A DNA stretch of 64,000 nucleotides from Opitutales bacterium (GCA_051117635.1 JBNPEH010000005.1:110261-174260); one strand, 5' to 3'; counted from the stretch's first letter, positions 1 through 64,000 are shown. Numbers and translations are program-made. The notes: generated from the sequence alone by a model not told the origin.

Positions 1-559
1 CGGCTGGCTGGCGGATAGACCCACCCGTGTCGGATCCCAGCGTCAGGATGGCTTCGCCGGCTGCCACACTGGCGGCGCTGCCCCCGCTCGAACCACCGGG
101 AATCCGTTCGGGATCCCAGGGATTCACGGTTGTCTGGAAGGCCGAGTTCTCCGTCGAGGATCCCATCGCGAACTCGTCCAGGTTGAGTTTGCCGAGGAAG
201 ACGGTGCCGGCGGCTTGGCACTTGGCAACGGCCGTGCCGGTGTAGGGTGAGACGTAATGCTCAAGGATACGGCTGGCACAGGTGAGGGGCGCGTCCTTCA
301 GACAGAGCACGTCCTTCAACGCAACCGGAATACCATCCAACGGTCCGCGGGTTTCGCCGCTTTTCCGGCGTTGGTCGCTGGACCGCGCGGCCGCCAGCGC
401 CCCCTCGTGATCCACATGCAGGTAGCTGTGTACCGTGTCGTCGACCGCGTCGATACGGTCGAGCAGGGCACGCGTCAGTTCTTCGGCAGAACAATCGCCC
501 GTCTCTAGGTGCCGGGCGAGGTCCACGGCGGTCCGGAAAGGAAGAGGTGTATCAGCCAT
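1..559 (-). CDS. gatA: Glu-tRNA(Gln)/Asp-tRNA(Asn) amidotransferase subunit A, N-terminal part (runs off the left edge)
   Basis: My own minus-strand translation from the ATG at 559 gives [41 protein letters not shown]...[15 protein letters not shown]...[32 protein letters not shown]. This contains the amidase signature. It lies 25 nt downstream of gatC. It is absent from the ORF track because it is open at the window edge. Confidence 0.9.
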
Positions 560-583
560 CAGGATACAGCCGGGGCCGGCGAT

Positions 584-880
584 TCAGGCGTCTTCAATGA
601 CCTTCGGCACGACGATTTGATTGTCCCGTTGCCTGGGGGCATTGCGCAGGGCTTCCTCCGGGGCAAAGGGCTGGGTCGGCTCGTCCTCCTGCCACACATT
701 GACGACGGGAAAGGTATGAGCGGTCGGCTCGACCCCGGAAACGTCGATGGCCTGAAGCCGCTCGAAGTGCGCGAGCACATCCCCCAGTTGGGCGGCGTAT
801 CTGACCTTTTCTTCGTCTGTCAGCGCGATTCGGGCGAGCCGCGCGACATAGTCGATATCGATGTTTCCTGTTTCGGGCAT
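584..880 (-). CDS. gatC: Glu/Asp-tRNA amidotransferase subunit C
   Basis: Track ORF 584..973(-). GatC-like sequence starts at the internal ATG at 880: MPETGNIDIDYVARLARIALTDEEKVRYAAQLGDVLAHFERLQAIDVSGVEPTAH. The 31 upstream codons look non-coding. Confidence 0.9.
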   Translation of the reverse strand: MPETGNIDIDYVARLARIALTDEEKVRYAAQLGDVLAHFERLQAIDVSGVEPTAHTFPVVNVWQEDEPTQPFAPEEALRNAPRQRDNQIVVPKVIEDA

Positions 881-911
881 AAGCGTATTGGGGCGGCAAA
901 GGGGACGGCCT

Positions 912-3374
912 TCAAGAACGCACCGAATAAACCCCCGATTCGGCGATGGCGGCCTGCAGTTGGTCGAAGGCACGGTTCACTTCCTTGTCCTTCAGCGTCC
1001 GTTCGTCCGACCGGAAGCTGATGGAAAAGGCCAGGCTCTTCTTCCCCTCGGGCAGGCCTGGACCCGTATAGATATCGAACACGGATACCCGCTCGACGTC
1101 GAACTGGTCGCCGGCCGCGGCCTGGGCGGCAGCCATCAGGTCACGGCGCACGGTCTCGGCCAGGGCATCGGCATCGACGACCAGCGCCAGATCCCTCACC
1201 GTGGCCGGGTAGGTGGACACCGGCCGGTAGACAAAGGAGCGCTCCCGTTTTTCCAGAAAGTCCGGCTTAACGAGGATGCCGCCGGCCAACACCGTGCCGG
1301 CGATAGCCCAGTCCTTCAATCGACCGAAATCCATCAGCCCGACCTTGGCCTCATAGTGGTCCTCACTGAAGGTGCCGATCCGGCCGGCATGACCGTCCAG
1401 CCAGGTGTCCTCGTCGCGGATGGGAATCGTTTTCTGCTGTTCCGGATCGATCCCGGCCGCCCGGAAAATGTCATCCAGCACAACGCGCGCGCTGTAGTAA
1501 TCGGGCGGCTCCCGTTCCTTCCAGGACGGGGATTCGTCCGGAATGTGAATAAGAAAGGCCAGCGAAACCAGTTCCCAGACCTTGCCGCTCACCTCGCGAA
1601 ATACACGCCCACGCTCGAACAGTCGCGGGGTCATGTTACCCCGGGAAAGGTTGTAGCGGAGGGCATCCATCAGTCCCGGCAGCAGGCTGGGCCGCAGGTG
1701 ACTCTGATCCGCTGTCAGGGGATTGGCCAGACCGAGCGTGTCGGCCAGGGCATGCCCGTACCAGGCACGGGTCTCCGCCTCGGCGCGGAGGGAATAATGC
1801 ATGCACTCGATGAAACCGTGGCCGACCAGCACTTCCGCCGCCCGGTCATTGAAGACGGAAACGGGATTGTCCTCAGCCGGGATGACCTGGCTGACGACAG
1901 GGGCGTCCGGCACGTTGTCCGTTCCGTAGATGCGCAAAAACTCCTCGACCAGATCGACCGGCCGCTCGAGATCGCTGCGAAAGGATGGAATGGAAACGAT
2001 CCAGATTTCCCGACCGGCGTCCTGAGTGTGAACGCGGACATTAAGCCCCAGGCGTTCGAAGACATCGCGAATCGCCTCATTGTCCGGACCGAAACCGAGG
2101 CGCTCGCGCACAAAATCCGGCGCCAGGCGGATCTCGCGCTCGACTTCAGGCGGATGGCCAACGGTCTGGGGTGGCCCCTGGAGGGAGCCGCCGGCCGTCT
2201 GGAGAATCAGGTCGATGGCACGCAGAGCGGCATACTCCAGGTTTTCCGGGTCAACCCCGCGCTCGAAGCGGTAGGAGCTGTCGGTGCTCAGGTTGAGTCG
2301 GCGGCTGGTGGCGCGGATTTCCGCGGGGTTGAAAAAGGCGACTTCGAGCACAACATTCACCGTGGCCCCATCGACTTCGGCATCGACGGAGCCCATGACG
2401 CCGGCAATCACCATCGGGCGCTCCGCATCCGCGATGACCGTCATCCGGTTGTTTAATTCGCGCCGCCTGTCGTCGAGGGTCGTGAGGGCTTCGCCCTCGC
2501 GGGCCTTCCGGACGAGAATGGTATCGCCACCTATTTTAGCGGCGTCGAAGGCGTGCAGGGGCTGGCCGAGCTCCATCAACACATAATTGGTGACATCGAC
2601 CACATTGTTGATCGGACGCAAGCCGATGGCGGTCAGCGCCTGACGCAGCCAATCCGGACTCGGGGCGATCTTCACCCCGCGGATGGAATACGCGTGATAG
2701 AGGGGGCAGGCCTCACCGGCCTCCACTTTCAGTTCCCGCAACAGCGGCTCGCCCTGCTGGCGAAACGGATCGGAAGCGCTGGAGGTGACTTCCGGATAGT
2801 CGAGACCGCGATTGAAGTAAGCGGCCAGCTCGCGCGCCATGCCGACGTGGCTCAGACAGTCCGGCCGATTCGGCGTCACCTCGACGTCGAAGACCGTATC
2901 GCGGGTTGAAAACACCTCGTGCACGGGGCGGCCGATGGTCGCGGCGGGGTTGTCGGTCAGGATCATCAGACCGCTGTGATCCTCGCCCAGGCCGAGTTCG
3001 CCGGCCGCGCATAGCATGCCCTCGCTGGCGACGCCGCGCAGCTTCGACTTCTTGATCTTGAAGTCGCCGGGCAGAACCGCACCGACCAGAGCGACCGGCA
3101 CGCGGTCACCGACGTCGAAATTCCGAGCGCCACAGACGATGCTCCGCGGGGTGCCGTCCCCGACATCGACCGAGCACAGGCTGAGGCGGTCGGCATTGGG
3201 ATGCGGGTTTTTCTCCAGTACTTCTCCCACGACCAGGTGCTCGACGGGGTCCAGGCCGGTCGTCTCCACGTCCTCGACCTCGAACCCGATCAGCGTGAGG
3301 GCCTCGCGGATCCGATCGTCCGACAGATCATTCAGATCGACATACTGTTGCAGCCAGTGTCGCGAAAGTTTCAT
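912..3374 (-). CDS. pheT: Phenylalanine--tRNA ligase beta subunit
   Basis: 820-aa ORF starting MKLSRHWLQQYVDLNDLSDDRIREALTLIGFEVEDV, with tRNA-binding, B3/4, B5 and FDX-ACB-like regions. It lies directly downstream of pheS. Confidence 0.95.
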   Translation of the reverse strand: MKLSRHWLQQYVDLNDLSDDRIREALTLIGFEVEDVETTGLDPVEHLVVGEVLEKNPHPNADRLSLCSVDVGDGTPRSIVCGARNFDVGDRVPVALVGAVLPGDFKIKKSKLRGVASEGMLCAAGELGLGEDHSGLMILTDNPAATIGRPVHEVFSTRDTVFDVEVTPNRPDCLSHVGMARELAAYFNRGLDYPEVTSSASDPFRQQGEPLLRELKVEAGEACPLYHAYSIRGVKIAPSPDWLRQALTAIGLRPINNVVDVTNYVLMELGQPLHAFDAAKIGGDTILVRKAREGEALTTLDDRRRELNNRMTVIADAERPMVIAGVMGSVDAEVDGATVNVVLEVAFFNPAEIRATSRRLNLSTDSSYRFERGVDPENLEYAALRAIDLILQTAGGSLQGPPQTVGHPPEVEREIRLAPDFVRERLGFGPDNEAIRDVFERLGLNVRVHTQDAGREIWIVSIPSFRSDLERPVDLVEEFLRIYGTDNVPDAPVVSQVIPAEDNPVSVFNDRAAEVLVGHGFIECMHYSLRAEAETRAWYGHALADTLGLANPLTADQSHLRPSLLPGLMDALRYNLSRGNMTPRLFERGRVFREVSGKVWELVSLAFLIHIPDESPSWKEREPPDYYSARVVLDDIFRAAGIDPEQQKTIPIRDEDTWLDGHAGRIGTFSEDHYEAKVGLMDFGRLKDWAIAGTVLAGGILVKPDFLEKRERSFVYRPVSTYPATVRDLALVVDADALAETVRRDLMAAAQAAAGDQFDVERVSVFDIYTGPGLPEGKKSLAFSISFRSDERTLKDKEVNRAFDQLQAAIAESGVYSVRS

Positions 3375-3393
3375 GACAAAGTCTTATGGGCGC

Positions 3394-4434
3394 TCAGGCA
3401 AACTGCCGGAGGAAGCGAACGTCGTTGGTGTAGAAATGGCGGATATCGTCGATCCCGTAGAGGATCATGGCCAGGCGCTCCAGGCCGAAGCCGAAGGCAT
3501 AGCCGCTCCAGACCTCGGGATCGTACCCGACCGCTTCGAAGACGGCAGGATCGACCATCCCGCAGCCACCCATTTCCGTCCACTCCCTGCCCACCTTGTC
3601 CAGATGGGCCGAAGAACAGTCCATCTCGAAGCTGGGTTCGGTGTAGGGGAAAAAGTGCGGGCGGAAGCGTGTCTTGGCGTCGGAGCCCAGGAGGCTCTTC
3701 ATCATGTAGTCGAGCAGCGCCTTGAGGTCCTTAACCGTCACGTGTTTATCGACGTAGAGCGCCTCGATCTGGTGAAAGCAGCTGCTGTGGGTGGCGTCGA
3801 CCGTGTCACGCCGGAAGACCCGCCCGGGGCTGATGATCCGCAACGGTGGTTCCTGGGCGAGCATGGCCCGGATTTGCACCGTCGATGTATGCGTGCGCAG
3901 CAGCCAGCGTTCATCCTGGCGTCGCGGCACATTCGCGAAATGCGTCTTCTCCCCGGTATAGAGTGTGTCCTGAAGATCCCGAGCGGGGTGATCCGGCGCC
4001 GTGTTCAGGGCGTCGAAACAAAACCACTCGGTTTCCACTTCCGGACCGTCCGCCACGGTGAAGCCGACCCGCCGGAGAATGGACACCAGTTCATCGCGTA
4101 TCCGGGCGATGGGGTGCAGGCTGCCGCGGGGCAGGTCCGGGCTCGGCAGGGACGGATCGACAGGCGGGCCGATGCGCTCGGCCAGGGCTGCCTCCTCCAG
4201 TTCCTGCCGCTTACCGGCAAAAACGGCCTCGAGCTCCTGCTTGACCTGATTGACCAGCTTGCCGATGGCCGGCTTCCGATCGTCGGGCAGGTCGCGGATG
4301 CCCTTGCTGGCTTCGGTCAGCGCGCCGCGCGGGCCCACGAATTTCGCCTTGAAGGCATCGAGATCGGCTTGGGTGTGCACCTCACCGATGCCGGCACGTG
4401 CTTTCTGCGGAATGGCTTTGAGTGTTTCCTCCAT
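3394..4434 (-). CDS. pheS: Phenylalanine--tRNA ligase alpha subunit
   Basis: Track ORF 3394..4473(-). The class II aaRS core is present (FRRDTVDATHSSCFHQIEALYVDKHV...GYAFGFGLERLAMILYGIDDIR). I prefer the ATG at 4434 (MEETLKAIPQ) because the GTG at 4473 lies inside the upstream terminator hairpin and T-run. Confidence 0.93.
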   Translation of the reverse strand: MEETLKAIPQKARAGIGEVHTQADLDAFKAKFVGPRGALTEASKGIRDLPDDRKPAIGKLVNQVKQELEAVFAGKRQELEEAALAERIGPPVDPSLPSPDLPRGSLHPIARIRDELVSILRRVGFTVADGPEVETEWFCFDALNTAPDHPARDLQDTLYTGEKTHFANVPRRQDERWLLRTHTSTVQIRAMLAQEPPLRIISPGRVFRRDTVDATHSSCFHQIEALYVDKHVTVKDLKALLDYMMKSLLGSDAKTRFRPHFFPYTEPSFEMDCSSAHLDKVGREWTEMGGCGMVDPAVFEAVGYDPEVWSGYAFGFGLERLAMILYGIDDIRHFYTNDVRFLRQFA

Positions 4435-4453
4435 GCAGGGATCGGGGCTGGGC

Positions 4454-4503
4454 AAAAAAAAATCAGGAGGCACCCGGGCCGCCGGTGGGTCGGGCGCCTC
4501 CTG
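4454..4503 (-). terminator. Intrinsic terminator or attenuator between rplT and pheS
   Basis: The minus strand reads CAGGAGGCGCCCG-ACCCACCGGCGGC-CGGGTGCCTCCTG, a stem of about 13 bp, followed by A plus T9. The structure ends only 19 nt before the pheS ATG. Confidence 0.75.
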
Positions 4504-4558
4504 AAGAAAAGGAGACAGGCGCGAGCGGCCCCGTCAAACCGGCCGGCGCGGCGGCCGG

Positions 4559-4918
4559 TCAGGCGGCATTGGCGGCTTTGGCCTTTTCCACCAGTTGGGT
4601 GAAGGCCTCGGGCTCGTGGATAGCCAACTCGGACAGGTTTTTCCGGTCCATTTCGATACCGGCCTGTTTCAGGCCATGCATGAAGCGGCTGTAATTGATA
4701 CCATGGGTCCGGCAGGCGGCGTTAAGCCGCACAATCCAGAGCTGCCGCATGGTGGACTTTTTTTTCCGGCGATCGCGATAGGCATAAACTTCGCCGCGAT
4801 CGACCGCGTCCTTGGCGTAGCGGTAGAGCTTGGATTTGAAACCGAAATACCCTTTCGCTTTGCGCAGGGTACGTTTGCGACGCTTCAGGGTCGCGGAGGC
4901 ATTGGTGGCACGTGGCAT
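4559..4918 (-). CDS. rplT: 50S ribosomal protein L20
   Basis: 119-aa ORF: MPRATNASATLKRRKRTLRKAKGYFGFKSKLYRYAKDAVDRGEVYAYRDRRKKKSTMRQLWIVRLNAA. Confidence 0.97.
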   Translation of the reverse strand: MPRATNASATLKRRKRTLRKAKGYFGFKSKLYRYAKDAVDRGEVYAYRDRRKKKSTMRQLWIVRLNAACRTHGINYSRFMHGLKQAGIEMDRKNLSELAIHEPEAFTQLVEKAKAANAA

Positions 4919-5029
4919 GTTGGGATTCTCCTGGTGTTGGCCGGCCCTCAGGTCGCCAGGTTGCAGCCGGTCCGTAGACCGTTGCGTTTACCTGCAGGGC
5001 GGCGGATTGAAACGGAGGGCAGACGCCAG

Positions 5030-5224
5030 TCAGAGACTCGGCGTGATCGCGTTGCGCAGGGTCTTGGTGTGCGTGGAGGACAGTATCTGGCCCTGGGTGG
5101 CGCGACGCTTCTGCTTGTTCGTCTTGTTACGCAGCAGGTGACGGTGGCCGGACACGCGGTGTTTCAGCTTGCCCTTGGCGGTCACTTTGAAGCGCTTGCG
5201 GATGGATTTGCGGGTCTTGATCAT
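5030..5224 (-). CDS. rpmI: 50S ribosomal protein L35
   Basis: Internal ATG at 5224 of track ORF 5030..5395(-) gives 64 aa: [41 protein letters not shown]. It lies upstream of rplT. Confidence 0.93.
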
Positions 5225-5412
5225 GGCGCAAATGGAATGCGGGAAAACGGAAAGAAGAACCCCGTTTGCAGGCGCATGTAAAGCCAATTTCCCCGAAGAT
5301 CCGCCAGCCCGCCGGAATCGGGCTTGCGGGCATCCGGCTGCAACCTTTGCCTCGCTTTCGTGTTTCACCTGCCCGATGGCTTGTCCCGTCACCACTGTTT
5401 CCCCGTTGCACC

Positions 5413-5862
5413 ATGTACCGCACCGCCCGCCGCCGCTTTCGCCATGACGCCCGCCGATCGGGTTTCTCGCTGATCGAAATCCTCATCGTCATCGCCCTCA
5501 TCGCGATGCTGGCCACGCTGGTCATCACCAACCTCGACGTCATTTTCGGCGGCCAGCAGGAGAAGGTCGCCCAGCTCTGGGTCAAGAGCGCCGCCAAGGC
5601 ACCGCTCACCAAATACCGGATCGACACGGGGTCCTATCCGACAACCGAACAGGGCCTTCAGGCGCTGGTTCAAGCCCCCCCCGGCAAAGAGGGGCAATGG
5701 AAGGGACCCTATATCGAGGAGATTCCCACGGATCCCTGGAACAATCCCTACCAATATCGCTTCCCCGGTGAGAAAAACGCGACCGGTTACGACCTCTGGT
5801 CTCTGGGACCGGACGGCCAGCCCAGCGAGGATGACATCGGCAACTGGTCGACCGATTCCTGA
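5413..5862 (+). CDS. gspG: Type II secretion major pseudopilin GspG
   Basis: ATG at 5413 inside track ORF 5266..5862. It has a prepilin leader and cleavage/methylation motif ([20 protein letters not shown]) and a GspG-type C-terminus ([39 protein letters not shown]). Confidence 0.9.
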
Positions 5863-5876
5863 ACACCGGCCCTGGT

Positions 5877-6419
5877 ATGTTAACCGCCGTCTCCAGACGA
5901 TGCGGCGAGCGGCCGCCCCGGGGGGCCTTTACGCTGATTGAAATCCTGCTGGTGATCGCGCTGATCGCGCTGGGCGCCACGCTGGTCGTCGTCAATTTCG
6001 ACGCATTCGGCGATGATTTGGGGGACCCCCCCCTGCGGGTATTCCGCCAGGTCCTGACCGAGGCCCGCACCCGCGCGGCCGCCGAAAAGCGGGTGATCTG
6101 GATCCGCTTTTCGGAAGAGGATGCCACCCTGCGCATCGAGGACCGTACCGGCCGCCTGTTGAACCGTCACCCCCTGAAGACCGGTCCGGATGCTCCAACC
6201 GTCGCTTTCCGGTTCCTCAGCCCGCCCGTTGCCCGGGGAACGGATCCCGTCGGCTGGCCCGCCGATCGGGAGACGCTCTTTCCCCTGGCCCGCGTGGCCT
6301 GTCATCCCGAGCGCTGGATCGCGCCGTTCACCCTCGTCCTGACCGAAGGGGAGACGGAGACGTACATCCCTTTCGACCCCTTTTCCGCGCAGCCCATCGA
6401 GGCCCCGGACAATGCCTGA
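5877..6419 (+). CDS. Minor pseudopilin (GspH position), prepilin-type N-terminal methylation domain
   Basis: 180 aa. N-terminus is PPRGA/FTLIEILLVIALIALGATLVVV. Sits at the GspH position after gspG. Confidence 0.75.
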   Translation: MLTAVSRRCGERPPRGAFTLIEILLVIALIALGATLVVVNFDAFGDDLGDPPLRVFRQVLTEARTRAAAEKRVIWIRFSEEDATLRIEDRTGRLLNRHPLKTGPDAPTVAFRFLSPPVARGTDPVGWPADRETLFPLARVACHPERWIAPFTLVLTEGETETYIPFDPFSAQPIEAPDNA

Positions 6420-6900
6420 CCGTCGGAAACTGTTCTACCACAGGGGGTTTACCCTGGTTGAGGTCACGCTCGCCCTGGCGCTGTTCGCGATGACCGCGAC
6501 CCTGCTGACCGAGGCCTTCGTGAATGCGCTGCGCCAATGGGAACGTCGCCAGCCTCAGGTCTTGCTCGAACAGGACCTGAGCTATGCCCGCCAGCAAATT
6601 CAGGCCCTGACCGACCGGGAGACCCTGGAGGCGGGCGGCACGATCCGGACACCGGCATTGGGTGACATCGACTGGGAGGCCCAGATCGAGAACACCCGCC
6701 TCCTGGACCTGATGGCGGTCACCCTTTTCCTGGAGTGGCCTCAGCCGGAAACCGAGGGCATCAATCCGGGCGACCGGAGCGAAACCCTGATGATGCTGCG
6801 TCCGGGCTGGATGGAGGCCGATGACCGGGATCGCCTCCTGCAGGAAAAATCCGAGGAACTCGAGGATCGCCGCTGGGGCCTCGACTGGGCGCAGCCATGA
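6412..6900 (+). CDS. Minor pseudopilin (GspI-like position)
   Basis: 162 aa. N-terminus is YHRG/FTLVEVTLALALFAMTATLL. Overlaps the previous gene by 8 nt. Confidence 0.75.
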   Translation: MPDRRKLFYHRGFTLVEVTLALALFAMTATLLTEAFVNALRQWERRQPQVLLEQDLSYARQQIQALTDRETLEAGGTIRTPALGDIDWEAQIENTRLLDLMAVTLFLEWPQPETEGINPGDRSETLMMLRPGWMEADDRDRLLQEKSEELEDRRWGLDWAQP

Positions 6901-7631
6901 ACAGCAGGTCCCCTAGCCAACGCGCCTTCACCCTGGCCGAGGTCGTGCTCGCCCTGTCGGTCACCGGTCTCATTCTGGTGGCCGCCGCCAGCTTGTTGAC
7001 CGATTTCAGCACGCTCTGGCTGAAACAGGGCGACGATCAGGCCTTCGAGGCACATGCCGACGGTCTTCAATTCTTCCTGGCCGACCTTCTCGAACGTCAG
7101 CCTCATCACTACGTGCCGGCGGGGTCTGCGGTCGAGACAACCGGCAACCCAACGGCGGCCAACGAAACGACCCCCCGGCCCGGATCGACTGCTTCGGCGG
7201 GTTCGGACCTCGCCTGGGCTCGCCCCCCGGGGGTGAGTCGCTACGTCGATCCGATGCTGCGCTTGGCCCTGCCCGAGGATCTGGGACCGATCCTCGAAGG
7301 CTCCGGACCCGTCGGGCGCCAGACCGGTTACCTGACCGTCGACCCCGACCACGGCCTGGTCCTGGTCTGGAGTCAGGCCCTGCTGCCCGTTGAGTCCGAG
7401 GATGACCTTTTCAGCCGGATCCTGAGTCCCTTCGTGACCGACTGGGCCTTCTGGTACCACGACCCGGCTTTCGATGCCTGGGACCGGGAAACTGAACCGC
7501 GTCCGGATCCGGAAAATACAGACAGCCTGCAACTTCCGGCCTTTGTCACCCTTTCACTCGAGCACCAGGGACAAACCCGGACGCTACGCCTCCCCCTGCC
7601 GGTCCAGACCGCCGATGTCCTCCAATATTGA
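6897..7631 (+). CDS. Minor pseudopilin (GspJ-like position)
   Basis: 244 aa. N-terminus is SQRA/FTLAEVVLALSVTGLILVAAASLL. ATGA start/stop overlap with the previous gene. Confidence 0.75.
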   Translation: MNSRSPSQRAFTLAEVVLALSVTGLILVAAASLLTDFSTLWLKQGDDQAFEAHADGLQFFLADLLERQPHHYVPAGSAVETTGNPTAANETTPRPGSTASAGSDLAWARPPGVSRYVDPMLRLALPEDLGPILEGSGPVGRQTGYLTVDPDHGLVLVWSQALLPVESEDDLFSRILSPFVTDWAFWYHDPAFDAWDRETEPRPDPENTDSLQLPAFVTLSLEHQGQTRTLRLPLPVQTADVLQY

Positions 7632-8670
7632 ATACCATCGGCGCCGCCGCCTCGGCAGCGTCCTCATCGCCGTGCTCGCAATCCTCTTCACGCTGAGCCT
7701 GGTCGTGACCCGTTTCATCGAGGAAACGGTGCGGGAACTCACCTTGCGCGGGCAGTTCGAGAACCGACCGGACCTGCGTGCCGCCGCCTACACCGGCATG
7801 GAAACCGCCTTCGCCGTGATTCACGAGTTGCTTGTCCTCGACGGAACCTTGCACGCCCCTGTCCAGGGCTGGGCAGATCCCCTCGCCTATGCCGACTTCG
7901 ATGTCGGAAACGGCCTGAGCGTCAGCAGTCAAGTCACCGACCTCACGGGCAAGGTACCGCTCGCCTCCCTCGATGAGACTCAGTTGCCTCTCCTCTTCGA
8001 AAGCCTGGGATTCGACAGCTATGACAGCCTGGAACTCGCCGACAGCCTCCTGGACTGGACCGACGGCGACGACCTGGTACGCCTCAACGGCGCGGAGGCC
8101 GATGCCTATGGCTATGAAGAACCCGTCATCCAACCTCCCAACGCCCCCCTCGCCAGCCTCCACGAACTCCGTTGGGTGGCCGGCTTTCGCGATGCCTTTT
8201 TCGATGCGGAGGGCCAACCCAATGCCGCCTTTTCCGCTCTGATCGCTACCGTCACCCTTTACCCGGTCGACGCCATCAACCTCAACACCGCCCGCCCGGG
8301 CGCGTATCGGTTCATCCAGGCGCTGGAGGGCGGCGCCACCCTCGATCCCCTGCTCCGCTTTCTGGCCGGGGATGACGGCGAGGCCGGCACCGCCGACGAC
8401 CAGTTCCTGCGGAGCGAGGACAACCTCGTCTACACCCCGGCTGCTTCGGCCAACCTGGTCGGTTATCAGGCCCAGGTGCTCGAGATCCGGATCGACGCGA
8501 AGCGGGGACCGGCCCGCCTGACGCTCACCGCCGTCATCCAGTTGCCGGAGGGAGCCAATCGCTCCCGCGACAACGGTCAAACGAGCGGCCTGGCTGGCGC
8601 TTTTTCCGGAACGGCTTCAAATCCCTACCCCTTTACAATCCTCGCCCTGGCTGAAAATTCAGCCATCTAG
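7615..8670 (+). CDS. gspK: Type II secretion minor pseudopilin GspK-like
   Basis: ATG at 7615 inside track ORF 7474..8670. It has an N-terminal hydrophobic helix (GSVLIAVLAILFTLSLVV), the large size typical of GspK, and the motif INLNTARPGAY. Overlaps the previous gene by 17 nt. Confidence 0.75.
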   Translation: MSSNIEYHRRRRLGSVLIAVLAILFTLSLVVTRFIEETVRELTLRGQFENRPDLRAAAYTGMETAFAVIHELLVLDGTLHAPVQGWADPLAYADFDVGNGLSVSSQVTDLTGKVPLASLDETQLPLLFESLGFDSYDSLELADSLLDWTDGDDLVRLNGAEADAYGYEEPVIQPPNAPLASLHELRWVAGFRDAFFDAEGQPNAAFSALIATVTLYPVDAINLNTARPGAYRFIQALEGGATLDPLLRFLAGDDGEAGTADDQFLRSEDNLVYTPAASANLVGYQAQVLEIRIDAKRGPARLTLTAVIQLPEGANRSRDNGQTSGLAGAFSGTASNPYPFTILALAENSAI

Positions 8671-8678
8671 CCACCGTC

Positions 8679-9842
8679 GTGCCTCCCGCCCTCAAACTGT
8701 TCAGCCGCGATCCCGATCCCAACCGGGACCGCATCCGTCTGCTGCCGGCCGACGCCTTCTTCGTCGAAAGCGTTAACTTGCCGGCCGACGAGACCGGTAC
8801 CCCCGTGGAGGAAACCGCCGCCTTGCTCCTTGAGGCCGAAGCCCCCTTCCCCCTCGACCAACTCGCCTGGGGGTGCCGCTTCTGCACCCACAGCCGGACA
8901 CTGCTGGTTTATGCCGCCTTCAGCGACCGCCTGGCGGAGCATCTGGAAAACTCGCCACTGGAAGCCTACCGGCAGGTGTTCCCCGAGTTCCTGACGGCCT
9001 GCAAACCGGAGCCGACCGTGACCGACACCTACGGTATCCTCCTGTCGGATACGAGTCTGGCTGCGCTGCGCATTCCGGCCGGCGGCACCGTCCCCGACCG
9101 CCTGGCGGCCCGGAAACGACCGGATGACGCCGAGACACGCAAATCCACCGAAGCGGCGCTGCTGCGCGAAATCGGTTGTCCCGATCCGGCCGAGTCCGAA
9201 ACGCTCACCCGACCCCGGGCGCGCGAGCCCCACCCGGAACAGATCCGGCTGACCGTGGATACGGCTTTGGAGGAATCCCGTCATCACTCCCTCAGCGGGG
9301 ACGCGCTGTGGCGCGCGGACATTCGTCCCCCCGACTTCAAGCGGGCGGAGCGCCGGGGCCGGCGCCTGGATCTTCGGCTCTGGCGGACCGTGACGGGGCT
9401 CACCGCGACGCTGCTGGTTCTTCTGCTCGGGGAGGGCCTGTTGCTTGGCCTCAACCTGTGGGCGGAAGCCCGTGACGAGCGAGTGACCGACCGGGCGCCC
9501 GCGGTCAGCCGGCTGGAAAGCCAGCTGGATTTCGTCACCCAACTCGAGCAACGGGCGACCGGTGCGATGCAGCCCTTTACGGTCCTCGCGATCATGAACG
9601 AAGGTCGGCCCGAAACCTTGTATTTCACGGATGCGGAAGCCACCGACTTCCGCCAGTTTTCGGTCGAGGCGGTTGCCCGGAGTCCGGGCGAGGTCAACGC
9701 CTACGTCGATCGCCTGCGTGCCCTTCCCTGGTTCGAGCAAGTTGATCTGAAAATCAATTCGGTCAGCGGTCGCACGCTGTTCACCCTCAATCTGGTCGTC
9801 GCCAGCCTGCCTGACCTCGGGCCCGAAACCCCGGAATCATGA
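8679..9842 (+). CDS. T2SS assembly-platform protein at the GspL position (cytoplasmic domain, one TM, PilN-like periplasmic domain)
   Basis: 387 aa. It has a single TM (LTATLLVLLLGEGLLLGLNLW) near residue 250 and a C-terminal alpha/beta segment of about 115 aa. Assignment rests on its position between gspK and the GspM-like gene. Confidence 0.6.
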   Translation: MPPALKLFSRDPDPNRDRIRLLPADAFFVESVNLPADETGTPVEETAALLLEAEAPFPLDQLAWGCRFCTHSRTLLVYAAFSDRLAEHLENSPLEAYRQVFPEFLTACKPEPTVTDTYGILLSDTSLAALRIPAGGTVPDRLAARKRPDDAETRKSTEAALLREIGCPDPAESETLTRPRAREPHPEQIRLTVDTALEESRHHSLSGDALWRADIRPPDFKRAERRGRRLDLRLWRTVTGLTATLLVLLLGEGLLLGLNLWAEARDERVTDRAPAVSRLESQLDFVTQLEQRATGAMQPFTVLAIMNEGRPETLYFTDAEATDFRQFSVEAVARSPGEVNAYVDRLRALPWFEQVDLKINSVSGRTLFTLNLVVASLPDLGPETPES

Positions 9843-10432
9843 CCGCGACCACCCAGGATAATCCGAATGCGCGGAGCGAGCCCTGGCAGGCCCGGGCAAA
9901 AACCGCCTTCCTCCGGCTGAGTCGCCGGGAAAAAGGACTGCTCATCCTCTTTCTTGCGGTGATGGTCCTGATCTGGGCCGGAAGCAGCCTGAACCGGCTC
10001 AGCGAAAGGCGACTGGACTTGCGGGAGTCCGGCCTCGCGCTGGAGAATCAGGCCACCTGGCTCGGGAAGCAGGCGGACATCCAGGCGCGTCTCGAAGCCG
10101 CTTTGGCCAACCTCGATCCGGACAGCACCTATACCGGGGCCGAACTGGTCGCGACCGCCGACGAAATGGCTCGCGCCACGCTGGGAGCGGGCAACTACGA
10201 AATCCGCCGGCCGGTCACCCGCTCGGAGGATATATTCAACACCCACACGATTCAGGTTCGTGCCCGGCGAATCGATCTGGGGGCGTTGATGGCTTTTGAA
10301 GCCGCCATCCGCGCACGCGGTCCTTACATCGGCCTCGACCGGCTCCGCCTCTCCGCCAACCCGGCTAATCCGTCGCAACTTGACGCCCAGGCCACCCTTA
10401 CCTCCTTCGAACTGAAAACCGCCGACCTTTGA
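9839..10432 (+). CDS. T2SS assembly-platform protein at the GspM/PilO position
   Basis: 197 aa. It has an N-terminal TM (GLLILFLAVMVLIWAGSSL), then a coiled segment, then a small C-terminal domain. ATGA overlap with the upstream gene. Confidence 0.55.
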   Translation: MTATTQDNPNARSEPWQARAKTAFLRLSRREKGLLILFLAVMVLIWAGSSLNRLSERRLDLRESGLALENQATWLGKQADIQARLEAALANLDPDSTYTGAELVATADEMARATLGAGNYEIRRPVTRSEDIFNTHTIQVRARRIDLGALMAFEAAIRARGPYIGLDRLRLSANPANPSQLDAQATLTSFELKTADL

Positions 10433-10438
10433 TCCCCC

Positions 10439-12538
10439 ATGCAGGTCCCGATTCCCCTGTCCCTTCCGGCCATCCGCCTTCACGTCCTCGCAGCGGCCTT
10501 CCTCAGCCTGACCCTCAGCACGTCTCTGGTCGCGCAGCCTGACCCCGGAGCCACGCCCGGCGCGACAAACGGGATCGAGGAATCCGACCCCGACGAACGG
10601 GTCGGCCCCTTCATCCTCCGGGATGAAAGCGCGCCCCAGGTCCTCTCCCTGTTGGAAAAGCTGACCGGCAAGGTGATTCTGCGACCGCAGAATCTACAGC
10701 CGCAGAAAATCAACTTCGACAGCCTGGGCCCCCTTCCGCGCACGGACGCCGTCTCCGCCCTGAAAAGCCTGCTGAGCATGAACGGACTGGCCGTGGTTCC
10801 GCTCAACGACCGTTTCTGGAAGGCGGTCCAGATCAATACGGTCGTCAACAGCCTGACGCCCGAAGTCATTGGCGACGCCTCCGAAGCAGGTCCCGCCAGC
10901 CAGGAGATTTATTCCAAGATTTTCAGGCTCGATTACCTCACCACCGAACAGGCACTGGAGATCCTGCCGCCCTTCCTCACGCCGAACCTGGCTGAACCCG
11001 TCGCCTTCAAGAAATCCAACAGCATCCTGGTGACGGATTCACTGTCCGTCCTGCAGCGCCTCGAGCAGATCCTCGCGAGGGTCGACCAGCCGACCGACTA
11101 CCCCGAGCAACTCATTTTTCTGCCCCTCGAACACACCAGCGCCCCGGAACTGCAGCAGCGTATCCGCAACCTCGCCGAGGGCAGCCTGAAAAATTACCTG
11201 AGTGGAAACGCGGTCATCGAAGCGGACGAACGCACCAATCAGCTCATCGTCTTCACCCATCCCAGCAACGAGGCCCTGCTCCGCCAACTGGTCGACAAAC
11301 TCGATATCGATGTCGATCCCCTCACCCGCAATGAGGTTTTCTATATCCGGCACGCCAAAGCGACCGAAGTCGCGGCGCTCATCGAGCAGATCATCACCGG
11401 CCAGAAATCGGTCCGCAGCGAGACCGAGGGGCGAACCACCGCCACGACCGCCGGTCGCCGCAATGCCGATGAGACTCAGGGCCCGCAACCGGCCCGGCAA
11501 ACCACCCAGGTCTCCCTGCCCGGCAACGAAATCGGGGGAACCCCCAATCTCCAGTTCAGCGATTTCGTCGGCATCGTCGCGGACGAACGCAGCAACGCCA
11601 TCGTCGCCTACGGCACGGCTTCCGACATTGCCTACATCAGCGACCTCATCGATCGGATCGACGTCCTGCTCGCCCAGGTCCGCATCGAGGTGATCATCGC
11701 CGAGGTGACCCTTTCCCGGGACCAGGCCCGCGGCATCGATGCCTTCGGGGTCAACTACAGCGACACCGCGGAAGTCGAGTTTACGGTCGATGGCGCCTCC
11801 ACGTCCCGCCTCGAACAGTCGTTCAACCTCGGCGGCACGCTGCGCGATTTCTCGCTTGATGCGGTCATCAACACCGCCAAACGCGACAACAACGTGCGGG
11901 TGCTTTCCGCACCTACCATCGTCACGACCCACAACAAGGAAGCCATCATCAAGGTGGGCGAACGGCGACCGGTCATCACCAGCAGCCAGACCGATACCAC
12001 CAACACCGCCACCCGTTCGCAGATCCAGCTGCGGGACATCGGTATCGAGCTGAAGGTCAATCCGCTGATCGGCAATAACGGGGTCATCCAACTCGAAATC
12101 GAACAGAAGGTCGAAAACGTCATTGATACCGTGTCGATCGACGGCAATCAACAGCCGGTCATCGGCAACCGGGAAGCCACGTCTTTCGTCAGCGTGGCCG
12201 ATCAGGAACTCGTCGTGCTCGGCGGGCTGCAGGAAATCAGCGAGTCGGACGGACGCGGCCGCCTCTTCTTCTTTGGCGACATCCCCGTGGTCGGCGACCT
12301 GCTCTTCGGTTCCAGGACACGCGAATTGCAGCGACGGGAACTGCTCATTTTCATCAAGCCGATCGTGATGCAGGGGACCACGGCCGCCAACCGCCAAGGC
12401 CAGAAGGAAATCGATGATTCGCCACTCCGGGAGCAGATCGACGACCATCTCTCGGGCGAACGGCTGAAGACGCTCAATCCGAAACCGGTCGAGACATCCG
12501 ACGATGGGCCGGCCACCCGGCCGCCTCAGTTCCGCTGA
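10439..12538 (+). CDS. gspD: Type II secretion secretin GspD
   Basis: 699 aa with a signal peptide. Secretin core is present: LAQVRIEVIIAEVTLSRDQARGIDAFGV...VRVLSAPTIVTTHNKEAIIKVGERRPV...VVLGGL...IPVVGDLLFGSRTRELQRRELLIFIKPIVM. Confidence 0.92.
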   Translation: MQVPIPLSLPAIRLHVLAAAFLSLTLSTSLVAQPDPGATPGATNGIEESDPDERVGPFILRDESAPQVLSLLEKLTGKVILRPQNLQPQKINFDSLGPLPRTDAVSALKSLLSMNGLAVVPLNDRFWKAVQINTVVNSLTPEVIGDASEAGPASQEIYSKIFRLDYLTTEQALEILPPFLTPNLAEPVAFKKSNSILVTDSLSVLQRLEQILARVDQPTDYPEQLIFLPLEHTSAPELQQRIRNLAEGSLKNYLSGNAVIEADERTNQLIVFTHPSNEALLRQLVDKLDIDVDPLTRNEVFYIRHAKATEVAALIEQIITGQKSVRSETEGRTTATTAGRRNADETQGPQPARQTTQVSLPGNEIGGTPNLQFSDFVGIVADERSNAIVAYGTASDIAYISDLIDRIDVLLAQVRIEVIIAEVTLSRDQARGIDAFGVNYSDTAEVEFTVDGASTSRLEQSFNLGGTLRDFSLDAVINTAKRDNNVRVLSAPTIVTTHNKEAIIKVGERRPVITSSQTDTTNTATRSQIQLRDIGIELKVNPLIGNNGVIQLEIEQKVENVIDTVSIDGNQQPVIGNREATSFVSVADQELVVLGGLQEISESDGRGRLFFFGDIPVVGDLLFGSRTRELQRRELLIFIKPIVMQGTTAANRQGQKEIDDSPLREQIDDHLSGERLKTLNPKPVETSDDGPATRPPQFR

Positions 12539-12545
12539 CCGCTGC

Positions 12546-13067
12546 ATGCGCTTCATTCCCCAGTCCGCTCTTTTCCGCCGACCCCGGCCCCTCGGGATAC
12601 TGGTCGGGGCTGCGCTGTGGCCGGCCCTCGGCGTGTCCGCCCAATCGCTCGAAAAGCTGGTCGAGCGCTCTCCCTTCGCACCACCCGCTGCCAGTCAGCC
12701 AAAGGTATCGGAACCCGAGGACGCTCCGGCGGGGCCGGCCAGCCAGCGCTTCGAGTTCCGCGGGGTTGTCCACATCGAGAACGCCTGGCAGTTCAGCCTC
12801 TTCGACCGGGAGGAGGACCGGGGCTACTGGGTCGGTCTCGACGAATCCATCGGCTCGTCTCAGGTTGTCGGATACGACGCAGAAAACCGCAGCCTGCTAA
12901 TCAGCACCGGGGCCGACACCGAAACCCTGTCGCTGGAGGAAACCACCAGGCAGGCTCCCCGCCCGCCCGATCTCCAGAACAAGGAGGAGGACGAACCCCG
13001 GCGCATCGTCCCCCGGCGACGCGTCGTCCGGCCCATCCCCCGCCCCAACCCCAACGGCCGCTCATGA
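12546..13067 (+). CDS. Secreted hypothetical protein encoded after the secretin (possible GspC/PilP-type accessory)
   Basis: ATG at 12546 inside track ORF 12504..13067. It has a signal peptide (LGILVGAALWPALGVSAQS), a small beta-rich core (FEFRGVVHIENAWQFSLFDREEDRGYWVGLDESIGSSQVVGYDAENRSLLIS) and a basic Pro/Arg tail. The function is inferred only. Confidence 0.55.
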   Translation: MRFIPQSALFRRPRPLGILVGAALWPALGVSAQSLEKLVERSPFAPPAASQPKVSEPEDAPAGPASQRFEFRGVVHIENAWQFSLFDREEDRGYWVGLDESIGSSQVVGYDAENRSLLISTGADTETLSLEETTRQAPRPPDLQNKEEDEPRRIVPRRRVVRPIPRPNPNGRS

Positions 13068-13084
13068 TAGTAAAGCATGGAAAA

Positions 13085-13422
13085 GCTCTCACAGAGACAC
13101 GGAGGCACGGAGTTGGAGCGTCAGGAAAGCGTCCCGTTGATGCTCCGGACGATCCCGTCTTTCAAAAGCGATTCTCCAAAGTTGAAAAGATAACCCAGAC
13201 GATAACCCGAAAGCTTCAAGTAGGTAAGCAGCTGTTTTTTATGCGCTGGCGCAAGGCGTTCAACCGACTTCAGCTCAAGGAGCACCTTCCCTCCTACCAG
13301 CATATCGGCTCGGAAACCCTCATCAAATTCCTCCAATTTCATTTTCTCCCATAACGATGCCATAAAGGGTTGCGCTATCTCCCACAACATCACTCTCCGC
13401 GTCTCTGCGTCTCTGTGAGAGC
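13085..13422 (-). mobile_element. TIR-bounded mini-element carrying a decayed GxxExxY gene
   Basis: The arm 13085-13112 (GCTCTCACAGAGACACGGAGGCACGGAG) matches the reverse complement of 13395-13422 (GCTCTCACAGAGACGCAGAGACGCGGAG) at 24 of 28 positions by my hand alignment. The cargo ORF lies between the arms. Confidence 0.55.
13121..13390 (-). pseudogene. N-terminally truncated GxxExxY / PD-(D/E)xK (PDDEXK_3-type) protein remnant
   Basis: These are the last 89 codons of track ORF 13121..15097(-): ...FRADMLVGGKVLLELKSVERLAPAHKKQLLTYLKLSGYRLGYLFNFGESLLKDGIVRSIN. This matches the C-terminal half of the family. The N-terminal GxxExxY half is missing. Confidence 0.6.
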
Positions 13423-13465
13423 CCCTGCCTCCGTGTGACCCTCCCCACCCCAAGTTCCAGCCCTG

Positions 13466-15208
13466 ATGACCCAGCCTGACACCCAAGCCGAACCGGTTGA
13501 GCGCTTCCTTGCAGGGCTGCCCGAGGCGGACCGGGAGACCGTGTTGGCACTGCCGCGGGAAGACCGGTTGGCCGAGTTGGCGCGCCTCACCGACCGCCGG
13601 ATCGGTGAACTGGCCGGAGACCTGGCCACCGCCTGCGGCCTGCCCTTTCTCGACCGCTTCCAGATGGCGGAAGATGCCACCAGCCGACTGCCCTTGCGCG
13701 TCATGCACGCCTATCATTGCCTGCCGCTGGCGGGCGAACCCGATGCCGCCACCGGGGCCGCGCTGCCGCTGGTCACGGTCTGGCCGCCCGACGCCGCCAT
13801 GGACCGCTGGATTCGCGCGGTCACCGGGCGCCCCGCCGCCTGGCACCTGGGCCTGCCTGACCAGATCGGCAACACCCTCACCCAGCAGTTTGGTGTCGGC
13901 AGCGGCAGCCTCGAAGATTCGGACATCGCGGACGACCTCGGTGAGGCCGAAGAAGAGGACACCGAGGACCAGAACGCAGCGGTCATCCGCTTCGTCAACG
14001 AGGTGGTCCAGAAAGCCGTCGTCGACCGGGCGACCGACATTCACTTCGAGCCGCATCGGGACTCGTTGCAAATCCGCTACCGGATCGACGGCCAGCTGGT
14101 ACCGGTCCGGGTGCCGGACAACCTGCGTCAGTTTCAGGGTGCCATCACCTCCCGCCTGAAGATCATGGCGCGTCTCAACATTTCCGAAAAACGGCGGCCG
14201 CAGGACGGGCGCATCACCTTCCAGTCGGGCCAGGGGGAGTTGGACATCCGGATCAGCACCTTCCCGACGCTCTATGGCGAGAGCGTTTCCCTCCGTCTGC
14301 TCAACACCAGGAGCCAGCCGCTGACCGTTCGGGAACTCGGGCTGTTGCCGGAGGACGAGGAGAAGGTGAACCACGCGGTCGCCCGCCCCTACGGCATCAT
14401 CCTGGTTACCGGCCCCACCGGCTCGGGGAAGTCCACCTCGCTCACCGCCTTCATCCGCAAAATCAATACGCCCGAGCGCCGCATCATTACGGTCGAAGAT
14501 CCGGTCGAGTACGAGGTGCCGGGCGTCAATCAGACTCAGATCCGCACCGAGATCGGGCTCAACTTCGCGTCCGCCCTGCGCCATGTCCTGCGGCAGGATC
14601 CGGACGTCATCATGGTCGGGGAGATCCGCGACCGGGACACCGCCGACATCGCCATCCGCGCCTCGCTGACGGGCCACCTGGTCCTCTCCACCCTGCACAC
14701 CAATGATGCGCCGGGCGCGCTGACGCGCCTCATCGACATGGACATCGAGCCGTTCCTGATCGCCTCGTCCGTCGAAATGATCATCGCCCAGCGCCTGGTG
14801 CGGCGCCTTTGCCCGGCCTGCGCCCGGCCGGCCACCTTTCCACCCGGCCACCTGGCCGGCTGCCTCACCGCGCTCGGTCTCGATCCCGCCGGAGCGGCAA
14901 AGGCCGACGGCATCCTGGAAGCCGTGGGCTGTGAGCAATGCCGCAGCCTCGGTTATCGCGGACGGGTCGGTATTTTCGAAATCCTCGGCATCAGCGACGC
15001 CATCCATGAGCTGATCGTCCAGAAAGCCTCCGCCCGCATGATCCGCCAGCAGGCGATCCGCGAGGGCATGAAGACCCTGCAGACCTGTGGCTGGCAACAG
15101 GTCCGGGCCGGGCTGACCACCCTGGAGGAGGTCATGCGTTTCGCCGAGACCACGGAGGAAGAGACGGAGGCCGCTGCCGGTTCACCCCTGTCCCCACCGG
15201 AAGGCTGA
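13466..15208 (+). CDS. gspE: Type II secretion ATPase GspE
   Basis: 580 aa with a T2SSE_N-like N-terminus. It has Walker A ([11 protein letters not shown]), Asp/His boxes, Walker B ([12 protein letters not shown]) and the tetracysteine motif (CPAC...CEQC). Confidence 0.93.
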
Positions 15209-15211
15209 TCC

Positions 15212-16573
15212 ATGCCACGCTTCGTTTACAAGGCGGTGGATGCCAACGGAAAACCCCTGAGCGGCGAACACGAAGCCGCGGACCGGGGCGCCCTCCTCGC
15301 GTGGCTGCGTTCACGGCGCGCGCGTCCGCTAAGTATCCAAGAGCTGGATACAAATCCCAAAAGAACCGGGACCGCACCCCCTGAGCGCAGGCGGACCCGG
15401 TCGGACGCCGATCAGGGCGACCTCCTGGATTCAGCGGTCAACCGGGGTCTGGCGGCGGCTCAACGCGCTGCGGAAGCGGAAGGGCCCGACACCGATTCGG
15501 TCGAAAAAGCATCCTTTTCCCGGCTGCAACAGTTCCGTTCCCGGGAGAAAGCGGCCCTGGCCTTCCTCAAGCGGCTGATGGACCTGCATGGCAGCGGCAT
15601 GCCGGTGGGGGATGCGGTTCGCCTCCTCCAGCAACGGTTGTCCGACCCGGCCCTGCGCGAGATCGCCAACGCGCTTTGGCGGGAACTGAGCGAAGGCCGG
15701 ACCCTGGCCGACGCGATGCGTCGTCTGCCGGATGTGTTTCCCGAGTCCGTCTGCACGGTCGTCGATGCCGGTGAGGCGACCGGACAACTCGCCCCCATCC
15801 TCGAAAAGGTGATTCAATACCTGGAGGAGCGCGCGACCGTGCGCAGCCGGCTTGCCTCCGGGCTGGCCTATCCCGCCTTCGTCGCATCGATGGCGCTGGG
15901 GGTCGCGCTGCTGCTTGTCTTCTACCTTCTGCCGCGAATCAACGGCATGCTCCAGCAACTCGGCGGTGAAATGAACTGGAGCATGCGCATCCTGACCGGG
16001 GGGTCTCAGCTCCTTATTCAGATCGGGCCGCTGGTCGCCATCGGGCTGCTGATGGCCGGCATCGGCCTCTGGCAATGGCGCAGGACCCCGGCCGGTCGCG
16101 AGGCCACCGACACCCTGGCCCTGCGCCTGCCGCTTTTCGGACCCGTGTTCCGGCTCTCCACCCAGTTCCAACTGACCAGCATCAGCGGCACCCTGCTGGC
16201 CAGCGGCATCAACATGACCGAGGCCCTGCGCCTGACCGAAAAGACGCTCCAGAACGTCCCGCTGCGCGCGCGCTTCCGCCTGGCACGTACCGAGGTCAAC
16301 GAGGGGCTGTCGCTGTCCCGCGCGCTGCAGCGTCATCGGCTGCTGCCCGATCTGGCCATCGACGTCCTTTCCGTCGGTGAAAATACCGGCAGCCTGGTCA
16401 ACAGCCTGAACGAGGTGGCCACCGGTTTCCGCCGCGACCTGACCCGACGCCTTGACCGGCTCACCACGCTGGTTACCGCGCTTGCGCTCGCCTTCGCCTT
16501 CGCCCTGGTCGCGCTCGTCGCCATCGGCATGGTCTCCAGCGTCTTCCAGGTCTCCCGGACGCTGTCGCTGTAG
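15212..16573 (+). CDS. gspF: Type II secretion inner-membrane platform protein GspF
   Basis: 453 aa starting MPRFVYKAVDANGKPLSGEHEA. It shows the duplicated GspF-type domain and three TM regions. It starts 4 nt after the gspE stop. Confidence 0.9.
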   Translation: MPRFVYKAVDANGKPLSGEHEAADRGALLAWLRSRRARPLSIQELDTNPKRTGTAPPERRRTRSDADQGDLLDSAVNRGLAAAQRAAEAEGPDTDSVEKASFSRLQQFRSREKAALAFLKRLMDLHGSGMPVGDAVRLLQQRLSDPALREIANALWRELSEGRTLADAMRRLPDVFPESVCTVVDAGEATGQLAPILEKVIQYLEERATVRSRLASGLAYPAFVASMALGVALLLVFYLLPRINGMLQQLGGEMNWSMRILTGGSQLLIQIGPLVAIGLLMAGIGLWQWRRTPAGREATDTLALRLPLFGPVFRLSTQFQLTSISGTLLASGINMTEALRLTEKTLQNVPLRARFRLARTEVNEGLSLSRALQRHRLLPDLAIDVLSVGENTGSLVNSLNEVATGFRRDLTRRLDRLTTLVTALALAFAFALVALVAIGMVSSVFQVSRTLSL

Positions 16574-16581
16574 AAAATGAC

Positions 16582-16821
16582 GGCACGAGAGATCAAACGC
16601 AAAGGCACCAAGAGCGCGAGGCGAGCCTGGGAGGGTGGAGAGGGGCGCATTCGTGGGAGGCGTTTCGCTTCAGCGGACGCTCAGGGAAACCAGCCTGCAG
16701 CAAGTCCTGGAGACGCGAGGCAGGGCTGAAGGCCTTGCTCTCGCAGAGAGAGGGGCGAATGATAATCCTGTCTGCCAGGTGTTTCTCACCCACCCTTTGT
16801 GGTCTTTCGTGCCCTTGGTGG
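16582..16821. mobile_element. Cargo-less MITE-like element with CACGA(A/G)AG-type terminal inverted repeats
   Basis: Left end is GGCACGAGAGATCAAACGCAAAGG. The reverse complement of the right end is GGCACGAAAGACCACAAAGG. Both use the same word family as the ends of the 43548-43829 element. No convincing ORF lies inside. Confidence 0.4.
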
Positions 16822-16835
16822 AAAAAATGCCTGAT

Positions 16836-17540
16836 TCACCCCTGTCCGTAGTAGGCGGCCGGACCGTGCTTGCGATCGAAGTGCTTGCGGAGCAGGGCAT
16901 CGGGCAGATCCTGCAGGTCAGCCTGGAGCGTGAGGGTCTTCAACGCCAGGTCGGCGCAAATTTCCAGGGCCATGGCGTTTTCCAGCGCCCTGGCCGCGTT
17001 AACACCCCAGCAGAACGGGCCGTGGCCCTGAACCAGGACCGCGGGGCAACGGACGGGATCGACCTCTTGGGTTTCAAAGGTTTCCACGATCACCCGTCCG
17101 GTCTCCCCTTCGTAGTCGCCGGCAACCTCCTCCGGCGTGAGCCAGCGTGTGCAGGGCACCGGACCATCGAAGTGGTCGGCGTGCGTCGTGCCCAGGCAGG
17201 GCAGCGGCCGCCCCGCCTGCGCGAAGGCCACCGCCGCGCGGCTGTGCGTGTGGACGACGGCCGTGGTGCCGGACGAACCGAACGCTTCAAACAGAACGCA
17301 ATGCGTGGGCGTGTCCGAGGACGGCTTGAGCGAACCGTCAACCACCTTGCCCTCCAGATCGACAATGACCATATCTTTCGGCGTCAGCTCGCCGTAGGCC
17401 ACCCCACTGGGCTTAATGGCAAAAACGCCGGCCGGCGGGTCGAGCACACTGACATTGCCAAAGGTCAAATCGACCAGACCGGTCCTGGGCAGCGCCAGAT
17501 TGGCCTCGCAACAGGCTTCACGGATGGCAGCGTGATTCAT
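16836..17540 (-). CDS. araD: L-ribulose-5-phosphate 4-epimerase
   Basis: 234 aa of the class II aldolase/adducin fold: [57 protein letters not shown]...VVHTHS. 4-nt overlap with araA. Confidence 0.88.
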
Positions 17541-19042
17541 TGCCCGAGCCCCCGGATGCCGTAGTAGACCTCGCCCGTGCGCAGGTCCTGCTTAAACCGA
17601 CGCAGGTCGGTCGTCTCATCGATGATCACGCACTCCACACCGGCCATTTCAGCCAGCAATTCGATCTGCTCGACCCCCACATCGAAGCTGAACGCGGTGT
17701 GATGAGCGCCCCCGGCCTGGATCCAGGCCTCGGCCGCCGTCGCCAGCTCAGGCTTTGCATCCCAGAGCACGCGGGCCACCGGGAGCTTCGGCGCCGGCTC
17801 GGGCAGTGGCTCGCTCTCGACCGCATTCACCAGCAGCCGGAACCGGTTGCCCAGATCCACCAGCGAGGCGTTGATGGCCGGCCCGACCTTGCCGTCGAAG
17901 ACCAGCCGGACGGGATCCGCCTTGCCTCCGATGTCGAGCGGATGGATCTCGCAGCGCGGCGTTTCGGCAGCGATCGATGGGCAGATTTCCAGCATGTGCG
18001 CGCCCAGGCAACGAGCGCCCGCCGGATCAAAATGATAGGTGTAGTCTTCCATGAAGGATGCGCCACGCCCCTGCGTGCCGCCCATCACCTTCAGGACGTG
18101 GACCAGCGCGGCATGCTTCCAGTCACCCTCCGCCCCGAAACCGTACCCGGCCGCCATCAGCCGCTGGACGGGCAGCCCGGGCAGCTGCGCCAGCCCGTGC
18201 AGGTCTTCGAAGGTGTCGGTGAAGGCACCGAAGCCGCCTGTTTCCAGAAAGCGCCGCAGCCCGGCCTCGATCCGCGCCGCCTCCCGCAGCGAGTCATGCC
18301 GGTCGCCCCCCCGGGCCAGTTCGGGAGCCAGCGCATAGGTATCCGCATATTCGATACACAGATCGTCGATCTCGGCCTCGCTTACGGCGTCGACAACTTC
18401 CACCAGGTCCCCCACGCCGTGCGTGTTGACAGACAGACCGAAGACCTGCTCGGCCTCCACCTTGTCGCCCTCCGTCACCGCCACCTGGCGCATGTTGTCG
18501 CCAAACCGGACGACCTTCAGCGATTGCAGGGCGGCCCAGCCGGCGGCGACCGCGGCCCACTCCGCCAGTTGTCCCCGCACCTCCGGCGCCTCCCAGTGGC
18601 CGACAATCACCCGCCGCGCCCGCCGCAGTCGGGTCAGCAAATGCCCGAATTCCCGCCCCCCGTGCGCCGACTGGTTCAGGTTCATGAAATCCATGTCAAT
18701 CGTGGACCAGGGGATATCCCGGTTGAACTGCGTGTGCAGGTGGCAGATCGGCTTGGTCAGGCGTTGCATGCCGCCGATCCACATTTTGGCGGGTGAAAAG
18801 GTGTGCATCCAGGTGATCACCCCGGCGCAGGCCGGATCCGCGCTGGCCGACACGCAGGCATCCCGGATTTCCTCGGGCGTGGTCAGGATGGGCTTGAAGC
18901 GGATGGCTGCCGGGATGGCCGCATCGGCATCGAGCGCCCGGGCAATCGTCTCCGCGTTGCGGGCCACCTCTTCGAGGGCTTCCGGTCCGTAAAGGTGTTG
19001 GCTGCCGGTCAGTAACCAGATCTCAGGGGGGGGCGGGGGCAT
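17537..19042 (-). CDS. araA: L-arabinose isomerase
   Basis: ATG at 19042 inside track ORF 17537..19138(-): [37 protein letters not shown]...[11 protein letters not shown]...HGGREFGH. Confidence 0.9.
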
Positions 19043-19174
19043 GGGTAAAAACCTAGAGGACCGGTGTCCGCCCTGACAACCGCTGCGTACGCGCACCCGC
19101 CTTACCTTTTCCTGTTTTCCGCTTGATCCGCACCCCACCCCCGCCTTTCTTCTCCCTTTCGCCTGATTCGCGAC

Positions 19175-19250
19175 GGGTCACTAGCTCAATTGGTAGAGCA
19201 GCGGACTCTTAATCCGTTGGTTCTGGGTTCGAGTCCCAGGTGGCCTACCA
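19175..19250 (+). tRNA. tRNA-Lys (anticodon CUU), CCA encoded
   Basis: I folded the cloverleaf by hand. Acceptor GGGTCAC/GTGGCCT. D arm GCTC-AATTGGTA-GAGC. Anticodon arm GCGGA-CTCTTAA-TCCGT. Variable loop TGGTT. T arm CTGGG-TTCGAGT-CCCAG. Discriminator A, then CCA. Confidence 0.9.
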
Positions 19251-19412
19251 GGCTTCGTTCCGTTCCGAGCAAAGCGAGCAACGAAGCCGGCCTCGGCGGC
19301 ACAGGGAAGGAACCGACGGGAACCGGAGAACAAACTGACTGCGGCTCAATCGCGGAGCAGGACAAATCACGAGGGGTATGTGAGAAGGCCAGACCAGCGC
19401 GGATATTTGAAG

Positions 19413-20147
19413 TCAGGCCCTGGTTCGCCTTCTCCGGTAAAGCAACCCCGCCGAAACGACCAGCCCCAGGAAGAGACCAGAGGTTTCCGCTTCAGGAATA
19501 GCCGTAGCCACGACACCTGGAGACCCGATGTTGCCTGCCTCAAAATTCGCGGTCGCCGTGGACGTTACCGCCCCGTCCGTACCTACCGAAGAGAGCGCCC
19601 AATTGGACCCGTCGTCATTGGAGGTCTGATCGAAAAAGCCCGCCAGGACATAGATCGATTCGCCGTTGGCAGAGTCAGGCCAGTCGGTGGACGAATTTCC
19701 GCCTGGGTTTTCGTAGTTGGCCCAATCGACGGGATTACCGAGGTCGTCCACAATATGGAGCGTTTCATTGGTCGAACCCGGACTTCCGTTTGCGAGATTT
19801 CCCCAATTGCCGATACCCAGGGAAAAGATGGTCGCGGTGGCGGCGGTGCTCCATGCACTTTTAAAGTCCGTCTCCGGAACCTCCGTAATGATGCCCACTT
19901 CACCGGGTGCCAGCGATCCCGATAGTGTCCCCCAATCGCCAGCATTCGCATCCTCGTCATTCAGCTTCCAACCGGTCACATCCACGGTGGAAGACCCGCT
20001 GTTGTATATTTCCACCCACTCCTGACTGCCATCGGCACCGGAAGCATTATACAATATCTCGGTTATTACGATGGCCCCATTCAGCGAGGAAACAGCAAAA
20101 GCCAGACCGGCAAACAGCGGAAAACAACATTTCAGGATCAAAGACAT
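19413..20147 (-). CDS. Secreted lamin-tail-domain (LTD) protein with PEP-CTERM-type sorting signal
   Basis: 244 aa with a signal peptide (CCFPLFAGLAFAVSSLNG). LTD-like motifs are present (ITEILYNASGADGSQEWVEIYNSGSSTVDVTGWKLND). The C-terminus is IPEAETSGLFLGLVVSAGLLYRRRRTRA. Codon usage is atypical, with many NNT/NNA codons. Confidence 0.75.
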   Translation of the reverse strand: MSLILKCCFPLFAGLAFAVSSLNGAIVITEILYNASGADGSQEWVEIYNSGSSTVDVTGWKLNDEDANAGDWGTLSGSLAPGEVGIITEVPETDFKSAWSTAATATIFSLGIGNWGNLANGSPGSTNETLHIVDDLGNPVDWANYENPGGNSSTDWPDSANGESIYVLAGFFDQTSNDDGSNWALSSVGTDGAVTSTATANFEAGNIGSPGVVATAIPEAETSGLFLGLVVSAGLLYRRRRTRA

Positions 20148-20285
20148 GATAGGGTTAAACAGTTTTTTTAATACGCGGTCAACGGCGAAGATGTTATGAT
20201 ATCATTAAATTTAACATATTGTTTATATGTCTATTTCCGGCTAACCCGGTTTCACTAACTTAACAGCGTTTTCATCGGTATCGCT

Positions 20286-20422
20286 ATCGAAATCGCTATC
20301 GACGAAGCGAAGCGGAGATGGCGTATGCAAATCGATTCTGTAAGCTTTTATAAAATAGATGCTTATGCATATTCGATCCCGATTTGCTTACGCCATCTCC
20401 GCTTCGCTCCGTCGATTTCGAT
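20286..20422. repeat. Large imperfect palindromic element (arms of about 47-50 nt, AT-rich 40-nt centre)
   Basis: Left arm is ATCGAAATCGCTATCGACGAAGCGAAGCGGAGATGGCGTATGCAAATCGAT. The reverse complement of the right arm is ATCGAAATCG-----ACGGAGCGAAGCGGAGATGGCGTAAGCAAATCGGGAT. Confidence 0.7.
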
Positions 20423-20476
20423 CCCGATTTGGATCAGGACCCTTAAGTTAGCGCCATTCCAATCAGCCCCTCCCCC

Positions 20477-20507
20477 AAAAGGGCGTCCCCGGAGATGGGG
20501 ACGCCCT
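20477..20507 (-). terminator. Probable intrinsic terminator of katG
   Basis: The minus strand reads AGGGCGTCCCC-ATCTCC-GGGGACGCCCT, an 11-bp perfect stem, followed by TTT. It lies 30 nt after the katG stop. The short T-run lowers confidence. Confidence 0.5.
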
Positions 20508-20537
20508 CGTTAAAGGAGTCCGGATGAGTCAATCGGG

Positions 20538-22847
<2,310 letters not shown>

Positions 22848-23150
22848 TTATTGATGCGCGAAGCCGTTTCGGGGTTCAACCCTGCAACCGCTTTCGAGGG
22901 CATAACTACCCAGGCGGGCGCGGGTATCAGGCAGATTCAACCCCGGATAACCCGAGCTGATGCCGACGGGTACCCGCCTCCGGTCGGGGCCCGGAACAGC
23001 CGAATCTTGTGATCCAGGCGAGCGCATTCCCCCCGTACCGCCGGAACGCAATAATCGGGTTGCCTGCATTCCCGGGGTTCCTGGGTTAACCCCTCCTCCA
23101 GGCCGGGATGTGACCTTGCACAGCACCCAGGTCCGGCCTACCACCAGACA

Positions 23151-24392
23151 ATGGCCACGGATACGGCAGGATTCGGGAAAGAGAAAACGGGCGTCGGCGT
23201 CCGCCTGGTGATGGTCCTCTTCGGGCTGCCGTTCCTCGCCGCGGGCCTTGGTTTCCTGTGGTTCGGCGGAGTCAGTCCGCTGATCACCAGCATTCAGGCC
23301 CAGGCCTGGCCTCAGGTCACCTGCACCATCCTGGAATCCCAGGTCATCCGGTCTTCGAGCTCGGACGGCACCAGCTATCGGCCGCACATCGTATTCGAGT
23401 ACGTCTGGACCGGCACCCGGTACACCAGTGATCAGGCAACCGTGGTGAAGCATTCATCCGACGACCGCCAGGGCGCCCGGAAACAGGTCGAGGCCCATCC
23501 GGTGGGTGGTACTGCTCGTTGCTTTGTGAACCCGAACGATCCGTCCAGGGCGATTCTGGACGTGTCTTTGCCCGGCCTGGTCTGGTTCATCATACCCTTC
23601 TCTTCTGTTTTCGTCCTGCTTGGCGGCGGCATCGTCCTTGCCGGACTGGGGATTTTGCCGGATCCGCGATACCGGCGGCTCCACCGTAAAATCAGTGCGG
23701 CGAAAGCCTCCGAACCGAGTGCGGACAACCCGATACGCGGCCTGCCCGCCTACGATCCCAACGAGCGTGACTACCGGACCTTGATGCCCGAAGCGGGACC
23801 GGTTGCCAAGTTTGCCGTTATCCTGGGCTTCGCGCTTTTTTGGAACGGCATCGTCAGCGTTTTTGTCTACCAGGTTGTCAGGGACTTCTCTCGGGGGGAC
23901 GGCTCCTGGTTTTTCGCCTTGTTCATTTCCATTTTTGTCGGGGTCGGGCTGCTCCTGATCGGCGCGGTGGTTTACCAGTTTCTCGCGTTGTTCAATCCGC
24001 GATACACCTTGACGGCGGAACCCGGGCTGCCCCGGCCCGGCGAGACCGTGCGCATCAGCTTTCGGTGCCGGGGAAATTTCCGTCGATTACGACGGCTAAC
24101 CATCACCCTCGAAGGCAAAGAAGTGGCGCGCTATCGACAAGGCAGCAGCACGCGCACCCTGAGTGAGCCCTTCAACCAGCAGGTGTTGTTCGACGAGCGG
24201 GAAACCCAGCGGTTCGGGGCCGGCACCCTTACCGGCACGATTCCGGCCGACAGTTACCCGAGTTTCAAGGCCAGGCATAACGAAATCGTCTGGCAACTGA
24301 CGGTAAACGGGGACGTTCCCCGATGGCCCGATGTGGACAGCACCTACCCCATCATCGTCCTGCCCGACAATCCCCACAGCCACCATGAGTGA
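23151..24392 (+). CDS. Four-TM membrane protein: N-terminal DUF3592-type domain plus C-terminal arrestin-N/Spo0M-like beta-sandwich
   Basis: 413 aa. The segment TM1 - beta-rich domain (WPQVTCTILESQVIRSSSSDGTSYRPHIVFEYVWTGTRYTSDQ...ARCFVNPNDPSRAILD) - TM2 fits the DUF3592 pattern. Two further TMs follow. The C-terminal domain ends in GTLTGTIPADSYPSFKARHNEIVWQLTVNG. Confidence 0.7.
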   Translation: MATDTAGFGKEKTGVGVRLVMVLFGLPFLAAGLGFLWFGGVSPLITSIQAQAWPQVTCTILESQVIRSSSSDGTSYRPHIVFEYVWTGTRYTSDQATVVKHSSDDRQGARKQVEAHPVGGTARCFVNPNDPSRAILDVSLPGLVWFIIPFSSVFVLLGGGIVLAGLGILPDPRYRRLHRKISAAKASEPSADNPIRGLPAYDPNERDYRTLMPEAGPVAKFAVILGFALFWNGIVSVFVYQVVRDFSRGDGSWFFALFISIFVGVGLLLIGAVVYQFLALFNPRYTLTAEPGLPRPGETVRISFRCRGNFRRLRRLTITLEGKEVARYRQGSSTRTLSEPFNQQVLFDERETQRFGAGTLTGTIPADSYPSFKARHNEIVWQLTVNGDVPRWPDVDSTYPIIVLPDNPHSHHE

Positions 24393-24771
24393 GTCCGCCA
24401 ACCAGTTTCTGATCGATTGCCCGGTGACCGCCTGCGAACCCGGCAGCACGCTCGAAGGCACGGCCTACTGGGATTTAACGGAGCCTCCCGAGGTCGTTTA
24501 CATCCGCACCGTCTGGTGGACCGAGGGCCGGGGCGATCGAGACGAGGCCATCATCGACCTGAAGGAATGGACGACCGGCAGCACCGTGGGCAAAGAGGCT
24601 TTTCGGGTTACCCTGCCCGATTGGCCCTGCAGCTTTTCGGGCAAGTTGATCTCCCTTTGCTGGGGTATTGTCCTCGAGGCCCAAAGGGGGGATGTCCCAC
24701 CGGTGGTTCACCGCCTGACGGTCGGTCCCGGCGGTCGGGAAACCATCCTGCATACGGAGGTCGAGTCGTGA
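24385..24771 (+). CDS. Small soluble arrestin-N-like protein (paralog of the upstream C-terminal domain)
   Basis: ATG at 24385 inside track ORF 24331..24771; 8-nt overlap with the upstream gene. Motifs: PGSTLEGTAYWDL...FRVTLPDWPCSFSGKLISLCWGIVLEA. Confidence 0.6.
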   Translation: MSESANQFLIDCPVTACEPGSTLEGTAYWDLTEPPEVVYIRTVWWTEGRGDRDEAIIDLKEWTTGSTVGKEAFRVTLPDWPCSFSGKLISLCWGIVLEAQRGDVPPVVHRLTVGPGGRETILHTEVES

Positions 24772-24844
24772 CTGCGGCGGGCCAGGCTCCGGATGCACGC
24801 CCCGCCGCACCACCACCGTCACCCGATACCCTGTTCCGCACCTG

Positions 24845-25486
24845 ATGCCCCTGCTGGCCCGCCACAACCCCTTCCGTACCAGTCGGCTCGACCGACTGCC
24901 GGTGGAGATCGCCCCGGAGGCCTGGGCCTGGTTCACGGCCGCTGTCGGTGCCCGCCAGGGCCGGGGAGCGTTCATTGGGCCCAAAGGCAGCGGCAAAAGC
25001 ACCTGGCTGAAGGCCTGGCGCGATCACTGTATCCAGGTCGGCGATACGGTTTATTCGGATAAGCTTCGCGACGAGTCCTCGGCCCGGGAGCTTTGCCGGC
25101 TGTTTCGCCGGGTCGCCGCCCTGCCGGCCGACACCTGGCTGCTGATCGACGGCGGGGAACGCCTCGGCCCGTTGGCGGACGGGTGGCTTTGCCGGATCCT
25201 GCGTCCGCGAGGCCGCCTGCTGATGACCCGACACACGCCCGGCAACCTGCCCGCCCTTCCCTATGCCCCGGCGACCTTCGAACAGGCGCGCAGGTGGGTG
25301 GATCACCTGCTCGGCGGGAATCCTGAGGGCCTTGCTTCCCTACCCGACCTGCAGGCTTGCTGGGCCCGAAATCCGGGCGACGCGCGCGCCTTGTTCGAGG
25401 CCTGTTACCTGGGTCTGGCTCAAGGGGAATCCATTGTCATCAGCGGGCCAAACCCTTTCGCTCGTCCACCATGCCGGAACTATTGA
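24845..25486 (+). CDS. Minimal P-loop NTPase, family unassigned
   Basis: 213 aa. Walker A is GPKGSGKST. Walker B-like motif is TWLLIDGGE. I recognise no other domain. Confidence 0.65.
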   Translation: MPLLARHNPFRTSRLDRLPVEIAPEAWAWFTAAVGARQGRGAFIGPKGSGKSTWLKAWRDHCIQVGDTVYSDKLRDESSARELCRLFRRVAALPADTWLLIDGGERLGPLADGWLCRILRPRGRLLMTRHTPGNLPALPYAPATFEQARRWVDHLLGGNPEGLASLPDLQACWARNPGDARALFEACYLGLAQGESIVISGPNPFARPPCRNY

Positions 25487-26184
25487 GTGTCATTCTTCTT
25501 GCCTGGGGAGCGGGCCTGGCCGCCTGGATCGGCGGGCTGGGGGCTCATGCCGAGACCTTTCCCGATTCAAAACTGAAACAGGACATTCTCTTCGGTATCG
25601 TGGCCTTTGGGGGTGGTATCCTGATGGCGGCCGTGGCTTTTGCTCTATTGCCTCAGGGAAAAAACCATCTCTCCCCTGTCTGGGTATTCAGCCTGTTCTG
25701 TCTGGGTGGCATCGGGTTCTGCTCTCTGGACGTTTGGATGGCCCGACGCGGGGGGTCGAAGGCCCAGTTTACGGCTATGGTGGTGGATTTCATGCCCGAA
25801 GCAATGGCGATGGGTGCGGTCTGTGGGGTGGAACCCAGGCTGGCCTTTCTCCTGGCCGGTTTCATCGCCGCCCAAAACCTCCCCGAGGGATTCAATGCTT
25901 ACCGGGAAATGCGGGAACAGGGCTCATCGGGAAGACCGATCCTCAGCCTGCTCCTTGCCGCCACTTTTCTCGGTCCCATTGCGGCGGCTCTGGGCTACTT
26001 GTTTCTTGAGGACGCACCCATCTTTACAGCCGGGCTGATGACCATTGCCGGGGGAGGCATTGTGTATCTGGTTTTCCAGGACATCGCACCCAAGGCGGGA
26101 CAGCAGCGAGCCTGGACCCCGACGCTGGGCGCGGTACTCGGTTTCGGCACAGGCCTGTTGGGCAGCATGCTTCTTCACGGCTGA
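25471..26184 (+). CDS. ZIP-family divalent metal transporter (ZupT-like)
   Basis: ATG at 25471 inside track ORF 25357..26184. It is polytopic, with ZIP-type motifs (FMPEAMAMGAV, AAQNLPEGFNAY, GGGIVYLVFQDIAP). The start overlaps the P-loop gene by 16 nt. Confidence 0.8.
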   Translation: MPELLSVILLAWGAGLAAWIGGLGAHAETFPDSKLKQDILFGIVAFGGGILMAAVAFALLPQGKNHLSPVWVFSLFCLGGIGFCSLDVWMARRGGSKAQFTAMVVDFMPEAMAMGAVCGVEPRLAFLLAGFIAAQNLPEGFNAYREMREQGSSGRPILSLLLAATFLGPIAAALGYLFLEDAPIFTAGLMTIAGGGIVYLVFQDIAPKAGQQRAWTPTLGAVLGFGTGLLGSMLLHG

Positions 26185-26361
26185 GCCCGTTGCCGGGTCC
26201 CAGGGCTCATTGCCCCGCGGGCGTCACCCTTCAACTCGCTCAGGGTTTCAAACAAGCGACGCCCCTACGAAGCGGGCTTCCGGTGCCCGGCTTAGGCGCG
26301 GGCCTCCCCGTAGCGCCCCTGCGGTTGTTCTCAAGAACGAGAGCCACCCCTGGAAATGCCC

Positions 26362-27696
26362 TCAGCTCTGGTACGGCACGCCCGGCACCTCGGGTGTCCC
26401 GTGCGGCTGCGAATAGTGCTGGCCGAAGAAGTCCTCGCTGTTGAGGCACCAGGCATGCAGGCGCTGGCGCATGTCCTGGAGCACCTCGCGGTAACGCCCC
26501 TCGATAGCGAGGTTCACCTGCTCACCGGGATCGGAGCCCCGGTCGAAGAGCTGTTCCCGGTTTTCCCCGAGTTTGTAGCAGACGTATTTGAAGGCGTCGG
26601 TGAGGACAGCCCGGCCTTCCGAATGGGAGCCATTGTTGAATTCGATGACCAGCTCGTCGTGGTCGGGTCCGCTGTCGGAGGCATCGGCGAGCCAGGGCGA
26701 CAGGTCGTTGCCTGCCAGACCGGCCGGCGCATCGATACCGGCGAGGCTGCAGAGCGTCGGCATCAGGTCGAGCCCGTTGCTGACCAGGTTGTCGACGGTC
26801 CGGCCGGGGCGGTCCACGCCCGGTCCGCTGATGATCAGTGGCACGCGAGCGCTCTCGTCATAGGCGGTCTGTTTGTGCCCGAGCTGGTGCGCTCCCGCCA
26901 TCTCGCCGTGGTCGCTGGTGAAGATGACCCAGGTGTCGCGCTCATAGCCGGCGACCTTCAGCCCTTCGAGGATGCGGGAAATTTCGGTGTCCACCTTTTC
27001 ACACAACCGGAACAGGACATGGCGGTATTCGCGCCAGCGATCCGGCGAGAACGCCAGACGACGGCGGGCCCCAGCCAGACCGGGGTCGCGCTCCTGCAAC
27101 CCGATGGCCTCGGGCTCGTAGGGATCGCGGGCAAAGTTGGCGGGCAGGTTGGGCCAGGTGTCGCGGTTGCCGCGGTCCACCTCACCCCAGGGCAGATTCT
27201 GGTTACGCCCGTGCTCGCAGATGTTGTGCGGGTTGTCGAAATTGACCGCCAGGAGGAAGGGCTGCGCGCCATCATGCTCCTGAAAAAACTCGGTACAGCT
27301 GCGCGCGAGCTGGTTGTCGTCGAAGCCGCAGATCTTCCGCCAGCCGAACCCGGTTGCGGGCATGGCGATCTCCGGCACGTGCCATTTCCCGGCGTAGGCA
27401 CAGGTGTAGCCCCGGTCGGCGAACCAGCTGCCCATTTCCTGGGGTTTCAAGGCTTCGGGCCATTCGCCTTTCAGCGAATGAAAGCCGTGCTCCACCGGGT
27501 GTCGTCCGCTGTAGATACTGGCCCGGGACGGTGTGCAGACCGGGTGCGTGCAATAGGCCGAGGTGAACCGCACGCCCTGCCTGGCGATCTGGTCCATAAA
27601 CGGCGTATGCAGGTTGTCGTTGCCGGCGCAACTCAACGCATCATGCGGCTGCTGATCGGTGACGATCAGGAGGATGTTGGGACGGTCCTGAGGCAT
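26362..27696 (-). CDS. Cys-type sulfatase (formylglycine-dependent), no signal peptide seen
   Basis: 444 aa: MPQDRPNILLIVTDQQPHD...CTHPVCTPSRASIYSGRHP, the C-x-P-S-R signature. The protein starts directly at the conserved core. Confidence 0.88.
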   Translation of the reverse strand: MPQDRPNILLIVTDQQPHDALSCAGNDNLHTPFMDQIARQGVRFTSAYCTHPVCTPSRASIYSGRHPVEHGFHSLKGEWPEALKPQEMGSWFADRGYTCAYAGKWHVPEIAMPATGFGWRKICGFDDNQLARSCTEFFQEHDGAQPFLLAVNFDNPHNICEHGRNQNLPWGEVDRGNRDTWPNLPANFARDPYEPEAIGLQERDPGLAGARRRLAFSPDRWREYRHVLFRLCEKVDTEISRILEGLKVAGYERDTWVIFTSDHGEMAGAHQLGHKQTAYDESARVPLIISGPGVDRPGRTVDNLVSNGLDLMPTLCSLAGIDAPAGLAGNDLSPWLADASDSGPDHDELVIEFNNGSHSEGRAVLTDAFKYVCYKLGENREQLFDRGSDPGEQVNLAIEGRYREVLQDMRQRLHAWCLNSEDFFGQHYSQPHGTPEVPGVPYQS

Positions 27697-27774
27697 GCCC
27701 CATCCCAGCCGAAGCGGGAGGCCCGGCGCAAGCTCGGGGCGAACCCCAAGCAGGGACGAACGCCTGGCGTGCGC

Positions 27775-27865
27775 CCGTGGCCGCGCCTTCAGGCGTGGTT
27801 GATTACGGTCGGAGCGTCCTGCTGTATCCCAAAACGGCTGTCCACGCCTGAAGGCGCGGCCACGG
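27775..27865. repeat. Perfect 24-bp inverted repeat with a 43-nt spacer
   Basis: 27775-27798 (CCGTGGCCGCGCCTTCAGGCGTGG) is the exact reverse complement of 27842-27865. A further 7-bp hairpin, GTCCCGC-AGAGA-GCGGGAC, lies at 27871-27889. Confidence 0.85.
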
Positions 27866-28119
27866 ATGCTGTCCCGCAGAGAGCGGGACTTCGGAGTGCG
27901 GTAGCCATATTTCCGCCTTTTTTAAATCCAGGAAACAAGGTGTGCGACAACTCCAAGCCAACATGGGGGCGATGGCTTGCTCAAAGGCGGCGGCATGGCC
28001 GCCGCACTCTACGGTCCGGCGATGCCGGACGGCCGCATCTGTAGGGCTGCCGCTTGCGGCACGCCGACGGACCTGAGGGTGAGGACAAGCGCTGGCTTTA
28101 GAATCGCCTACAACGCAAC

Positions 28120-29154
28120 CTACCAGCTCCAGGGCTCGGGATCGTAGCGGAAGACGGCTTCGCCGGTCTGCTTGACATGGCCGAGCGACGGGAAGGACCA
28201 GTGGTAGGCCATGACCCGGGCCCGGTCGGCGGCCACCTTGCGGAGGATTTCCTTGCGCGTTTCGGCGGCCTGCATCGGATTCACATCGAAGCCGAAGTGC
28301 CAGTCGGGGTTTTCCAGGTAAAGCGCACTGTGGTTGGCCGTGTCGGACAACTGAAGGATGCTCTCCCCATCCGATTCGATGCGCACACCGACATGACCGG
28401 GGGTATGGCCGGGCAGCGGCACCAGGGTGACCCCGGGCTTGAGCGTCGCATCCATGGCCACGGTCTGCGTGACGTCCTTCAGGTTGCGCAGGATGCCCGC
28501 GGTTCGGGCAAACATGTCCGCCATACCGGCCATGTCCGGATCCTCGCGCATGGCCTCGATCTCGGCTTCCGTCCGGGTCCAGAAATTCGCCTCGGGCCCC
28601 GACAACACAAAGGTGGCATTCGGGAACCGGTTGCGCCCTGCGCCGTCGACGACACCCCAGAGGTGGTCGGGATGCGCATGTGAGATCACCACGTGTGTGA
28701 TGTCTTCGGGACGGAAACCGGCATGCTTGAGGTTTTGGATCACATGCCCGTTGTCCCCGCCCATCGCACCGCCGGTTCCTGCATCCACCAGAATGCGTGC
28801 GTCGCCAGTCTCGATCAGGGTGGTATTGAGCGTCGTGCTCAGCGATTCGGTCGGCAGGAAATGATCCCGCAGCGCCGCCCTCACCTCCTCCGCCGTGGCC
28901 ACCGAACCGCCGATGGTCGGATGCGGCGATCCCAGTTGGATGGTGCCGTCGCTGATGACGTAGACCGCACGCTTGCCTACCGTAAACCGGTAGTAGCCGG
29001 CGCCCTGCGGCAGGGGATCCGGCGCGGGTGAAGGGGCTGACGGCTCCGCAGCGGACAGACGCGCACCGGTACCGAGCAGGCCGGCGCCGGCCAGGCTGGC
29101 AGCGAGGGTTTTCAGGGACTGGCGACGATTCATGAAGCGGGTGTACGAAGTCAT
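28120..29154 (-). CDS. Tat-exported MBL-fold metallo-hydrolase
   Basis: 344 aa. It has a twin-arginine signal (MNRRQSLKTLAASLAGAGLLGTGARLSAAEP) and the HxHxDH motif (ISHAHPDHLWG). Confidence 0.85.
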   Translation of the reverse strand: MTSYTRFMNRRQSLKTLAASLAGAGLLGTGARLSAAEPSAPSPAPDPLPQGAGYYRFTVGKRAVYVISDGTIQLGSPHPTIGGSVATAEEVRAALRDHFLPTESLSTTLNTTLIETGDARILVDAGTGGAMGGDNGHVIQNLKHAGFRPEDITHVVISHAHPDHLWGVVDGAGRNRFPNATFVLSGPEANFWTRTEAEIEAMREDPDMAGMADMFARTAGILRNLKDVTQTVAMDATLKPGVTLVPLPGHTPGHVGVRIESDGESILQLSDTANHSALYLENPDWHFGFDVNPMQAAETRKEILRKVAADRARVMAYHWSFPSLGHVKQTGEAVFRYDPEPWSW

Positions 29155-29348
29155 GCGTTATCTTACACAGATGCGGTGGAATTTTCAGGTTTCCCGGACA
29201 GTAAACCCAATCTCAGAATGATTGCGACCCCGGCGGGATGGGGAGGGGCTTTCTGCGAGGCGAATCGACTGGATGCGTGTCCGAATAACCGCGCTCTCCG
29301 GCCCCGTCGCGTCCCTCGCGTCTCAAGCGGTTGATCCCGATCCGTCGG

Positions 29349-31379
29349 TCATTCCAGACCGTACCGTTGCCGGACGTCGGGGCCGAGTGCCTCCTTGAGC
29401 GGATCCAGCCAGGGCTCGAAGTGTTTCCAGACGTCGACACCCGACCGGTTGATCGGCTGGCGCACCTGTTCGGAGCTGGGCGTGCGGACGGTCCGCTTCG
29501 TTTTGTGGAAATCCACACAGGCCGCGTCGAAGGGCAGCCCGCAGAAATCGAGCATGCGCCGCACCTGACCCTCCAGGTCCTCGATGACGTCCTCGTGCTG
29601 CACCCGCAGGACGAAGCCGGGCAGGACGCGGTCCCAGTGGTCCATCAGGCGAACGTAGTCCTTGTAGTAACGCCCCGCCCACGCGAGGTCGTAGGTGAAG
29701 TCCTGGCCTTCCCCGAAAAGCTGTTTGTATCCGCTGAAGCAGCACGCCATCGGGTGGCGCCGGGCGTCGATGATTCTGGCCTTCGGCAGGATCAGCCGGA
29801 TCAGACCGATGTGCAGGAAATTGTTGGGCATCTTGTCGATGAAATACGGCGCCTTGCCCCGGTAGACGCGGGTCTGCTCAATGAACTGCTCGCCGAAGCG
29901 CCGGAAGTAGTCGGTCTTCAGCTCGCGGAGGATTTGCGGATAGCGATCCGACTGTTCGGCCGTCCGCCCGCGCAGGCGCTGGGCCAGCCCGAGGATGTTG
30001 TGCAGCTCCATCGTGCCGTCGACCTGCGGGTGCGAGGCGAGGATCTGCTCCAGCAGCGTCGAGCCGGCCCGCGGCAGGCCGAGGATGAAGATGGGATCCG
30101 GCGCGTCGCAGCCCAGCCCGCCGCGGTCGGCAAACAGGTCCTCGGTGCAGACCTCGATCTGGCGGTCGACCATGGCCTCGGTCTTGTCGGGGCTGTAACC
30201 CGACCGGCGGGTTTTCAGCGCATTGCCCTGCCGGTAAAACCTGAAGGCGTCTTCGTAGGCCTGGCGGTCCTCATAGGCCTTGCCGGCCGCAAAACACAGG
30301 TGAGCGCGGTCCTCGTCGTCGATGTCGGGGTGCTCTATCTGCTCGCGCATCCGCTCCAACTCTGCGTCCGCGAACCGGTAGGTCTTCGTGTTGGCCAGGC
30401 TCCAGTAGGCGTCGCCGTAATCCGGTTTCAGGCGGAAGGCCCGCTGGTAGGCGTCGATCGCGGCGTCCAGGTTACCCACCGCTTTTTCGGCGTGCCCCAG
30501 CATGACGAGGACTCCCGCCTTGTCCGGCGCCGTATCCAGACAACCGCGCAACCGCCGGATCCCTTCCTCGAATTCACCCAGCCCGGTCAGCGCATTCGCC
30601 AGCGCCAGCTGGAAGGCAGGGTTGTTCGGCTGCGTCTTGAGCAGAATCTCGGCCTGCTCCCGCGCGGGCTGAAACTTCCCCTTGCGGTTGAGCACCTTCA
30701 GGTAGTCCATCCGTGCCCCGAGGTGCTTCGGATCGAAGGCGACCGCGCTCTCCAGCAGAAATTCCGCGTCGTCGTAGACCTTGAGCCGGATACCGATTTC
30801 GGCCAGCAGCCGCATGCCCTCGATGTGCTGCTTGTGCTGCTGCAGGAAGCCGCGGCAGAGCTGCTCCGCCTTTTTCAAACGGCCCTCGTGCATGAGGTCG
30901 GTCGCGCCCTGCAATTCGGGCGGCAGCTGCTCCAGGTAATCCGCCTGGGCGCGCGCGAAGCGGGCTTCTTCCTGGCGGTCGTTTTCCGCATGCAGCGCGG
31001 CCAGCGCCTGCCAGCTGGGCAGGAGCCCGGGGTTGCAGTCAACGGCCCGGGCAAAGGCTTCAGCAGCCTCGGTCTTGCGGCCGGTATTGGCCAGGTTGTA
31101 GCCCTGTTCCTGATACGCCCGGCCATAACCGGGATTTCGCTCCAGCAACTGATTGAGCGTATCGAGGGCCCGGTCGTAGGCCTGCTGGTAGCGCTGCGCG
31201 ATGGCCCGGATGTAGCAGGCCTCGCCGAACTGGTCGGGATCGAGATCGCGGCTCATCAGCGGTTCGACGGCGCGTTCGGCCTGCGAAAACTGACTGGCCT
31301 GAATACAGGTTTTGGCCTGCTTGAGGACATCCGCCGTGGGCGGCCAGTCTTTCGGTTGGATGGAGGGTGGTTCGCTCAC
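29349..31379 (-). CDS. TPR-repeat protein fused to a C-terminal sulfotransferase domain
   Basis: 676 aa. The N-terminal part carries TPR repeats. The C-terminal part has a PAPS-binding-type motif (PIFILGLPRAGSTLLEQILASHPQV) and a sulfotransferase-like tail. Confidence 0.8.
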   Translation of the reverse strand: MSEPPSIQPKDWPPTADVLKQAKTCIQASQFSQAERAVEPLMSRDLDPDQFGEACYIRAIAQRYQQAYDRALDTLNQLLERNPGYGRAYQEQGYNLANTGRKTEAAEAFARAVDCNPGLLPSWQALAALHAENDRQEEARFARAQADYLEQLPPELQGATDLMHEGRLKKAEQLCRGFLQQHKQHIEGMRLLAEIGIRLKVYDDAEFLLESAVAFDPKHLGARMDYLKVLNRKGKFQPAREQAEILLKTQPNNPAFQLALANALTGLGEFEEGIRRLRGCLDTAPDKAGVLVMLGHAEKAVGNLDAAIDAYQRAFRLKPDYGDAYWSLANTKTYRFADAELERMREQIEHPDIDDEDRAHLCFAAGKAYEDRQAYEDAFRFYRQGNALKTRRSGYSPDKTEAMVDRQIEVCTEDLFADRGGLGCDAPDPIFILGLPRAGSTLLEQILASHPQVDGTMELHNILGLAQRLRGRTAEQSDRYPQILRELKTDYFRRFGEQFIEQTRVYRGKAPYFIDKMPNNFLHIGLIRLILPKARIIDARRHPMACCFSGYKQLFGEGQDFTYDLAWAGRYYKDYVRLMDHWDRVLPGFVLRVQHEDVIEDLEGQVRRMLDFCGLPFDAACVDFHKTKRTVRTPSSEQVRQPINRSGVDVWKHFEPWLDPLKEALGPDVRQRYGLE

Positions 31380-31589
31380 AAAGTGCCGGGGGGTTCGGGG
31401 GAGTCTATCATGCTGGCGGGACGGATCTCAGCAATGGGGGAATCCGGATGCGGAGCTGTGATAAGCCTGAATGAATACAACGCCGCAACCCTCTAACCGG
31501 CAGCGCATCCCGCCGGGACGGGCAGGGAGAGACTATCAGCAGCGTTGGCTCGGACGGGTATTCGTGCGATCATCTGCGCTCTCCGGACC

Positions 31590-31712
31590 GTCGGCTCGGC
31601 GCCCTTCGGCTAGCTCAGGCTCATTGACAAGCGCCGGCCCTACAAATGACGCTCACCTGTAGGGCTGCCGCTTGTTGAGGACCATGAGCCAGCCGAATGG
31701 CGGCACGCCGAC
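31590..31712. repeat. Imperfect palindromic element (about 55-nt arms); a partial copy lies at 28040-28068
   Basis: Left arm is GTCGGCTCGGCGCCCTTCGGCTAGCTCAGGCTCATTGACAAGCGCCGGCCCTACA. The reverse complement of the right arm is GTCGGCGTGCCGCCATTCGGCTGGCTCATGGTCCTCAACAAGCGGCAGCCCTACA. The string TGTAGGGCTGCCGCTTG...GGCACGCCGAC recurs at 28040-28068. Confidence 0.7.
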
Positions 31713-31774
31713 GCGAATAAGCCGGTCGACGCGACTCGAAATAAATCACCGCTTCATCTCGCTTTGAGAGCATG

Positions 31775-31806
31775 AAAAAAGGGCAAGCCCGCGAACGGGC
31801 TTGCCC
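31775..31806 (-). terminator. Intrinsic terminator of the TonB-dependent receptor gene
   Basis: The minus strand reads GGGCAAGCCCG-TTCG-CGGGCTTGCCC, an 11-bp stem with a UUCG loop, followed by T6. It lies 28 nt after the stop. Confidence 0.85.
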
Positions 31807-31834
31807 TGAAAGAAACCGGCATGGCGCCGCCCGC

Positions 31835-34630
31835 TTACTCGAACTGGTAGGAGAAGCGGAACCCGACCGTCCGGGGACGATTGGTCACGACGTGCGGCGT
31901 GAATTGCTGGGTATCGATATACTGGGCAGCATCTTCGTCGAACAGGTTGTCCACGAACAGTTCTGCGGTCCAGTTGCGGGTCTCGATCCCGACCCCGGCA
32001 TTGACCAGGAAGTAGGCCTCCTGGATGTACCGACCGCCGGGCACGCCATTGACGCCGATCAGCTCGGTGCCGGGCGCGGCACCTGCGAAGTTGGCCGCCT
32101 CGCGCTGGATGGGCAGACCGGAGCCGGCCACCTGATAGACGCGCCGCATGGTGTCCTCCACCACGTAGGCATCCATCTTCAGCCCGGACACGCTGTCGCC
32201 GCGATAGCTGACACCGCCGCGGAGGAAGCCGAGGCCCTGAATCCCGCCGATTTCGGGAACATTGAACTCGTAGCGGGCACGCACGTTACCCGAGAAACTC
32301 GGGGAGAACGGCAGCTCGCTGCCGACCGGTGCGGAAATCCCCTGCAACTCGGGATTCAGCCGGGTAATCTCCGAATCCAGGAAGGTGAAGGCGCCCGCCA
32401 GCTGCAGGTTGTCCGTCACGTTCCAGATGAAGTCACCGTCGACCCCGAGGATTTCGGCATCGCCGACGTTGTCGGCGAACCAGAGGAAGTTAATGTTCGT
32501 CGGGTCGAAGCGGGAGGTCTGCAGGTTGCTGATCTCCGAGAAGAAGGCCGTGATATTCAGCCGCAGGGTCCGGTCCAGGAAGTCACCCTTCACCCCGATC
32601 TCATAGTTGTCGAGGTCGTCGGTTTCGGAGGACACCGGGATGCGAAAACCCTGGAAGGCGCCGGTCTGGTTGTTGGCCAGACCCCCGCCGACCCGGTTGG
32701 TCACCGGCGGTCGGAAGCCCTGCGCGAAGGTGGAGAAGAGCAGGATGTTCGGGTTGACCCGGTAATCGAGCGAAGCCCGCAGGATGACGTCCTCGGCATT
32801 CAGGATTCCGTTGTCGCTCAGTTCCGAGACATCGAGTTGACCGCTCTGGATGGCGTTGAAGACCGTCGTGCCCTGAGCCGGACCAAAGAAGTCCTGCAGG
32901 GCGGATTCGGTGCCGATCCCGAAGGCGCGCAGGCGCTCGGTCACATTCACTGTCGTGGTGGAGCCCTTGTAGGCGTCGTCGATGCTGTACCAGCGGGCGC
33001 CGATGGCGGCGGTCAGCTTTTCGGTCACGTCATACTCGATCTGGCCGAAGGTCGCGATCTGCTCGGTCGTCCGGGTGACGTCATTGACGAAGCTGAATTC
33101 GGGAGCAAAGGGCCCACCGTCCGTATTCAGGCCCTCGGTACCGGGAGGCGCGACCAGCGTCCGGGCGAGGTTGGAGAAATGCGGGCTGTCGGTGGACGCG
33201 ATCTTGAACTTGCCGACGCTGGCCAGTTCCTGCTCGTCGTAGAAGAGGCCGGCGATGAAGCGCCCCTTCTCGGCGGGATCGGAATTGACCCGGATTTCGT
33301 GGGTCAGCCGGGTGTTTTCGCTGTCCTCCTTGTAGAACTTGGAGGGGTCGAAACCCTGCGAATAGGTGCCGTCTCCCGGATAGAACACGTAGTAGGCAGC
33401 AAAGAGCCCGCCATTGGTGTAGAAGGTGTAGTCGATGGTGGAGGCGACGTCCCGGTCGAGGTATCCGCCCGTGTAGATGACATCAAGCTGACCGATCCGC
33501 CCTTCAAGCGTCCAGGTGCTCAGACCGAAATCGTCCTCGTTTTCGTCGGGGGCGAACCGGTTGACCGAGCTGGTGCCTTCGAGGTTGGGGTCGTAGAACC
33601 AGACGCCCTCGGTGTCGAGCGACTGCTGGGTGTGCTGCAGCAGCAGGCTCCAGTCGTCGTTGAAGAGGTAGGCGGCACTGACCCGGGCCCCGGTGTAGGT
33701 GGCGTCATTGAAATCGTCTTCGACGAGCTGATCGTTGCGCGGAATCGGCAGGGTCTGGTTTTCCGGATCGGGCAGGGGGCCACCGGAGATCCGGTCGACC
33801 ACCACCGCGCTGCCGTTCCAGCCACCGTTGTCGGGGTCGTTCAGGATGTGATCGATCCAACCACCCTGGCGGTCGTTGTAGGCGGCCACGCGCACAGCAA
33901 GCTTGTCGTTGACCGGCAGGTTGAAGTGGCCCTCCACCGAATTGCTCATCTCACCACCACTGGTGTTGGAGATGCTGGTGGAGAATCCACCGGACATCCC
34001 TTCGAAGGACGGCTTTTCCGTGATGATGCGGACCGTACCGGACTGGGAACTGGCACCGAAGAGCGTCCCCTGCGGCCCTGGCAGGACTTCCACCCGCTCC
34101 ACGTCAGTCGTGTAGACATCGAGGTTGCGGCCCTGCAGCGCGACGGGCTGCTCGTCTACATACAACGCAACGGAGGGCTGCAGGCCCTGAACCGAAGACA
34201 GCGTGATGATGGTCTGCGAGGTGGCGGCGCCACGAATGAACAACTCGTTCTGCCCGGGGCCGGTGCCCTGAGACACCACATTGGGCAGGTATTCCATGTA
34301 GTCGGACAGCGTCTCGATCTTGAGCGCGCGCAGGTCCGCATTTTCGAGCGCGGTGATGGCTACGGGCACATCCTGCTGCGACTCCTCGCGCTTGGTTGCC
34401 GTAACGACCAATTCCTCCAGCGTCTGCTGAGCAGCTACCGGGATAGCGGAAGCGCTGGCCGAGGCGAAGGCGGCCAGGACCGCTTTTCCGAAACGGGTAT
34501 CGGCCAGTCCGAGACGGAGGCGGCGGGTGAGCGAAGCGAGGAAGGAGGGAGTCTCCAGGTCCAGATTCGAACAACAGCTCGATTCATCCGGGCTGGACGT
34601 TGGTTGAGTAAGCGATTCACGATCAAGCAT
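31835..34630 (-). CDS. TonB-dependent receptor
   Basis: Track ORF 31835..34720(-). It has a plug (ELVVTATKREESQQDVPVAITAL), a long beta-barrel and a C-terminal ...FRFSYQFE. I prefer the ATG at 34630 (MLDRESL...); the start is uncertain. Confidence 0.88.
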   Translation of the reverse strand: MLDRESLTQPTSSPDESSCCSNLDLETPSFLASLTRRLRLGLADTRFGKAVLAAFASASASAIPVAAQQTLEELVVTATKREESQQDVPVAITALENADLRALKIETLSDYMEYLPNVVSQGTGPGQNELFIRGAATSQTIITLSSVQGLQPSVALYVDEQPVALQGRNLDVYTTDVERVEVLPGPQGTLFGASSQSGTVRIITEKPSFEGMSGGFSTSISNTSGGEMSNSVEGHFNLPVNDKLAVRVAAYNDRQGGWIDHILNDPDNGGWNGSAVVVDRISGGPLPDPENQTLPIPRNDQLVEDDFNDATYTGARVSAAYLFNDDWSLLLQHTQQSLDTEGVWFYDPNLEGTSSVNRFAPDENEDDFGLSTWTLEGRIGQLDVIYTGGYLDRDVASTIDYTFYTNGGLFAAYYVFYPGDGTYSQGFDPSKFYKEDSENTRLTHEIRVNSDPAEKGRFIAGLFYDEQELASVGKFKIASTDSPHFSNLARTLVAPPGTEGLNTDGGPFAPEFSFVNDVTRTTEQIATFGQIEYDVTEKLTAAIGARWYSIDDAYKGSTTTVNVTERLRAFGIGTESALQDFFGPAQGTTVFNAIQSGQLDVSELSDNGILNAEDVILRASLDYRVNPNILLFSTFAQGFRPPVTNRVGGGLANNQTGAFQGFRIPVSSETDDLDNYEIGVKGDFLDRTLRLNITAFFSEISNLQTSRFDPTNINFLWFADNVGDAEILGVDGDFIWNVTDNLQLAGAFTFLDSEITRLNPELQGISAPVGSELPFSPSFSGNVRARYEFNVPEIGGIQGLGFLRGGVSYRGDSVSGLKMDAYVVEDTMRRVYQVAGSGLPIQREAANFAGAAPGTELIGVNGVPGGRYIQEAYFLVNAGVGIETRNWTAELFVDNLFDEDAAQYIDTQQFTPHVVTNRPRTVGFRFSYQFE

Positions 34631-35060
34631 AATGCAGGGTTCTCCGCTTCCTGCTACCGGTGACAGCCAGCTGGCATACGGAGAATTTTTTTCAAGGTTT
34701 GTCGTTTTTGAGTTAAGCACCCGAGCATACGGGATAGCCTAACGGGTGCGGCATACCTCAGCTTTGTCAAGATAAGGTAACAGTCAGGCAAAGGACTCTA
34801 GATTCAGAATTTGTATTCTTTTCAGATCAGCCAATATTTAAAAGAATGCTGTTAGTCCTTTCATATTAATAAGTTATGTAAAACAAAATTGCTTTTATTT
34901 AAAGTTTAAAACTATATTTATACATCAACACAAAGCTGTGACGGATGTTCGACCTAAGATTAGTATAATGATCGAAACTCCGTCACGGTCGAGGGTTTGG
35001 CCGTCTCCCTTTCTCTAGCCCGGACTTCTCATGAAGCCCAGATGTGATGAGCTGCACCTG

Positions 35061-35136
35061 TCCGCCATAGCTCGAAGAGCGACGGCGGAAGGCGGCGTGC
35101 CCGCCATAACCCGAAGGGTGACGGCGGGAGGGCGAA
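35061..35136. repeat. Two tandem REP-like hairpin units with compensatory stem changes
   Basis: Unit 1 is CCGCCATA-GCTC-GAA-GAGC-GACGGCGG. Unit 2 is CCGCCATA-ACCC-GAA-GGGT-GACGGCGG. The period is about 39 nt. Confidence 0.65.
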
Positions 35137-35269
35137 ACCGGCTGGGCGCGCACTGAGGTGCGTAACCAGGCGGTTTCCAGCCCGACTACCGAGCCCGTAG
35201 GGCGACACCTCAACGAGCGAAGCGAGAATAACACGCCGCAGATCGCGCATGTGGGCGAGCAGAACTTCT

Positions 35270-36577
35270 TCAGATGAACTGGTTAATCAGGTTTTCGAGC
35301 ATTTCCTGACGGCCGCTGGTCGTCTTCGGCTCACCGGCTTCGAGGGCATAGGCCTCCAGTTCTTCGAAGCCGACCTCGCCCGTTTCGATCTGCTTGCCGA
35401 TCCCCGCGTCGAAGCTGCTGTAGCGCTCCTTGACGAACTGGTCGAGCCGCCCGTCTTCGATAATGGCGGCGGCGATCTCCAGGCCGCGGGCAAAGGCATC
35501 CATCCCGCCGACATGGGCGTGGAACAGGTCGCTGGGCTCGAAGGACTCGCGGCGACGCTTGGCATCGAAATTGAGGCCGCCGGTGGTGAACCCGCCCATC
35601 CGCAGGATGACCAGCATGATCCGGGTCGTCAGATAGATATCGGTGGGGAACTGGTCGGTATCCCAGCCGACCAGTTCGTCGCCGCGGTTGGCGTCGACAC
35701 TGCCGAGCGCCCCCGCGTTGGCGGCGACCGTCATATCGTGCATCATCGAGTGACCGGCCAGCGTGGCGTGGTTGGTCTCGATGTTGAGCTTGAAGTGGTC
35801 CATCAGGTCGTACTCGCGGAGGAAGTTGAGGCAGGCCGCGGCATCACTGTCGTACTGGTGGGTGGTGGGCTCCTGCGGCTTGGGTTCGATGTAGAACTGG
35901 CCGGTGAAGCCGATCGTCTTCTTGTAGTCGACCGCCATGTGGAGGAGCCGGGCGAGGTGGTCCAACTCACGCTTCATGTCGGTGTTGTAGAGCGTGGCAT
36001 AGCCTTCCCGGCCGCCCCAGAAGGTGTAGCCCTCGCCGCCCAGCGCGTGGGTGGCATCCATGGCATTCTTGACCTGGGTGGCTGCGCAGGCAAAGACATC
36101 GGCCTCGCAGGAGGTGGCGGCGCCGTGAACGTAACGCGGGTGAATGAAGAGACAGGCGGTGCCCCACAGCAGCTTCTTGCCGGTCTGCTCCTGGTAGGTT
36201 TTCAGCTCCTCGACAATGGCCTCCAGGTTCTTGTTGGCCTCGCGCAGACTGCCGCCTTCCGGCGCGATGTCGCGGTCGTGGAAGCAGTAGTAATCGATAC
36301 CGGTCTTCTCGAGAAACTCAAAGAAGACGCCGACGCGCTTCTTCGCATTGTCGAGCGATTCGCTGCCGTCATCCCAAGGCATCCGGGCAGTACCGACGCC
36401 GAAGGGATCGCTGAGCTGGTTGCGCATGCAGTGCCAGTAGGCGGCACCAAACCGCAGGTGGTCCTTCATCGGTTTGCCCAGCACTTCCTTTTCCGGCTGG
36501 TAGTACCGGAAGGCCAGAAGGTTTTTACTGTCGGGGCCCTCGAAAGGGATGGTCGGAATGTCGGGGAATGCGCTCAT
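35270..36577 (-). CDS. xylA: Xylose isomerase
   Basis: 435 aa: [51 protein letters not shown]...FHDRD...[14 protein letters not shown]. Confidence 0.95.
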
Positions 36578-36611
36578 AAGGGATAACGGGTGGGAAGGGT
36601 GATTGATGGAA

Positions 36612-37694
36612 TCAGCGGACGCTGTCGGCGAACATCTGCGCTTTCATCGACAGCTCGGCGGCCTTAAAAGCGTGCGTCTGTGTCATGGCGGTTTCGGTGC
36701 GGTCGAGGCAATCCCGAATCAGCCGGCCGAAGAACGGAAAGCCGACTTTACCTTCGGTCTCAATGACCTGTTCGCCGTCCTGGTTGACGACATAGATACG
36801 GCCGGCGCCGCCCTGGACGATATCGCGGTATTTGCGCACTTCGAGGTAGCCCTCGGTCCCCATCACGAAGGTGCGCCCGTCCCCCCAGACCTTGGCGCCG
36901 TCGGGCGTAAACCAGTCGACCCGGGCGTAGGCGGAGACCCCGTTGTCGAGTGCCAGCATGGCCTCGCCGAAATCTTCAAGACCCGGCTTGTCCGGGTTGG
37001 CGAAGTTGTCGACCCGGGCACGGAGAACCTTGCCGTCTTTTGCACCGGCATAGGTCAGGAACTGCTCGAACTGGTGTGACCCGATGTCGGTCAGGATCCC
37101 GCCGTACTTGTCCTTTTCGAAGAACCAGTCGGGGCGGCTGCCCTTGGAGAGCCGGTGCGGGGCCATGATCAGGATCTGGACCACCTCGCCGATCACCCCC
37201 TGGCCGATCAGCTCGCCGGCAAACCACCCCGCTTCGTTCTGCAGCCGCTCGGAGTAGCAGACCATGTACTTGTTGCCCGTATCGGCGACCTTGGCCCTGG
37301 CCTGCCCGAGCTGGTCGAGGGTCGTGAACGGGCTCTTGTCGGTCAGGTAGTCCTTGCCGGCGTCGAGCACCTGCAGGCCGACCGTGCACCGGTCGCAGGG
37401 AATGGCGGCGGCGGTCACCAGCTTCACCTCGGGATCATCCAGAATCTCCTGCAGGCTGGAAGCCCGCTTTGCCTCCGGATGCTTTTCGCAAAAGGCATCC
37501 AGCTTCTTCGGATCGGGATCCCAGGCCCATTTCAGTGTGCCGCCGGCGCTCTTGAGCCCGGCGGTCTGGCCGTAGATGTGCCCATGGTCGAAACAGGCGC
37601 TGGCAAAGACAAATTCTCCGGGCCCGACGACCTGTTCGGTCGCCTGGCTGGTGGGGGCGTAGTCGAAGCCGGTGGCAGCTTGGGTGTCACTCAT
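36612..37694 (-). CDS. Gfo/Idh/MocA-family oxidoreductase
   Basis: 360 aa with family-typical N-terminal Rossmann-like and C-terminal alpha/beta regions ([12 protein letters not shown]...YMVCYSERL). Confidence 0.75.
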
Positions 37695-37723
37695 AAGGTC
37701 GTTGGTCCGGGATTGAGGTCGGG

Positions 37724-38896
37724 TCAGAAACTGCCCTTCAGATCAGCGGATTCGCTCTCGCGCATTTTGCGGGCGGCTTCCTCGGGATCGTAACGGCTGC
37801 CGGTGATCTTTTCCTTGAGCAGGGACTCGAAGCGCTTTGCGTCGATCGGCACCGTCACCTGGTCGTTTTCCCAGGCCGACAACAGCATGCTGTTGCCCAG
37901 CTCGACGCTGTGGATGCCCTCTTCGGCGGGGGCCAGCAGGTCCGCGCCCTGCGTGATGGCGTCCGTGAAGTTCTGGAGAATGGTTTTGTGCCCGCCGCCG
38001 GAGAGCGGCGGAGTGGGAACCTTCACGTCCCAGACGGGCGGCTTGCCGAAGCGCTCGTCGGCTTTGGAAATCCATTGCGAAGTCGGGATCTCGTTGCGCT
38101 TGAACTGGATGCCGTCGGCACCGCCGCCTATCTGGATGATCCCGCGGTCGGTCGCGACTTCGAGCCGGTTGACGCCGGGTGCCTCGCCGGTGGTGGTGAT
38201 GAAGACGCCCGTCGCGCCGGAGTCATATTCCATGTAGGCGGTCACCTCGTCCTCGACCTCGATGTCATGATACTTGCCGAAATGGCAGAAGGCGCGGACG
38301 CGGTCGGGCATGCCGAACATCCACTGCCAGAGATCGAGCTGGTGGGGACACTGGTTGAGCAGGACGCCACCGCCCTCGCCGGCCCAGGTGGCGCGCCAGC
38401 CACCGTGGGCGTAGTAGGCGTCGGTCCGGAACCAGTCCGTAATGGTCCACTGGATACGCTGGATCCGGCCCAGTTCACCGGACTGCACCAGCGAGCGGAT
38501 CTTCTGGTAGGCCCCGTTGGTCCGCTGGTTGAACATGGCGCAAAACACCTTCGACTTGTCGGTATGCGCCGCGATGAGGCGCTCGCAATCGGCCTTGTGC
38601 ACGGAGATCGGCTTCTCTACCAGCGTATGGAGCCCGGCCTGCAGCGCTTCGATGCCGTAGGTGGTGTGCGGGTAGTGCGGGGTCGCGATGATCACCGCGT
38701 CAACTGTGCCGGACCGGATCATCTGGCTGGCGTCGTCGTAGCAGTTGCCGACATCCCTCCAGCGGTCGAGGACCTTGGGGCTGATATCGGCGATCCCCGC
38801 GAGGACTGCGCCCTTGATTTCGCCGTTCTGGAGAAGCCTGGCGTGATTGCCGCCCATGCCGCCCGCGCCGATGATGCCGATTCTGACTGTTTCCAT
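37724..38896 (-). CDS. Gfo/Idh/MocA-family oxidoreductase
   Basis: 390 aa: METVRIGIIGAGGMGGNHARLL...VDAVIIATPHYPHTTYGIEALQAGLHTLVEKP. Confidence 0.85.
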   Translation of the reverse strand: METVRIGIIGAGGMGGNHARLLQNGEIKGAVLAGIADISPKVLDRWRDVGNCYDDASQMIRSGTVDAVIIATPHYPHTTYGIEALQAGLHTLVEKPISVHKADCERLIAAHTDKSKVFCAMFNQRTNGAYQKIRSLVQSGELGRIQRIQWTITDWFRTDAYYAHGGWRATWAGEGGGVLLNQCPHQLDLWQWMFGMPDRVRAFCHFGKYHDIEVEDEVTAYMEYDSGATGVFITTTGEAPGVNRLEVATDRGIIQIGGGADGIQFKRNEIPTSQWISKADERFGKPPVWDVKVPTPPLSGGGHKTILQNFTDAITQGADLLAPAEEGIHSVELGNSMLLSAWENDQVTVPIDAKRFESLLKEKITGSRYDPEEAARKMRESESADLKGSF

Positions 38897-38935
38897 AATC
38901 TGATCCGATAAGTGATAGGGTTAAAATAACCGGGA

Positions 38936-40174
38936 TTACCAGGCCATTGCGGCCAGGCGCCGCGCGACCGTTTCAACGTTCTGCCGGCTGTTGAAGGCTG
39001 AGATGCGGAAGAAGCCTTCCCCCGCGCCGCCGAACCCGGCGCCGGGCGTGATGACCACCCGGGCCTCTTCCAACAGGCGATCGAAGACCGTCCAGCTGTC
39101 GACGCCTTCCGGGCAGGCGACCCAGACATACGGGGCATTGGTACCGCCGTAGACCGCCAGACCGAGTTGCTCGCAGGCCTCAATGAGCCGGGCGGCATTC
39201 CCCATGTAGTGGTCGATGAGGGCGGCGACCTGGGCCTTGCCCGCCTCCGTGTAAAGGCCCTCCGCCCCGCGCTGCACGATGTAACTGGCGCCATTGAATT
39301 TGGTGCTCATGCGACGCGACCAGAGCGGGTGCAGCTGTTGATCTTTGCCCTCGACCGTCGTTCCGGTCAGGTCCTTCGGCACCACAGTAAAGGCACAGCG
39401 GACGCCGGTGAAGCCGCCGCTTTTTGAGAAGCTCTTGAACTCGATGGCGCATTCACGTGCGCCCTCGATCTCGTAGATGCTATGCGGCACCTCGGGGTCG
39501 CGGATAAACGCCTCGTAGGCGGCATCGTACAGGATGATGGTCCCGTGCTCGCGTGCGTAGGCCACCCAGGCCTCCAGCTGCTCGCGGGTGGCGGCGGCTC
39601 CGGTCGGGTTGTTCGGATAGCACAGGTAGACGATATCCACTGGCTGGTCCGGGATGGCTGGCACGAACCCGTTTGCGGTAGAACAGGGCAGGTAGATGAG
39701 GCCCTCATAACCGCCGCCTTCCCGGGCCGGCCCGGTGTTGCCGGCCATGACGTTGGTGTCGACGTAAACCGGATACACCGGATCCGTGATGGCGATCCGG
39801 TTACCCGGCCCGAAGATATCCAGGATATTGCCGGTATCGCACTTCGAGCCATCGGAGACAAAGATCTCGTCTGCGGCCACCCGCATGCCGCGGTCCGCAT
39901 AGTCGTGCTTCGCGATGGCTTCCCGGAGGAAGGCGTAGCCCTGCTCGGGACCGTAGCCGTGGAACTGTTCCCGGTTACCCAGCTCGTCAACGGCTCGGTG
40001 CATGGCCTCGCGCGCAGCCTCGGGCACCGGTTCAGTCACGTCGCCGATGCCGCACCTGATAACCTCGGCGGCGAGGTCGGGATGCGCTTCGGTGAAAGTC
40101 GCGACCCGGCGGGCGATTTCCGGAAAGAGGTATCCGGCCTTCAGTTTCAGGTAATTGTCATTGATGCGAGCCAT
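38936..40174 (-). CDS. dapL: LL-diaminopimelate aminotransferase
   Basis: ATG at 40174 inside track ORF 38936..40300(-): [58 protein letters not shown]...[19 protein letters not shown]. Confidence 0.88.
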
Positions 40175-40196
40175 GGAAAGGAGCGATGGAGGAAAG

Positions 40197-41618
40197 TCAG
40201 GCTTCGGCAACCCCCGGGATGCCGAAATAGCGCACGGCGTTGTTGTAGCAGATATCCTCAACCATCCGGCCGACCAAGCCGTAATCCTCCGGAATTTCAC
40301 CGTTTTCGATATCCCGTCCGAGCAGGTTGCAGAGGACCCGCCGGAAGTATTCGTGCCTCGGATACGACAGGAAACTCCGGGAGTCCGTCAGCATGCCGAC
40401 GAAGCGGGCGAGGAGGCCCAGATTGCCGAGGGCGTTCATCTGCCACTCCATGGCATCCTTCTGGTCGAGGAACCACCAACCACTGCCGAGCTGGAGTTTG
40501 CCGGGGGTTTTCCCGTCCTGAAAATTCCCCAGCATCGTCGCAAACTGGTAGTAGTCGTTGACGTTGTGGTTGTAGAGGACGGTCTTTGGCAGGCGTTCGT
40601 CGATATCGAGGCTGTCGAGGAAGCGGCTCAGCTTGCGCGCCTGGGGAAAGTCGGCCATGGAGTCGAAGCCGGTATCGGGCCCCAGTTCCCGGAAGCGGCG
40701 CGTGTTGTTGTTACGCATGGCGCCGAGGTGAAGTTGCATCGTCCAGCCGCGGGCGGCATCCCAGCGGCCCACCTCGCGCATGACCCAGAAACCGAAGGCT
40801 TCCTGCTCATCGGGCGTAGCGGGTTCGCCCCGGCGTGCCCGGGCAAAGATCGCGGCCACGCTGGCCTCGTCGGTCTCGCAAAAGTAAGCACGTTCGAGTC
40901 CGTGATCGGAGAGCCGGGCGCCAACCTCGTGGAAAAAGGCATGTCGTTCTTCCAGCGCGCCGAGAAAGGCCTCCAGATCGGGCAGCTCGCGACCGACGGC
41001 CTTTTCCAGCCCGGCGACCCAGTTGTTGAAGGCCTCCGGATCCTCGACCTTGAGCCCCTTGTCCGGGCGATAGGTCGGCACCATGCGGGTGGCCAGCCCG
41101 TGATCTGCCCGGGCGAAGGCCTGGTGGTGTTCGAGCGAATCGGTCGGATCGTCGGTCGTCCCGATGACCCGGACATCGAACTGTTTCAGGATGCCGTGGG
41201 CGGAAAAATCATCCTCTTTCAGTTTCGCGTTGGCGGTGTCCCAGATTTCCTTCGCCGTGTCCCCGTTAACCGGCAGATCGAGGTCGAAATAGCGCTTCAG
41301 TTCGATGTGGCTCCAATGATAGAGCGGATTCTTGAGCGTGTAGGGGACGGTTTTGCAGTAGGCGAGGTGCTTTTCCCAGGGATCGGCGTCTCCGGTGCAG
41401 TAGGCTTCGTCGACTCCGTTGCTGCGCATGGCGCGCCACTTGTAATGATCGCCCTCGAGCCAGATCTCGAAGAGGTTATTGAACCGGCGGTTAGCGGCCA
41501 CGTCGGCGGGCGGCAGGTGGCAATGGTAATCGAAAATCGGCCGGGGTGCGGCGTGGTCGTGGTAGAGCCGCCGAGCCGGCCTGGAGGTCAGAAGAAAGTC
41601 GTCGTGGATGAAGGCCAT
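40197..41618 (-). CDS. uxaC: Glucuronate isomerase
   Basis: ATG at 41618 inside track ORF 40197..41714(-): [69 protein letters not shown]. Confidence 0.93.
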
Positions 41619-41730
41619 GGTGGAGGGGTTGAGGATTTCAGGGGTTGTCCGGAGGCTTGTCCACCCCCGAGCTGGATTTGCCGTTGCACGGCCTGAAGGC
41701 GGAGGGAGCAGCACGCGCTTGCGCCACTGG

Positions 41731-42675
41731 ATGGAAGACCTTCAGGTTACGGCCATGCCAACGAGTGACCAGGGGTCGGAGAGACGGGGTTCGCGGGGGC
41801 GGCGCAAGCATCGCCGCATAAAAATCAAACAGGAGCCCTGGTACCGTCGATTCGGTCGCGGTCTGCACCGGAACCGGGCGCTTGTTCTGGCGGGGGTGAT
41901 GGTGGCGGTCATCCTGGCGGCCACCTGGTGGTTCATCCTCCCACGCTACTTTGAAACGGTGTCGGACCAGCGGGAAAGCACCACCCTCGCCGACGTGGTC
42001 ACGCAGTACATGCAATCCCTGGGAGGCATCGAAACGATCCGCGGCATTCAAACCCTTCGTTTTTCGGGGACGATGGACCGCGGCGATGCCACCTACCAGT
42101 TTGCCCTTTTCAAACGACGGCCGAACCTGATCCGCTCGCTTTACTATGTCGAGGGCTACCGGGTGGTCACCGCCTATGACGGGGAAACGCCCTGGATGCA
42201 GGTGGAGGACTCCGAGCGGGGGCTGCGGCAGGCGCGTATCTGGGAGGGTCCGGAGGCCGCCCAGCTGGTAGCCGAAAGCGCGTTCGACAGCCCGCTGGTC
42301 CGGCCGCAGGGAGATCTCAAAGGACTCAGCCTGATGGCCCCCACTTTGCTGACTGGCCAACCGGTTCACCGCGTTCGTTACGAAAAGCCGCACCCCACCC
42401 GGACGGACGAGACGTATCCGGTAATCTACTACCTGGACCGGGAAACCCTGGAGGAGCGCCTGATCGTCGAACAGCGGGACGGGGTCACCTACCGGACCCA
42501 GAACGAGGATTTCCGAACAGTTGCCGGCGCCCGGCTGCCACACCGGATCACCCGGATCCGGGCTGGCGAGATCATCTGGCAGGTCAATCTCGAAAAAATC
42601 GAAGCCAACGTCGGCGTACCCACCTCGTTTTTCGCGGTACCGCCCGACGCCGAGCCGGCCGCCCCCGACAGCTGA
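41731..42675 (+). CDS. Membrane-anchored LolA-fold-like (outer-membrane lipoprotein-sorting-type) hypothetical protein
   Basis: Inside track ORF 41608..42675. It has a basic N-terminus, a TM (ALVLAGVMVAVILAATWWFIL) and a beta-rich domain (IQTLRFSGTMDRGDATYQFALFKRRPNLIRSLYYVEGYRVVTAYDGETPWMQ). The start (41731 or 41755) is uncertain. Confidence 0.55.
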   Translation: MEDLQVTAMPTSDQGSERRGSRGRRKHRRIKIKQEPWYRRFGRGLHRNRALVLAGVMVAVILAATWWFILPRYFETVSDQRESTTLADVVTQYMQSLGGIETIRGIQTLRFSGTMDRGDATYQFALFKRRPNLIRSLYYVEGYRVVTAYDGETPWMQVEDSERGLRQARIWEGPEAAQLVAESAFDSPLVRPQGDLKGLSLMAPTLLTGQPVHRVRYEKPHPTRTDETYPVIYYLDRETLEERLIVEQRDGVTYRTQNEDFRTVAGARLPHRITRIRAGEIIWQVNLEKIEANVGVPTSFFAVPPDAEPAAPDS

Positions 42676-42703
42676 ATCCTCGCTGTGGACAGGCAGGCGC
42701 ACG

Positions 42704-43483
42704 TCAGATGGTCATGGAGGCGTAACCGCCGTCGACCACGAGCTCGGCTCCGGTCATGAAACCGCTGGCCCGCTCGCTGGCCAGCAACAGGGTCGCCCCG
42801 ACCAGCTCGTCCGCTTCGCCGAAGCGGTTCATCGGCGTGTGGCCCATGATGGCCGCGACGCGTTCCCCGGTCAGCACCTTGCGGTTCTGTTCGGCCGGGA
42901 AAAAGCCCGGCACGAGGGTGTTTACCCGGACCCGGTCGGTGGCCCACTCCCGGGCCAGGTTCTTGGACAGGTTGTGGACCGCGGCTTTCGAAGCCGAGTA
43001 GGTAAAAACACGCGACAGCGGAATCAGGCCGCTCATGGAGCCGACATTGATGATGCTGCCGCCCTTGCCGGCCTCGACCATGCTCCGGCCGAAAACCTGG
43101 CAGGCGAGGAAGAGCCCCTTGAGGTTCACGGCGATGATCTTGTCGAACTCGTCCTCCTCGATCTCGAAAAAAGGTGTGGGGGAATTCACGCCGGCGCCGT
43201 TGACCAGGACATCGACCGTGCCGAACCGATCGATCACGCGGTCACGGAGGCGTTCCAGCGCGGCCTTGTCGCCGACGTCGCAGGCTTCGAAGACGGCGGA
43301 ACCGCCAACCGCTTCGATGGCATCGATCCGCGTTTGGGCCTTTTCGGCGTTTCGCCCGACGAGGACGACGGTAGCCCCGGCGCAGGCGAGCCCCTGGGCC
43401 ATGGCGCCGCACAGTTCCCCGGTTCCGCCGATCACCACGGCGGTCCGGTCTTTCAGGGAGAACAGTTCTTCCAGATAACTCAT
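42704..43483 (-). CDS. SDR-family oxidoreductase (UxuB/KduD-like sugar-acid reductase candidate)
   Basis: 259 aa. It has the cofactor motif [16 protein letters not shown] and the catalytic motif [13 protein letters not shown]. Confidence 0.85.
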
Positions 43484-43547
43484 GATAAAAACAACCGCAA
43501 AGCCGCCAAGGGCGCTAAGGGTATGAAGAAGGAAATCAATTCGGTTT

Positions 43548-43829
43548 AACCACGAAGTTCACGAAGGCCTCGAAGTCGATTAGTTTACGAAGCGGCGAAG
43601 TCCATCTTTCAAACGGTTAGAGTGAAAATTGATCAGGAAAGCCACGCGGTATCCGGAGAGCTTCAGGTAGCTGATAACCTGTGCCTCATAGGCTGATTCC
43701 AACAAGCCGGGCCCCAGATGCGTGTGCACTTCGAAGGCAGCATCCAGAATAACCCGGGCTATTCTTTCCGTTTCACAATCGAGATTCAATAGTCCCTCCC
43801 CCTTTGTGTCCTTCGTGTCCTTTGTGGTT
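43548..43829 (-). mobile_element. TIR-bounded mini-element carrying an internally deleted GxxExxY gene
   Basis: The left end 43548-43576 (AACCACGAAGTTCACGAAGGCCTCGAAGT) matches the reverse complement of 43801-43829 (AACCACAAAGGACACGAAGGACACAAAGG) at 22 of 29 positions by my hand alignment. Confidence 0.5.
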
Positions 43830-43834
43830 ACCAA
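43580..43834 (-). pseudogene. Internally deleted GxxExxY / PD-(D/E)xK protein remnant
   Basis: 84 codons from a TTG start: VTTKDTKDTKGE...ARVILDAAFEVHTHLGPGLLESAYEA joined directly to QVISYLKLSGYRVAFLINFHSNRLKDGLRRFVN. The GxxExxY motif and the C-terminal tail are kept. The central catalytic core, about 60 aa, is absent. Confidence 0.6.
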
Positions 43835-43838
43835 TTCT

Positions 43839-44936
43839 TTAACGTACGACGCGGGCGGAGCCGCCGCCTTTGAGTTTTTCGACTTCCTTGAGCGTGGCCA
43901 TGGACGTGTCGCCGGGGGTGGTCATGGCGAGCGCACCGTGGGCCGCTCCGTAGTCCACCGCTTCCTGCGGGTCGCCGGTGGCCAGCATGCCGTAGATGAA
44001 GCCGCTGGCGAAGCTGTCACCGCCGCCCACCCGGTCGAGGATTTCGAGCTTCGGGTATTCCCGAGCCTGATGGAAAGCGCCGTCGTGCCAGCAGATGGCA
44101 CCCCAGTCGTTGACCGTCGCGGTGTGGACCTGCCGCAGCGTGGTGGCCGTGGCCTGGAAGTTGGGGTAGGCGGCGACCGCGCGTTCGATCATCGCCTTGA
44201 AGGCGTCGACCTCGATGTTGGAGATGTTTTCATCCATCCCCTCCACCTCGAAACCGAGGCAGGCGGTAAAATCCTCCTCGTTGCCGATCATGACATCGAC
44301 CGACTGGGCGATCTCCCGGTTGACCGCCTGCGCCTTTTTCTGGCCGCCGATCGATTTCCAGAGCGACGGCCGGTAATTGAGGTCGTAGGACACGATGGTC
44401 CCGTGCTTCCGGGCGGCCTGCACCGCCTCGAGACAGACGTCCGCCGCCGACTCGCTGAGCGCGGCGAAGATGCCTCCGGTGTGAAACCAGCGCGCGCCGC
44501 AGGTGCCGAAAATGTGATCCCAGTCGATGTCGCCCGGCTTCAGCTGGCTGGTGGCGGTCAGCCCGCGGTCCGGGCAGCCCACCGCGCCGCGTACGCCGAA
44601 ACCACGCTCGGTGAAATTGAGGCCGTTGCGGACCGTCCGGCCGAGGCCATCGTAGGGCACCCAGCGGATGAAGCGGGTATCCACCCCACCCTGCAGGATA
44701 AAATCCTCGATCAGGCGCCCCACCTCGTTGTCGGCAAAGGCGGTGACCACCGCAGTCGGCAGACCGAAACAGCGTCGGAGGCCGCGAGTGACGTTGTACT
44801 CGCCACCGCCCTCCCAGGCGGTGAACTGCCGTGCGGTGCGGACCCGGCCCTCCCCGGGATCCAGCCGCAGCATGATTTCACCCAACGAGACGCAAGCGTA
44901 TTGGCATTCCTTTTCGGGTCGGAGATCGATGGCCAT
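43839..44936 (-). CDS. kdgK: PfkB-family sugar kinase, probable 2-dehydro-3-deoxygluconokinase
   Basis: 365 aa. It has PfkB signatures (...VGGGDSFASGFIYG...) and sits in a hexuronate context. Confidence 0.75.
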   Translation of the reverse strand: MAIDLRPEKECQYACVSLGEIMLRLDPGEGRVRTARQFTAWEGGGEYNVTRGLRRCFGLPTAVVTAFADNEVGRLIEDFILQGGVDTRFIRWVPYDGLGRTVRNGLNFTERGFGVRGAVGCPDRGLTATSQLKPGDIDWDHIFGTCGARWFHTGGIFAALSESAADVCLEAVQAARKHGTIVSYDLNYRPSLWKSIGGQKKAQAVNREIAQSVDVMIGNEEDFTACLGFEVEGMDENISNIEVDAFKAMIERAVAAYPNFQATATTLRQVHTATVNDWGAICWHDGAFHQAREYPKLEILDRVGGGDSFASGFIYGMLATGDPQEAVDYGAAHGALAMTTPGDTSMATLKEVEKLKGGGSARVVR

Positions 44937-44966
44937 AGGATAGTCGGTAGTTGGTAGGGGTGTTTG

Positions 44967-46079
44967 TCAGGAGGAAAAAACGGGAAAAGCGTCGGGCTCC
45001 CAGCGTTGGGAGCCGATCTCGACGGCAATCTCATCGAAGGCCTTCACTTCGGCGGTGGAAAAGAGCAGGCCCCCGGCGGCCTCGGACCGCTTTGCCGCCT
45101 CGGCCTCGATCTGCCCGGGCAGCAAACAACCTTCATTACCGTGACCGAGGATGTCCTCGATGACGGCCCGGACGTTGGCCGCCTGATCACGGCCGCAGGC
45201 GAAGGCGCCTCCGTTCAGCGCATCAGGGTGGATCACCTGAAAGAAAAAGCTCGGCGTGTACTTTTCGCCCTCGGGCGCGTGTTCCCCCGCTTTCGGCCAA
45301 CGGCTGCGGCGGGTCGGGAGCGAGCCCCCGATCAACGCGCCGACCAGCTCGTTGATCAGGCTGAGGCCGTAGCCCTTGTGCGCGCCGAAGGGCAACAGGG
45401 CTACGGCTTTCGCCGCATCTGCAGTCGGGTTGCCCTCGGCATCGACCGCCGCGTTCGGCGGCAGCGGCTGCCCCTCCCGGGCCAGTTGCTGGACCCGGCC
45501 CATCGCCACCACGCTGGTCGCCCAGTCGATGACCACCGGGAAGCCGATCGCCTCCCGGGTGGGAAAAGCCCAGCTGTGCGGGTTGGTGCCCAGCGTCGGA
45601 TACCGGCCCTGAAAGGGCACGACTTCCGCCAGCGCGGCGGTGCAGTTTGTGTAGGCGATGTAGCCCCGGTTGGCCGCCTCCATCACATAACCGCCGCCCC
45701 AGAGGTAATGGAAGGCGTTGTCGACGCTGACCATGCCGACGCCGTACCGGTCGGCCAGCTCGATGCAGCGGTCCATCGCCGCGTAGGCGGTCGCCTGGCC
45801 GAGCTTGCGGTTGGCATTCCAGACCTCGGTCGCCGCGAACCGGCTGTTGAGCGTCTCGATATCCGCGCCGGGGCGGCAGCCGCCCGCATGGCTGCCGAAG
45901 AGGTGGTCGAGGTGCAGCGCCTTGAGCGCGTTGTGGGTCCGGATGCCGTGGCGCGCCGCGTGGGCGGAGAACCGGGCGGCGGCCGCCGCTTCGTCCTCGG
46001 TGTATCCGCGGTCGCGATACGCCGCTGCGACCAGACGGTTGTGGGTATCCTCGGGAACGATGTGAAAGGTCTCGGCCAT
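44967..46079 (-). CDS. Ldh_2-family (malate/L-lactate/sulfolactate-type) oxidoreductase
   Basis: 370 aa: ...NAFHYLWGGGYVMEAANRGYIAYTNCTAALAEVVPFQGRYPTLGTNPHSWAFP...FGAHKGYGLSLINELVG. Confidence 0.85.
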   Translation of the reverse strand: MAETFHIVPEDTHNRLVAAAYRDRGYTEDEAAAAARFSAHAARHGIRTHNALKALHLDHLFGSHAGGCRPGADIETLNSRFAATEVWNANRKLGQATAYAAMDRCIELADRYGVGMVSVDNAFHYLWGGGYVMEAANRGYIAYTNCTAALAEVVPFQGRYPTLGTNPHSWAFPTREAIGFPVVIDWATSVVAMGRVQQLAREGQPLPPNAAVDAEGNPTADAAKAVALLPFGAHKGYGLSLINELVGALIGGSLPTRRSRWPKAGEHAPEGEKYTPSFFFQVIHPDALNGGAFACGRDQAANVRAVIEDILGHGNEGCLLPGQIEAEAAKRSEAAGGLLFSTAEVKAFDEIAVEIGSQRWEPDAFPVFSS

Positions 46080-46101
46080 GGGATGGAGTCAGGAAAGAGG
46101 C

Positions 46102-47076
46102 TCAGGCTCCGGGCAGGGGGGCGTTGTTGGCCTGGGCCAGCGGCTTTCTGCCCTGCAGCGCCAGGATCAGGTTGCGGGCGGCCATGCCGGCCTGCCGCTG
46201 GACGGATTCGAAGGTCCGCGAGCCGATGTGCGGCGTGATCAGGCAGCGGGGCGCGCGCAGCAGCGGGTGGTCGGTGCGGGGCGGCTCCTCGTCCAGGACA
46301 TCGGCGCCGTAGCCCCCGACCTTGCCCGACTGCAAGGCCTCGACCATGGCGGCGGTTTCCACCAGTTCGCCCCGGGCGCAGTTCAGGATGATAACACCGT
46401 CCTTCATCCGGTCGATGGACCGGGCATTGATCATGCCGCGGGTCTCGTCGGACAGATTCGTGTGGAGCGACACCACGTCCGCCGTGGACAGCACCGCTTC
46501 AATCGAAGGGGCTTTCCGGATCTTGTGCAGGACCTCGAAGGATTTGTCCCAGTACAAGTCGAAGGCGATGACATCCATCCCGAAGCCTTTCGCACGGGTG
46601 GCGACCTCCTTGCCGATGCGGCCAAGCCCCACGACACCGATCGTCTTACCCATGATCTCGTGCCCGGTGAGGCGCTTCCACTCGCCGTTGCGCGTATGAT
46701 TGACCTCCTCCACCAGTTGCCGGTTCAAGGCCAGGAGTAGAGCGAAGGTGTGCTCGGCGACCGTGGTGTGGTTCACCCCCGGGCAGAAGGTGATGGGTAT
46801 GCCCCTGGCGGTCGCATACGGCACGTCGATCTTATCCAGGCCGATGCCGTACTTGGAAATGACTTTCAGCCGCGGCAGCGCCTTGTCGATCACGCCGGGC
46901 GTGATGGCGTCATCACCGCACAGGAAGGCGTCGATCTCGCCGACACGTTCCAGCATCTGAGCCTCGGTCAGCGGTCCGCGCTCGCGAACCAGGTCGAAGC
47001 CCGCTTCCTCCAGCAGGGCGTGGTGGGGACCAGGCGTATCCTGGAACGACGTAGTGGTGAGCAGTACGCGAGTCAT
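46102..47076 (-). CDS. D-isomer-specific 2-hydroxyacid dehydrogenase
   Basis: 324 aa. It has the NAD motif GVVGLGRIGKEVATRA and the catalytic region ...LNCARGELV...ITPHIGS. Confidence 0.88.
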   Translation of the reverse strand: MTRVLLTTTSFQDTPGPHHALLEEAGFDLVRERGPLTEAQMLERVGEIDAFLCGDDAITPGVIDKALPRLKVISKYGIGLDKIDVPYATARGIPITFCPGVNHTTVAEHTFALLLALNRQLVEEVNHTRNGEWKRLTGHEIMGKTIGVVGLGRIGKEVATRAKGFGMDVIAFDLYWDKSFEVLHKIRKAPSIEAVLSTADVVSLHTNLSDETRGMINARSIDRMKDGVIILNCARGELVETAAMVEALQSGKVGGYGADVLDEEPPRTDHPLLRAPRCLITPHIGSRTFESVQRQAGMAARNLILALQGRKPLAQANNAPLPGA

Positions 47077-47109
47077 GGAAAGAAGCAGACGGGCTCAAAG
47101 GAAACGAAC

Positions 47110-47124
47110 TCAAACACGTGTTGG
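47110..47124. promoter_or_regulatory. Candidate LacI-family operator (TCAAACACGTGTTGG) upstream of the 2-hydroxyacid DH operon
   Basis: It has the palindromic core AACACGTGTT with a central CG. It lies 34-48 nt upstream of the ATG at 47076. A near-identical copy lies at 48231-48244. Confidence 0.5.
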
Positions 47125-48225
47125 CGGAAGGTCAAGGGTACCCGCCGCCACCGGTTCGCGGGGTGCGGTTCCCGTCGAGGCGCGGGGTTTGAGCCTGGGT
47201 TCGATCCGGAGCGGCCCGGCCGGCTCCGCAGGAGCAGCCCCCTGTTCGAAACCGGACATCAGGAGCGTGACGGTCCGCGCCATCTGGGTATCCACCTGCT
47301 GGTCGATCGTGGTGAGGGTCGGTCGGGAGAAGGCACCGACATCGAGGTTGTCGAAACCGGTCACGGACCGGTCGGCAGGCACCTGCAGGCCGGCCGCTTC
47401 GAGGCGCTTGATCGCACCCAAGGCCACCCGGTCGTTCAGGCAAAGCCAGGCGGAGGCGGGTTCCCGCGCCAGGAGTGCCTGCTCCGCCAGACGCCAGCCG
47501 TAGCCATAGTCCTGGACCGGCGGCCCGGGCTCGGCATAGGCGCCGAAGGCCGTTTTCCCGGACAGGCCGAGCGAGCGGGTGGCGCGGCGCAGGCCCTCTA
47601 TCCGCTCACGGCCGTAGGGACTCTCCGCATTGATCCCCAGGAGAGCGAAACGCCGATGGCCGAGATTATGCAGATGGCGCATGAGCAGCGGCATGGCGGC
47701 CCGCCTATCGAGGGTGACCTCCGGGAACGGCAGCCCGGTGTGGGCGGGATCCACCAGCAACACGGCGGGGCGCGCAGCGGCCAGTTCCCGAACGAGGGCG
47801 TGGTCGGCCGTCAATGTGCTGCCGACCAGCACCACACCATCCACCTGCAGGTTGAAAAAACTCTGGATCACCCGCTCCTCCTCGTCCGAACGGCCACCCG
47901 TCAACTCGATGACCGCCTGGTAACCGGCCGCGCGCAAACGCGTTTGCAGCGCCATGACCTTTTTCACCAGAACCGGCGTTTCCAGTTCCTGAAAGACCAC
48001 ACCGATCATCCGCGTCCGCCCGCCGCGCAGGCCGCGCGCCATCGGGTTCGGCGCAAAACCCAGCTCGGCCATGGCGGCTTCCACCCGCTGGCGCGTCGAA
48101 GCCTTCACCCCGGGGTGACCGTTCAGCACACGGGAAATCGTCCACCGGCTCAACCCGAGGTGATCGGCCAGCGCACGCGTCGTGTCGATCCGCCCGCCAC
48201 CCGGCTTTTGGTTTGACACGGCCAT
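47110..48225 (-). CDS. LacI-family transcriptional regulator
   Basis: ATG at 48225 inside track ORF 47110..48258(-). It has an HTH (TTRALADHLGLSRWTISRVLNGHPGVKASTRQRVEAAMAELGFAPNPMARGLRGG) plus a periplasmic-binding-protein-like sugar-binding domain. Confidence 0.9.
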   Translation of the reverse strand: MAVSNQKPGGGRIDTTRALADHLGLSRWTISRVLNGHPGVKASTRQRVEAAMAELGFAPNPMARGLRGGRTRMIGVVFQELETPVLVKKVMALQTRLRAAGYQAVIELTGGRSDEEERVIQSFFNLQVDGVVLVGSTLTADHALVRELAAARPAVLLVDPAHTGLPFPEVTLDRRAAMPLLMRHLHNLGHRRFALLGINAESPYGRERIEGLRRATRSLGLSGKTAFGAYAEPGPPVQDYGYGWRLAEQALLAREPASAWLCLNDRVALGAIKRLEAAGLQVPADRSVTGFDNLDVGAFSRPTLTTIDQQVDTQMARTVTLLMSGFEQGAAPAEPAGPLRIEPRLKPRASTGTAPREPVAAGTLDLPPTRV

Positions 48226-48230
48226 GAAGC

Positions 48231-48244
48231 CTACACGTGTTTGA
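48231..48244. promoter_or_regulatory. Candidate LacI-family operator in the lacI/uxaE divergent region
   Basis: The reverse complement reads TCAAACACGTGTAG. It shares 12 contiguous nt with the site at 47110-47124. It lies between the lacI-family ATG (48225) and the uxaE ATG (48288). Confidence 0.5.
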
Positions 48245-48287
48245 TTTTTCCCGATCAAGTCAAGCTGACATTCCCTTCCCCCTCGCC

Positions 48288-49550
48288 ATGTCTGAAGCAG
48301 CCATCCCCTCGCCCCGCCCGCTCGGCCTGAAAAAATCCTTTGGTTACGGTGACCGGCTCGGCCTGGCCGGGCGCGGCCACATAAGGGCCAACGCCAAAGG
48401 CGCGTTTGCCGGCATCTTCGCCCAACAGTCCATCCGCGAGCTGGACCGGACGAAACGCCGGGCGGAAGACGTCATGCAAGCGGCGCGCACGGCGCTGGAG
48501 GCGGCCGGTTACCGGCAGGCCTGGGGAGCGGACGCCGACCACCTGAAAACGCAGGCGGACGTGGAGCGGACGAGCCGGGCGGGTTTCACCTTTTTCACGA
48601 TCGATCCTTCGGAGGACGTGGACAACAGCGCGGACCGGTTGGCCGAGCCCGCCATTCGCGAGGCGGTGGCCAAGCTGGTCTCGGACGGCATCCTGGCCGA
48701 AGACTGGACCGAGGCCTACCTGGGCCGGTCCTTTGAAACGGAGGACGGACCGGAGCTTATTTTCGATGAAGAAAGCCTGTTGCGGGCCGCCGTGAAATAC
48801 GCCCGGGCCACGGCGCGCTGCGAAATCATGGCGGGACACATCGCAGCGGCCAATGCGGGCCGGGCGCACGAAATCGAAGTTTCCGTGGACGAAACCGATT
48901 CGCCCACCTCGCCGCTGGAGCACCTGTTTTTCGCGCTCGAGCTGAAGCGCCGGGGGGTGAAACCAGTCAGCCTGGCACCGCGCTTCATCGGGGATTTCGA
49001 AAAAGGCGTGGACTACAAGGGCGACCTTGCCGCCTTCGAGGCTGCGCTCAAGGAGCATGTCGCGATCGCCAAAGCCTGCGGGCCCTACAAGATCAGCGTG
49101 CACTCCGGCTCGGACAAGTTTTCGGTCTATCCGATCATCGGGCGGGTCTGCGGTGACCTCCTTCATGTGAAAACGGCGGGCACCAGCTATCTGGAGGCGC
49201 TGCGGGTCGTCTGCCGCCAGGCGCCCGAGGTCTTCGGCGAAATCATCCGTTACAGCCTGACGCGCTTTTCCACCGACCGGGCCAGCTACCACATCGCAGC
49301 CAGGGAAGCAGATTTCGCCGAGGCTCATCGTCTGGATCGTTCCGACTGGGAACGCTTTTACCTCGACGAAGACAACGGGCGACAACTGCTCCATGTTACC
49401 TTTGGATCAGTACTGACCCGCGGCACCCTGGAGGACGGCCGGACCATGAAGGCAGCTGTCACGGAAACCCTCGAAGCCCATCCCGACCTCCACGCCGACC
49501 TGCTGGAAAAACACCTCGGCCGGCACGTCACCGAACTGGAAGCCGGTTGA
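48288..49550 (+). CDS. uxaE: Tagaturonate/fructuronate epimerase
   Basis: ATG at 48288 inside track ORF 48237..49550: ...LKKSFGYGDRLGLAGRGHIRA...AWGADADHLKTQADV... This pattern is typical of the UxaE family. The genomic context is uxaC, kdgK and a LacI regulator. Confidence 0.75.
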   Translation: MSEAAIPSPRPLGLKKSFGYGDRLGLAGRGHIRANAKGAFAGIFAQQSIRELDRTKRRAEDVMQAARTALEAAGYRQAWGADADHLKTQADVERTSRAGFTFFTIDPSEDVDNSADRLAEPAIREAVAKLVSDGILAEDWTEAYLGRSFETEDGPELIFDEESLLRAAVKYARATARCEIMAGHIAAANAGRAHEIEVSVDETDSPTSPLEHLFFALELKRRGVKPVSLAPRFIGDFEKGVDYKGDLAAFEAALKEHVAIAKACGPYKISVHSGSDKFSVYPIIGRVCGDLLHVKTAGTSYLEALRVVCRQAPEVFGEIIRYSLTRFSTDRASYHIAAREADFAEAHRLDRSDWERFYLDEDNGRQLLHVTFGSVLTRGTLEDGRTMKAAVTETLEAHPDLHADLLEKHLGRHVTELEAG

Positions 49551-49586
49551 CGCCGCCTGTTCACCCGAACGCAAACCGCACTCACA

Positions 49587-50927
49587 ATGAGCAAGAAACG
49601 CTACGCCGTCGTCGGCACCGGAGGCCGGTGCCCCATGTTCATCGACCCCATCCTGGGCGCCCACAAGGCACACTGCACGCTGGTCGGCTTCTGCGACATC
49701 AGTCAGGTCCGGATGGACCAGCGCAACCGCTACATCGGCGAAAAATTCGGACACGAGCCGGTGCCGACCTACCAGGCCGAGGCTTTCGACCGGATGGTCG
49801 AGGAAACGAAGCCAGAGGTGATCATCGTCACCAGCAAGGACGACACGCACGATCTTTACATAGTGCGTGCCTGCGAACTGGGCTGCGACGCCATCACGGA
49901 AAAACCGATGACCATCGACGACAGGCGCTGTCGCCGGATCCTCGATACGGTGGAGCAGACGGGCCGCAACGTGCGGGTCACGTTCAATTACCGTTGGGGT
50001 GCCTTCAACACCAGGGTCAAAGAGGTCCTCGACAGCGGGGTCATCGGCACGGTGCGCAGCGTCAACCTCGAATACCTGTTGAACACCAGCCACGGGGCCG
50101 ACTACTACCGTCGATGGCACAGCTCGATGGCGGACTGCGGAGGCCTGCTGGTGCACAAGTCCACCCACCACTTCGACCTCGTCAACTGGTGGATCGACAG
50201 CATCCCGGAACAGGTCTTCGCCTACGGGGACCTCGTTTTCTACGGCCGGGACAACGCCGTGCGGCGGGGAGACAAGGCCTATACCGGATACCCGCGCTAC
50301 ACCGGGTATGTCACCAAGGAACAGGACCCCTATTCCATGGACCTGAGCGAGGGCACCATGAAGGCCCTCTACAAAGACGCCGAAGAGGAGACCGGCTATA
50401 TCCGCGACAGAAACGTCTTCCGCGAGGGTATCGATATTTATGATACGATGAGTGTGAATGTCCGCTACCGGAGCGGCGTGCTCCTGACCTATTCGCTCAA
50501 CAGCTTCTCCCCCCGCGAAGGCATGCGGGTGACCTTCAACGGCGACCGCGGGCGGGTCGAATACTACGAGTTCGGCGGCTCGCACATCATCACCGGCGAA
50601 AGCAGCGAGGACCTGGCCGAACAGCAGGCCGCCGACCCCGGCCAGGAACGGATCGTGGTTTTTCCCCATTTCAAGCAGAACTACGAGGTGCCGGTTCAGA
50701 AAGGCGAAGGCGGGCACGGCGGGGGTGATCCGCTCATCCAGGCTCAGATCTTCAGCCCGGAGGCACCTGAAGAAACCCTCGGTCGCAATGCCGGCCACGA
50801 ACAGGGCGCGGCCTCGATTCTCATCGGTGTGGCGGCCAACCAGAGCATCGTGCGGAACGCACCCGTCCGCATCCTTGACCTCGCTCATCTCAGGCCCGAG
50901 GCGATCCGTCTGTCCGAACTGACCTGA
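49587..50927 (+). CDS. Gfo/Idh/MocA-family oxidoreductase
   Basis: 446 aa: MSKKRYAVVGTGGRCPMFIDPIL...VIIVTSKDDTHDLYIVRACELGCDAITEKPM. Confidence 0.85.
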   Translation: MSKKRYAVVGTGGRCPMFIDPILGAHKAHCTLVGFCDISQVRMDQRNRYIGEKFGHEPVPTYQAEAFDRMVEETKPEVIIVTSKDDTHDLYIVRACELGCDAITEKPMTIDDRRCRRILDTVEQTGRNVRVTFNYRWGAFNTRVKEVLDSGVIGTVRSVNLEYLLNTSHGADYYRRWHSSMADCGGLLVHKSTHHFDLVNWWIDSIPEQVFAYGDLVFYGRDNAVRRGDKAYTGYPRYTGYVTKEQDPYSMDLSEGTMKALYKDAEEETGYIRDRNVFREGIDIYDTMSVNVRYRSGVLLTYSLNSFSPREGMRVTFNGDRGRVEYYEFGGSHIITGESSEDLAEQQAADPGQERIVVFPHFKQNYEVPVQKGEGGHGGGDPLIQAQIFSPEAPEETLGRNAGHEQGAASILIGVAANQSIVRNAPVRILDLAHLRPEAIRLSELT

Positions 50928-50978
50928 CCGGGCTGCCGGGTCTTGCCTTCATGCCGGTGTTGGGTGAGAACCCCCAGC

Positions 50979-52670
50979 ATGCGCGAAGACGTTCAGCTGT
51001 TTGCGAGCTATTGTATCCGCGAAGGCCTGTTGACTCCTGAGACCTGCCGGCAATTGAAGGAGGGTGCCGGGCGGGACCTCGATCTGCTTGGTTTCGGTGA
51101 AATGCTGCTGGACCTCGAAATCACCGAGGATGTGGACGCCATCCAGCGGCTGCTCGACGATACGGTGGACAACTTCGCGGCCGGGGAACGGGCCGACCTC
51201 AACCCCTTCGCATCGCCGGAGCCTTCCGCTCCAGCCAGGCCCACCCTCCGGTTTCGGTCCGAGCGTCCTGAAGACTCCCGGACAACCGAAGGCGACGACC
51301 GGTTGCCACCGGATCCCGAGACGGCTCCGCAACCTGAGCCGGCGGACAAACCGGCAGAGGTTCATGCTGCGAAACCGACGACACCCCCTCCGGCCGCGAG
51401 CCAGGAGCCGGCGACCGCCCCCGCGCCGAGGAGCCCCCAGCCTACCGAAACGACCAGGCCCCCGCCGACGGCGACCATCGCCTCGACGGCGGAACCCGCT
51501 GCGGCCGATTTCCGTGCCTGGCCCGGCTACGACGATGAGCAGTTGAAGGCGGCGGTCATCGGGCTGTTGCGCCAGGCTACGCTCGACGGGGTGAGCGATC
51601 TTCACCTGTCTGCCGGCAGCCGTCCGTTTTTTCGATCCAACCGGGCGGTGAGTTACGCCGAATGCGATCCCCTCGACCGGGAAACCGCCCGTCGGGCCAA
51701 CTACGCCCTGCTGAGCGAGGCGGAGCGCAAATGGGTCGATACGCGTCAGGACTATGACTTCGCCCTGGCCTTCGACAGCGGGGAGCGGTACCGCGCCAAT
51801 ATCCTGGTCCACCGCGACGGCATCGCGGGCACGTACCGGACCGTGGCACCGGATATCCCCGAACTGCGGGACCTCGGTTTCAGCGAGAAACAGGAGACGG
51901 TGCTCCACCAGTTGCTGGCTTACCACAACGGCCTGATTCTGGTGACCGGTCCAATCGGCTCGGGCAAGACCACCACCCTCGCCTCACTGGTCCAGCACAT
52001 GAACCGGACCCGGCAGGACCACATCATCACGGTCGAGGAGCCGATCGAAATCGTTCAGCAGAGCAACCGGTGCAATGTCACCCAGCGCGGCGTCGGCCAT
52101 CACACCCGGACCTTTCACAGCGCCCTCAAAGGCGCGCTGCGCCAGGATCCCGACATCATCGTGATCGGGGAAATGCGCGACCTCGAAACGATCGAGATGG
52201 CCATCAGCGCCTCGGAGACCGGTCACCTGGTCATCGGGACGATGCACACCGCCGATGCCGCCAGCACCCTGAACCGGATCCTCGATGTCTTTCCTCCCGC
52301 CCAGCAGACGCAGATCCGGGCCATGGTGGCGGAGAGTCTGCGCGGGATCGTCTGCCAGCGCCTGCTGCCGAATTTGGACGGCGGCCTGAGTCTGGCGGTG
52401 GAAATCCTTCTCCGGAACACCGCCGTCTCGAGCCTCATCCGCGAAGGCAAGAGCGACGGCCTCAGCAATATCATGGAAACCGGCACCAGACAGGGCATGA
52501 TCGGCATGGACGCCTCCGTCATGCAGCTCTTTCGCGACAAGCGGATCGACGCCGAGACCGCGCTCGCGACCGTCCGCAACCGCGTGCTGCACCGCGAAAT
52601 CCGCGGCGAACCCGAGGCCGGAGCCGACCCCGCCCCCGAACCGAAAAAGAAAAAAGGCCTTTTTGGCTGA
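50979..52670 (+). CDS. PilT/PilU-family hexameric ATPase with an N-terminal extension of about 185 aa (helical MshEN/T2SSE_N-like module plus Pro/Thr/Ala-rich linker)
   Basis: ATG at 50979 inside track ORF 50943..52670. The PilT core has Walker A (VTGPIGSGKTT), Walker B (DPDIIVIGEMRD), GHLVIGTMHT and AVSSLIREGK. N-terminus is MREDVQLFASYCIREGLLTPETCRQLKEGAGRDLDLLGFGEMLLDLEITEDVDAI. The linker spans about 51204-51513. Confidence 0.85.
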   Translation: MREDVQLFASYCIREGLLTPETCRQLKEGAGRDLDLLGFGEMLLDLEITEDVDAIQRLLDDTVDNFAAGERADLNPFASPEPSAPARPTLRFRSERPEDSRTTEGDDRLPPDPETAPQPEPADKPAEVHAAKPTTPPPAASQEPATAPAPRSPQPTETTRPPPTATIASTAEPAAADFRAWPGYDDEQLKAAVIGLLRQATLDGVSDLHLSAGSRPFFRSNRAVSYAECDPLDRETARRANYALLSEAERKWVDTRQDYDFALAFDSGERYRANILVHRDGIAGTYRTVAPDIPELRDLGFSEKQETVLHQLLAYHNGLILVTGPIGSGKTTTLASLVQHMNRTRQDHIITVEEPIEIVQQSNRCNVTQRGVGHHTRTFHSALKGALRQDPDIIVIGEMRDLETIEMAISASETGHLVIGTMHTADAASTLNRILDVFPPAQQTQIRAMVAESLRGIVCQRLLPNLDGGLSLAVEILLRNTAVSSLIREGKSDGLSNIMETGTRQGMIGMDASVMQLFRDKRIDAETALATVRNRVLHREIRGEPEAGADPAPEPKKKKGLFG

Positions 52671-52683
52671 GCCCGCCACGCCC

Positions 52684-53757
52684 ATGGCCCGAATCGACCA
52701 TTTTCTCCGCCAGATGCTCGACCAGGACGGGTCGGACTTGCACCTCAACGTCGGTTCCAAACCGAAGGCCCGGATCGACGGTGCCATCCGGGAACTGGAC
52801 GGCGAGGTCCTGACCGAGACTTCGATGAAGGCGCTGCTCAGCGAAATCACCCGCAAGGAACGCTGGGAGCACTACCTGAGGACCTGGGATCTCGACATGG
52901 CCTACGAAATTGAGGGCCTGGCCCGGTTCCGGGGGAGTTTCCTCTACAACCACTGGGGGCCGGCCGCCATTTTCCGACAGATTCCGGCCGAGATTCTGTC
53001 CTTCGAGCAGATCAACCTGCCCGAGGTGTTGAAGAGCGTTTGCGCCTACAAGGAGGGGCTGGTGTTCGTGACCGGACCGACGGGCAGCGGCAAGTCGACC
53101 ACGCTGGCCGCCATGATCGACTACATCAACCGGAACTACCGGAGGCACATCATCACGATCGAGGATCCGGTCGAATTCGTGCACCAGAACAAGCAGTCGG
53201 TCCTCGTCCACCGCGAAGTCGGGGAGCACAGCCATTCCTTCGCCAACGCGCTGCGCGGTGCCATGCGGGCCGACCCGGACATCATTCTGGTCGGGGAGAT
53301 GCGCGAGCTCGAGACCATCAAGCTCGCCCTCAACTGCGCCAGCATGGGCATGCTCGTCTTCGGCACGCTGCACACCAACAATGCGCCCAAGACCATCGAC
53401 CGGATCATCGATGCCTTTCCCGCTGAAGAGCAGGCGCAGATCCGTGTCATGCTCGCCGGCTGCCTGAGCTGTGTCGTCTCCCAGCTCCTCGCCAAGCGTC
53501 AGCCCAAGGGGCGGGTCGGCGTCCATGAAATCCTGCTCAAGCACGACGCGCTGCCCAACACCATCCGGTCCGGGCGTATCGCCGATGTGCGCGGCATCAT
53601 CGAGAGTTCGCAAAACCAGGGCATGAAGCTGATGGACCAGTCGATCCGCGACCTGTTGAAGGCCGGCACCATCACCGCCCGGGAAGCCTACATGAAGGCG
53701 ACCGACAAGGAGCGCTTTCTGCCCGCCCTCAAGGCCGAAGAAGCCGCCGAAAGCTGA
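52684..53757 (+). CDS. pilT: Type IV pilus twitching-motility (retraction) ATPase PilT
   Basis: ATG at 52684 inside track ORF 52663..53757: MARIDHFLRQMLDQDGSDLHLNVGSKPKARIDGAI...[21 protein letters not shown]...DPDIILVGEMRELETI...FGTLHTNNAPKTIDRI. Confidence 0.9.
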   Translation: MARIDHFLRQMLDQDGSDLHLNVGSKPKARIDGAIRELDGEVLTETSMKALLSEITRKERWEHYLRTWDLDMAYEIEGLARFRGSFLYNHWGPAAIFRQIPAEILSFEQINLPEVLKSVCAYKEGLVFVTGPTGSGKSTTLAAMIDYINRNYRRHIITIEDPVEFVHQNKQSVLVHREVGEHSHSFANALRGAMRADPDIILVGEMRELETIKLALNCASMGMLVFGTLHTNNAPKTIDRIIDAFPAEEQAQIRVMLAGCLSCVVSQLLAKRQPKGRVGVHEILLKHDALPNTIRSGRIADVRGIIESSQNQGMKLMDQSIRDLLKAGTITAREAYMKATDKERFLPALKAEEAAES

Positions 53758-53845
53758 CCGGGGGGCTTCGGCCGTTCGCGGGTTCAAACCCGTTCAAAGA
53801 CTTCGGGCTGGCCAACCGGCGCGGAAGCTCGCTGAACTGAGATCC

Positions 53846-54799
53846 ATGCGTACCCGTCCCCTTGGCCACACCGGTCTGACCGTTTCGGAGATCGCCCTCG
53901 GCGCGGCCCGCGGAGCCGTCACCGATCCCGACCGTTTCCAGGCTTCCGCGCGCACGGCCTTTGAATCGGGTATCACCCTGGTGGATACAGCGGCCGGCTA
54001 CGAGGACGGGGCCTGCGAAACCGAGCTGGGCCGGGTGTTGCCGGATTTTCCCGACGTGCATGTTTGCACCAAGTACCGTCCGTACGCGGACTGGTATCCG
54101 GATTCTCCCTACAACGGCTCTCCTGAAGCCCTGGTTTCGTCGGCGGAAGCCAGCCTGCGTCGCCTGGGGCGTGAGCGCCTTGACATCCTGCTCGCGCATG
54201 GCATGCGCACCCTGGAAAGCTTTCGCCGGTTCATGGAAGACGGCTGCTATGAAGCCCTCGTACGGCTGCGGGATCAGGGAAAGGTACGCGCCATCGGGAT
54301 CAGCGAGTTGTCGGAGGGGGACGGTCGCCACGCGGTGCTGCAGGAGGCAGTCCCCGGTGGGCGGTTGGATGTGGTCATGCTGACCCTGAATCTGTTGCTC
54401 CAGACGGCTGCTGACTCGGTGTTGCCGCTGACCGCCGCAAGTGGCACGGGCACCCTGATCATGATGCCTCTCGACCAGGCCGGCAAGGGCCGCGGGCTGG
54501 TCAGCGAGGCGGGCGCGCTCAACTCGGTCCGCCGGTTGATCGGGCGAGGGCAGCTGCCGGACGAAGCTCCCTGGAATGACCCGGAACTGTTTTCATTTTC
54601 GCGGCAGCGTCCCATGCAGGAAACGGCTCTCCGGTTCATCCTGCAGCATGCGGTGAGCAGCGTGTGCGTGGGGATGAGCCGCCCGGAACGGGTCGTTGAG
54701 AATCTGCGCGCCTCGGCCGATGGACCGCCCTACCTTCCCCCGGAGGAGTTTGCACGGTGGAAATCGCTGTTCGGTCGTATTTCAGCCCAAGCCCTATGA
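53846..54799 (+). CDS. Aldo/keto reductase
   Basis: 317 aa: MRTRPLGHTGLTVSEIALGAA...GITLVDTAAGYEDGACETELG. Confidence 0.85.
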   Translation: MRTRPLGHTGLTVSEIALGAARGAVTDPDRFQASARTAFESGITLVDTAAGYEDGACETELGRVLPDFPDVHVCTKYRPYADWYPDSPYNGSPEALVSSAEASLRRLGRERLDILLAHGMRTLESFRRFMEDGCYEALVRLRDQGKVRAIGISELSEGDGRHAVLQEAVPGGRLDVVMLTLNLLLQTAADSVLPLTAASGTGTLIMMPLDQAGKGRGLVSEAGALNSVRRLIGRGQLPDEAPWNDPELFSFSRQRPMQETALRFILQHAVSSVCVGMSRPERVVENLRASADGPPYLPPEEFARWKSLFGRISAQAL

Positions 54800-55782
54800 A
54801 CAAAACAATGAAACAACTGGTGGTCACCGGCCCCGGGGAAGCGGAACTCCGCGAGGTTCCGATCCCCGAGCCCGGACCGCGCGAGGTCCTGATGAAGGTC
54901 ACAGCCGTAACGACCTGTCCGCAATGGGACCTGCATCTCGCCCACAACGAACCCATGTTTGTCGGGCACAGCTTTCATTATCCCTATACACCGGGGCAGC
55001 CCGGCCACGAGGCCACCGGGCGCGTCGAGGCCGTGGGCAACGAGGTAACGGAATATTTTCCGGGCGACCGGGTTTGCGCCTGGCAGGACCCCGGCCATCA
55101 GGGCCCCGGTTGCTACGCCCAGTATGTCCTCCACAAGGCCAAGCGTCTGATCAAAATCCCGGAGGACCAATCGGATGCCGCCTGGGCTCCCCTGGAACTG
55201 GCCATGTGCGTGGGAACGGTTTTCCGCATGCTGCGGGACATGGATGTCTTGCGTGATCGCTCCGTCGCCGTGAGCGGACTCGGACCGGCCGGTCTGATCG
55301 CGCTGCAAATGGCTCTGGCGGAGGGAGCCCGGTCGGTTGTCGGTTTCGATCTCAAGGCGGACCGGTTCGCCCTGGCGAAGTCCCTGGGAGCCGCCGGCTG
55401 CTACGATCCCCGGGGCGTATCCGGGGAAGATTTTCCTGCCAGACCGGATCAACCGGGTATTGAAACGGCCATCGACTGCGTGGGAGCAAAAGCGTCGGTG
55501 GAATTTCTGATGGATCGCTCAAGCGACGTGGTCGCCCTGTTTGGCGTACAGCGCGAAACATACGCGTTTGAGCCCCGTCATTTCAGCCTGCGCCTGTGTG
55601 GCTATGGCGGGCATTCCCGGGAATCAGCCGACTATGCGGCGGCATTGGTTCAATCCGGAAAGCTGAAATTGGAGCCCCTCGTCACACACCAGTTGCCCTT
55701 GGAGCGCTACGTCGAAGCGGTCCACCTGCTGGACCGGCAGCAGGCCATCAAGGTCTGTTTCCTGCCCTGGGCCTCGGCATAA
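54796..55782 (+). CDS. Zinc-binding medium-chain alcohol dehydrogenase family protein
   Basis: ATG at 54796 inside track ORF 54757..55782: MNKTMKQLVVTGPGEAELREVPIPEPGPREVLMKVTAVTTCPQWDLH...GHEATGRVEAVG...VSGLGPAGL. Confidence 0.85.
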   Translation: MNKTMKQLVVTGPGEAELREVPIPEPGPREVLMKVTAVTTCPQWDLHLAHNEPMFVGHSFHYPYTPGQPGHEATGRVEAVGNEVTEYFPGDRVCAWQDPGHQGPGCYAQYVLHKAKRLIKIPEDQSDAAWAPLELAMCVGTVFRMLRDMDVLRDRSVAVSGLGPAGLIALQMALAEGARSVVGFDLKADRFALAKSLGAAGCYDPRGVSGEDFPARPDQPGIETAIDCVGAKASVEFLMDRSSDVVALFGVQRETYAFEPRHFSLRLCGYGGHSRESADYAAALVQSGKLKLEPLVTHQLPLERYVEAVHLLDRQQAIKVCFLPWASA

Positions 55783-55931
55783 GCCTTCTCTGGCAACAGG
55801 CAGGGTTCTTGCCTGGCGGGCCTGGCTGCACCCGCCGGGAGGTGAAGTACAACCGTTTTAATTTTAAACAGCTTTTGCCAGGCCGGCCCTTGTGCTTATC
55901 ATTCGGGTACACCAGTCAACATTCGCCCGCT

Positions 55932-56642
55932 TTACCCTTTCATCCGGACGACCCGCCCCCCTCCCAGCAAGCAGGTTGTGTCCCCGGTCCGGGGTTGGAT
56001 CACGGCCGTACCGGTAAAGCTGCCATAGGCCGGCAACACCCACTGATGCAGGTTTCGCTGATACCAGAAAACCGGTACCCGCAGCCCGCCCGACCTCGAA
56101 GCTGCGCCGCGTTCGCGCAGTCTGATCGCCGGGTGCAGGTGGCCGCTCAAGGTCAGCCGGGCGACCGATGCTTCCGCCAGGGGAGCGTGAACCAATCGGA
56201 ATGGGCCCAAATCCATACCGGCGGGCAGGATACCCAGATTCCAGGAAGCCGGCAGTTCCGCGAGACAGCGGTCATGATTGCCGGGCACCAGACACCAGTC
56301 GAGCCCGGGCCAGTCGCACCGCCACACATCGATCGCGGCGCGCACCGGATCCGCCAGACTGGCCTGACCATGAAACAGATCGCCCAGAACGATCAGCCGC
56401 CGGGCATGAGTGGCCCGAAGATCTCGGCTCAGGTTCCCCAGATCCTGAACCGTTTCCCCATCGGGCAGGGCGAGTCCGCCCGAGCGCAGGTGCGCCGCTT
56501 TGCCCAGGTGGCAGTCGGCGACAAAGAGAGCCTGCTCTCCCGGTGAAAATGCCGCGCCGGTGGGCAACAGGACCAGCCGGTTGGGCCCATCCCCGACCGG
56601 CAGGCTGCCGGCCGGGCTTTCCGTCTCGAATGGTCCGGTCAT
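55932..56642 (-). CDS. pdeM: Ligase-associated DNA-damage-response metallophosphoesterase PdeM
   Basis: 236 aa: ...ALFVADCHLGKAAHLRSGGLALPDG...RLIVLGDLFHG...CLVPGNHDR...LSGHLHPA...LPAYGSFTG. Confidence 0.8.
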   Translation of the reverse strand: MTGPFETESPAGSLPVGDGPNRLVLLPTGAAFSPGEQALFVADCHLGKAAHLRSGGLALPDGETVQDLGNLSRDLRATHARRLIVLGDLFHGQASLADPVRAAIDVWRCDWPGLDWCLVPGNHDRCLAELPASWNLGILPAGMDLGPFRLVHAPLAEASVARLTLSGHLHPAIRLRERGAASRSGGLRVPVFWYQRNLHQWVLPAYGSFTGTAVIQPRTGDTTCLLGGGRVVRMKG

Positions 56643-56744
56643 GCCGCCAGTGTTGGCAGCCCGAACGGCGGCGCAACCCGCGACAACACCGCCGCCCGGT
56701 CGGCTTGACCGAAATGCGGCGACCGGCCAACGTGTCCGCTTCGC

Positions 56745-57308
56745 ATGTTGCTGGTAATCGACAACTTCGACTCCTTCACATTCAACCTCGTCCAGTATTT
56801 CGGACAGCTCGGGGTTGAGCAGAAGGTGGTGCGCAACAACGCCATCACCCTAGAGGAAGCCCTCGCCCTTGACCCGGAGCGTGTGCTCATTTCGCCGGGC
56901 CCCTGTGATCCCGACCAAGCCGGGATGAGTCTGGCCCTCGTCGGGGCGTTTGCCGGCAAAAAACCCCTCTTTGGTGTGTGTCTGGGTCACCAGTGCGTGG
57001 GCCAGTATTTTGGCGGCAAGGTGGTTCGGGCGGACCGCCTGATGCACGGAAAGACCTCTCCGATCCACCATGGCGGCACGGACCTGTTTGCCGGCATGCC
57101 GGCAGCCTTTCCCGCCACTCGCTACCATTCGCTGCTGGTGGAACGGGCAAGCTTTCCGGATTGCCTCGAAATCACCGCCGAGACGAACGAGGGGGAGATC
57201 ATGGGGTTGCGTCATAAGTCCTTGCCTGTCTGGGGGGTTCAGTTCCATCCTGAAAGCCTGGCGACAATGGACGGGATCCGCCTGCTGGAGAATTTTCTGT
57301 CCCTCTGA
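56745..57308 (+). CDS. trpG: Glutamine amidotransferase component of anthranilate or aminodeoxychorismate synthase (TrpG/PabA)
   Basis: 187 aa: [23 protein letters not shown]...[14 protein letters not shown]...GVQFHPES. TrpG and PabA cannot be told apart from the sequence alone. Confidence 0.9.
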
Positions 57309-57381
57309 TGAACCGGGTCTGCCCCGGCCGGTCTATAAGTCACGGGAACCATCCCGGTGGGTTCACCGCCCGCCCCACCCC

Positions 57382-57837
57382 ATGCGCTGCCCTCGCTGCA
57401 ACCACGCTCAAAGCAAGGTGATCGATTCCCGGACCACCCGGAACGGCCTGTCGATCAAGCGTCGCCGGACCTGCCTCGACTGCGGGCACCGGTACACGAC
57501 GGTGGAGGAGATTCAGGGCGAGGACTTGCCTGTCCGGAAGCGCGACGGCTCGAGCCAGGAGTTCGATGTCAACAAGATCAAACTCGGTATCCTGAAAGCC
57601 GTGGACAAACGGGAGGTGGACGCCGAACAGATCGAGCAGATGGTGACCGAAATCGTCCGCGAACTCCGCAGTGAATTCGTACTGGAGATCCCCGCCAAGG
57701 CCATCGCCGAAAAGATCATGAACCAGCTCAAGCAGGTGGATAAGATTGCCTATGTGCGCTTTGCCATTGTATATAAAGACTTTAAGGAAATCTCAGAGCT
57801 GGAGGACGAACTCCTCAGCCTCCGCAACGTTCCTTGA
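57382..57837 (+). CDS. nrdR: Transcriptional repressor NrdR
   Basis: ATG at 57382 inside track ORF 57070..57837: MRCPRCNHAQSKVIDSRTTRNGLSIKRRRTCLDCGHRYTTVEEI. It has the Zn ribbon plus the ATP-cone. Confidence 0.95.
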   Translation: MRCPRCNHAQSKVIDSRTTRNGLSIKRRRTCLDCGHRYTTVEEIQGEDLPVRKRDGSSQEFDVNKIKLGILKAVDKREVDAEQIEQMVTEIVRELRSEFVLEIPAKAIAEKIMNQLKQVDKIAYVRFAIVYKDFKEISELEDELLSLRNVP

Positions 57838-57858
57838 ACCCTCAAAGCAGGACTCACA

Positions 57859-58350
57859 GTGAACCTCCCCCCCGATCCCGGCAAACTACAGAGCCTCCAT
57901 TCGCTGCTCAGCGCCACGTTCGGGACCGATCCCTTTCAGGCGGAGCAAATCGAAGCGGCCATCCAGCACTGCCTGAACGAACAGGAGCGGCCGGCGGAAC
58001 CGGGCGATACCGACCTCGCCCTCCGGCCGGGCCTGGATGTCCAGCAACTGGCCAAGCTCCACGCGCTCTACAGCAAGCATCAGGCGGACGGATTCGCGCA
58101 CTGGGACCTCAGCCAGAAGCCCTATGATCCGCTCTTCATCCGGGCCCACCTCCAGCGTATTCTCCGCCAGCTGAGCGGCCACCCGCGGGCCACCCTGGTG
58201 GTGACCGGCCTGCGCCAGGCGTTGTGTCCTGCAGGAAAATACTGGACCCGCGGTCGCCGGGAGCGTTACCGGGAGGCCATCACCTACATCGAGGACCTGG
58301 CCTGCCGTTACCAGACCCCCAACAGCGCGTTCAACCTGATCATCCTTTAA
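57859..58350 (+). CDS. Hypothetical protein
   Basis: 163-codon ORF with a GTG start and high third-position GC like its neighbours. I recognise no family. Confidence 0.45.
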   Translation: MNLPPDPGKLQSLHSLLSATFGTDPFQAEQIEAAIQHCLNEQERPAEPGDTDLALRPGLDVQQLAKLHALYSKHQADGFAHWDLSQKPYDPLFIRAHLQRILRQLSGHPRATLVVTGLRQALCPAGKYWTRGRRERYREAITYIEDLACRYQTPNSAFNLIIL

Positions 58351-58366
58351 CGTCCTGATTCACCCC

Positions 58367-58711
58367 ATGGCTGAAAAAACGCTCTTTCAAAAAATCATCG
58401 ACCGGGAAATCCTCGCCACCATTGAGCATGAGGACGATCGCGCCATCGTCATCCGCGACATCGATCCGCAGGCGCCCACCCACCTGCTGTGCATTCCCAA
58501 AAAGCCGATCCCGCGCATCGGTGAAACCGACGATTCGGACGCCGAGCTGCTCGGCCACCTGATGATCACCGCCCGAGCAGCCGCCCGGCAGGCGGGGATC
58601 GGGGATGGATTTCGCCTGGTGATCAACAATGGCACCGACGGCGGAGAGGCCGTGCCTCACCTCCACATCCATATCCTGGGTGGCCGCAAAATGACCTGGC
58701 CTCCGGGCTGA
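58367..58711 (+). CDS. HIT-family (Hint-like) nucleotide hydrolase
   Basis: 114 aa: MAEKTLFQKIIDREI...THLLCIPKKPI...GGEAVPHLHIHILGG. Confidence 0.92.
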   Translation: MAEKTLFQKIIDREILATIEHEDDRAIVIRDIDPQAPTHLLCIPKKPIPRIGETDDSDAELLGHLMITARAAARQAGIGDGFRLVINNGTDGGEAVPHLHIHILGGRKMTWPPG

Positions 58712-58830
58712 TCCTCCATCGACGCAGGAGGATCCTGCCCTCCTCCAGCCTTGATTCCCGATGGTCCGTGATGTGTAACAGCCGGTTTTGGCAACGCCGG
58801 TCGCCCTGAAGGGTCGATCGACCTGCGGTT

Positions 58831-59634
58831 ATGGCTTCTTCTACAACAACCAAGCCCCGTCCCGGCGGGATCCAGCGGGTCGTGATCTACTCCCTGCTGC
58901 TGCGGGAGATTCAGACGCGCTTCGGCAAATACCGGTTGGGCTATTTCTGGGCCTTCCTCGAGCCAGCCCTCCACGTGACGGTCTTTTTCCTGATCTTCAT
59001 GTTTATCAAGCAGAAACAGGTGGCCGGCATGAGCACGCCCATGCTGCTGGTGACAGGGATTCTCCCCTTTTTTCTTTTCCGCTATATCATCATGTCGGGA
59101 ATGACAGCCATCACCGGCAACCTTCAGATTTTCAATTACAGACGGGTCAAGCCGGCTGATGCCGTCATCGCGCGGATCCTGCTTGAGGTGCTCACCTTCG
59201 GCACCGTCTTTGTCTGTTTCCTCATCATCCTGTGGTACTTCGGGTTCGAGGTCACGGTCCATAATCCGGTCGAGACCTTCGGGGTGTTTGCCCTGCTGAT
59301 TCTGTTCAGTGCCGGCATCGCCTTCGCGCTTTCCATTGTGGGTGTTCTCTACCCGGAAATGGCCAAACTGATACCTATGGTCATTCGACCGCTTTATTTT
59401 ATATCGGGTGTCTTTTACACCGCCTCCTTTTTCCCACCCGACCTGCGCAAGTATGTCCTGTGGAACCCGCTGTTGCACGTGACGGAGTTACTCCGTGGGG
59501 CGATGCTGGATACCTTCGAAAGTTATGGAAGCTGGCTGTTCCTTTCGATCTGTACGGTGATCAGCCTTTTTTTCGGACTCTCCTATCACCGCATCAACCG
59601 GATTAAGATTCTGACTTCGGTCAATCGGCCATGA
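58831..59634 (+). CDS. kpsM: Capsule polysaccharide ABC-2 exporter permease
   Basis: 267 aa: ...SLLLREIQTRFGKYRLGYFWAFLEPALHV... with six TM segments. ATGA overlap with kpsT. Confidence 0.85.
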   Translation: MASSTTTKPRPGGIQRVVIYSLLLREIQTRFGKYRLGYFWAFLEPALHVTVFFLIFMFIKQKQVAGMSTPMLLVTGILPFFLFRYIIMSGMTAITGNLQIFNYRRVKPADAVIARILLEVLTFGTVFVCFLIILWYFGFEVTVHNPVETFGVFALLILFSAGIAFALSIVGVLYPEMAKLIPMVIRPLYFISGVFYTASFFPPDLRKYVLWNPLLHVTELLRGAMLDTFESYGSWLFLSICTVISLFFGLSYHRINRIKILTSVNRP

Positions 59635-60287
59635 TTGAAATCCGCAACCTCACCAAGTCCTATCGGACCGGCCACGGCCGCCATTATGTCTTTCGGGATG
59701 TAAACGCGGTTTTCCCCGAGGGCAAAAGCGTGGGCATCATCGGCCGTAACGGCGCCGGCAAGACGACCTTGCTCAATATTCTGGGCGGCATCGATTACCC
59801 AGACAGCGGTGAAGTGAAGACGGAGAAAAAAATCTCCTGGCCCATGGGCATGTCCGGCAACTTCGTTCGGCACATCTCCGGGCGCGAGAACTGCAAATTC
59901 ATCTGCCGCATCTACGGAGACAGCCCAGCGGTGATTCGGGAAAAGCTGAAATACATCGAGGAGCTGTCCGGCATCGGCAAATTTTTCGACGAACCGCTCT
60001 ACACCTATTCCGCAGGCATGAAGGCGCGCGTGAGTTTTGCGCTCAGCATGGCTTTTGAGTTCGACATCTATCTGATGGACGAGGTGGGCGCGCCCGGAGA
60101 CCGGATCTTCAAACAGATTACAAGCCGCGCGCTCGAGGAGCGAAAATCCAAGTCGACCGCCATCATGGTATCCCACAGTCTAACCACTTTGCGCGCATCC
60201 TGTGACATCGGTGTTCTCATCGGAGGGGGTCGCGTTCGGATTTTCGAGGATATCGAGGAGGCCATCCATACCTACGAAAATGAGTAA
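59631..60287 (+). CDS. kpsT: Capsule polysaccharide ABC exporter ATP-binding protein
   Basis: 218 aa. It has Walker A (GRNGAGKTT), the signature YSAGMKARV and Walker B (IYLMDE). Confidence 0.9.
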   Translation: MIEIRNLTKSYRTGHGRHYVFRDVNAVFPEGKSVGIIGRNGAGKTTLLNILGGIDYPDSGEVKTEKKISWPMGMSGNFVRHISGRENCKFICRIYGDSPAVIREKLKYIEELSGIGKFFDEPLYTYSAGMKARVSFALSMAFEFDIYLMDEVGAPGDRIFKQITSRALEERKSKSTAIMVSHSLTTLRASCDIGVLIGGGRVRIFEDIEEAIHTYENE

Positions 60288-61386
60288 ATCGCTTTCCTTT
60301 CTCAGGCGCCACCTGGCGTTTTTCATCCTTGTCCCGGGCCTGACCGCGATTGCCGGCTTTTATCTGTACGGAATCGCCCGCGACGTCTACGTCGCCGAAG
60401 CCCAGTTCATTATCAAGCAGAATGACAACGCCGCGCCGCGCATGGAGATGGATATTCCACTCCTCAATAGCGGGGGGAGCAGTACCAGCAAGGAAGATGC
60501 CCTCATTCTCAAGGAATATATCCGCTCTCTGGACATGCTCAGCAAACTGGAAGAGCGGCTTGGCCTGCGGGAGCATTACAGCGCACCCCGCTGGGACTTC
60601 TGGCAGAAGCTGGATGAGGACTCATCCGAAACCAGCTTTCTCGCCTACTACCGTGAACAAATCAAGGTTACCATCGACCCGGACAGCAGTATTGTGAAGC
60701 TGCGTGTCCGCGCCTTCACCCCGGACATGGCGCTGTTTCTGGCCCAGGCTATCGTTGAGGAGAGTGAGGTATTCATCAATACCCTGTCCCGGGATCTTGC
60801 CGAAAAGCTGGTCACCTTCGCTGAAGACGAAATGCGCCAGGCTGAAATCCGACTGGCCCGGGCAAAGGATGCTCTGAATAAATTTCAGGCCAAGACCGCT
60901 ACCGGAAATCCGACAGCGGTGGAAGAAGCGCTCGTCCAGCAAATCGCCACCCTTGAGAATCAAAAGTCACAAAAGGAAATCGAACTGCGTTCAGCCCGGC
61001 GGCTCTACCGGGAGAATGCCCCCCAGGTACAGCAGATCCTCAACGAAATCGATTCCATCAATCAGCAACTCACTGACCTGAATCAACGCCTGATCGGCTT
61101 GTCCGGAAACGAGTCGGCGGAAATTCGTGCGACCTTCGAAAAACTTGAATTGGACGTAACCTTCGCCGAAAACGCATACGCCACAGCCACCACTTCTCTG
61201 GCTAATGCCCAGATAGATGCATCGCGCCAATTGAAATTCGTCGTGGTTGTTTCAAATCCCTCCCTGCCGGATGAAGCTGTTTACCCGGAACGCGGCCTCA
61301 ACCTCCTGACCATCGCCGTGGTTTTGCTCGTTGCCTACGGAATCGGGAAACTGATACTCGCCACTATTCAAGATCACGTCGACTAA
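60280..61386 (+). CDS. kpsE: Capsule export inner-membrane/periplasmic adaptor (KpsE-type, PCP-3)
   Basis: ATG at 60280 inside track ORF 60202..61386. It has an N-terminal TM, a long coiled-coil periplasmic region and a C-terminal TM (LNLLTIAVVLLVAYGIGKLIL). Overlaps kpsT by 8 nt. Confidence 0.75.
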   Translation: MSKSLSFLRRHLAFFILVPGLTAIAGFYLYGIARDVYVAEAQFIIKQNDNAAPRMEMDIPLLNSGGSSTSKEDALILKEYIRSLDMLSKLEERLGLREHYSAPRWDFWQKLDEDSSETSFLAYYREQIKVTIDPDSSIVKLRVRAFTPDMALFLAQAIVEESEVFINTLSRDLAEKLVTFAEDEMRQAEIRLARAKDALNKFQAKTATGNPTAVEEALVQQIATLENQKSQKEIELRSARRLYRENAPQVQQILNEIDSINQQLTDLNQRLIGLSGNESAEIRATFEKLELDVTFAENAYATATTSLANAQIDASRQLKFVVVVSNPSLPDEAVYPERGLNLLTIAVVLLVAYGIGKLILATIQDHVD

Positions 61387-61406
61387 TCCCTCTCCTTGAT
61401 AAGCTC

Positions 61407-63224
61407 ATGCTCCCTTATTTCTCAGTTCGTTCCGCTCGATGGCTTTGCCTCAGCTTGCTTTTGGGTATCCTGCCGGCAGCCGCGCAAATCCCTCCGCCCG
61501 ACTTCAACCCGGCCGACGCCCGCCAGGGTCAGTTTCAGTCAGAGGAAGCGCAACAACGCGTCCAACAGGAGCAACGGGAACAATTTGGCACAGGGACGGA
61601 AAGCGGCGCCACTACCCGCAACGGCCAGCGTGTTGGCCCGGACGGTCGCGACCCAACCGGTGAAGCGGCCCTCCGTTCCCAGCGACTCAATAACGGGTTC
61701 GATGCTTATCGGCTCCTGTATCCTGACACCGACGTCTTCGGAGCCCATCTCTTCCAGGGAGCGTTCAGCCAGTACTCCTTCACTGGATTTAATCCCAACT
61801 ACCTGATCACCGTCGGGGATGAAATCCGCGTCCAGGTCTGGGGCGCGGTCGAAATAGACCTCACGGCCACCGTCGATCCGCAGGGGAATCTCTTTCTACC
61901 GCAAGTCGGCCCCATTGCGGTCGAAGGCATTCGCAACGCCGACCTGAATGACATTATCAAGAAAAACGTCGGCGAGGTCTTCATCGAGAATGTGCAGTCC
62001 TACGCCAACCTGGTCACGCCGCAACCGGTCAGGGTGTATGTGACCGGAATGGTTACCCGGCCGGGCCTCTACGCCGGTTTCAGCGCCGATTCGGTTCTCT
62101 ATTACCTGGACAGCGCCGGCGGCATCGATCCCGAGCGCGGCAGTTTCATCGATGTGCGGGTACTGCGCGACGGCGAACTGCACCGGGAAATCGATCTCTA
62201 CAGTTTTCTGACCGAGGGCAAAATCGAACATATCCAGTTTCAGGATGGTGACACCGTGTTTGTCGCCCCGCTGCGGAATACCGTCACCTTTACCGGTGAC
62301 CTGAGCAACCCCTACCAGTTCGAGTTCGCAGGACCGGAGCTGGCGCTGACCCGTGCCCTCGATCTGGCCCAGCCGCTGCCCAGCGCGACCCATGCCATCA
62401 TTGGTCGCAAACTGGATGGCCGGATCAATTCGGAGTATGTTCCCTTCTCCGAGGCAGACAACGCCGTCCTCCGGCCAGGCGATTCAGTGGAAGTCTTTTC
62501 CGACCTGCAGACCCAGACTATCCGGGTTACGATCGAAGGCGAGCAACGGGGTCCCAAGCAGATCGTCCTGCCCCAAGGCAGCCAGCTCTCGGATGCGCAG
62601 AAATTCCTCGAAACGGATGCCCAGGGCGACGCCGAAGCCATCCAGCTCTTTCGTCAGAGTGTGGCCGAACGTCAGAAGGCCATGCTGGAGACATCCCTGG
62701 AAAATCTGGAGCGCAACATCCTGTCGGCCCGGTCCTCCTCCACCGAAGAGGCCAATTTGCGGCGGGCGGAAGCCGAATTGCTGCTTCAGTTTATCGAGCG
62801 GGCCAAGGAGGTTGAACCGAAAGGTCAGGTGATCTTGAGCCAGGCCGGGGCCAATCCCGAAGATATTTTCCTGGAAGACGGAGACATCCTCTTCATCCCG
62901 AAGCGCACCCAACTGATCAGCGTTCATGGGGAAGTGAATTTTCCCAACACTCAGGTTTTCCAGCCCGATCTGGACATGCGTGGCAACATCGACAAAGACG
63001 GAGGGTTTACCTACAAAGCGGAACAAGGCCGTATAGTGATCCACAACCGCAACGGCGCCAGTCAGGAGGTCCGCAGCCGCGGATTCCGGCGAGCCGATCT
63101 GGAGGCGGGCGACGAAGTGGTGGTCATGAGCAAGACCAACCTGAAGACCCTCCAGTTCTCCAAGGATGTCACGCAGATCATCTTCCAGATCGCTGTGGCC
63201 GCCCGTGCCATACTGGATATCTGA
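61407..63224 (+). CDS. kpsD: Polysaccharide export outer-membrane/periplasmic protein (KpsD-type, OPX family)
   Basis: 605 aa with a signal peptide. It has the Poly_export motif region (YLITVGDEIRVQVWGAVEIDLTATVDPQGNLFLPQVGPIAVEG) followed by SLBB-like repeats. Confidence 0.8.
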   Translation: MLPYFSVRSARWLCLSLLLGILPAAAQIPPPDFNPADARQGQFQSEEAQQRVQQEQREQFGTGTESGATTRNGQRVGPDGRDPTGEAALRSQRLNNGFDAYRLLYPDTDVFGAHLFQGAFSQYSFTGFNPNYLITVGDEIRVQVWGAVEIDLTATVDPQGNLFLPQVGPIAVEGIRNADLNDIIKKNVGEVFIENVQSYANLVTPQPVRVYVTGMVTRPGLYAGFSADSVLYYLDSAGGIDPERGSFIDVRVLRDGELHREIDLYSFLTEGKIEHIQFQDGDTVFVAPLRNTVTFTGDLSNPYQFEFAGPELALTRALDLAQPLPSATHAIIGRKLDGRINSEYVPFSEADNAVLRPGDSVEVFSDLQTQTIRVTIEGEQRGPKQIVLPQGSQLSDAQKFLETDAQGDAEAIQLFRQSVAERQKAMLETSLENLERNILSARSSSTEEANLRRAEAELLLQFIERAKEVEPKGQVILSQAGANPEDIFLEDGDILFIPKRTQLISVHGEVNFPNTQVFQPDLDMRGNIDKDGGFTYKAEQGRIVIHNRNGASQEVRSRGFRRADLEAGDEVVVMSKTNLKTLQFSKDVTQIIFQIAVAARAILDI

Positions 63225-63279
63225 TCGATCCGTTGCTTTCCTGCGCGCGACCGCGCCGGTCGCTTCATTACCCCTTGCC

Positions 63280-63705
63280 ATGCCCCCCGGGCCTCCAGCC
63301 TCCGATCCGCTCCAAAGCCTGTTTGAAGCGGATCACGCATTCAGCCGGCACTCGCGAAAGCACGGGGCTGCGGCGGCTTTCGAGGCCTTCCTCCACCCCC
63401 AGGCCCGGCAGCTCCCGGCCGGCAGCCATCCATTGTCCGGTCGCGACGCCATCGTCCGACAGCTGCGCGGCGGGGATGACCGGTTCAGCCTGGTCTGGCA
63501 ACCGCTGGAGGGCGACGTGGCTGCATCCGGCGATCTCGGTTGGACCTGGGGCACCTATGTGTTGACCTGGCGCGAACCCTCCGGCCGCCCCCACTTTCAA
63601 CATGGTAAATACCTGAACATCTGGCGGCGTGAGCAGGACGGCCCCTGGCGGGTCGTGGTCGACGTGGGCAATACCAGCCCCGGCCCCCTGCCGGAAGGAG
63701 GCTGA
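63280..63705 (+). CDS. SnoaL/NTF2-like (DUF4440-type) small protein
   Basis: ATG at 63280 inside track ORF 63166..63705: ...LFEADHAFSRHSRKHGAAAAFEAFL...GDLGWTWGTYVL...GKYLNIWRREQDGPWRVVVDV. Confidence 0.65.
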   Translation: MPPGPPASDPLQSLFEADHAFSRHSRKHGAAAAFEAFLHPQARQLPAGSHPLSGRDAIVRQLRGGDDRFSLVWQPLEGDVAASGDLGWTWGTYVLTWREPSGRPHFQHGKYLNIWRREQDGPWRVVVDVGNTSPGPLPEGG

Positions 63706-63710
63706 ACCGG

Positions 63711-64000
63711 ATGGAGGTTATTGCCATCGCCGCACAGAGCCTGGACGGCTGTATCACCCGTCACCAGGCGAGTGGCAGTTCCTTCGCTTCCGAGGCGGAC
63801 CGCGTCTGGTTTGCCGAGGCCCTGGCCGGTTGCGATTGTCTGGTCATGGGCAGGGGTACCTACGTCGCCTCGCGGGCCTTTATCCGGAGCCGACTCACGC
63901 CCGACCGCTGCCGCCACGTGCTGACGCGCCGGCCCCGCGACTGGGTCGAGGACAGGGTGGCCGGCCAGCTGATGTTTACGGACGAGGCCCCCGCCGTCCT
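63711..64000 (+). CDS. RibD C-terminal / dihydrofolate-reductase-like family protein, N-terminal part (runs off the right edge)
   Basis: My own translation from the ATG at 63711 gives MEVIAIAAQSLDGCITRHQASGSSFASEADRVWFAEALAGCDCLVMGRGTYVAS. The ORF is open at the window end. Confidence 0.6.
   Translation, partial: MEVIAIAAQSLDGCITRHQASGSSFASEADRVWFAEALAGCDCLVMGRGTYVASRAFIRSRLTPDRCRHVLTRRPRDWVEDRVAGQLMFTDEAPAV

Follow-up and report, generated by a model that had tools for sequence, protein, structure and literature searches.

The window analysed here, a 64,000-nt stretch of DNA from an Opitutales bacterium (GCA_051117635.1, JBNPEH010000005.1:110261-174260), carries next to katG four tightly packed open reading frames on one strand, g1 to g4, the first three of which are referred to below as the trio (Table 1). 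The ATG of g2 at 24385 overlaps the TGA of g1 at 24390-24392 (sequence ATGAGTGA), g2 and g3 are separated by 73 nt, and g4 starts 16 nt inside g3 and is therefore probably co-transcribed with g3 and the rest of the trio in this genome. When the ORFs were called and the sequence was re-read, all the coordinates, overlaps and motifs given in an earlier note on this DNA were confirmed. The spacer between katG and g1 presumably holds the promoter of the trio; no sigma-70-like site was found in it by a promoter scan and no match by Rfam, and the four-gene region as a whole shows no conspicuous promoter or terminator signal. The GC content of the region is 63-67% and long spurious ORFs are common there.

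Table 1. Genes and features at the locus (positions counted from the first nucleotide of the window)
Feature	Position	Strand	Description
katG	20538-22796	minus	divergent from g1
katG/g1 spacer	22797..23150		354 bp; presumed promoter site of the trio
g1	23151-24392	+	ORF, 413 aa; polytopic membrane protein with DUF3592, four TM helices and arrestin-like domain (predicted)
g1 TM1	23193..23303	+	residues 15-51, long helix (AF2 secondary structure)
g1 DUF3592 beta domain	23316..23564	+	residues 56-138; predicted extracytoplasmic; Cys58 and Cys124 conserved
g1 TM2	23574..23645	+	residues 142-165 (AF2 model)
g1 cytoplasmic linker (predicted)	23646..23798	+	residues 166-216; basic, length variable, pLDDT 52-78, gappy alignment columns
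g1 TM3-TM4 hairpin	23799..23987	+	residues 217-279; helices 217-247 and 253-279
g1 C-terminal arrestin-like beta-sandwich	24000..24353	+	residues 284-401; predicted cytoplasmic; pLDDT 92-98
g2	24385-24771	+	ORF, 128 aa; putative soluble arrestin-like domain protein
g2 signature LPDWPCSFSGKLISLCWGIVLE	24613..24678	+	residues 77-98; arrestin-type 'LP..P.SF.G' strand pair
g3	24845-25486	+	ORF, 213 aa; minimal AAA+ ATPase by its model, alpha/beta core and helical lid
g3 NPF motif, N-terminal	24866..24874	+	residues 8-10; N8 invariant; P9 and F10 at least 90%
g3 Walker A GPKGSGKST	24977..25003	+	residues 45-53; G48, G50 and K51 invariant
g3 Walker B WLLIDGGE	25136..25159	+	residues 98-105; D102 invariant, G103 at least 90%
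g3 GDAR, sensor-2-like	25376..25387	+	residues 178-181; family consensus GNLR; lid helices
g4	25471-26184	+	ORF, 237 aa; divergent ZIP-like transporter

The NCBI product name of g1 is 'DUF3592 domain-containing protein' and g1 is a true member of that family (PF12158), as its residues 56-138, which lie between the helices 15-51 and 142-165, matched the Pfam model with an E value of 3.5e-15 and 56.9 bits, above the gathering score of 25.3. Most DUF3592 proteins are short and have two TM helices, and only the subfamily of g1 adds a TM hairpin and an arrestin-like domain; 350 relatives of g1 were found in a collection of genomes of about 185,000 species. In the AlphaFold (AF2) model of g1 (pLDDT 89.2) the chain runs from TM1 through a beta domain to TM2 and then through a TM3-TM4 hairpin into a beta-sandwich formed by residues 284-401, which is the order of domains that the earlier note had claimed. 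The N-terminal flank of TM1 is net positive, which by the positive-inside rule places it on the cytoplasmic side, and the K+R fraction just past TM2, in the linker 166-216, is 0.33; it is on these grounds that the DUF3592 domain is predicted to be extracytoplasmic. Two cysteines of this domain are conserved among 118 sequences of the g1 family: 106 have Cys58 and 112 have Cys124. The module of TM1, DUF3592 and TM2 matched the beta4 subunit of the BK channel and DUF3592 proteins of giant viruses, and it gave weak Pfam matches to CaKB, CcmH and CCB1, the last two of which may reflect TM composition alone. Slo1 beta4 (6v22_E, E 3e-6) has, like g1, two TM helices and an extracytoplasmic Cys-containing beta loop, but at a TM-score of about 0.3 this likeness is weak, and it may have arisen by convergence. 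The best-conserved part of g1 is the TM3-TM4 hairpin (FWNGIVS ... LFxIPFVLVG ... LALFNPR). W231, N232, G233, F258, F262, G266, N282 and P283 are invariant in one alignment (A1), and in another one of 118 sequences (A6) N232, F262, G266 and P283 are invariant and W231, G233, F258 and N282 are conserved to at least 90%.

When the C-terminal sandwich of g1 was compared with the PDB by Foldseek, the top match was the N-lobe of ARRDC3 (4r7x, E 4.7e-8, TM-score on the target 0.57-0.61), and further matches were Spo0M of Bacillus subtilis (5cl2, E 3.8e-6), ARRD-6, TXNIP, VPS26, beta-arrestin and Rgp1. Of the 50 top-ranking PDB matches of the g1 model almost all were arrestin-clan chains, and the remainder were Slo1 beta subunits, which matched the N-terminal module. 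Structure model and Foldseek thus bear out the claim that residues 284-401 have an arrestin-type beta-sandwich fold. F372, N377 and W381, which belong to a motif quoted in support of that claim, are invariant in the g1 family; a comparison of the C-domain with TXNIP gave no signal. Taken together, the model points to g1 being an inner-membrane protein in which DUF3592 is predicted to be periplasmic and a cytoplasmic arrestin-fold sandwich comes directly after the conserved TM hairpin.

The arrestin kinship of g2, which had also been claimed, is supported at the level of its family, where Arrestin_N (16 of 80 members) and Arrestin_C (6 of 80) were the sole recurrent Pfam matches, seen in 22 of 80 members, all below threshold with a best E value of 2.5e-4, and TXNIP was the sole PDB profile match (E 0.04). 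The window's g1 and g2 had no Pfam arrestin match, g2 matching no Pfam model at all, and the curated threshold of the Pfam arrestin models was reached neither by them nor by the g2 family members that were scanned. The g2 signature aligns with 'FELPQGPLGTSFKGK' of TXNIP, and the strand motif 'F.F.LP..P.SF.G' is shared between g2 and the alpha-arrestins; in the family P78, P81, G86 and W93 are invariant and S83 and F84 nearly so. Going by its sequence, g2 appears to be a free, soluble arrestin-like domain protein, and we propose that it may be a second arrestin lobe. It had been regarded as a paralog of the last domain of g1, and of this the shared fold family stands, but the similarity is distant, as hhalign of g2 with the g1 C-domain was colinear with a P value of 0.002 and a probability of 13%. 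In the window the two lobes are not found in one polypeptide but are split between g1 and g2.

In g3 nothing beyond Walker A and Walker B could be placed before. Both motifs are present and lie in family-conserved columns, and from the AF2 model (pLDDT 89.5), which ends after the lid, and from Foldseek g3 can now be placed as a minimal AAA+ ATPase of core and lid that is closest to RFC, Cdc6/ORC and RuvB. The PDB matches included a chain of human OCCM (ORC-Cdc6-Cdt1-MCM; 8s0e_G), RFC subunits, MuB, RuvB, MgsA and TRIP13, and those to RFC, RuvB, the OCCM chain and ORC-Cdc6 spanned core and lid; by profile, RFC3 matched residues 44-183. The model has strands at 40-44, 69-73, 97-102 and 123-129, each three residues long or longer, and one of two residues near 137-138; together they can be read as a five-stranded ASCE alpha/beta core, on which alignment and model place Walker A and Walker B, the latter being DGxE rather than the usual DE. 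The lid follows with helices 145-192. Its GDAR motif is located at the model helix 180-192, with G178 and R181 conserved to at least 90%; we take it to be sensor 2 by analogy with GDAR/GDMR/GSLR of Cdc6, RFC and DnaX, and R181 would then act as the sensor-2 arginine. The role of the NPF motif is presumably that of the N-terminal box of clamp-loader AAA+ proteins, which it resembles, and in T-x-H-(R) after strand 4 H130 is invariant and the R is not fixed (TRHT in the window), this being a candidate for sensor 1 or an arginine finger. The g3 family has 775 representatives, with proteins of 190-213 aa, and no Pfam or NCBIfam family is specific to it. Weak matches below threshold were seen in the NBD to nSTAND_NTPase5 (51 of 71 members), NACHT (38 of 71) and AAA_16; an assignment of g3 to the STAND NTPases (NACHT/nSTAND) was rejected because these matches are sub-threshold and limited to the NBD and because the protein stops after the lid, whereas in that class helical and winged-helix domains and long sensor repeats come after the NBD. 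With the clamp-loader/initiator AAA+ proteins (RFC small subunits, Cdc6/ORC, RuvB, MgsA, MuB and IstB) g3 has in common core and lid, Walker A/B, a GxxR sensor-2-like lid motif and, ahead of the first helix, a conserved motif at the N-terminus. It differs from them in its size of about 190-213 aa, in having no collar, winged-helix or DNA-binding domain, in the DGxE of Walker B, in TM-scores on the query of only 0.4-0.6, and in being encoded beside membrane and arrestin-like partners.

The survey covered 84 independent related loci. A g2 homologue follows g1 in 79 of the 84, the two genes overlapping by 4 nt in 22 loci and by 1 nt in 9, and in 66, from Verrucomicrobiota, Planctomycetota, Acidobacteriota, Desulfobacterota, Bdellovibrionota and Lentisphaerota, g3 follows g2 (median spacing -1 nt), so that the three genes are found in the same order on one strand with stops and starts that mostly overlap. 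From the side of g3 as well, family representatives taken at random adjoin g2-sized genes, on their 3' side. Thirteen loci carry g1-g2 without g3, several with room for it downstream, which means that g3 is not obligatory. Rare fusions of g1 and g2 exist and have the same order (P0061, P0070, L004 and L045). In 67 of 75 cases the nearest relative of a g1 is from the same phylum, and the module has been inherited largely within phyla. The neighbourhood that had been noticed for g1, g2 and g3 is therefore a conserved one, but the unit is not the quartet that had been described: it is a self-contained three-gene module, g1-g2-g3, without g4.

The same 237-aa product as that of g4 is named 'ZIP family metal transporter' by NCBI. 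This name and weak matches to Pfam Zip (24.3 bits) and NCBIfam ZupT (E 9e-5, 21.9 bits) are in keeping with the earlier assignment of g4 as a ZIP metal importer, but the scores are below the curated cutoffs of 35.1 and 252 bits, respectively, and no PDB match was found by sequence. Like ZIP/ZupT, g4 has two ..PE(G/A) motifs in TM helices, but they read DFMPE and QNLPEG instead of HExPE and HNxPEG, so that the metal-binding His positions are D and Q. No homologue of ZIP, and none of katG, was found in the 84 loci, which include the closest Opitutales relatives (L005-L008 and L010). No neighbour family recurs in more than 12 of the 84 loci, the strands of the flanks are random with the gene after g3 divided about evenly between the same and the opposite strand, the Pfam families of the flanks are heterogeneous and belong to unrelated housekeeping genes (ligA, tsaD, ATP synthase, heme synthesis), and the 134 flanking genes contain no recurring metal-related family. 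In one locus (L001) heme-synthesis genes precede a g1-g2 pair. The ZIP-like g4 and katG, both of which had been counted as parts of the system, are thus neighbours in this genome only, and the conserved module does not include them.

The explanation that we favour, and hold to be somewhat better than even, is that the g1-g2-g3 module would be an ATP-switched, membrane-tethered arrestin-like adaptor. A different account, unlikely in our view, is that the trio serves, as an accessory or assembly factor, some envelope complex encoded at an unlinked site; this could be, for example, a glycosyltransferase, a machine that handles cytochromes or heme, or a channel, and DUF3592 would behave as 2-TM auxiliary subunits do. 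In a preprint (10.64898/2026.07.15.738315) one mycobacterial DUF3592 protein is predicted to serve the membrane mannosyltransferase MptB as a cofactor, and the resemblance of TM-DUF3592-TM to BK-channel beta4, the CaKB, CcmH and CCB1 matches, the heme-synthesis genes of L001 and the katG that adjoins here point the same way; however, the neighbourhood has no conserved partner, the CcmH and CCB1 matches are weak, and the arrestin lobes and the ATPase are left unexplained. This account overlaps with the adaptor explanation rather than excluding it.

Slightly less probable still is an anti-phage or conflict system in which a membrane sensor with an AAA+/STAND-like NTPase brings about abortive infection via the membrane protein. 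The nSTAND_NTPase5, NACHT and AAA_16 matches of g3 fit such a system, as does its Walker B DGxE, which we take to resemble the DGxDE of NACHT, and so does the patchy spread of the 350 g1 relatives. DUF3592 proteins occur beside T7SS LXG toxins (PMC12482557) and, as noted above, in giant viruses. Against this, none of the four proteins matched a PADLOC model (PADLOC-DB 2.0) at E values up to 1, searches of phage genomes and of 2.9 million viral contigs gave nothing that matches the trio, the genes on either side are of the housekeeping kind and not defence islands, g1 kinship follows phyla, and the proteins have no nuclease, protease, TIR or pore-toxin domain; a possible defence role, which had been raised before, thus finds no support.

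The model put forward in the earlier note, that in a four-gene system gating or trafficking of the ZIP transporter is the task of the NTPase and the arrestin-like proteins, possibly tied to metal or oxidative stress through katG, is very improbable. In its favour are the overlap of g3 and g4, the arrestin fold of g1 and the control of transporters by eukaryotic alpha-arrestins (PMC9105457). Yet it has no comparative support, as neither ZIP nor katG accompanies the trio in any of the 84 loci, the strand of the gene after g3 is not kept and no metal-related family recurs in the flanks; in addition, PPxY, which recruits Nedd4/Rsp5-type ligases, is found in none of g1, g2 and g3, and ubiquitin-type machinery is absent. 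As a general model it is largely refuted. That the ORFs are just tightly packed in a compact GC-rich genome with no functional link is hardly credible in spite of the spurious ORFs common at this GC content and of the lack of an outstanding promoter or terminator signal, and for g1-g3 it is refuted by order and overlaps kept across six phyla and by the fusions.

The adaptor explanation is best set out against known arrestin-fold proteins. The alpha-arrestins (ARRDC3, TXNIP/VDUP-1, C. elegans ARRD-6, yeast ARTs), among which is the protein that the g1 C-domain matches best in structure, work at the cytoplasmic face of the membrane, as is predicted for the trio. They are eukaryotic, have both lobes in one soluble chain and recruit HECT ubiquitin ligases by PPxY, whereas the trio divides the lobes between two genes, joins lobe 1 to a 4-TM anchor and has an AAA+ ATPase for a partner. 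VPS26 and VPS26C (of retromer and retriever) and Rgp1, which share the arrestin fold with the g1 C-domain, serve as adaptors that recognise membrane cargo by its cytoplasmic tails, but these are eukaryotic, two-lobed, part of coat or GEF complexes and without a TM tether. In bacteria Spo0M was noted as an arrestin-fold protein by Alvarez 2008 (PMC2515105). A Pfam Spo0M match was not listed for the members of the g1 and g2 families that were scanned. To our knowledge Spo0M is soluble and has neither DUF3592 or a TM anchor nor a dedicated ATPase partner.

The rare natural fusions of g1 and g2 in exactly this order suggest a joint action of the two arrestin-like lobes. One working of the adaptor, with chances that we put at about even, is that the tethered g1 lobe and the free g2 lobe would pair to form a two-lobed arrestin-like clamp at the inner membrane face. 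More tentatively, g3 may switch this clamp at the expense of ATP, by assembling, releasing or remodelling it, much as small AAA+ proteins of the clamp-loader/initiator type control their partners. No recognisable output or effector domain was found in the trio proteins and for this reason client and physiological role can only be guessed at; one such guess, rather doubtful when its parts are taken jointly, is that the periplasmic DUF3592 and the TM hairpin would link the clamp either with a signal from the envelope or with another membrane protein as its partner and that the complex would be an adaptor for cytoplasmic parts of unlinked membrane proteins. No description of the g1-g2-g3 trio was found in the literature searched, and what the locus presents is a previously undescribed trio that is spread over several bacterial phyla.

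Open reading frame calling on this stretch of an Opitutales MAG recovered, at the same coordinates that the earlier note had claimed, four same-strand genes, namely g1 (a DUF3592/arrestin-like membrane protein), g2 (an arrestin-like protein), g3 (a P-loop ATPase) and g4 (a ZIP-like transporter), and their positions are collected in the table together with those of their neighbours and of the parts of g1. The g2 ATG and the g1 stop codon both lie within ATGAGTGA, and 73 nt separate g2 from g3. The NCBI product names are, from g1 to g4, 'DUF3592 domain-containing protein', 'hypothetical protein' twice, and 'ZIP family metal transporter'. When the window proteins were searched against Pfam, DUF3592 was confirmed in residues 56-138 of g1 (E 3.5e-15), g2 had no match, g3 had generic P-loop matches only and g4 had a Zip match below threshold; NCBIfam added a weak ZupT match alone, and a sequence comparison of g4 with the PDB matched no ZIP structure. 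A promoter/terminator scan and an Rfam search of the region gave nothing informative. The long antisense ORFs at 24608-25306 (-, 232 aa, over g2 and g3) and 26356-28044 (+, 562 aa, over the sulfatase gene) are spurious, as is typical of GC-rich DNA, and are not genes. On the other side of katG there is a tRNA gene at 19175-19247 (+; Rfam, 69 bits) and beside it, at 19413-20147 (-), a gene for a secreted protein of 244 aa with a PEP-CTERM-like anchor at its end (…IPEAETSGLFLGLVVSAGLLYRRRRTRA). In the spacer between this gene and the 3' end of katG, at 20000-20499, the GC content drops to 0.45 compared to about 0.63 around it, and Rfam had no match there.

Features of the window around g1 to g4, and parts of the g1 protein
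Feature	Position	Strand	Remarks
katG	20538-22796	-	divergent from g1; 354 bp between
g1	23151-24392	+	413 aa; ORF
g1 TM1	residues 15-51		long helix; AlphaFold model
g1 DUF3592 beta domain	residues 55-126		AlphaFold model
g1 TM2	residues 142-165		AlphaFold model
g1 linker between TM2 and TM3			basic, poorly ordered; AlphaFold model
g1 TM3-TM4 hairpin	residues 217-279		AlphaFold model
g1 beta-sandwich	residues 284-401		AlphaFold model
g2	24385-24771	+	128 aa; ORF
g3	24845-25486	+	213 aa; ORF
g4	25471-26184	+	237 aa; ORF; start 16 nt within g3
Sulfatase-like gene	26362-27696	-	downstream of ZIP gene; translation only
Metallo-beta-lactamase-fold gene, Tat-like signal	28120-29154	-	downstream of ZIP gene; translation only
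TPR plus sulfotransferase-like gene	29349-31379	-	downstream of ZIP gene; translation only

When one genome of each species was scanned with a profile, 350 relatives of g1 came up, and 80 of these loci were fetched; the counts given here rest on 84 loci, on all ORFs of which HMMs of the g1, g2 and g3 families were run. In 66 of the 84 loci g1, g2 and g3 were on one strand in that order, which is what the earlier note expected of neighbours in related genomes; 13 loci, some of which lie at the end of a contig, had g1 and g2 without g3, 4 had only g1 and 1 had only g2. The conserved unit is the trio g1-g2-g3, and the four-gene unit that had been claimed holds for these three genes but not for g4, which has no homologue in any of the 84 loci. 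The genes of the trio are tightly spaced, with a g1-g2 overlap of 4 nt in 22 loci and of 1 nt in 9, and the median g2-g3 spacing is -1 nt (62 loci), so the gap of the window is toward the long end. An independent exhaustive search for the g3 family gave 775 representatives with E below 0.001, and the genes of those taken from it likewise come immediately after a gene of g2 size or after a g1-g2 fusion. Among the carriers, Acidobacteriota account for 30 loci (chiefly Thermoanaerobaculia and Holophagae), Verrucomicrobiota for 25 and Planctomycetota for 17; Desulfobacterota, Bdellovibrionota, Lentisphaerota (Victivallis) and a single gammaproteobacterial MAG are also represented.

The AlphaFold model of g1, built from 118 homologues, has a pLDDT of 89.2. 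The best-conserved part of the protein is the TM hairpin, with FWNGIVS, LFxIPFVLVG and LALFNPR. The fraction of K+R is 0.33 in the stretch after TM2, and the N-terminus and the segment after TM4 carry net positive charge; by the positive-inside rule, this pattern predicts an extracytoplasmic DUF3592 and a cytoplasmic beta-sandwich. A disulfide on the outer side would be consistent with Cys58 and Cys124, which are conserved as a pair. When the g1 C-domain, the beta-sandwich that closes the protein, was compared with the PDB by Foldseek, the top match was the ARRDC3 N-lobe (E 4.7e-8, TM-score on target 0.57-0.61), followed by Spo0M, ARRD-6, TXNIP, VPS26, beta-arrestins and Rgp1. As judged from the model, this list is specific to the arrestin clan and is not a generic Ig-like list, and it bears out the arrestin-like fold that the earlier note had proposed for the end of g1. 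For the g1 C-domain, membership of the arrestin clan is indicated by the predicted structure, and DUF3592 is the only domain that passes its curated sequence threshold. Most g1 homologues are 550-585 aa long because their TM-DUF3592-TM module is duplicated in tandem (P0010-P0125, and loci such as L020:5854-7527 and L040:5893-7587), and the g1 of the window, which has the module once, is of the shorter form. That the homologues of about 575 aa are g1-g2 fusions was considered and rejected, since BLAST shows the duplication to be of the N-terminal module. In the BFVD, the g1 model matched only DUF3592 proteins from giant viruses, through its N-terminal TM-DUF3592-TM module; the best matches (Tupanvirus, Pandoravirus, Megaviridae and Pithovirus) are short and have two TM helices, and the arrestin-like part was present in none of them.

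The g2 protein is predicted to be soluble, and its family, in an alignment of 80 members, has the signature PGET..G...W...LRLFW.T.GKGT.D...F.F.LP..PYSFSGKLISL.WALE. A Pfam scan of these 80 members gave Arrestin_N in 16 (best E 2.5e-4) and Arrestin_C in 6, all of them below threshold by sequence; no other family recurred, a third being found in 2 members only. When the g2 profile was run against all PDB sequences it matched only chains of the TXNIP N-domain (E 0.04), the alignment falling on FELPQGPLGTSFKGK, and hhalign placed g2 on the same motif of TXNIP (P 5e-4, with a TXNIP sequence entered by hand). By hhalign g2 and the g1 C-domain are colinear over 106 columns (P 0.002), and the alignment falls on exactly those motifs that the earlier note had described as common to both, but the similarity is weak, with a probability of 13%. 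The two domains are one fold family, distantly related. True g1-g2 fusions, with the g1 C-domain followed by g2, are rare (P0061, P0070, L004 and L045); about 4 codons separate the HMM envelopes of both domains in L004, and the order in the fusions is the lobe order of an arrestin. Several other apparent fusions were discarded, as HMM envelope coordinates and a same-ORF test showed them to be ORFs of GC-rich DNA that had been drawn too long in a different reading frame. Neither g1 nor g2 of the window has two lobes in one chain, and the PPxY motif of alpha-arrestins was not found in g1, g2 or g3. At equivalent alignment positions of the two domains there is a conserved hairpin loop rich in Gly, Thr and Asp ('YRRGTDTxTD' at 328-336 of g1, 'W.T.GKGT.D' at 44-53 of g2), which is a family-specific signature and possibly an ATPase interface or ligand site.

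The earlier note could not place g3 beyond its Walker motifs, and this no longer holds. In the family alignment g3 has an invariant N-terminal NPF, a Walker A GPxGSGKT, a Walker B hhhDG(A/G)E, a conserved T-x-H behind strand 4 and, toward the C-terminus, GNLR...LYD, for which the window has GDAR...CYLG; its GxxR we take to be sensor 2, as in Cdc6, RFC and DnaX. In the AlphaFold model (pLDDT 89.5) an alpha/beta core with parallel strands precedes a lid of four helices, and the best PDB matches of this model, with E down to 8.5e-6 and TM-scores on the query of 0.4-0.6, are a chain of human OCCM (ORC-Cdc6-Cdt1-MCM), RFC small subunits, MuB, RuvB, TRIP13, MgsA, IstB and a chain of S. cerevisiae ORC-Cdc6. 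The family profile aligns with RFC3 from Walker A through the lid. Taken together, the motifs, the core-plus-lid model and the PDB matches show that g3 is a minimal AAA+ ATPase. Neither Pfam nor NCBIfam has a dedicated family for it, it has no extra domain, and its weak NACHT/nSTAND matches cover the nucleotide-binding domain only. The tail of the window g3 exceeds the usual family end and contains, at low model confidence, a second NPF (25451-25459, residues 203-205, GPNPFARP) that echoes the N-terminal one.

The composition of the trio, its predicted topology, its folds and its tight, conserved coupling are established, and from these we infer how it may work. We see about an even chance that the tethered lobe of g1 and the free g2 form a two-lobed, arrestin-like clamp on the inner face of the membrane. 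More tentatively, g3 might be an ATP-dependent switch that assembles or releases this clamp. It is rather doubtful, though conceivable, that DUF3592 and the TM hairpin tie the clamp to a periplasmic cue or to a membrane protein that is its partner, so that the trio would serve membrane proteins encoded elsewhere as an adaptor; the module was found to have neither an output nor an effector domain. A rather unlikely alternative, which overlaps the clamp without excluding it, is that the trio would be an accessory subunit of an envelope complex. The TM-DUF3592-TM module (window 23193-23645, residues 15-165) matches the BK/Slo1 beta4 subunit 6v22_E by Foldseek (E 3e-6, about 200 columns, TM-score about 0.3), and sub-threshold Pfam CaKB matches occur in 22 of 95 g1-family members, so that DUF3592 proteins and BK-beta auxiliary subunits could be distant kin or convergent. 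A mycobacterial DUF3592 protein has also been predicted to be a cofactor of MptB (preprint 10.64898/2026.07.15.738315).

That the trio is a defence system is disfavoured. PADLOC had no match, g3 had none in phage genomes by tblastn and the g1 profile had none in viral contigs; relationships follow phyla, the closest g1 relative being in the same phylum in 67 of 75 cases, and the flanks are housekeeping. An all-against-all BLAST of the flanks of the 84 loci found no protein family in more than 12 of them, the closest flanking genes were equally frequent on both strands, and their Pfam content was mixed (TPR proteins, NAD-dependent DNA ligase, TauE, ExbD, TsaD, ATP synthase epsilon); neither this BLAST nor Pfam on the 134 nearest neighbours found a conserved fourth gene. 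The proposal of the earlier note that the trio gates or traffics the ZIP transporter, possibly with a tie to metal or oxidative stress, was a misleading lead. The overlap of g3 and g4 is the sole point in its favour and the ZIP gene is probably co-transcribed in this genome, but katG, like the ZIP gene, has no homologue in the 84 loci, and the comparative data give no ground for a functional tie of ZIP to the trio. In the metagenomic locus L001:1172-6139, g1 and g2, without g3, come directly after genes for a hemQ-like protein, a ferrochelatase and a HemY-like oxidase, all of them on one strand. A heme link (katG in the window, hemQ/hemH/hemY in L001, weak CcmH/CCB1 matches) was judged coincidental because the pattern is absent from other loci. 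Chance juxtaposition, by which g1, g2 and g3 would be neighbours by accident, is excluded.

The arrestin-like parts of the trio resemble alpha-arrestins, Spo0M and VPS26 in fold, g3 resembles clamp-loader or initiator AAA+ proteins and the anchor of g1 resembles DUF3592 or BK-beta proteins; for a split, membrane-anchored arrestin with a dedicated AAA+ ATPase we found no known counterpart. In the literature searched, the papers that mention DUF3592 do not describe this architecture, and for bacterial arrestins only the Spo0M link came up. What is new is the composition of the system; the folds of its components are known and its function is what we infer. Arrestin-fold adaptors are central in eukaryotic membrane-protein regulation, to our knowledge the fold is known in bacteria essentially from Spo0M only, and PVC bacteria, in which together with Acidobacteriota the module is concentrated, are often discussed for eukaryote-like membrane biology. 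A speculative and, in our judgment, improbable reading is that the trio would be an arrestin machine of prokaryotes, common among PVC bacteria and Acidobacteriota, in which a tethered and a free lobe, switched by their own AAA+ ATPase, select or regulate other membrane proteins; it would then be the counterpart in bacteria of the eukaryotic arrestin/VPS26 cargo adaptors, and possibly related to their ancestor, and periplasmic input would be the first role for DUF3592. Cultured species, among them Victivallis vadensis and Thermoanaerobaculum, carry the module, so that it is open to genetic and biochemical work. The analysis removes ZIP transporter control and metal stress as a lead and delimits a module, conserved in bacteria, that connects two arrestin-like lobes with a membrane anchor and with an AAA+ ATPase dedicated to them, and it gives testable partners to three families so far without a function, DUF3592 and the g2 and g3 families, the latter two of which have no Pfam model.
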